15,599 nucleotides of DNA from Fibrobacteria bacterium (GCA_043732185.1 JAYTHY010000024.1:1-15599); one strand, 5' to 3'; positions 1 through 15,599 are shown, numbered from the stretch's first letter. Notes: generated by a model not told the origin, from the letters alone. Translations and numbers: made by a program.

Positions 1-128
1 CAGCCTGTCACCAAGTGGCCACGACTCATCCAGAACGACTATCAAAAAGGGGAAATCCAATTCGAAATCAGGAGATCATGAGTTTCCGAAAGGCATTGCG
101 GTTAGATGCGGTAGTTTGCTTCATTTAC

Positions 129-157
129 TTGCAAGGCACGGGGCTCGGTGCTATCTT
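129..157 (+). promoter_or_regulatory. Sigma70-type promoter of tRNA-Lys
   Basis: TTGCAA (129-134), a 17 bp spacer, then TATCTT (152-157) preceded by an extended -10 TG (149-150). It lies 20 nt upstream of the tRNA and also reads TATCTTTG, matching the Bacteroidota TAnnTTTG box. Confidence 0.7.
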
Positions 158-177
158 TGCCACTCCTTCGAAAGTCG

Positions 178-250
178 GAGCTAGTAGCTCAGTTGGTAGA
201 GCAGCGCCCTTTTAAGGCGTGGGTCGTGGGTTCAAATCCCCCCTGGCTCA
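178..250 (+). tRNA. tRNA-Lys (anticodon UUU)
   Basis: Cloverleaf: acceptor GAGCTAG/CTGGCTC with discriminator A, D-arm GCTC-AGTTGGTA-GAGC, anticodon arm GCGCC-CTTTTAA-GGCGT (TTT at 211-213), T-arm GTGGG-TTCAAAT-CCCCC. Length 73 nt, CCA not encoded. Confidence 0.97.
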
Positions 251-256
251 GATCTT

Positions 257-314
257 GAACCCCCGGGTTGTCCGTTTCCCTTGGAAATGGCCGATACCGG
301 GGGTTCTTTATTTG
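257..314 (+). terminator. Probable intrinsic terminator or processing hairpin after the tRNA
   Basis: Perfect 10 bp inverted repeat GAACCCCCGG (257-266) / CCGGGGGTTC (297-306), with inner pairing TTTCC-ctt-GGAAA, followed by TTTATTTG. Confidence 0.65.
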
Positions 315-358
315 ATTCCATTCCATTCAATTCAATTGCAAAAACTAGATTTGCGGGC

Positions 359-1270
359 ATGAAATACCGTACTTTAGGCAGCACTGGCTTTGATGTTTCC
401 GTCATGGGATTGGGAACTTGGCAATTTGGCGGCGAATGGGGCAAGGACTTTACCGTCGCAGAAGTTGAGGCCATCTTAACTCGTGCCCAAGATCTTGGCA
501 TCAATTTGCTTGATACCGCAGAATGTTATGGCCCCGATCACCTTTCGGAAACTCTATTGGGCAAAGTGCTAAAAGCAAACGGCACCCGGTCCAAATGGTT
601 CATTGCCACCAAGTTTGGGCACGATTATTTGGGGCACAATGATCGCAAGCCTGCCTGGTCCAGGGCGCAAGTGGCGCAGCAATTGGAAGCCTCTTTGCGC
701 GCCTTGGGGACGGACCATATCGACCTGTACCAATTCCATTCCGGTCAGGATCCTGATTTTTTTCGGGAGGAATTGTGGAGCGAACTGCAAGTGCAAGTTG
801 CCGCTGGAAAAATCAGGCATTTGGGGGTTTCCATCAGTTCTCAGGGAGAGAATTTGGGTCAGGTGGAAGCGGCGTCCAAATTTGGGATTGAGGTTATTCA
901 GTTGGTTTACAATCGTTTGGATCGGGGTCCAGAGGCAAAGGTGCTGCCGGCCTGTGCTCGCTTAAACTTGGGCGTGCTGGCCCGAGTTCCTTTGGCCAGT
1001 GGTTATTTGAGTGGAAAATATCAGCCTGGCAACCGCTTTCCGGAAGGGGATGTACGGGCTTCCCACGAGTCCGTCAAGGCCAGAGCGCGTTTAGAGCAAG
1101 TTTTGGAAATCCAAAAAAGTGAAGTACCGGCGGGCATGGATATGGCACAATGGGCATTGGCATGGTGCCTGCGCGACAAGGTGGTAACCTGCGTGATTCC
1201 TGGGTGCAAAAACCCGAATCAAGTGGAACGCAATGCCATGGCGGCCGACATCAATTGGCCGCCGGTTTAG
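359..1270 (+). CDS. Aldo/keto reductase (NADP-dependent oxidoreductase)
   Basis: MKYRTLGSTGFDVSVMGLGTW N-terminus, catalytic motifs DTAECYG, IATKFG, SLRALGTDHIDLYQFH, GKIRHLGVS, PLASGYLSGKY, VIPGCK. Start moved from 281 to ATG 359 because that is the typical family N-terminus and the upstream part overlaps the terminator. Confidence 0.93.
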   Translation: MKYRTLGSTGFDVSVMGLGTWQFGGEWGKDFTVAEVEAILTRAQDLGINLLDTAECYGPDHLSETLLGKVLKANGTRSKWFIATKFGHDYLGHNDRKPAWSRAQVAQQLEASLRALGTDHIDLYQFHSGQDPDFFREELWSELQVQVAAGKIRHLGVSISSQGENLGQVEAASKFGIEVIQLVYNRLDRGPEAKVLPACARLNLGVLARVPLASGYLSGKYQPGNRFPEGDVRASHESVKARARLEQVLEIQKSEVPAGMDMAQWALAWCLRDKVVTCVIPGCKNPNQVERNAMAADINWPPV

Positions 1271-1306
1271 TGCGAGCCTTACGATTGCTACTTTAGGCAC
1301 TTATCC

Positions 1307-2155
1307 ATGAAAGTTCCCGCCAGACTCTTACCGCTTATTGAAGACGGCATTATCGATGAAGTCATTGGTGAAGTCAAAAGCGGTAAAGAAGCCCAGGTGT
1401 ATTTAGTGCGATGCGGTGAGGACATTCGCTGCGCAAAGGTCTACAAAGACGCCATCAATCGCAGTTTTAAGCAGGCCGTCCAATACCAGGAGGGCAGGAA
1501 AAATCAGAACAGCCGTACCACTCGCGCCATGAACAAGCGAAGCCGTTTCGGGCAAAAAGAAGCCGAGGCATCCTGGATTAGCGCCGAAGTCGATGCGCTG
1601 TTCAAGTTGACCGCTGCCGGAGTGCGGGTTCCCAAGCCTTTCGGTTTTTTCGATGGTGTATTAATCATGGAGTTGATTGCGGATGAAAATGGGTATCCCG
1701 CACCACGGCTGAATGATTTGTCCTTACCCCCGGAAATCGCGCGGGAATACCATGGCGTGCTGATAACTCAAATCGTGCGTATGCTCTGCGCGGGAATCAT
1801 CCATGGCGATTTGTCGGAATTCAATGTATTGGTCGACGTCCAAGGTCCAGTGATTATCGATTTGCCTCAAGCTGTGAATGCCGCCGGCAACTCAAGCGCC
1901 AGCATGATGTTTTATCGAGACGTGAACAACATGACAGAATATTTTGGCGCCTTTGCCCCCGAGCTGTTGGCAACGGAATACGGCAAGGAAATCTGGGCAT
2001 TGTATGAGCGCGGCAAACTCACTTTGGAAACGCCACTTTCTGGAAAATTCAAAGGAAATGAGAAGGCGGCCAATGTGGGTAATGTCCTATCGGCCATTCA
2101 AGATGCCCGGTTTGAGCATGAGCAGAAGCTGCTTAAAAAACAACTGCCAAAGTAA
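1307..2155 (+). CDS. RIO1-like atypical Ser/Thr protein kinase (PA4780-like bacterial group)
   Basis: KSGKEAQVY P-loop, CAKVYK, GVRVPKP, LIMELI hinge, catalytic IHGDLSEFNVL and IIDLPQAV motifs. Confidence 0.92.
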   Translation: MKVPARLLPLIEDGIIDEVIGEVKSGKEAQVYLVRCGEDIRCAKVYKDAINRSFKQAVQYQEGRKNQNSRTTRAMNKRSRFGQKEAEASWISAEVDALFKLTAAGVRVPKPFGFFDGVLIMELIADENGYPAPRLNDLSLPPEIAREYHGVLITQIVRMLCAGIIHGDLSEFNVLVDVQGPVIIDLPQAVNAAGNSSASMMFYRDVNNMTEYFGAFAPELLATEYGKEIWALYERGKLTLETPLSGKFKGNEKAANVGNVLSAIQDARFEHEQKLLKKQLPK

Positions 2156-2200
2156 CAGCCTTCGCCGCCAAAAGGGTCAATTCCATTAGGGGCAGCCTAT

Positions 2201-3367
2201 CTACCCGTTCCGGAACTTGTACTCGTTGTAACCGAATTCCCGCACCACTTTGAGTTCTCCTTCAGCAGTCCAAATGCACAAGGAGGGCAAGGGAATCCCA
2301 TTAAAGGTCGAATTTTTTACGATGGTATAATGGATCATATCTTCAAATACCAGTTTGTCCCCGATTTTTAGGGGTTCAGTGAAACTGTAATCGCCAATGA
2401 TATCCCCAGCCAAGCAGGTGAGGCCCCCCAACCGATAGGTGTGTCCAAGCTTTCCCGGTTCATCGGCATTCCGAATTTCAGGGCGATACGGCATTTCCAA
2501 AGTGTCGGGCATGTGGGCTGTAGCAGAAGTATCCAGTATGGCTATGTCCATACCATTGCGGACAATGTCGACGACGGAGGCCACCAGCGGGCCCGTGCGC
2601 CAACCCACCGCTTCGCCCGGTTCCACATAGACTTCAGTTCCGTGCTTCTCGCGAAAGGTTTTGATAATGCGAATGAGGCGTTCCACATCATAGCCTTGCT
2701 TGGTGATGTGATGGCCACCGCCGAAATTGATCCACTTCATCTGTGGAATAAAGGCGCCGAAGCGTTGTTCGAAATGAGCTACCACCCGCTCCAAGGTATC
2801 GGAATTGTTTCCGCAATGCGCATGAAAATGCAGTCCGTCGATGCCGTCCAGCTCGTCGGGCCGAAATTCTTCCAGGGTTACGCCTAGGCGGGAATGGGTA
2901 TAGCAGGGATCATACAGTGGCGTATGCACTTCCGAATAACCAGGATTGACCCGTATCCCGCAAGAGACGTGTCGGGCAGGTACCGTACCGTGGCCTTTAC
3001 GCATGGCCATAACCTGCGGTTTGAACCGCTTCCATTGGGCAAAGGAATTGAAAACGATATGATCGGCGATGGCCAAGACTTCTGGAAATTCCCGGTCCGT
3101 GAAAGCCACGGAATAGACATGCACCTCTTTGCGCATTTCCTCTTTAGCCAGGCGGGCCTCATTCAAGGAGCTGGCGGTCGCTCCATGCAACACTTCGCGA
3201 ATCCAGGGAAAGGCGCTCCAGAAAGCAAATCCTTTGAGTGCCAGAATGATTTTGCCGCCGCTTTCCTTTTGAATCCGATCAAAGACCGCAAGGTTACCCT
3301 TAAGGAGCGACTCTTCCAGAACATAAGCCGGGGTCTGGACTAGGCTAATATCTAAAGACTTGGCCAT
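2201..3367 (-). CDS. nspC: Carboxy(nor)spermidine decarboxylase (PLP-dependent, group IV fold)
   Basis: TPAYVLEE, LALKGFA (PLP lysine), ASSLNEARLA, YDPC..SRLG, GLHFH, WINFGGGHHIT, EPGEA, HMPDTLEMPYRP, CLAGD, HYTIVK..TFNG. Start set to ATG 3367 (MAKSLD), 4 bp after the stop of the upstream dehydrogenase. Confidence 0.95.
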   Translation of the reverse strand: MAKSLDISLVQTPAYVLEESLLKGNLAVFDRIQKESGGKIILALKGFAFWSAFPWIREVLHGATASSLNEARLAKEEMRKEVHVYSVAFTDREFPEVLAIADHIVFNSFAQWKRFKPQVMAMRKGHGTVPARHVSCGIRVNPGYSEVHTPLYDPCYTHSRLGVTLEEFRPDELDGIDGLHFHAHCGNNSDTLERVVAHFEQRFGAFIPQMKWINFGGGHHITKQGYDVERLIRIIKTFREKHGTEVYVEPGEAVGWRTGPLVASVVDIVRNGMDIAILDTSATAHMPDTLEMPYRPEIRNADEPGKLGHTYRLGGLTCLAGDIIGDYSFTEPLKIGDKLVFEDMIHYTIVKNSTFNGIPLPSLCIWTAEGELKVVREFGYNEYKFRNG

Positions 3368-3371
3368 GCTT

Positions 3372-4568
3372 TCAGGTTTCGTAGGAGACGGTTTCGATCC
3401 AGGGTAGTCCGCACACCAATAGCTCGGACATGAACGGATCCGGGTCCAGGTCTTCCACATTGAATACGCCCGTGCCTTTCCACTTGCCTTGCAGCATCAG
3501 CATGGCTCCGATGAAAGCGGGCACGCCGGTGGTATAGGAAATGGCCTGATTGTCCGTTTCTTTGAAAGCTTCCTCATGGTCGCAAACATTATAAACATAA
3601 AGGCTATTGGGTTTTCCGTTCTTGACCCCTTCGATGACGCAGCCGATATTGGTCTTGCCCTTGGTGCGCGGACCTAAGCTGGCCGGGTCCGGAAGCAAGG
3701 CTTTGAGAAATTGCAATGGAATGATTTTCTGACCTTGGAAATCAACGGGATCAATCCGGGTCATGCCCACGTTTTGTAAAACGCGTAAATGAGTCAGATA
3801 ATTTTCGGAGAAGCTCATCCAGAAACGGATGCGCTGCAATCCTTTCAGGTTCTTGCTGAGGGATTCAAGCTCCTCATGGTACATCAAATAGATTTCCATG
3901 GGTCCCAGTTCAGGAGCATCAAAGGTTTTATGCACGGCCATGGGTTCGGTTTCTATCCATTGGCCCTTTTCCCAGTATTTTCCTTTGGCCGTGACTTCAC
4001 GGATGTTGATTTCCGGATTGAAATTGGTGGCGAAGGGATGGCCATGGTTTCCGGCATTGCAGTCGATGATGTCTACGGAATGGATTTCGTCGAAATGGTT
4101 TTTTTGGGCATGGGCGCAAAAGATATTGGTCACGCCCGGATCAAAGCCGCAGCCGAGCAAAGCCATGATGCCCTTTGCTTTGAACCTGTCTTGATAGGCC
4201 CATTGCCATTTGTATTCAAACTTGGCCTCGTCAGGCGGTTCATAATTGGCCGTGTCGAGATAGTCCACGCCCGTCTCCAGGCACGCGTCCATGATGGTCA
4301 AATCTTGATAGGGCAAAGCGGTGTTGATAACGAGCTTCGGTTTCACTTTTTGGATGAGCGCGACAACTTCCGCAGTGTTGTCCGCATCCACCTGGGCGGT
4401 TTCGATCGCGTACTTGCGTCGCTTTAAAATTTGATCCTTGATTCTGTCGCAACGCGCAAGCGTTCTGCTCGCCAAGACCAGGCTGGAAAAAACTTCGGGC
4501 ACTTGACTGCATTTGTGGGCAACTACGCCGCCAACCCCACCGGCACCGATGATCAGAACCTTGCTCAT
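3372..4568 (-). CDS. Carboxy(nor)spermidine synthase/dehydrogenase (saccharopine dehydrogenase family)
   Basis: Rossmann IIGAGGVG, ALPYQDLTIMDACLETGVDYLDTANYEP, GCGFDPG, FATNFNPEINIRE, YHEELESL, QAISYTTGVPA. Adjacent to nspC, with a GGAG SD upstream. Confidence 0.93.
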   Translation of the reverse strand: MSKVLIIGAGGVGGVVAHKCSQVPEVFSSLVLASRTLARCDRIKDQILKRRKYAIETAQVDADNTAEVVALIQKVKPKLVINTALPYQDLTIMDACLETGVDYLDTANYEPPDEAKFEYKWQWAYQDRFKAKGIMALLGCGFDPGVTNIFCAHAQKNHFDEIHSVDIIDCNAGNHGHPFATNFNPEINIREVTAKGKYWEKGQWIETEPMAVHKTFDAPELGPMEIYLMYHEELESLSKNLKGLQRIRFWMSFSENYLTHLRVLQNVGMTRIDPVDFQGQKIIPLQFLKALLPDPASLGPRTKGKTNIGCVIEGVKNGKPNSLYVYNVCDHEEAFKETDNQAISYTTGVPAFIGAMLMLQGKWKGTGVFNVEDLDPDPFMSELLVCGLPWIETVSYET

Positions 4569-4586
4569 ACTGCTACTCCAACTTTC

Positions 4587-4647
4587 AGGCTTACTGACTT
4601 ACTGGCTTACAGGCTAAGGGTCTACCATATACGTTGGGTGGTAGACC
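4587..4647 (-). promoter_or_regulatory. Structured or repetitive 5' leader of the polyamine operon
   Basis: 9 bp perfect inverted repeat GGTCTACCA (4619-4627) / TGGTAGACC (4639-4647), followed on the minus strand by TAGCCTG TAAGCCAG TAAGTCAG TAAGCCTG just before the SD. Function is inferred only. Confidence 0.35.
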
Positions 4648-4790
4648 TGCCAGATACTTTGGGCGGTTAAATTAGAATTTTTTACCGTGCCATACTGGTT
4701 CGGAAAGTGCCAAATGGGCCAGCTCAACTCAAAAAAAAGAAAGGCCGGGTCTGGCTAAAGTGTATATTTAGCCCTGAATGGGGAGGCTCC

Positions 4791-5180
4791 ATGGACAGTT
4801 GCGAAATCTTGGCCAGTAAAGAATGCGTTCCCTGTAAAGGCGGGGTTCCGGCCCTAAAAGACCCAGAGTTGAACAGCCTTTTAGCCCAATTGGGCCACGG
4901 TTGGAAAGTCATTGCCTCACATCATCTGGAAAAGGAATTCAAGTTCAAGGATTTCCTGACGGCATTGGACTGTACCAACCGCATTGGCGCCATTGCTGAA
5001 GCGCAAGGCCATCATCCTGACATTTACCTGACATGGGGAAAAGTTGGAGTTAAAATTTGGACCCATAAGATCGATGGGCTTACGGAAAGCGACTTTGTCT
5101 TGGCTGCGAAGATTGAATCAACGCACACGCACTTCCTGACCCTTAAAATTCCGCCCCTCACGACTCCCGCTGCTAACTAA
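4791..5180 (+). CDS. Pterin-4-alpha-carbinolamine dehydratase (PhhB/PCD family)
   Basis: CVPCKGG N-terminal motif, LEKEFKFKDF, AEAQGHHPDI, IWTHKIDGLTESDFVLAAKI. ATG 4791 has a GGGAGG SD at 4781-4786. The C-terminus is extended and overlaps the convergent gene. Confidence 0.93.
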   Translation: MDSCEILASKECVPCKGGVPALKDPELNSLLAQLGHGWKVIASHHLEKEFKFKDFLTALDCTNRIGAIAEAQGHHPDIYLTWGKVGVKIWTHKIDGLTESDFVLAAKIESTHTHFLTLKIPPLTTPAAN

Positions 5181-6557
5181 AGGAAAACTCGTGATAACGG
5201 TGGCTCCTTGTCTGGTCAATCCAGGACGCTTTTTGCTGCGAGAATACAGAATTTGATTGGGAAGGGCATATTCATGTGCCCCGATACTGGACGGTGAGCC
5301 AACCGGTCGAACCGTTCCCCAATAATCGGTCGAGACGCGGAAGTCCTTGGCCCCCGCTGCGATACAGGGAGAGCCCGCACGCAACTGGTAGGATGCGGCA
5401 ACCAGGCTCGCACCTCCCACAAATAAGGGATCCCGATAAAGCGAATTTGGATCCAATACGGGCAGGCTTCCTCCTGAGGAATTGTACCAGATATTGTTGC
5501 TGAAAACGGAACTGGCACCGGTTTGAGTATAGGAAAGCATAGCTCCCGATACAGACTGCACAAAAATGTTATTGCGAAACACATTGCTGCCATTGGTCGG
5601 AGACGCGTCTATGCCGATGGATAGAGCATTATTCACGAAGGTGTTATTGGCTATCAGGAACCCGACCAAGCCTCCACCATCATGCCAGAATCCGAATCCC
5701 CGACTGCAATTCACGACGATATTATTCGTGACCACTCCGTTGCGAAGATCGCCTGGCAATCCGAAATTTAGTTCCTCTGCGTTGAGAAAGCCCTGTGGCG
5801 TGCTCCGCGTCAAAGTTGGCGCAGGCCGGTTCGGGGTGCAGTACACCAGGTTGCCGTCGGCTTCAATTGCAGTGCCGTGATCGTTCCAAATATTGACGGA
5901 CCAATTGTCGTATACTTCGTTATGGAGGATATGCGCGCCCTGCGTACCGCCTGTGGTGCTATTTCCCCAAACGCCGATTCCCTCGCCATGATTGGTATGG
6001 ATGCGACAATTGCGCACGACCCAATTGCTGCCGCCGCGAATCGAGATCCCCATTCCCCATCCACTGGTAACGGATTCTGAACGGGGGAAGTTCGACCGAA
6101 CGCATTCAAAAACCTCGCAACCGATAGCCGAAGCATTAGCGCAATTGTCGAAGTTGATGCCTCGATCCCGAGCATAACTGACGCGACAATTCTCAACCGT
6201 CACGTTGTCACCGGTTACGGCAATCCCATGTTGGGAAGAATTTTTCACTTCAAAGCCTCGAAAGACTATATAACGGCCTGAAATGGATACGATGGTTCCT
6301 CCGGCGTTGCCTCCATCAATAATCGGCATTGCACCCGCAGCGGCTTCGAATACGAGAGGAGCTGTTACTGTCCCGGAGTTGGCGATGGTGAAGTGCTGTG
6401 TATAGGTGCCTGCGGACACAAGGACTCTATCGCCGGCCTTGGCCGCTGTAGCTGCGTTTTGCAGGGAACCACCGAGAGGTACAGTAATATCTGTTGCCAT
6501 GGCTTGGGCCATGAGAGTCAAAAAGAAACAAAAGTACCGGATGGTTAGCGTGAGCAT
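5118..6557 (-). CDS. Secreted right-handed parallel beta-helix repeat protein (pectate-lyase-like fold) with a choice-of-anchor-Q-like C-terminal region
   Basis: Signal peptide (AQAMA-TD), AKAGDRVLVSAGTY start motif, many G-I-x-x / V-x-N-C-x-I/V and NN-I/F-V repeats, C-terminal DPLFV..YQLRAGSPCIAAG..DYWGTVRP..IGAHEY. Substrate cannot be determined. Confidence 0.8.
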   Translation of the reverse strand: MLTLTIRYFCFFLTLMAQAMATDITVPLGGSLQNAATAAKAGDRVLVSAGTYTQHFTIANSGTVTAPLVFEAAAGAMPIIDGGNAGGTIVSISGRYIVFRGFEVKNSSQHGIAVTGDNVTVENCRVSYARDRGINFDNCANASAIGCEVFECVRSNFPRSESVTSGWGMGISIRGGSNWVVRNCRIHTNHGEGIGVWGNSTTGGTQGAHILHNEVYDNWSVNIWNDHGTAIEADGNLVYCTPNRPAPTLTRSTPQGFLNAEELNFGLPGDLRNGVVTNNIVVNCSRGFGFWHDGGGLVGFLIANNTFVNNALSIGIDASPTNGSNVFRNNIFVQSVSGAMLSYTQTGASSVFSNNIWYNSSGGSLPVLDPNSLYRDPLFVGGASLVAASYQLRAGSPCIAAGAKDFRVSTDYWGTVRPVGSPSSIGAHEYALPNQILYSRSKKRPGLTRQGATVITSFPLVSSGSREGRNFKGQEVRVR

Positions 6558-7396
6558 ATTTCAATCAACGAGAAAATTTCCTGCCGGGTTTCGAGCGTTC
6601 CCTTGGCATTGGTGGCTACTCGTTGCTCACTGTCTAATAGATCCAAAGCGCTGATTAAAATTCGTCTGGCTTCCTTTTTCTTGTGCAAGACTGTCAGGGC
6701 CTGTGCCCGTCGGAATGCCCAATCTACGCTGCGTGGCCACCAGGATTCCGCTTGCTCGGCTATTGCCAACGCCCGTTTGGTATTCGATTTATCTTTCATT
6801 GCCAAGTACGTGTCAAAGATGGCTTCGGTTGCACCAGGAGAGTGCGGGTATCGAACAAGGCCTGCATGCAAGAGTCCCTCCGGGGCCCGGCCGCTGACGC
6901 GCATACAACGCAGCAGTTCCAAATAATCCGATTCTTCATGATGGGAATTCCAACCATGTTGATACGCCGCAATGGCTGCACAAGTATCCCGATAAGCCAA
7001 ATTGATTTGGGCTAACATCCTGGACTGCTCCGGACCATCGGTGGCACTGTCGCGCATGTTTTCCTGAAGCTGCGTTTTTGCTTGCTGCATATGTCCTAGT
7101 AGGAACAGGTGATAGGCCGATAGTCGCATTCCCTGACTGTGCCAATCGGCATGGGCTAGCAGCGTGTCAATATCGGCATACACCGGATCGCCAGTCCTGC
7201 CATGATCTAGAAGCAGCCAGGCCCGATTCGCGCGTTCCACGTATGCGGAAGGCAGTACCTGAATCCGGTTTCCGATTTTTTCCAAAGTTACGGATAGGTC
7301 GGGATGGGCATGGCCAGGCTTCAAAATCAATAGAATACAGCCGAGAGTTTGGGCCACCTGGCTAGAGTGAGAGGGCCCTGCGAAGAGAAAGTTCAT
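6545..7396 (-). CDS. Putative exported TPR-like alpha-helical protein
   Basis: 283 aa ORF with an ATGA overlap upstream and a 13 bp overlap downstream. Ala/Leu-rich helical repeats (AAIAAYQ, RALAIAEQA, WAFRRAQALTVL.KKKEAR) and a weak signal peptide ending GHA-HPD. Confidence 0.62.
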   Translation of the reverse strand: MNFLFAGPSHSSQVAQTLGCILLILKPGHAHPDLSVTLEKIGNRIQVLPSAYVERANRAWLLLDHGRTGDPVYADIDTLLAHADWHSQGMRLSAYHLFLLGHMQQAKTQLQENMRDSATDGPEQSRMLAQINLAYRDTCAAIAAYQHGWNSHHEESDYLELLRCMRVSGRAPEGLLHAGLVRYPHSPGATEAIFDTYLAMKDKSNTKRALAIAEQAESWWPRSVDWAFRRAQALTVLHKKKEARRILISALDLLDSEQRVATNAKGTLETRQEIFSLIEICSR

Positions 7397-8907
7397 GGAA
7401 GTGAAATTTTCTCAAAGGCCGCACCATACCGAAAATAATATTCTCCTGGGGCAAACTTCGCCGATGACAATTCAAAAATACCCGTAGGCGTCCCAGTGAA
7501 AACGAGTTGACCTACCAGAGTGTAGAGTCGAAACGCCATTCGGTTGGCGGCAGAAAATTGAAAGCGACGGCCGTTCCGAGTGAAGGCCAACTGCGTTGGA
7601 CTCCTGGACATCGATAAAGTGGGAGTATCGGTTTGTATCATTTGAAATTGATCCTTCAGCGCTCCGGTTTTATCGTAAAACCTGCTGGTGGCCACGGAAT
7701 CTTCCACGGTGAGAATTACGGATCCAGGGACATCCAATTGCACATAATGCATGGGATGCAAACCGATTATTCCTTCCGCATGTCCGCTGCTGCCATCCAC
7801 GGTATACACCGTTCCGCGGTGTCCGGCCAACCGCGACTTCTTAATGTATGGACCTGTAGTAGTGGGGTTACCGGACTTTCCATCCAATACCACTTTTGAT
7901 TTTTTCGCCAGATTGTCCGAAGCGATTCCATACGCGCTGTCCAGCAAAAAGGACCGTTCATAATCATGACTGTGTCCACCATACACCAGGTCCACTCCGT
8001 ATTTTTCTAGCAAGGGCAGAAAGTTTTGCCGCATTTCTACATGCTCGATCTCGGTATCAGAATTATGCGATCCCCAAGTATACGGGGGATGATGAAAGAA
8101 CACGATAATCCAGGCTTGCGTCGTGGCCTGTAAATCCTGCTGCAACCACTTGTACTGCGGACCCGTAACGGAGCGGCTACTGACGATCGATGCCAAGGAA
8201 ATGAAATGGATATTTCCGTAATCAAAAGAATAATAGAGCTCTGAACCTGAGGCGATGCCCCCGGATTGTCCTGCTGTGGGGAAGTAAAAGCCATCGAGAT
8301 AAGGCGCTCCGTTTGAGGTGTAACTTTCATGATTTCCAATGCAGGACCAGGTAAACGTATTGGCCATAATGGTTGGATAGATGTTAAACATTTTATTGGT
8401 GAGTTCCTGATCCGTTCCATTGTCATAGGCATTGTCGCCCAGCATGATCAGGCCATCCGAATGAGTTCCACCATTGACCTTGATATACGCGTCCCGCACC
8501 GACCATTGATCTACGGTGTTCGTCCCAGCGTCGCCGATTATCCAAAAGGAACTTTTTTGTCTAGAGCCCAGAGTTGGATGGGTTTTAAAATAGGGGTTGG
8601 GCGTTCCCGTCAATCGGGTGGTTCCTGAGTAAACGTGGTAGAAATACTTGGTGAAAGGCTGCAATCCCTGCAGATCCGCGCAGGCATCGGTGCCAAGTGG
8701 ACTGGGGCTGCTGGTCAGCGACAAGTTGGTGGAATCCGTCCCATAATGCACGGTCAAAATTGCAGCCGTATTCGTTCTCCAACATACCGATGCAGCGGTA
8801 GGCGCGCCCTTTTGCATGAAGGGCTGACGAACAAAGGAAAGTGTTTGACACGAAACGACTGAAAGCGAAAATGCGAATAGGGCGGGAATCAAAATGCTGG
8901 GCTTCAT
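7393..8907 (-). CDS. Secreted purple-acid-phosphatase-like metallophosphoesterase (N-terminal FN3-like domain, T9SS-like C-terminal tail)
   Basis: Signal peptide, FN3-like domain (VCWRT..VHYG..LQGLQPFTKYFY), metal ligand motifs GDAG, GDNAY, GNHE, HHPPY and GHSHDYER, YYSFDYGNIHFISL, and tail LYTLVGQLV...APGEYYFR. GGAGA SD. Confidence 0.9.
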   Translation of the reverse strand: MKPSILIPALFAFSLSVVSCQTLSFVRQPFMQKGAPTAASVCWRTNTAAILTVHYGTDSTNLSLTSSPSPLGTDACADLQGLQPFTKYFYHVYSGTTRLTGTPNPYFKTHPTLGSRQKSSFWIIGDAGTNTVDQWSVRDAYIKVNGGTHSDGLIMLGDNAYDNGTDQELTNKMFNIYPTIMANTFTWSCIGNHESYTSNGAPYLDGFYFPTAGQSGGIASGSELYYSFDYGNIHFISLASIVSSRSVTGPQYKWLQQDLQATTQAWIIVFFHHPPYTWGSHNSDTEIEHVEMRQNFLPLLEKYGVDLVYGGHSHDYERSFLLDSAYGIASDNLAKKSKVVLDGKSGNPTTTGPYIKKSRLAGHRGTVYTVDGSSGHAEGIIGLHPMHYVQLDVPGSVILTVEDSVATSRFYDKTGALKDQFQMIQTDTPTLSMSRSPTQLAFTRNGRRFQFSAANRMAFRLYTLVGQLVFTGTPTGIFELSSAKFAPGEYYFRYGAAFEKISLP

Positions 8908-8957
8908 TTTGGAGTCTCCGATTCTATTCGGAATCTAGATTTATTTATTGTGGTGAA

Positions 8958-8995
8958 TTAAGGTTTCAGCACCATTTTAGGGTTTCAGCACCATT
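8958..8995. repeat. 19 bp tandem duplication (18/19 identical) of the last codons and stop of the PmoA-family gene
   Basis: TTAAGGTTTCAGCACCATT (8958-8976) is directly followed by TTAGGGTTTCAGCACCATT (8977-8995). Confidence 0.92.
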
Positions 8996-10515
8996 GAAAC
9001 AATTCGGGTCCATTGTCCCAATTCCGATTCAAACTTCAAGATGCCAATTCCACCCGACACTGGGCTTGGAAGCATGGTGGTTTGTCCGTATTGGCCCCGT
9101 GCCGTCCCCAGTTGAACTCCGTGAATGTCCACTACCGTAACGGTTCCATCGCTCATATTTTTAGGCCATTGCACTTCAATTCCATGGACCGTTGCGCGAA
9201 TCACAAACTTCGGCTCCAGCTGAAATTGCTTCGAGCTTTTAGGAAAAGCTGAGGTGGTGGCTTGAAAAGTTGCCGAAGGAGACGCTGTGAAATCCTTAAA
9301 GTAGGCTTGGGCCGAGAGAGTGTTGACCTGACCCGTGGTAATGACGAATCGGTACCGGAAAACGTAATCTTGACCGGCGAGCAGGGTCCACTTTTTTACG
9401 CTGCTGTCCACGGGGGTATAGGCCAGGAAGGGGATACCAGGCCAATTGGATGTCGCCTCTGGGAAATGATAATTTTGCGGGTGCGTCATCATGACCACGC
9501 TGGATCGATTAACGCCATTCAGTCCGGACATGACTTGCCATCTCTCCCGCGTGGGACGGGCAAGATTTCCAGACGGCGTTAAGAAAGATGCCGTAGCATC
9601 CCACGCGCGGTTGCCACGATAGCTCATGCCTTGATAGTCCCATTCAAAAAGTGTGAGCGGACTGGACCCGGCACAGCGTTGAGTGGAGGTGATATCCAGG
9701 ATCCAACTCGGTGCGGCTGTGGTTCCGCCTACAGTCGGTCCATCCACTGCAAATACCTTTACTTGCCACGTTTCGTTGAGAACCGGCTTACCGAGTGGCA
9801 AATTTGCCGCGGTCATATCGAGATGCTCATGCTCCGCTGTAAATCCTGCAAAAACCTGGCCTGCGTTGGGTGAGAGAAACTTTTTAAACCGGATGACGCC
9901 TAAAGAATCCCTTAAATCCGGCAACCAAAAATCCACCCGATGGCCTTCGAAAACAGCCTTACGCCACGGCATGAAAATTCCGTGATGCCAATAATGATCG
10001 GTTGGAAAATCACCCGTTAAGGTATCCCCCAAGGGTGAAAAAAGCGGGTGGATGTATCCGCCATCTTTGGCATAAATTGTGTCCACACCTGCGGGAGGAC
10101 GGGTATGCCCATAGTTATAGCGCAGTATAGATTTGGTTCCAACGCGCAATTCCCGGTAAGGGTAAGTGTCCTGATAGGAAAGGGACGATTTTCCAGCAAC
10201 CGTCCCCATTTCCAGGTGAAAAGATCGCGACTGACCGGCTGGCGTGGAGTCTGGCAAGATAAACCACACTCCCGGAGAGGCTGCGGAATCATATTGTGCG
10301 GCGAAGGGAGTCAGGGACTTCCCACTTATTTCCACCAAGCGCAGGGGGCCAGGATTTGCATAATTCGCAGGCAAGGGCACGCGTACGGGAACGTTCTTAT
10401 GCGCAAGCGTATCCGCCTTAACGGTTATGACACCCAACTCCTGGGCTGGAATATTCGTTAGTATACCGGCCATCAGCAGGACTGATGGATAGACCAGGAG
10501 GGATGTCAGTCGCAT
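8977..10515 (-). CDS. Secreted DUF6807 / 'PmoA-family' (PF14100-like) protein with a T9SS-like tail; not a true methane monooxygenase subunit
   Basis: Signal peptide (IPA-QE), family motif YIHPLFSPLGDTLTGDFPTDHYWHHGIFMPW, DFW, YQGMSYRG, HPQN, FRYRFVI, and tail VTVVDIHGVQL...GIGILKF. Confidence 0.75.
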   Translation of the reverse strand: MRLTSLLVYPSVLLMAGILTNIPAQELGVITVKADTLAHKNVPVRVPLPANYANPGPLRLVEISGKSLTPFAAQYDSAASPGVWFILPDSTPAGQSRSFHLEMGTVAGKSSLSYQDTYPYRELRVGTKSILRYNYGHTRPPAGVDTIYAKDGGYIHPLFSPLGDTLTGDFPTDHYWHHGIFMPWRKAVFEGHRVDFWLPDLRDSLGVIRFKKFLSPNAGQVFAGFTAEHEHLDMTAANLPLGKPVLNETWQVKVFAVDGPTVGGTTAAPSWILDITSTQRCAGSSPLTLFEWDYQGMSYRGNRAWDATASFLTPSGNLARPTRERWQVMSGLNGVNRSSVVMMTHPQNYHFPEATSNWPGIPFLAYTPVDSSVKKWTLLAGQDYVFRYRFVITTGQVNTLSAQAYFKDFTASPSATFQATTSAFPKSSKQFQLEPKFVIRATVHGIEVQWPKNMSDGTVTVVDIHGVQLGTARGQYGQTTMLPSPVSGGIGILKFESELGQWTRIVSMVLKP

Positions 10516-10527
10516 ATTATTTGGTTC

Positions 10528-12291
10528 CTAGCGCAGCAAAGTGAATCGGGAAAGTATAGGTCCCTTGGATGTTACTGTCTTTATCCAGTACATGCCTGCT
10601 TGAGTCGGAAATCCTTCCGGCATTTTTGCACCCGCCTCCAATTCGCCGGTCCAAACCCGAGTGCCGCTCATGGTATACACTTCCACCGAGTGCCGTCCGG
10701 ATTCCGTGAATAAAGGCCCGAACGCAGCATCTGCACGGGGCTGAAAATCCTTCATCGACACAATGGACGTGGAAACTTGGGTTATACACGCTCCGGAACT
10801 ATCTGCGTCCGCATAAGGATTGAACTCGGAATAGGCAGGATTTCGGCAACCCTTTACTGCAAAAGCCGATGCCACTGTAGAGCGGCAGGTGCCTTGATAT
10901 TCCAATTTGGTCAGGGTGCCAGAATAATGGGACATCACATACAAAATGCCATCGGGACTGAAGCCAAGATCCATTACGCCATTGGGAAACGTGACTCCGG
11001 GCAAGAAAGGAGCGCTGTCAATGACCTTCCCAGCTCCATCGAGAGTAAGCACGCCGAGAATGGGTTGGAAATGATTGGATATAATCCATTTTCCATGGAA
11101 ATGGGGCGGGAACTTAACAGTGGACGCAGAGGTAGGATCGTAGCGGTAAATGGGACCTGAAAGGGCTGCCATTTCTCCTCCACCGAATCCAATGATGTCA
11201 GTGGCTTGCCTTTTCAAGGTAACGTAAGTGGCCGGCGTGAGCGGCGGCAGCGTATCGATACCCGTATTGAATCTGGAATCGTTGACTGGCTTTAAAGGAT
11301 TGAACTTTGCCCCAAAAGTCGGAGTGGTGACGGTCCAATCCCTGTGCGGATACGCATAGTCTTTTCCAAAAAACATGGGCCAACCGCCGTTTCCGGGCGC
11401 TGTGAAAATTTGGAACTCGTCGCCGCCATAGCCCAATGGGCCGCCAGCATATTTATCATTATCATCCGGACCGGCTTCGGATTCCAGTACCCAACCATGA
11501 ATAGGATCGATATGCAGACTGATGGGATTGCGCATACCCATGCTGTAAATCTCAGGCCTGGTTTTGGCTTTGGTCTTGGGAAACAGATTGCCATTGGGAA
11601 TGGTGTAGGTGCCGTTTAATTCGGGATGGATGCGAAGAATTTTCCCGCGCAGATCGTTAGTATTGGCGGACGTCGCCAATGGAGCATGGTTTAAGGACAC
11701 TTCATTTGTAGCCGGATACTCGCCCCAGAACCGGTTGTCGCCGGTGGTTATATAAAGATTTCCCTGAATATCGAAGCGCAGCTTTCCGCCTGTATGGCTG
11801 CCGGCCGGGAACTGGTTAGTGGTGTCATTGGGGACTTCCAGCAAAACCTTTTCACTGGTGAGATCAATCTTTCCCGAGACAAATTTGAAGCGGGATAGAC
11901 GAAAATCTGAAAATGGATCGACGCCGGGTGGATTTGGTGTTTTCAATTTGGGCGTGTAGTAGAGATAAATCCAGGGTTCAGCAGGAAATTTTGGATCAAG
12001 GGCTATGCCCCACAGACCCATATAACCATTGGCATCCGCGCCGACGTTGGCTATTTCAACATGCGTGTTTAATGCAGGATCATAAATATTCACGGTACCG
12101 CCTTTGGCCGTATAGAATACCCGACCATCCTTGGCGACTTCCAGCTCCATCAATTCGGCCTTCCCCGTTATCAAGGGAGTCACCTTGAAATCGGTATTTT
12201 TCAAATCATCGCAACCGGGCCATTTCAATTGAGCCTGTGTCAATTGAACGGACAGGGCCGCCGTAAGTAAGTACAGGGAATTTTTCAGCAT
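10528..12291 (-). CDS. Secreted PQQ-dependent sugar dehydrogenase (glucose/sorbosone dehydrogenase beta-propeller) with a T9SS-like tail
   Basis: Signal peptide (TQA-QL), GLWGIALDPKF..WIYLYY, HTGGKLRFD..GNLYITTGDN, NTNDLRGKILRIHP, IPNGNLF, PEIYSMGMRNP, GNGGWP, DLGFSPDGILYV. Start moved to ATG 12291 because of the GAGGAG SD and signal peptide. Confidence 0.88.
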   Translation of the reverse strand: MLKNSLYLLTAALSVQLTQAQLKWPGCDDLKNTDFKVTPLITGKAELMELEVAKDGRVFYTAKGGTVNIYDPALNTHVEIANVGADANGYMGLWGIALDPKFPAEPWIYLYYTPKLKTPNPPGVDPFSDFRLSRFKFVSGKIDLTSEKVLLEVPNDTTNQFPAGSHTGGKLRFDIQGNLYITTGDNRFWGEYPATNEVSLNHAPLATSANTNDLRGKILRIHPELNGTYTIPNGNLFPKTKAKTRPEIYSMGMRNPISLHIDPIHGWVLESEAGPDDNDKYAGGPLGYGGDEFQIFTAPGNGGWPMFFGKDYAYPHRDWTVTTPTFGAKFNPLKPVNDSRFNTGIDTLPPLTPATYVTLKRQATDIIGFGGGEMAALSGPIYRYDPTSASTVKFPPHFHGKWIISNHFQPILGVLTLDGAGKVIDSAPFLPGVTFPNGVMDLGFSPDGILYVMSHYSGTLTKLEYQGTCRSTVASAFAVKGCRNPAYSEFNPYADADSSGACITQVSTSIVSMKDFQPRADAAFGPLFTESGRHSVEVYTMSGTRVWTGELEAGAKMPEGFPTQAGMYWIKTVTSKGPILSRFTLLR

Positions 12292-12323
12292 TTTTTCTCC
12301 TCGTTTAAGATTCGTTAAGAATT

Positions 12324-14054
12324 TTATTTTCCAGGACTCGTCGACCATTTAAAATCTGGTTTTTGGGATTCATACTCCCATTGAATTCGATTGGGGCTTA
12401 GGGCTGTTTGCCACACCCGCACTTCATCGATTTTACCATGGAAATAATCCTGCGAAGGCGCAGGCTTCCAGTATCTCAGCTTTTCAAATCCAATGCGCCA
12501 ATAGCCTTTGAACGCGGCTGGAGGCCGTGGTAGGGAATCCTTGGCGACAAGCTTCCCATCCACAAAAATGGACTGTCCATCGGGCGCAATTACGGAAGTC
12601 AACAAATGCCAGAGCCCGTCGTTATATTTTCCCGATGTCGAGAGTATTGCATACGCAGTGTCCGAAGGCGGAAGTGGCGGTTTATAATTTTGATACACGC
12701 CCAAGTGCAGGCTTCCAGAATCATCCATCCAAATATGTCTATCGTAATCATGACTGGTATCCATCGCTGCGCTTGAAAATCCCAGTATCCAGCCCCCTTG
12801 CTTGGAGGTCGTTTGCATCCATAGAGAATGGGTCACGAATCTGGGATTATCGAAGGCGTTTCGAGTCGTCAGATATTGGCCACCATCCAATTCCAATCCC
12901 CTTCCCCACGGAGTACTTACCGAAAGAGACGGTGTGCCCCGTAGCGTCGCCAAATTTCCGAGCGTGGATGCGTCCAGAAATTGTGGCGCGGGCCCAGCCG
13001 GGTTTTCACCCAAATGCCACACCCCTGCGTATTGAGCCGTGGCAGCAAATACGTGCGGTGCGGAAGAAATGCCCGGCGCATTGCGATTTCCCCAATACAT
13101 TTGCATGCTCGTTTGAGATTCACCTACAGGAGGAGATTTCACTTTCACCCATACCTGGGCCGTTCCAGCGGTCGAGTCCCAGAAATCGATTTCATACTCC
13201 AGCGGTTGGCCACTGGGCTGGGTAAATCTCAAATCGGCACCATCGTGCATAGCTTGGGAAAAGGCAAAACTGCCCACCGGAAGGCGTACCAGTACCGGCA
13301 GGTCAGTTGACATACCCGAGTCCCCGGATGCAGTGAGAGCGGGCGTATTCAGCAACAGCGACTGAGAATGCGCCCAAACGGCGAGGTTTTCTTCCAAAGT
13401 ATTCTCGGGAAGCGTGGTATTCCGACCGGATTGGACGGTGATATTTTCAACGGTTGCAGGCAAAACATCCGCCCGCGCCGAGGTTATATGGACGCGATAG
13501 GCTCCACTCGGTAGATCCGTAAATACAAAATGACCGGTTTCCGAATTCACCTGTACGCGCCGTTCCATTCCCGGAATCTGCACAACAGGCGGTGGCGACC
13601 CTCCAGGAACCTTCACGTTACCCTCAAGATGACCCAAGGGCAGTAAATAGGAGCGCACCAAGTCAAGCCGCTGTCCCGGAGTGTCCATCCTGCAATCCTG
13701 AATTGCCCCTGTAGCGCCCAACCCCACCTCGACCCGATACAATCCCGTATCCACTTTAGAAAGGGAAAATTTTCCCGCGCTGTCCGAATGGGTTTCCCAT
13801 TCCAGAGGTAGGCTCGCGAGCGAAGTTTGGGTTTGCAAATAATCCTTAGGGCGTAGGCGAATCAAGGCTCCCATTACCGCCTGACCGGTGGAATCCAAAG
13901 CAGTGCCGACCACCATTCCCTTCTTGGCAGGATTGCCGACTTCGGAGGAAGCCAATCGATCCTGATTGAAGCAGCCAAATAGAAAACATAGCGCAACACA
14001 TAGCGCCAAGCCAGCCACACCCATTGAAAGTTTTGAAGGGCCCGTGCGCTTCAT
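12324..14054 (-). CDS. Lipoprotein with carboxypeptidase-regulatory-like Ig domains, DUF2341 and a LamG/concanavalin-A-like domain
   Basis: Lipobox LFGC after a basic and hydrophobic N-terminus. Two beta-sandwich repeats (GTALDSTG..SDSAGKFSL..TGLYRV; SETGHFVFTDLPSGAYRV), DUF2341 motif DGADLRFT..LEYEIDFWD..AQVWVKV..MYWGN, and LamG motifs YNDGLWH..IFVDGKL..FHGKIDEVRV. Confidence 0.83.
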   Translation of the reverse strand: MKRTGPSKLSMGVAGLALCVALCFLFGCFNQDRLASSEVGNPAKKGMVVGTALDSTGQAVMGALIRLRPKDYLQTQTSLASLPLEWETHSDSAGKFSLSKVDTGLYRVEVGLGATGAIQDCRMDTPGQRLDLVRSYLLPLGHLEGNVKVPGGSPPPVVQIPGMERRVQVNSETGHFVFTDLPSGAYRVHITSARADVLPATVENITVQSGRNTTLPENTLEENLAVWAHSQSLLLNTPALTASGDSGMSTDLPVLVRLPVGSFAFSQAMHDGADLRFTQPSGQPLEYEIDFWDSTAGTAQVWVKVKSPPVGESQTSMQMYWGNRNAPGISSAPHVFAATAQYAGVWHLGENPAGPAPQFLDASTLGNLATLRGTPSLSVSTPWGRGLELDGGQYLTTRNAFDNPRFVTHSLWMQTTSKQGGWILGFSSAAMDTSHDYDRHIWMDDSGSLHLGVYQNYKPPLPPSDTAYAILSTSGKYNDGLWHLLTSVIAPDGQSIFVDGKLVAKDSLPRPPAAFKGYWRIGFEKLRYWKPAPSQDYFHGKIDEVRVWQTALSPNRIQWEYESQKPDFKWSTSPGK

Positions 14055-14908
14055 GATTTCCTATCTCCCAAGTCTTGGCTGGTTGGGAAGAATTGAAAAC
14101 TCAGGTGATACACTCGTGAGGGATTAACGCTCTTGTCGGCGATTTGCATCAACTTTTTGCGAAAGCGTTTGATTTCGGATTTGATCAAAGCAAAACTCTC
14201 GGCGGAAAGCGTCGCCACCAGGCAAGACACATCGCGCACGTCTTCCGCGCACGTGTCCATGGACTCACCAGCCAGTTTGAGGTTTTGCAAATGAAAGGCC
14301 TGCACCGATAAAGATTGTACTTCATCTCCGGTGGTGATGGAACGATCTTCTTGAACATACCCCGCTTTGGTTTTGCGGATAAGCCCCAGATTGATCAACG
14401 TCTTTACAGCCCGTCGCGCTTTTTCAGCTGTGATGGGTGGATGCAAGGCCTTGCCCAACCGCTCGAAATCTTCTTTAAAATCAAAAATGGGCAGAAGTTC
14501 CCGGATGGTGTTGTAGTACCAGTGGGAGTAAAATTCGTATTGGTTGCGCAATAATATTTTGGATTCGCTTCGGCTGTTATAATCCGTGAGCTTTACAAAA
14601 TGGTGGGCTTTTTCCCGCTGAGACTTGGCATGGTTGAATGCAACTAAGTCCTGAAAATATGAGAACGACTTTCCAGTCAAACCAATACCTTCGGCTACAG
14701 CAAAAACACCTTCCTTGGAGAGGTTTCGTTTTCCATCGATAATGTGATGGAGCAAGCTCTTGGATTTGAATCCGACCTTGCGCATGAATATTTCATAGGA
14801 AAAATGGGGCGTTTTCGCCTTGGATTCCACATAGTAGTCGTGCAGGAATTTCCTGTAGTCTAAATAGTGGAATATTGAGGTCATGAATGGAGGGCTCCGA
14901 ATTTCCAA
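14051..14908 (-). CDS. TIGR02147 family protein (N-terminal HTH-like region + DUF4423), putative transcription regulator
   Basis: IFHYLDYRKFLHDYY..K....FSY..F..KVGFKS..IIDGKRNLS, YEFYSHWYYNTIRELL, LINLGLI, FHLQNLKLA, RDVSCL, FRKKL..RVYHLSFQFFP. The TTG start at 14908 has a GGAGGT SD, and ATG 14884 is the alternative. ATGA overlap with the next gene. Confidence 0.85.
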   Translation of the reverse strand: MEIRSPPFMTSIFHYLDYRKFLHDYYVESKAKTPHFSYEIFMRKVGFKSKSLLHHIIDGKRNLSKEGVFAVAEGIGLTGKSFSYFQDLVAFNHAKSQREKAHHFVKLTDYNSRSESKILLRNQYEFYSHWYYNTIRELLPIFDFKEDFERLGKALHPPITAEKARRAVKTLINLGLIRKTKAGYVQEDRSITTGDEVQSLSVQAFHLQNLKLAGESMDTCAEDVRDVSCLVATLSAESFALIKSEIKRFRKKLMQIADKSVNPSRVYHLSFQFFPTSQDLGDRKS

Positions 14909-14943
14909 TAACCTACCTCCATTAGAAGCATTTCAGGTTACAT

Positions 14944-14973
14944 TTTATACAGAATTGTTCACATTTTGAGAAC
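14944..14973 (-). promoter_or_regulatory. Putative promoter of the TIGR02147 cassette with an overlapping imperfect palindrome (candidate operator)
   Basis: Minus strand TTCTCA (14972-14967), 17 bp spacer, TATAAA (14949-14944). The palindrome GTTCaCAtttTGaGAAC (14957-14973) covers the -35 element. Confidence 0.45.
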
Positions 14974-15108
14974 GAGAAATACCATCTTTCACCCCATGGT
15001 TTTCCCATGGGAGATATATTAGCTCTGTCGGGGAAGGACTAAAACACGTCATTATCCCCATTTTCTCAATTTTTCCCTTTTTTCCCACTTTTTCCAAAAG
15101 GAATTCCC

Positions 15109-15599
15109 ATGATTTCATCCAAATTCCCGACATGGCGCTGGGCCCTTTTGCTCGGTCTCCCGTTGCAATTTTCCGCACCGGCCTGGTCCGGCCAAGTGTT
15201 GCGCTTCCAAAAACACGTAATCGCTAACGGGGGCGATGAGGCTTGCACATTCGGGGATTTTAATGGTGACAAAAAAACCGATATAGCCTGCGGCAATTCT
15301 TGGTACCAAAATCCAACGTGGACATCACACCCCTTCCCGGGAGGGACGGATTTCTTAGCGGCAATGGATGTAGATGGAGATGGTTTGGTGGATGCCATAT
15401 CCGGTAATATCGACAATGCCAGTTGGTATCGCAATACCGGCAATGGCCTCACCTTTGCTGCGGGTAAAGATTTAGGGGTAGGCGGGCAGCACAGTGGCTC
15501 GCTATGGGATGTCGACGGGGATGGCAAAGCCAGGGAAATCGTAAGCTCCCAAAACGGCAAGCGCACCGCCTGGTCAGAAGTGGTCAACGGCAACTGGGT
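15109..15599 (+). CDS. Secreted FG-GAP/VCBS repeat protein (3'-truncated by the window edge)
   Basis: Not in the ORF track because it has no stop in the window. Manual translation: MISSKFPTWRWALLLGLPLQFSAPAWSGQVLRFQKHVIANGGDEACTFGDFNGDKKTDIACGNSWYQNP...MDVDGDGLVDAISG...WYRNTG...WDVDGDGKAREIV. It has a signal peptide, three DxxGDG-type Ca-binding loops and an AAGGA SD at 15098-15102. Confidence 0.88.
   Translation, partial: MISSKFPTWRWALLLGLPLQFSAPAWSGQVLRFQKHVIANGGDEACTFGDFNGDKKTDIACGNSWYQNPTWTSHPFPGGTDFLAAMDVDGDGLVDAISGNIDNASWYRNTGNGLTFAAGKDLGVGGQHSGSLWDVDGDGKAREIVSSQNGKRTAWSEVVNGNW

Follow-up and report, generated by a model that had tools for sequence, protein, structure and literature searches.

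Our analysis of a 15,599-nucleotide stretch of DNA (the window) from the genome of an uncultured freshwater Fibrobacteria bacterium revealed that two adjacent genes, encoding a TIGR02147 protein (G1) and a lectin-head lipoprotein (G2), constitute one instance of a two-gene head module that recurs across the phylum, and this is the firmest part of the result. The pair opens a run of seven minus-strand genes (G1 to G7) at positions 5118-14884 (Table 1). We consider it probable that the locus joins this phylum-wide module to a lineage-specific tail of exported proteins and that it is regulated by G1.

Table 1. Features of the window, with positions counted from its first nucleotide
Feature	Position	Longest ORF	Strand	Basis or remark
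G1, TIGR02147/DUF4423 protein, 277 aa	14051..14884	14051-14908	-	family profiles, conserved start
G2, lectin-head lipoprotein	12324..14054	12324-14054	-	family profiles, lipobox, structure model
G3, GSDH-family beta-propeller with putative T9SS-type C-terminal domain	10528..12291	10528-12348	-	profile, PDB relatives
G4, exported DUF6807 protein with marginal T9SS-type tail	8977..10515	8977-10515	-	DUF6807, 159 bits
G5, purple-acid-phosphatase-like metallophosphoesterase	7393..8907	7393-8907	-	Metallophos, 55.4 bits
G6, TPR-like protein, 283 aa	6545..7396	6545-7396	-	sub-threshold TPR_19, 20.1 against 25
G7, secreted right-handed beta-helix protein	5118..6557	5118-6557	-	Beta_helix, 61 bits, and choice-of-anchor Q domain
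Divergent intergenic region, G1 to FG-GAP gene, 224 bp	14885..15108		.	presumed promoter region
Perfect inverted repeat CCCATGG-5-CCATGGG	14993..15011		-	127 nt upstream of G1 start
Divergent FG-GAP repeat gene	15109..15599		+	cut by contig end

The TIGR02147 family had been described in the first-pass annotation as expanded in the phylum and of unassigned function, and our counts agree: the genome holds 24 matches, 23 of them full-length, and the family occurs in 189 of 201 sampled genomes of the phylum (58 of 61 genera) and in 20 of 21 relatives at 4-70 copies each, while none was found in 14 control genomes. When the genes downstream of the paralogs were tabulated, a lipoprotein-like gene lay directly after the TIGR02147 gene in all 23 full-length copies of the genome and in 27 of 27 evaluable loci of relatives, two of which come from the unpublished genome G011 (two further loci, cut by the locus end, were left out). 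Our crude in-house gene caller covered 22 of the 23 full-length paralogs and placed a co-oriented gene directly downstream of every one of them, with an overlap of -4 in 14 of the 22. A lipobox followed by the short motif was found in 13 of 3534 predicted proteins by a pattern defined post hoc, with the partners already known; 11 of these are encoded directly behind TIGR02147 genes and one is the second lipoprotein of a cassette. The short post-cysteine motif, [ST]E[TV]GN, is nearly private to TIGR02147 partners, and among DUF2341 proteins without the lipobox, motif and sandwich front, none adjoining a TIGR02147 gene was found. The two members also diversify together, as their similarity matrices are correlated (Mantel r 0.38, p about 0.0005) and 11 of 22 pairs have the same nearest paralog for both. 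G1 is a full-length member of the TIGR02147 ("Fsuc_second")/DUF4423 (PF14394) family, which is multi-copy across the phylum; unlike the pairs seen here, the family definition includes no obligatory lipoprotein partner and no motif. Within the literature searched, we found no study of the pair, so that the locus can still be called undescribed, and the one paper found on TIGR02147 or DUF4423 only lists a DUF4423 protein of Bdellovibrio among its proteome data.

G1 matches the TIGR02147 profile at 275.4 bits (cut-off 50) over model positions 1-271 of 272 and the DUF4423 profile at 127.8 bits (cut-off 30). The 5′ limit of 14973 previously given for the cassette lies outside the open frame: the longest ORF of G1 begins at TTG 14908, and paralogs and orthologs alike share the start at ATG 14884. 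By a simple in-house rule, the product has no signal peptide. In its structure model (pLDDT 88.1), residues 8-91 resemble the XRE/HigA class (Z 8-8.8; 3pxp_A Z 8.8, HigA Z 8.0-8.4), including DdrO and other XRE repressors, and residues 103-190 resemble ArsR/MarR-like winged helices (Z 7-8.2; CmtR Z 8.2), similarities that are middling (Z 7-9) and tell the fold class and not the function. The whole chain gave zero Foldseek matches at E <= 0.001, its sequence profile had no significant match among solved chains (best E 0.15; lambda CI E 0.43, HigA 0.66), and no Pfam HTH family was found at E <= 0.01. On the model, G1 is predicted to be, much as first read, a cytoplasmic protein with an XRE-type HTH and a winged-helix domain, both of DNA-binding classes. 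It shares these fold classes with XRE/HigA-type and ArsR/MarR repressors, although no solved protein pairs both domains as G1 does.

The second gene had been called a lectin-domain lipoprotein, and its families (CarboxypepD_reg, DUF2341 and Laminin_G_3) and LFGC lipobox bear this out. All 16 sequences of an alignment have the lipobox cysteine, Cys28, and the order of LFGC, SSEVGNP and CarboxypepD_reg agrees with a lipobox, an [ST]E[TVA]GN-type motif and a transthyretin-like domain. From the N-terminus, the protein comprises the lipobox Cys and a disordered tether in which SEVGNP lies, followed by a pair of transthyretin-like sandwiches and then by DUF2341 with the LamG lectin head. The structure model has a pLDDT of 82.1, with residues 23-42, the tether, below 50, and its head is lectin-like, resembling AbnA domain 4 (5hon_A) at a TM of 0.74 on the target.

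Recomputed from the ORF coordinates, the six junctions of the seven minus-strand genes are -4, 32, 12, 69, -4 and -13, as had been listed; five of the six are <=32 nt and three are overlaps. The start of G2 lies over the stop of G1 (ATGA), and the second junction is 32 with the G3 start at ATG 12291 and -25 with ATG 12348. ATG 12291 corresponds to Met20 of the ORF and is compatible with a signal peptide. The 69-nt gap between G4 and G5 could leave room for a promoter. A family search of the seven genes found no transporter, two-component or sigma-factor family, in keeping with the earlier reading. The complete gene order is kept in the related genome G008, and the order from G1 to G5 in G002 as far as the contig end. 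The exact set of seven is confined to two near-identical species with protein identities of 87-100%, so similar that their shared order cannot be taken as a sign of selection.

The families assigned to G3 to G7 in the first-pass annotation (PQQ sugar dehydrogenase, DUF6807, metallophosphoesterase, TPR-like and beta-helix) were recovered, as GSDH, DUF6807, Metallophos, a sub-threshold TPR_19 and Beta_helix, respectively. Its claim of signal peptides on all five fared unevenly under our crude in-house rule: G3, G4 and G7 pass, G5 has a lipoprotein-like N-terminus (VVSC), and G6 passes from an internal alternative start only. G3 matches GSDH (Pfam) at 110 bits over 229 of 332 model positions and has the PDB relatives 2ism (2ism_A E 1.3e-16), 3a9g and 1c9u, with sGDH matched at E about 7e-8; it is probably a soluble aldose dehydrogenase-like propeller. 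The 51 bits that G3 scores with TIGR03606 fall far short of the cut-off, 434. For a GSDH-type enzyme, we take oxidation at C1, not C3, to be the expectation. TIGR04183 scored 17.9 bits on G3 against a cut-off of 23 and was not found in G4 to G7. An in-genome C-terminal tail family of 72 proteins, which includes 32 of the 44 TIGR04183-positive proteins of the genome, contains G3 at 51.4 bits; its profile matched G4 marginally (E 0.0019), gave E 0.12 on G5, and had no match in G6 or G7. SprA is present in the genome.

G4 is the sole DUF6807 protein of the genome, with the family occurring in 4 of 21 relatives, and no relative of it was found among solved structures. G5 resembles plant purple acid phosphatases (E 3.6e-19, 6git_A) and contains GDAG, GDNAY, GNHE, FFHH and GHSH, which we take to be the five purple acid phosphatase metal-ligand motifs. 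With its Metallophos domain, these motifs and an N-terminal fibronectin-like domain (Pur_ac_phosph_N) slightly below threshold at 28.6 against 30, G5 fits that class. In a protein atlas, G6 falls among TPR clusters at 0.96-0.97, which is a lead only. The 3′ end of G7 runs 63 nt into a convergent gene for a pterin dehydratase. The G7 ortholog is split in G008, where G1 to G6 are intact. Homologs of G5 stand alone in G018 and G019, one of them near phosphate-transport genes, and homologs of G5 and G7 lie on separate contigs in G011. The split G7, the rarity of DUF6807 and the placement of G5 and G7 homologs elsewhere speak against reading head and tail as one unit.

The divergent intergenic region upstream of G1 is 97% identical in two orthologous loci. 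Perfect repeats with arms of at least 7 nt, such as the one in Table 1, precede 9 of 23 paralogs, compared with 16% of the 1320 upstream regions that served as background (p about 0.007). This modest enrichment would make CCCATGG-5-CCATGGG a tentative candidate operator. In the G002 ortholog, the left arm carries two changes that break the repeat, which speaks against that role. Promoter and terminator scans of the locus performed no better than on shuffled sequence. The divergent FG-GAP gene resembles the FG-GAP gene carried as cargo by C31, a different TIGR02147 cassette (E 8.9e-57), and is possibly an associate of the locus.

The expectation that secreted cargo recurs behind the pair was borne out in its enrichment and not in its uniformity. 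T9SS-type tails are found in 5 of 32 cargo genes, compared with 72 of 3056 genes genome-wide (odds ratio 8.2, p 7.7e-4), and a strict in-house signal-peptide rule selects 14 of 32 cargo genes compared with 664 of 3371 (19.7%). The cargo is heterogeneous, with fucosidases, dehydrogenases and DUF1080 and GH-like proteins among it, and is sometimes absent or of housekeeping type. By the in-house gene call, nothing co-directional follows the lipoprotein in 8 of 22 own cassettes, counting C127, where the caller missed a DUF1080 gene; in one other case, an argininosuccinate lyase and an aminotransferase lie downstream. The head domains of the partner lipoproteins vary as well (lectin-, Kelch-, ThuA- and chitobiase-type). 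Fucosidases occur with ThuA-fused heads, and ThuA-domain lipoproteins head two other cassettes of the genome. In the DUF2341-LamG subfamily, to which G2 belongs, GSDH/DUF7133 and DUF1080 genes recur as cargo: 5 of 16 DUF2341 sites in the genome lie <=5 kb from a GSDH or DUF1080 gene, where 6.5% would be expected. Among 10 selected G2-like cassettes of other genomes, a GSDH or DUF7133 gene follows in three, with DUF1080 in all three, a Gfo/Idh/MocA oxidoreductase occurs in one and an SGL lactonase in one. The recurrence of GSDH/DUF7133 propellers with DUF1080 proteins suggests extracytoplasmic oxidative sugar processing in this subfamily.

Such variable cargo, together with the cassettes that have none by the in-house call and the one trailed by the lyase and aminotransferase, is what would be seen if G1 and G2 alone were functional and G3 to G7 were exported-protein genes that are co-directional by chance, each transcribed from a promoter of its own and not controlled jointly. 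The unrelated contexts of G5 and G7 homologs elsewhere, the rarity of DUF6807 in the clade, the gap ahead of G5 and the broken G7 beside intact G1 to G6 fit the same explanation. We nevertheless judge it unlikely, given the tight and partly overlapping junctions, the excess of T9SS tails and exported proteins behind the pair, and the way in which the type of cargo goes with the lipoprotein subfamily: GSDH/DUF7133 plus DUF1080 accompany DUF2341-LamG heads, and fucosidases accompany ThuA-fused ones.

The pairs might instead form a variable repertoire of surface lipoproteins with their own regulators, which would help the cell to vary its surface, to adhere or to escape phages and grazers and not to use a substrate, with the enzymes incidental. 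This would agree with tens of copies per genome and with regulators far more conserved than lipoproteins (normalised scores 0.3-0.5 and 0.05-0.25, respectively). It has a parallel in Bacteroides surface-polysaccharide operons, where, in the available part of the source (PMC11685472), each capsule operon likewise starts with its own regulator paralog (UpxY/UpxZ). As far as that part of the source extends, those regulators differ from G1 in being NusG-like, of unrelated families, and in targeting capsule synthesis and not exported lipoproteins (PMC11685472). No cross-inhibition partner was seen at our locus. The lectin-, Kelch-, ThuA- and chitobiase-type heads and the fucosidase, DUF1080, GH-like and dehydrogenase cargo fit substrate handling, and we regard a mere surface repertoire as improbable. 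Direct action of a TIGR02147 protein that is no transcription factor on its partner, such as binding to the precursor of the lipoprotein or to its mRNA, would account for translational coupling (the -4 start/stop overlaps), for a conserved and almost private motif beside the signal peptide and for the co-diversification of the pair, but it seems very improbable to us, as both folded domains of the G1 model are of DNA-binding classes, a mature lipoprotein is not in the compartment of a cytoplasmic protein, and ordinary operons often have overlapping starts.

The locus, read as a regulated exported-protein unit, resembles Bacteroidota polysaccharide utilization loci (PULs) in its local regulator-type gene, lipid-anchored lectin-head protein and exported enzymes on one strand, and in the many paralogous loci per genome. 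It differs in having no transporter, in cargo of which much is not glycoside hydrolase, and in the XRE plus winged-helix architecture of G1 in place of SusR, hybrid two-component or ECF/anti-sigma regulators. PULs also have SusC/SusD, and the claim that our locus has none extends to the whole genome, across which SusD_RagB gave zero matches and TIGR04056 reached at most 25.8 bits, over 45-97 N-terminal model positions only. The description as a PUL-like unit is supported in part, by the recurrent head pair and the export-enriched cargo, and less well for the tail, as cargo varies and the seven-gene set is found in two species only.

A second likeness is to the 3-keto-glycoside ("non-Koshland") operons such as BT2156-BT2160. 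According to the available parts of two reports, DUF1080 proteins act on 3-keto-glycosides (PMC8121099; bioRxiv 10.1101/2024.03.25.586180). Within the same limits of these sources, sister cassettes of the G2 subfamily share with such operons DUF1080 proteins, a Tat-type Gfo/Idh/MocA enzyme or exported propellers of dehydrogenase type, and the ThuA-domain lipoproteins of the two other cassettes count as a further likeness. In contrast to the operons as described there, the window has no DUF1080, Gfo/Idh/MocA or isomerase-like lyase gene, and its dehydrogenase is GSDH-type. The locus may be linked to this pathway by association only.

If the locus is a head module with an exported-protein tail, G1 would bind DNA within the 224-bp region upstream of its own gene and act as a locus-specific regulator of the transcript that starts there, which would amount to autoregulation. 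G2 would serve as a glycan-binding component of the envelope, possibly at the surface. G3 to G7, presumably carried on the same transcript as G1 and G2, would provide the extracytoplasmic activities of an aldose-dehydrogenase-like propeller, a DUF6807 protein, a purple-acid-type phosphatase, a TPR-like protein and a beta-helix protein.

The genome to which the window belongs (4.46 Mb, 139 contigs, 49% G+C; the window is one whole contig, C24, of 15,599 bases) contains 24 TIGR02147 matches above the cut-off, 23 full-length copies and one fragment. Genes were called with a crude codon-score caller made for this analysis (3534 genes). All 22 of the 22 paralogs seen by the caller have a co-oriented gene directly 3′ of them, with a 4-base overlap in 14, and the 23rd full-length copy is followed, after a gap of 1, by a lipoprotein-like gene. 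Of 29 loci taken from 19 further genomes in that class, two are cut by the locus end and 27 have a co-oriented open reading frame (ORF) that begins −41 to +4 from the regulator stop (two of these 27 belong to G011, an unpublished genome). The partner N termini consist of a hydrophobic stretch with a terminal cysteine, a short Gly/Ser/Thr-rich piece with an [ST]E[TVA]GN-type motif, and a transthyretin-like (CarboxypepD_reg) domain. In the relatives, a regular expression flagged the lipobox cysteine in 19 of the 27 partners, and the remaining 8 were judged by eye from a cysteine closing the hydrophobic stretch. A combined lipobox and motif pattern, composed after the partners had been seen, matched 13 of the 3534 predicted proteins, 11 of them encoded directly 3′ of a TIGR02147 gene and one representing a second lipoprotein within a cassette. 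None of the similar-sized DUF2341 proteins devoid of lipobox, motif and sandwich front adjoins TIGR02147. The tabulation of genes downstream of each TIGR02147 paralog, proposed in the first-pass annotation, hence revealed a lipoprotein partner that recurs at the 23 full-length own copies and at the 27 loci elsewhere.

TIGR02147 was detected in 20 of 21 relatives at 4 to 70 matches per genome, the exception being a 1.6-Mb genome, and in 189 of 201 genomes (58 of 61 genera) drawn evenly from the phylum, compared with 0 of 14 control genomes. Across the 22 own pairs, regulator and lipoprotein similarities correlated (Mantel r of 0.38, p of about 0.0005) and both members had the same nearest paralog in 11; hence, the two genes duplicate and diverge jointly, the regulator being conserved far better than its lipoprotein. 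Collectively, these results make the regulator-lipoprotein head a robust module that spans the phylum. The single fragment (G000:C46:20291-20608, where G000 is the genome of the window) is a truncated TIGR02147 gene spanning model positions 3-108, and the next gene encodes a protein of 437 aa that shows no lipoprotein signature; on these grounds, it is probably a remnant.

Within the window, the ORF listing placed seven ORFs on the minus strand in the range 5118 to 14908 (G1 to G7 in order along that strand, G1 being the TIGR02147 gene and G2 the lipoprotein gene). The first-pass annotation had described seven co-oriented genes, and the ORF coordinates reproduced its junctions of −4, 32, 12, 69, −4 and −13 from G1 to G7, the second being −25 if an earlier ATG is used. 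Its upper coordinate, 14973, was too high, as the G1 start conserved in paralogs and orthologs is the ATG at 14884. Neither a transporter nor a two-component system or sigma factor occurs among the Pfam/NCBIfam families of the seven genes, as had been claimed.

Features of the window, with the Pfam/NCBIfam families of the seven cassette genes
Feature	Position	Strand	Content	Basis
tRNA	178-250			Rfam
Carboxynorspermidine synthase and decarboxylase genes	2201-4568		adjacent genes	
Pterin-4a-carbinolamine dehydratase gene	4707-5180	plus		
Overlap of G7 and dehydratase genes	5118-5180			
G7	5118 (end)	minus	Beta_helix + choice-of-anchor Q domain	Pfam/NCBIfam
G6		minus	weak TPR match, nothing else	Pfam/NCBIfam
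G5		minus	Metallophos; purple-acid-phosphatase N-domain just below cut-off	Pfam/NCBIfam
Tandem duplication at G4/G5 spacer	8936-8995	minus		
G4		minus	DUF6807	Pfam/NCBIfam
G3		minus	GSDH	Pfam/NCBIfam
G2		minus	CarboxypepD_reg + DUF2341 + Laminin_G_3	Pfam/NCBIfam
G1		minus	TIGR02147 (275 bits) + DUF4423	Pfam/NCBIfam
Inverted repeat	14993-15011			
FG-GAP gene, truncated at contig end	15109-15599		divergent from cassette	

The flanking genes are unrelated housekeeping genes for a pterin dehydratase, carboxynorspermidine synthase and decarboxylase, a RIO1-like kinase, an aldo-keto reductase and a tRNA, the last being the sole Rfam match in the window. Because the 3′ ends of the convergent G7 and dehydratase genes overlap by 63 bases, there is no space for a terminator between them. 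The longest ORFs of the carboxynorspermidine genes share 89 bases, and the true nspC start probably lies further inside its longest ORF. At the G4/G5 spacer, the final 19 bases of G4, including the stop codon, are repeated in tandem right after the stop (AATGGTGCTGAAACC[C/T]TAA, twice, with a single change), representing a small duplication. The divergent FG-GAP gene on the other side of the cassette has a close paralog (E value of 8.9e-57) among the cargo of a different TIGR02147 cassette (FG-GAP gene, G000:C31:6047-8626). Three of three orthologous contigs terminate within this gene, which suggests that it is a repeat that disrupts assembly. Four DNA sequencing runs from four studies yielded short contigs 85-99% alike, with depth in 30, 27, 24 and 30 of 30 bins, indicating only the presence of relatives of the window in those samples and having no bearing on expression. 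Among sequencing runs containing the window, a search listed none on record as RNA.

The first-pass annotation viewed all seven genes as one PUL-like unit. The tight junctions speak for the tail, G3 to G7, belonging to the unit, as does the fact that cargo type tracks the type of lipoprotein head. In the own genome, the cargo comprises alpha-L-fucosidases behind ThuA-fused lipoproteins (two cassettes), a BNR protein behind Kelch lipoproteins, and FG-GAP, DUF1080, SGL lactonase, or S8 and LRR proteins behind DUF2341-LamG lipoproteins. When genes behind the lipoprotein of own cassettes were counted (gaps of at most 160 nt), the enrichment of exported proteins that was to be checked was indeed observed: a T9SS-type tail, i.e., a C-terminal sorting-type domain, is present in 5 of 32 such genes versus 72 of 3056 genome-wide (odds ratio of 8.2, p of 7.7e-4), and a strict signal-peptide rule was passed by 14 of 32 versus 664 of 3371. 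In 8 of 22 own cassettes the caller placed no co-directional gene behind the lipoprotein (one of the 8, on contig C127, is a caller miss), and one own cassette has argininosuccinate lyase and aminotransferase genes behind the pair. G5 homologs in two relatives, G018 and G019, stand alone, one of them near phosphate-transport genes, and in G011 the G5 and G7 homologs are on separate contigs. In sum, the head pair is robust and exported cargo is enriched behind it, but the cargo varies and the exact seven-gene order is limited to two near relatives (G002 and G008, protein identity of 87-100%). It is plausible but unproven that G3 to G7 are passengers of the head-pair unit.

Two own cassettes (G000:C114:28259-34692 and G000:C71:16539-26592) represent a recent duplication, with lipoprotein copies 83% identical, and consist of TIGR02147, a ThuA-domain lipoprotein and then either a single alpha-L-fucosidase or three of them, carrying F5/8 type C domains. 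Another (G000:C136:38194-42674) encodes three exported proteins and, last, an ECF-type sigma factor (Sigma70_r2/r4).

Ten G2-like cassettes were selected from the top matches in other genomes, excluding G011, giant proteins and one contig-end case. A TIGR02147 gene lies upstream in all ten; a GSDH or DUF7133 propeller together with DUF1080 lies downstream in three, a Tat-type Gfo/Idh/MocA oxidoreductase in one and an SGL lactonase in one. The own cassette on C127 has GSDH before the pair and DUF1080 after it, and 5 of 16 own DUF2341 sites are at most 5 kb from a GSDH or DUF1080 gene (6.5% expected). According to two reports, the substrates of DUF1080 proteins are 3-keto-glycosides, within an oxidative pathway that cleaves glycosides (PMC8121099; bioRxiv 10.1101/2024.03.25.586180). 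At one own site that is not part of a TIGR02147 cassette (G000:C112:116402-119797), a G3-like GSDH propeller gene precedes a small ORF and then a DUF2341 gene whose product bears an ordinary signal peptide; the GSDH-DUF2341 link is therefore independent of the regulator. What the window itself contributes is the tie between the DUF2341-LamG head subfamily and dehydrogenase-type cargo.

Among the tail proteins, G3 has its relatives in the soluble aldose dehydrogenases (2ism_A, E value of 1.3e-16). Its C terminus falls into an own-genome family of 72 C termini that contains 32 of the 44 proteins positive for TIGR04183, the database model of the T9SS-type tail; G3 itself scored 17.9 against this model, below the cut-off of 23. 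The T9SS component SprA is encoded in the genome. G4 is the sole DUF6807 protein of the genome, and 4 of 21 relatives have this family. A genome-collection search with G4 returned two near-identical MAG contigs alone, and the best protein atlas score, 0.82, is a lead only. Neither G4 nor G7 matched solved structures by sequence at an E value of 0.1 or below. G5 is similar to purple acid phosphatases of the plant type (E value of 3.6e-19) and, as read by eye, retains the five metal motifs. A G5 homolog of 46% identity (L091, a locus in G018:C284, 7807-15712) lies a few kb from a cluster that is pstSCAB-phoU-like as read from N termini alone, which gives a hint that G5-type enzymes may serve phosphate scavenging. 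In G008, a species 90-98% identical to that of the window, the G7 ortholog is broken into ORFs of 99 and 285 aa in different frames (L078, G008:C152, 9234-10402) and G1 to G6 are intact; this split may reflect decay or an assembly error.

A G1 model built from 38 family sequences (pLDDT of 88.1) gave no whole-chain Foldseek match at an E value of 0.001 or below. In a wide structural search, residues 8-91 resembled an XRE/HigA/DdrO-type helix-turn-helix (Z of 8.0-8.8) and residues 103-190 an ArsR/MarR-type winged helix (Z of 7-8.2), middling values that indicate the fold class alone. The G1 sequence profile found no relative among solved structures (best E value of 0.15). A toxin-antitoxin system, prompted by the HigA-like fold, was considered and rejected, as the partner is an exported lipoprotein of 230-670 aa. 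The G2 model (pLDDT of 82.1) is disordered from the signal peptide to residue 42, a stretch that includes the motif, and continues with two beta-sandwiches, DUF2341 and a lectin-type jelly roll whose best domain-level match is carbohydrate-binding domain 4 of the AbnA arabinanase (5hon_A, TM of 0.74 on the target). The predicted complex of G1 with the mature G2 N terminus (residues 28-140; score of 0.01, mark of 0.32) carries no weight either way.

Of 23 paralogs, 9 have a perfect inverted repeat with arms of at least 7 in the 160 nt preceding them, no two alike, compared with 16% of 1320 background upstream regions (p of about 0.007). The repeat of the window is broken in G002 by two changes. 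These repeats give a weak hint of paralog-specific operators upstream of TIGR02147 genes, the window's repeat being a weak candidate. A scan for promoter-like (17 versus 12.3 in shuffles) and terminator-like (14 versus 12.7) sites was uninformative, as the counts are close to those of shuffled sequence.

The claim that the locus does without SusC/SusD extends to the whole genome, which contains no SusD, and no SusC above its cut-off; the locus thus falls outside the definition of a Bacteroidota PUL, which has these proteins, despite a similar logic. To our knowledge, Fibrobacter and its relatives do not have the SusC/SusD systems of Bacteroidota. The locus had also been called a candidate undescribed one, and neither the family nor the pair was the subject of any study found in our literature search on TIGR02147/DUF4423 (Fsuc_second), DUF2341, DUF6807 and the regulators and lipoproteins of Fibrobacter; a Bdellovibrio DUF4423 protein appears in the proteome table of one paper. 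The S85 genome report notes few recognisable regulators near cellulase genes (PMC3079729).

It is conceivable, though we consider it unlikely, that the pairs are the Fibrobacterota counterpart of PUL sensor-regulator heads, each of the tens of paralogous pairs in a genome being tuned to one extracellular substrate, with the conserved tether motif of the lipoprotein forming part of the route that relays substrate capture at the envelope to the cytoplasmic regulator; the DUF2341-LamG subfamily, including the window, would then control a surface-tethered, oxidative cleavage of sugars, carried out by dehydrogenase-type propellers exported through the T9SS, rather than classical hydrolysis. The control and organisation of fibre degradation in Fibrobacter and its relatives is an acknowledged gap. 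With its presence in 189 of the 201 genomes drawn from the phylum, a scored copy number of up to about 70 per genome and a lipoprotein partner in every case, the regulator-type family TIGR02147 is a strong candidate for this missing layer of local control, which is directly testable in the cultivable F. succinogenes. To this the window adds a case in which the exported tail is long, and a link of one lipoprotein subfamily to dehydrogenase/DUF1080-type cargo, which hints at extracellular oxidative sugar processing.
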